Notes: generated from the sequence alone by a model not told the origin. Positions 1-4,669 are shown, numbered from the stretch's first letter. The stretch is 4,669 nt of DNA from a virus (IMGVR_UViG_3300000289_000097), one strand, 5' to 3'. Made by a program: numbers and translations.

Positions 1-2762
1 AAACGTCTTGGTGCGGCGGATGTGGATAAATGGGCGCTGTATGTCATCGGCCAGTACTGCGACCAGTCAGTGCCGGACGGCTTTGGCGGCACGGAGCCGC
101 GCATCACCTGTAATGCGTACCTGACCACACAGCGCNNNNNNNNNNNNNNNNNNNNNNNNNNNNNNNNNNNNNNNNNNNNNNNNNNNNNNNNNNNNNNNNN
201 NNNNNNNNNNNNNNNNNNNNNNNNNNNNNNNNNNNNNNNNNNNNNNNNNNNNNNNNNNNNNNNNNNNNNNNNNNNNNNNNNNNNNNNNNNNNNNNNNNNN
301 NNNNNNNNNNNNNNNNNNNNNNNNNNNNNNNNNNNNNNNNNNNNNNNCGCGCCGTTCCGCTACAGCTTCAGCGCCCTGAAGGACCGCCATAATGCCGTTG
401 AGGTGAACTGGATTGACCCGAACAACGGCTGGGAGACGGCGACAGAGCTTGTTGAAGATACGCAGGCCATTGCCCGTTACGGTCGTAATGTCACGAAGAT
501 GGATGCCTTTGGCTGTACCAGCCGGGGGCAGGCACACCGCGCCGGGCTGTGGCTGATTAAAACGGAACTGCTGGAGACGCAGACCGTGGATTTCAGCGTG
601 GGTGCTGAAGGGCTTCGCCATGTACCGGGCGATGTCATTGAAATCTGCGATGATGACTATGCCGGTATCAGCACCGGTGGTCGCGTGCTGGCGGTGAACA
701 GCCAGACCCGGACGCTGACGCTCGACCGTGAAATCACGCTGCCATCCTCCGGTACCACGCTGATAAGCCTGGTTGACGGAAGTGGCAATCCGGTCAGCGT
801 GGAGGTCCAGTCCGTCACCGACGGCGTGAAGGTAAAAGTGAGCCGTGTTCCTGATGGCGTTGCCGGATACAGCGTATGGGGGCTGAAGCTGCCGACGCTG
901 CGCCAGCGCCTGTTCCGCTGCGTGAGTATCCGTGAGAACGACGACGGCACGTATGCCATCACCGCCGTGCAGCATGTACCGGAAAAAGAAGCTATCGTGG
1001 ATAACGGGGCGCACTTTGACGGCGACCAGAGCGGCACGGTGAATGGTGTCACGCCGCCAGCAGTGCAGCACCTGACTGCCGAAGTCACCGCAGACAGCGG
1101 GGAGTATCAGGTACTGGCCCGCTGGGACACGCCGAAGGTGGTGAAGGGCGTGAGTTTCATGCTTCGCCTGACCGTGGCAGCGGATGACGGCAGTGAGCGG
1201 CTGGTCAGCACGGCCCGGACGACGGAAACCACTTACCGCTTCACACAACTGGCTCTGGGGAACTACAGGCTGACAGTCCGGGCAGTAAATGCGTGGGGGC
1301 AGCAGGGCGATCCGGCNNNNNNNNNNAACTGGCGCTGGGAAACTACAGGCTGACAGTCCGGGCGGCAAATGCCTGGGGGCAGCAGGGCGATCCGGCATCG
1401 GTATCGTTCCGTATTGCCGCACCGGCAGCGCCGTCGCGGATTGAGCTGACGCCGGGCTATTTTCAGATAACCGCCACGCCGCATCTTGCGGTTTATGATC
1501 CGACGGTACAGTTTGAGTTCTGGTTCTCGGAAAAGCGGATTGCGGATATCAGGCAGGTTGAAACCACAGCACGCTATCTTGGCACGGCGCTGTACTGGAT
1601 AGCCGCCAGTATCAATATCAGGCCGGGCCATAATTATTATTTTTACGTTCGCAGTGTGAACACCGTTGGCAAATCGGCATTCGTGGAGGCTGTTGGTCAG
1701 CCGAGTGATGATGCATCCGGCTATCTGGATTTTTTCAAAGGCGAGATAGGGAAAACCCATCTGGCTCAGGAGCTGTGGACGCAGATTGATAACGGTCAGC
1801 TTGCGCCTGACCTGGCTGAAATCAGGACGTCCATAACGGATGTCAGCAATGAAATCACACAGACCGTCAATAAGAAACTGGAAGACCAGAGTGCAGCGAT
1901 CCAGCAGATACAGAAGGTTCAGGTTGATACAAATAATAATCTGAACAGCATGTGGGCTGTGAAGCTGCAGCAGATGCAGGACGGACGCCTTTATATCGCG
2001 GGTATCGGTGCCGGTATTGAGAACACCCCCGACGGCATGCAGAGTCAGGTGCTGCTGGCGGCAGACAGGATTGCGATGATTAATCCTGCAAATGGCAACA
2101 CAAAACCGATGTTTGTTGGTCAGGGTGATCAGATATTCATGAATGAAGTGTTCCTGAAATATCTGACGGCTCCCACCATTACCAGCGGCGGTAATCCTCC
2201 TGCATTTTCCCTGACACCGGACGGAAAGCTGACCGCTAAAAATGCAGATATCAGTGGCAGTGTGAATGCGAACTCCGGGACGCTCAACAACGTTACGATA
2301 AATGAGAACTGTCAGATTAAAGGGAAACTGTCAGCCAACCAGATTGAAGGCGATATTGTCAAAACAGTGGGTAAGGCTTTCCCGCGGGACTCCCGGGCAC
2401 CGGAGCGGTGGCCATCAGGGACCATTACCGTCAGGATTTATGACGATCAGCCTTTTGACAGGCAAATTGTTATTCCGGCGGTGGCATTCTGCGGCGCTAA
2501 ACATGAGCGGGAGAATAACGATATTTATTCGTCATGCCGCCTGATAGTGAAGAAAAATGGTGCTGAAATTTATAACCGTACCGCGCTGGATAATACGCTG
2601 ATTTACAGTGGTGTTATTGATATGCCAGCTGGTCACGGCCACATGACGCTGGAGTTTTCGGTGTCAGCATGGCTGGTAAATGACTGGTATCCCACAGCAA
2701 GTATCAGCGATTTGCTGGTTGTGGTGATGAAGAAAGCCACCGCAGGCATCAGTATCAGCTGA
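1..2762 (+). CDS. J: Host specificity protein J (central tail fibre / tail tip protein), 5'-partial and interrupted by assembly gaps
   Basis: Frame-1 ORF is open from base 1 (no upstream stop; the track's start at 22 is a GTG inside the ORF). Translation ([45 protein letters not shown] ... [119 protein letters not shown] ...) matches my recollection of phage lambda J nearly residue for residue. Reading continues after the 1317-1326 gap in frame 3 ([32 protein letters not shown] ... [38 protein letters not shown] ...) to TGA at 2760-2762. Frame 1 becomes frame 3 only because of the duplicated flank plus 10 N (80 bp); removing one copy and the gap restores a single frame. Expected position immediately upstream of lom. 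Confidence 0.9.
136..347. other. Assembly gap (212 N) inside J
   Basis: Run of 212 N. The J reading frame is identical on both sides of the run (ORF 22..1353 reads through as X residues), so the gap length is frame-compatible. Confidence 0.95.
1247..1396 (+). repeat. Near-identical 70-bp direct duplication (1247-1316 and 1327-1396) flanking a 10-N gap; probably unmerged overlapping contig ends
   Basis: Copy A aactggctctggggaactacaggctgacagtccgggcagtaaatgcgtgggggcagcagggcgatccggc versus copy B aactggcgctgggaaactacaggctgacagtccgggcggcaaatgcctgggggcagcagggcgatccggc: 5 mismatches in 70 bp. Both encode the same J segment ([12 protein letters not shown][V/A]NAWGQQGDP). Confidence 0.8.
1317..1326. 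other. Assembly gap (10 N placeholder)
   Basis: Ten N between the two duplicated copies; 10-N runs are commonly used as scaffold placeholders of unknown size. Confidence 0.9.
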
Positions 2763-2780
2763 ATTTTATAACCCATATAC

Positions 2781-2806
2781 GGGCGCCAGAAATGGCGCCT
2801 TTTTTA
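2781..2806 (+). terminator. Rho-independent terminator downstream of J
   Basis: GC stem GGGCGCC (2781-2787) / GGCGCC (2794-2799) with loop AGAAAT, followed by TTTTTTATT (2800-2808), starting 19 nt after the J stop codon. Confidence 0.7.
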
Positions 2807-2818
2807 TTGCAGAAAAGC

Positions 2819-2824
2819 GAGAGG
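2819..2824 (+). promoter_or_regulatory. Shine-Dalgarno sequence of lom
   Basis: GAGAGG located 5 nt upstream of the lom ATG at 2830. Confidence 0.7.
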
Positions 2825-2829
2825 TAATT

Positions 2830-3429
2830 ATGCGTAAAGTTTGTGCAGCCATTTTGTCCGCAGCCATCTGTCTGGCCGTATCCGGTGCGCCTGCATGGGC
2901 GTCTGAGCAGCAGGCCACACTGAGCGCAGGGTATCTTCATGCCCGTACGAACGCTCCCGGCAGCGATAATCTGAACGGGATTAACGTGAAATACCGTTAT
3001 GAGTTTACGGACACGCTGGGGCTGATTACGTCATTCAGTTATGCCAACGCTGAAGATGAGCAAAAAACGCATTACAGCGATACCCGCTGGCATGAAGATT
3101 CCGTGCGTAACCGCTGGTTCAGCGTGATGGCGGGGCCGTCTGTGCGCGTGAATGAATGGTTCAGCGCGTATGCGATGGCGGGTGTGGCTTACAGCCGTGT
3201 GTCGACTTTCTCCGGGGATTATCTGCAGGTGACCGACAATACGGGGAAAACGCACGATGTGCTGATCGGAAGTGATGACGGTCGCCACAGCAACACGTCT
3301 CTGGCGTGGGGGGCTGGCGTGCAGTTTAACCCGACCGAATCCGTGGCCGTTGATGTCGCTTATGAAGGTTCCGGCAGTGGCGACTGGCGCACTGACGGTT
3401 TCATCGTGGGTGTCGGTTATAAATTCTGA
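2830..3429 (+). CDS. lom: Lom outer-membrane protein (Ail/Lom/PagC/Rck family 8-stranded beta-barrel); prophage lysogenic-conversion gene
   Basis: Complete ORF, ATG 2830 to TGA 3427-3429, 199 aa. N-terminal signal peptide [24 protein letters not shown] followed by SEQQ (AxA cleavage motif). C-terminal ...[11 protein letters not shown], with terminal aromatic residue typical of outer-membrane beta-barrels. Translation is near-identical to lambda Lom as I recall it (e.g. [80 protein letters not shown]). Canonical position between J and stf. Confidence 0.95.
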
Positions 3430-3455
3430 TTAGCCAGGTAACACAGTGTTATGAC

Positions 3456-3482
3456 AGCCCGCCGGTTCAGGCGGGCTTTTTT
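3456..3482 (+). terminator. Rho-independent terminator downstream of lom
   Basis: Stem AGCCCGCC (3456-3463) / GGCGGGCT (3470-3477) with loop GGTTCA, followed by a T-run (3477-3482), starting 26 nt after the lom stop codon. Confidence 0.75.
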
Positions 3483-3493
3483 GTGGGGTGAAT

Positions 3494-4669
3494 ATGGCAG
3501 TAAAGATTTCAGGTGTACTGAAAGACGGCACAGGAAAACCGGTACAGAACTGCACAATCCAGCTGAAAGCAAAACGTAACAGTACCACGGTGGTGGTGAA
3601 CACGCTGGCCTCAGAAAATCCGGATGAAGCCGGGCGTTACAGCATGGACGTTGAGTACGGTCAGTACAGCGTTATTCTGTTGGTGGAAGGATTCCCGCCG
3701 TCACATGCCGGGACCATCACCGTGTATGAAGATTCCCGACCCGGTACGCTGAATGATTTTCTCGGTGCCATGACGGAGGATGATGCCCGTCCTGAGGCAC
3801 TGCGCCGTTTTGAACTGATGGTGGAAGAGGTGGCGCGTAACGCGTCCGCGGTGGCACAGAACACGGCAGCCGCGAAGAAGTCAGCCAGCGATGCCAGCAC
3901 ATCAGCCCGTGAGGCGGCAACCCATGCGACTGATGCTGCAGGCTCAGCACGCGCAGCCAGCACGTCAGCCGGACAGGCTGCTTCGTCGGCTCAGTCAGCG
4001 TCTTCCAGCGCAGGAACGGCATCAACAAAGGCCACTGAAGCATTAAAAAGTGCTGCCGCTGCAGAGTCCTCAAAAAGCGCGGCGGCTACCAGTGCCGGTG
4101 CGGCGAAAACGTCAGAAACGAATGCGGCAGCGTCACAACAATCAGCAGCCACTTCTGCATCCACCGCGACCACGAAAGCGTCAGAAGCAGCCACTTCAGC
4201 ACGGGATGCGTCGGCTTCAAAAGAGGCGGCAAAATCATCAGAAACGAACGCATCATCAAGCGCCAGTAGTGCCGCTTCCTCGGCAACGGCGGCAGGAAAT
4301 TCCGCGAAGGCGGCAAAAACGTCCGAGACGAACGCTAAGTCTTCTGAGACGGCAGCGGGACAGAGCGCCTCAGCTGCGGCAGGCTCAAAAACAGCGGCTG
4401 CATCATCTGCCAGCGCCGCGTCAACAAGTGCCGGGCAGGCCTCAGCCAGTGCCACCGCCGCCGGAAAATCGGCAGAAAGCGCCGCATCATCCGCTTCAAC
4501 AGCCACAACGAAGGCTGGCGAAGCCACTGAACAGGCCAGCGCAGCAGCGAGTTCTGCTTCCGCAGCGAAGACATCCGAAACGAACGCGAAAGCGTCGGAA
4601 ACCAGCGCAGAATCCTCAAAAACGGCTGCCGCATCGTCCGCCAGTTCGGCGGCGTCATCGGCATCATCG
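3494..4669 (+). CDS. stf: Side tail fibre protein Stf, N-terminal 392 codons (3'-partial, continues beyond window)
   Basis: ATG at 3494 preceded by a G-rich stretch GTGGGGTGA (3483-3491); open frame with no stop to the window end (1176 nt = 392 codons). The ORF track omits it only because it lacks a stop. N-terminus MAVKISGVLKDGTGKPVQNCTIQLKAKRNSTTVVVNT.ASENPDEAGRYSMDVEYGQYSVIL...GFPPSHAGTITVYEDS.PGTLNDF matches my recollection of lambda Stf (orf-401), followed by the characteristic Ala/Ser/Thr-rich repeat region. Correct position downstream of lom. Confidence 0.9.
   Translation, partial: MAVKISGVLKDGTGKPVQNCTIQLKAKRNSTTVVVNTLASENPDEAGRYSMDVEYGQYSVILLVEGFPPSHAGTITVYEDSRPGTLNDFLGAMTEDDARPEALRRFELMVEEVARNASAVAQNTAAAKKSASDASTSAREAATHATDAAGSARAASTSAGQAASSAQSASSSAGTASTKATEALKSAAAAESSKSAAATSAGAAKTSETNAAASQQSAATSASTATTKASEAATSARDASASKEAAKSSETNASSSASSAASSATAAGNSAKAAKTSETNAKSSETAAGQSASAAAGSKTAAASSASAASTSAGQASASATAAGKSAESAASSASTATTKAGEATEQASAAASSASAAKTSETNAKASETSAESSKTAAASSASSAASSASS
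3840..4669 (+). repeat. Low-complexity Ala/Ser/Thr-rich coding repeat region within stf with recurring K-[TS]-S-E-T-N-A units
   Basis: Repeated DNA units aaaacgtcagaaacgaatgcg (~4106), aaatcatcagaaacgaacgca (~4231), aaaacgtccgagacgaacgct (~4315) and aagacatccgaaacgaacgcg (~4568) encode AKTSETNA / KSSETNA / AKTSETNA / AKTSETNA, embedded in SA-rich sequence (ASTSAGQAASSA, AATSAGAAKT ...). Confidence 0.8.

Follow-up and report, generated by a model that had tools for sequence, protein, structure and literature searches.

Gene content of the window and identity of J

The stretch of DNA analysed here (the window, 4669 nt) carries three genes on the plus strand, in the order J, lom and stf, as in a lambda-like prophage. 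J, a lambda-like tail-tip gene assigned by Pfam and by alignment to PDB 8IYK, is represented by its 3' two-thirds, from position 1 to a stop codon at 2762. It is followed by lom (2830–3429; Pfam Ail_Lom) and by the start of stf, the side tail fibre gene, which runs from 3494 to the end of the window (Pfam phage_tail_N). The presence of lom and a side tail fibre gene downstream of J is the synteny of lambda-like gpJ loci, and was confirmed in the reference loci. An exact-protein look-up found the Lom protein on record in 1802 blocks. Terminator-like GC-rich hairpins with T runs are located on the plus strand after the J stop (2781–2800) and after the lom stop (3456–3477). In addition, the N-terminal region of stf (4000–4669) contains several families of imperfect direct repeats, of 16–45 nt, in Ala/Ser/Thr-rich coding sequence.

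Two runs of N interrupt J, one of 212 N at 136–347 and one of 10 N at 1317–1326, and they divide the plus-strand gene into three pieces. Piece A (1–135), upstream of the 212-N gap, is in frame 1 within an ORF at 22–1353 and aligns to annotated gpJ in four fetched reference loci (L001–L004); in L003 the alignment ends at position 2075. Contig B (348–1316) contains the Pfam families Phage-tail_3 and Ig_J. Contig C (1327–2762), which is in window frame 3 up to the stop, contains Ig_J_second, Phage_Tail_Tip and Ig_GpJ_C.

The references examined comprised complete Escherichia coli genomes, contigs from NCBI, ENA and Logan, and IMG/VR prophages. Contig B is 99.1% identical to J of E. coli C11 and C10, and contig C is 99.3–99.5% identical to gpJ of NCCP 15734, PM7 and others. 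Each of the two contigs matches J in about 4,560–4,575 of the 5,426 complete E. coli genomes, and J-like sequence occurs at a median of two places per complete genome, with a maximum of 13–15. The gene is annotated as intact gpJ, of 3480 nt in L001, L002 and L004 and of 1159 aa in L077–L081. In the reference nearest to contig B (L003; E. coli C11, NZ_CP010133), J is split at 3749–4926 by an IS3-family transposase, and the annotation records two partial pseudogenes in its place.

The locus resembles that of phage lambda J (PDB 8IYK; J02459 nt 15505–18903) in its Pfam domain order and in the gene order J, lom, stf. Contig B, however, reaches only 95.9% DNA identity with lambda, and the central and C-terminal parts diverge; J is 1159 aa long in the closest relatives, as against 1132 aa in lambda.

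The spacing of pieces A and B is 146 nt in all four references (2075 to 2222 in L001–L003). Because the scaffold gap at 136–347 is 66 nt longer than this true spacing, its 212 N are to be read as a scaffolding estimate (insert size) and not as a measured length. No overlap between the flanks of this gap was detected. The J frame survives across it only by virtue of the 66-nt excess being divisible by three, and lengths within J taken from this scaffold are not a reliable basis for inference, on account of the estimated gap.

The 70-nt repeat at the 10-N gap and the reading frame

Contig B ends, and contig C begins, with a copy of the same 70-nt segment on the plus strand. Copy 1 (1247–1316) encodes the equivalent of lambda J residues 682–705, and copy 2 (1327–1396) differs from it by five mismatches, so that 65 of 70 positions are identical. 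The mismatches (copy 1/copy 2) are T/G at 1254/1334, G/A at 1260/1340, A/G at 1284/1364, T/C at 1286/1366 and G/C at 1293/1373; four are synonymous, and the remaining one is a Val to Ala change. Both copies directly adjoin the N run, copy 1 with its last base at 1316 and copy 2 with its first base at 1327. When overlap lengths of 12–200 nt were tried across the gap, 70 nt alone reached at least 85% identity. The chance of at least 65 identities in 70 positions is 2e-33 per pair and about 2e-26 when all pairs in the window are considered.

The ORF at 22–1353 is in frame 1 and that at 1293–2762 is in frame 3, and this apparent frameshift arises because one copy and the Ns together add 80 nt. Deletion of either copy with the Ns yields a single open frame of 777 codons, from 349 to the stop at 2762, which is colinear with the 3480-nt gpJ. 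The merged J product contains all five Pfam families (Phage-tail_3, Ig_J, Ig_J_second, Phage_Tail_Tip and Ig_GpJ_C) above their cut-offs, and it aligns to lambda J (PDB 8IYK chain J) over residues 383–1131 with E = 0. A preliminary description of this DNA had reported a 70-bp J segment with five mismatches on both sides of a 10-N gap, and every detail of this proved accurate. Its further statements, that one copy plus the gap amounts to 80 bp and shifts J from frame 1 into frame 3, and that deletion of one copy and the Ns restores J, agree with the ORFs described above, the second of them whichever copy is removed.

In every reference J examined, contigs B and C overlap by exactly 70 nt. Three complete genomes have records in the match tables of both contigs, and the overlap is found in each: in NZ_CP122629 (B at 1190204–1191172, C at 1191103–1192605), in NZ_CP027255 (B at 4407341–4408309, C at 4408240–4409742) and in NZ_CP159531 (B at 31574–32542, C at 30141–31643). 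The same 70-nt overlap is present on the four fetched references (L001–L004) and on ten contigs that encode an identical Lom protein (L076–L085). The true distance between the two contigs across the placeholder of 10 N (1317–1326) is therefore −70 nt.

A 23-nt core common to both copies occurs twice in the window. It occurs once in 144 of 158 fetched loci and twice in none of the 158. Genome contigs scanned for this 23-mer yielded 21 loci, all of them lacking a second copy and none approaching 100% identity with the window; three IMG/VR scans likewise did not turn up the source assembly. Among IMG/VR contigs, exact copy 1 was found in 70 and exact copy 2 in 29, with one match in each contig; no IMG/VR contig or IMG genome identifier appears in both of these lists. 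By comparison with its relatives, the segment would be present once per J gene in this organism.

Two J alleles and the origin of the apparent frameshift

The two copies of the segment correspond to two different natural alleles of J, here called X-type and Y-type. Copy 1 has no mismatches to the closest full-length J genes (L001, L003, L004 and L076–L081), and the last 461 nt of contig B (856–1316) have none to L001, L003 and L004; contig B thus carries the X-type allele at its 3' end. The start of contig C is a Y-type patch (1327–1412, plus strand), with seven SNPs relative to the closest full-length J genes. Compared with L001 and L004, contig C is mismatched at 1334, 1340, 1364, 1366, 1373, 1397 and 1412, and next at 1712; seven of its eight mismatches therefore fall within the first 86 of 1503 nt (P = 1.5e-8). 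The region 1327–1476, made up of copy 2 and the 80 nt after it, is matched at 100% in the complete genomes of IAI39, CE10, VR50 and others, and 187 records match it at 99% or more. Y-type loci match contig C exactly up to 1480 and diverge from it at 1481, 1490, 1571 and beyond; contig B, upstream, is distinguished from them at 1245, 1233 and 1155. A construct that runs from contig B, with copy 1, into the downstream sequence matches many genomes at 99.4% identity, its two mismatches being the Y SNPs at 1397 and 1412, whereas the same construct with copy 2 reaches 98.1% at best. The lambda allele differs from both copies, and from copy 2 at three of 70 positions.

Because the copies match two different natural J alleles, the five mismatches are not errors. 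The preponderance of synonymous changes is the pattern of natural allelic variation. Since copy 1 and copy 2 are distinct natural alleles, two real J templates must have been present among the reads. The second allele most likely comes from a second lambdoid prophage in the same genome, which is the simplest source because E. coli genomes hold J-like sequence at a median of two and up to 13–15 places; both alleles would then belong to one genome. The suggestion in the preliminary description that the mismatches reflect reads of at least two near-identical lambdoid prophages is thus borne out as regards the two alleles, and their residence in one genome is the probable reading. Its term 'collapsed' is imprecise: what lies at the repeat is an unmerged overlap (a 'negative gap') rather than a demonstrated collapse.

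Contig C changes from one allele to the other within a short distance. Over 1327–1520, the window haplotype is Y-type at 1334–1412 and X-type at 1481 and 1490. This region has no exact match in the 5,426 complete E. coli genomes, the best matches (99.5%) being STEC1575, with one mismatch, and a 45.9-kb record, NZ_CP148365; likewise, 1397–1500 is matched exactly in none of 164 loci. From 1413 on, contig C is identical to L001, L003, L004, L077, L078 and L081, all of which match the end of contig B exactly, and we infer that the two contigs go together from this point on. Contig C may open with an assembly chimera that arose within the 68-nt stretch (1413–1480) common to X and Y, which the lack of an exact match for 1327–1520 or 1397–1500 fits, or its start may be a rare natural mosaic or recombinant.

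Contig B is itself patchy. The part at 348–470 matches lambda-type loci exactly, 560–720 matches another set (L042, L044, L054, L079, L097 and L144) and 860–1316 matches a third set of loci. This patchiness fits natural mosaicism of J, and further mixing during assembly is possible.

Taken with the single copy in relatives, these data make it very probable that the apparent frameshift in J is an assembly artefact, arising from an unmerged 70-nt contig overlap with two J alleles among the reads. The window would be a scaffold of a short-read draft assembly crossing a prophage J, in which the end of contig B (1316) and the start of contig C (1327) would cover the same 70 nt of the gene. The reads would have included the X-type allele, sampled where contig B ends and beyond the first 86 nt of contig C, and the Y-type allele, sampled by those 86 nt. 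The two contigs would have been left unmerged because their ends differ at five of 70 positions, and a scaffolding step, given only order and orientation, may then have entered its shortest placeholder, 10 N, at a gap whose true length is −70 nt. The apparent frameshift would stem from the 80 nt added in this way, and the DNA itself would be neither duplicated nor frameshifted here. Directly observed are the overlap geometry, the single copy in relatives, the natural allele that each copy equals and the return of an open J frame; the behaviour of the assembler is what we infer. Contig C starts 2 nt past the X/Y SNP at 1245 and contig B ends just before the SNP at 1397. From the spacing of the X/Y SNPs, no single k of a de Bruijn (k-mer) graph fits both contig ends, and for this reason the assembler is not named. 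Three 10-N gaps in an unrelated metagenome scaffold (L160) have no flanking duplicates, and a run of 10 N therefore does not always mean an overlap.

Artefacts of this kind have been described. With ALLPATHS-LG, contigs that overlap are recorded as negative gaps, and SOAPdenovo2 frequently puts gaps between such contigs (PMC5368935). As in those cases, adjacent contigs here share bases with an N run between them, the flank is duplicated and reading frames are broken. The present overlap differs from typical negative gaps in being non-identical, with five mismatches, because the prophage gene is multi-copy and the two contig ends represent different alleles of it. Breaks within homogeneous lambdoid prophages have also been reported for short-read E. 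coli assemblies (PMC7175801). The contig breaks in the window are similar: they fall in a conserved lambdoid structural gene, found at a median of two, and up to 13–15, places per genome. They differ in their setting: the published case concerns O157:H7/NM strains and Stx phages, and the prophage here has a lambda-type tail module with lom and stf.

The overlap artefact could be real and contigs B and C could nonetheless derive from different J copies, either through a mis-join or through a natural Y-to-X mosaic, in which case the merged ORF would be a hybrid absent from the organism. The opening of contig C with 86 nt of Y-type sequence where contig B closes in the X-type speaks for this, as do the natural mosaicism of J, in which different stretches match different sets of loci exactly, and the STEC1575 haplotype, which is one mismatch (99.5%) from 1327–1520. 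Set against these points are the identity of contig C from 1413 with the six loci that are exact for the end of contig B, and the failure of 1327–1520 and 1397–1500 to match exactly in any complete E. coli genome or any of the 164 loci, respectively; a derivation from different J copies is conceivable, if on the whole unlikely. The second allele might instead have come from a mixed culture, from cross-sample contamination or from a metagenomic bin. A mixed sample and a second prophage cannot be told apart by sequence alone, foreign lambda-type DNA is common in public assemblies, and no IMG genome in the retrieved lists has both exact alleles. The carriage of several J-bearing prophages is nevertheless the norm for E. 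coli (median two, up to 13–15), and copy 2 differs from the lambda allele at three of 70 positions, a difference for which lambda contamination was rejected as the source of copy 2. A mixed origin of the reads is thus distinctly doubtful. It is highly improbable that the contig break marks a real recombination or gene-conversion tract (about 1247–1412) between co-resident lambdoid prophages, which would leave a J allele with a Y patch in an X background, or, more rarely, a true 80-nt duplication inactivating J.

It is harder still to reconcile the data with a real tandem duplication of about 80 nt, which would make J a frameshifted pseudogene with the gap inside it by coincidence, and very little weight can be given to it. 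The sequence as written does have two copies, the 10 N hide bases, and disrupted J genes exist (the IS3 insertion in C11 and the split or truncated J in L159–L164). A recent duplication, however, predicts copies that are identical or have diverged at random, and the copies here are two pre-existing alleles at all five sites, with the allele match going on at 1397 and 1412, outside the repeat. Moreover, both copies end exactly at the gap, which would need a coincidence, and a tandem arrangement is found in none of the 144 related loci or the 99 IMG/VR contigs with either exact allele. The preliminary description had already ranked a real duplication as the less likely course, and the assignment of each copy to a different pre-existing allele strengthens that view. 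Almost nothing speaks for reading the two copies as a functional pair, for instance the template repeat and variable repeat of a diversity-generating retroelement, or for placing a programmed frameshift site in J. Receptor-binding proteins are the usual target class of such retroelements, and J belongs to this group. The mismatches (T/G, G/A, A/G, T/C and G/C) are not adenine-specific, though, and mostly leave the protein unaltered; the segment lies in the mid-gene Ig_J domain and not in the C-terminal receptor-binding domain; the window contains no reverse transcriptase ORF; and a second copy is absent from all relatives. On the mixed mismatches, the Ig-like location, the lack of a reverse transcriptase and the single-copy relatives, both forms of this proposal were excluded.

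As written, the sequence would lead gene callers to split J into two fragments or to label it a frameshifted pseudogene, and the prophage would be called tail-defective by tools for prophage completeness or host range. The merged ORF is open through the 10-N junction, in keeping with the earlier warning that a pseudogene call here would be artefactual. The accompanying view that J is probably intact stands for that junction, to which its scope is confined by the 212-N gap and the missing 5' end of the gene. The merged sequence is preferable for annotation, with the junction flagged as a possible join of two J alleles. The significance of the case is one of annotation quality only: it is an artefact of known kind in an ordinary lambdoid J and involves no new biology.

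Disrupted J genes and lambda-type DNA in public records

The 368-aa product that extends from a GTG at 1656 to the J stop at 2762 is found in 32 blocks of the protein collection. Its matches are only to other truncated or split J loci, at up to 99.2% identity. In L159, L163 and L164, this ORF is a remnant of J that lacks the 5' part and directly follows a shortened portal gene; L160 and L161 have a J split in two, of which the ORF forms the second half. These remnants and splits (L159–L164) indicate that genuinely disrupted J genes of this lineage exist. In exact-protein look-ups, neither the frame-3 ORF with its X residues nor the ORF that starts right after the gap was on record.

Lambda-type J DNA was also encountered in assemblies of unrelated bacteria (L005–L010, L012, L014, L015, L017–L021, L024 and L025), the hosts including Neobacillus, Kitasatospora, Leeuwenhoekiella, Bradyrhizobium, Pseudomonas, Shewanella, Oceanobacillus and Desulfosporosinus, among others. 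The contig names of such records often give a coverage of about 1x. These occurrences are likely to represent contamination of public records with lambda DNA. In one of them, L005, positions 3000–8000 are 100% identical to phage lambda (J02459, 15409–20409).
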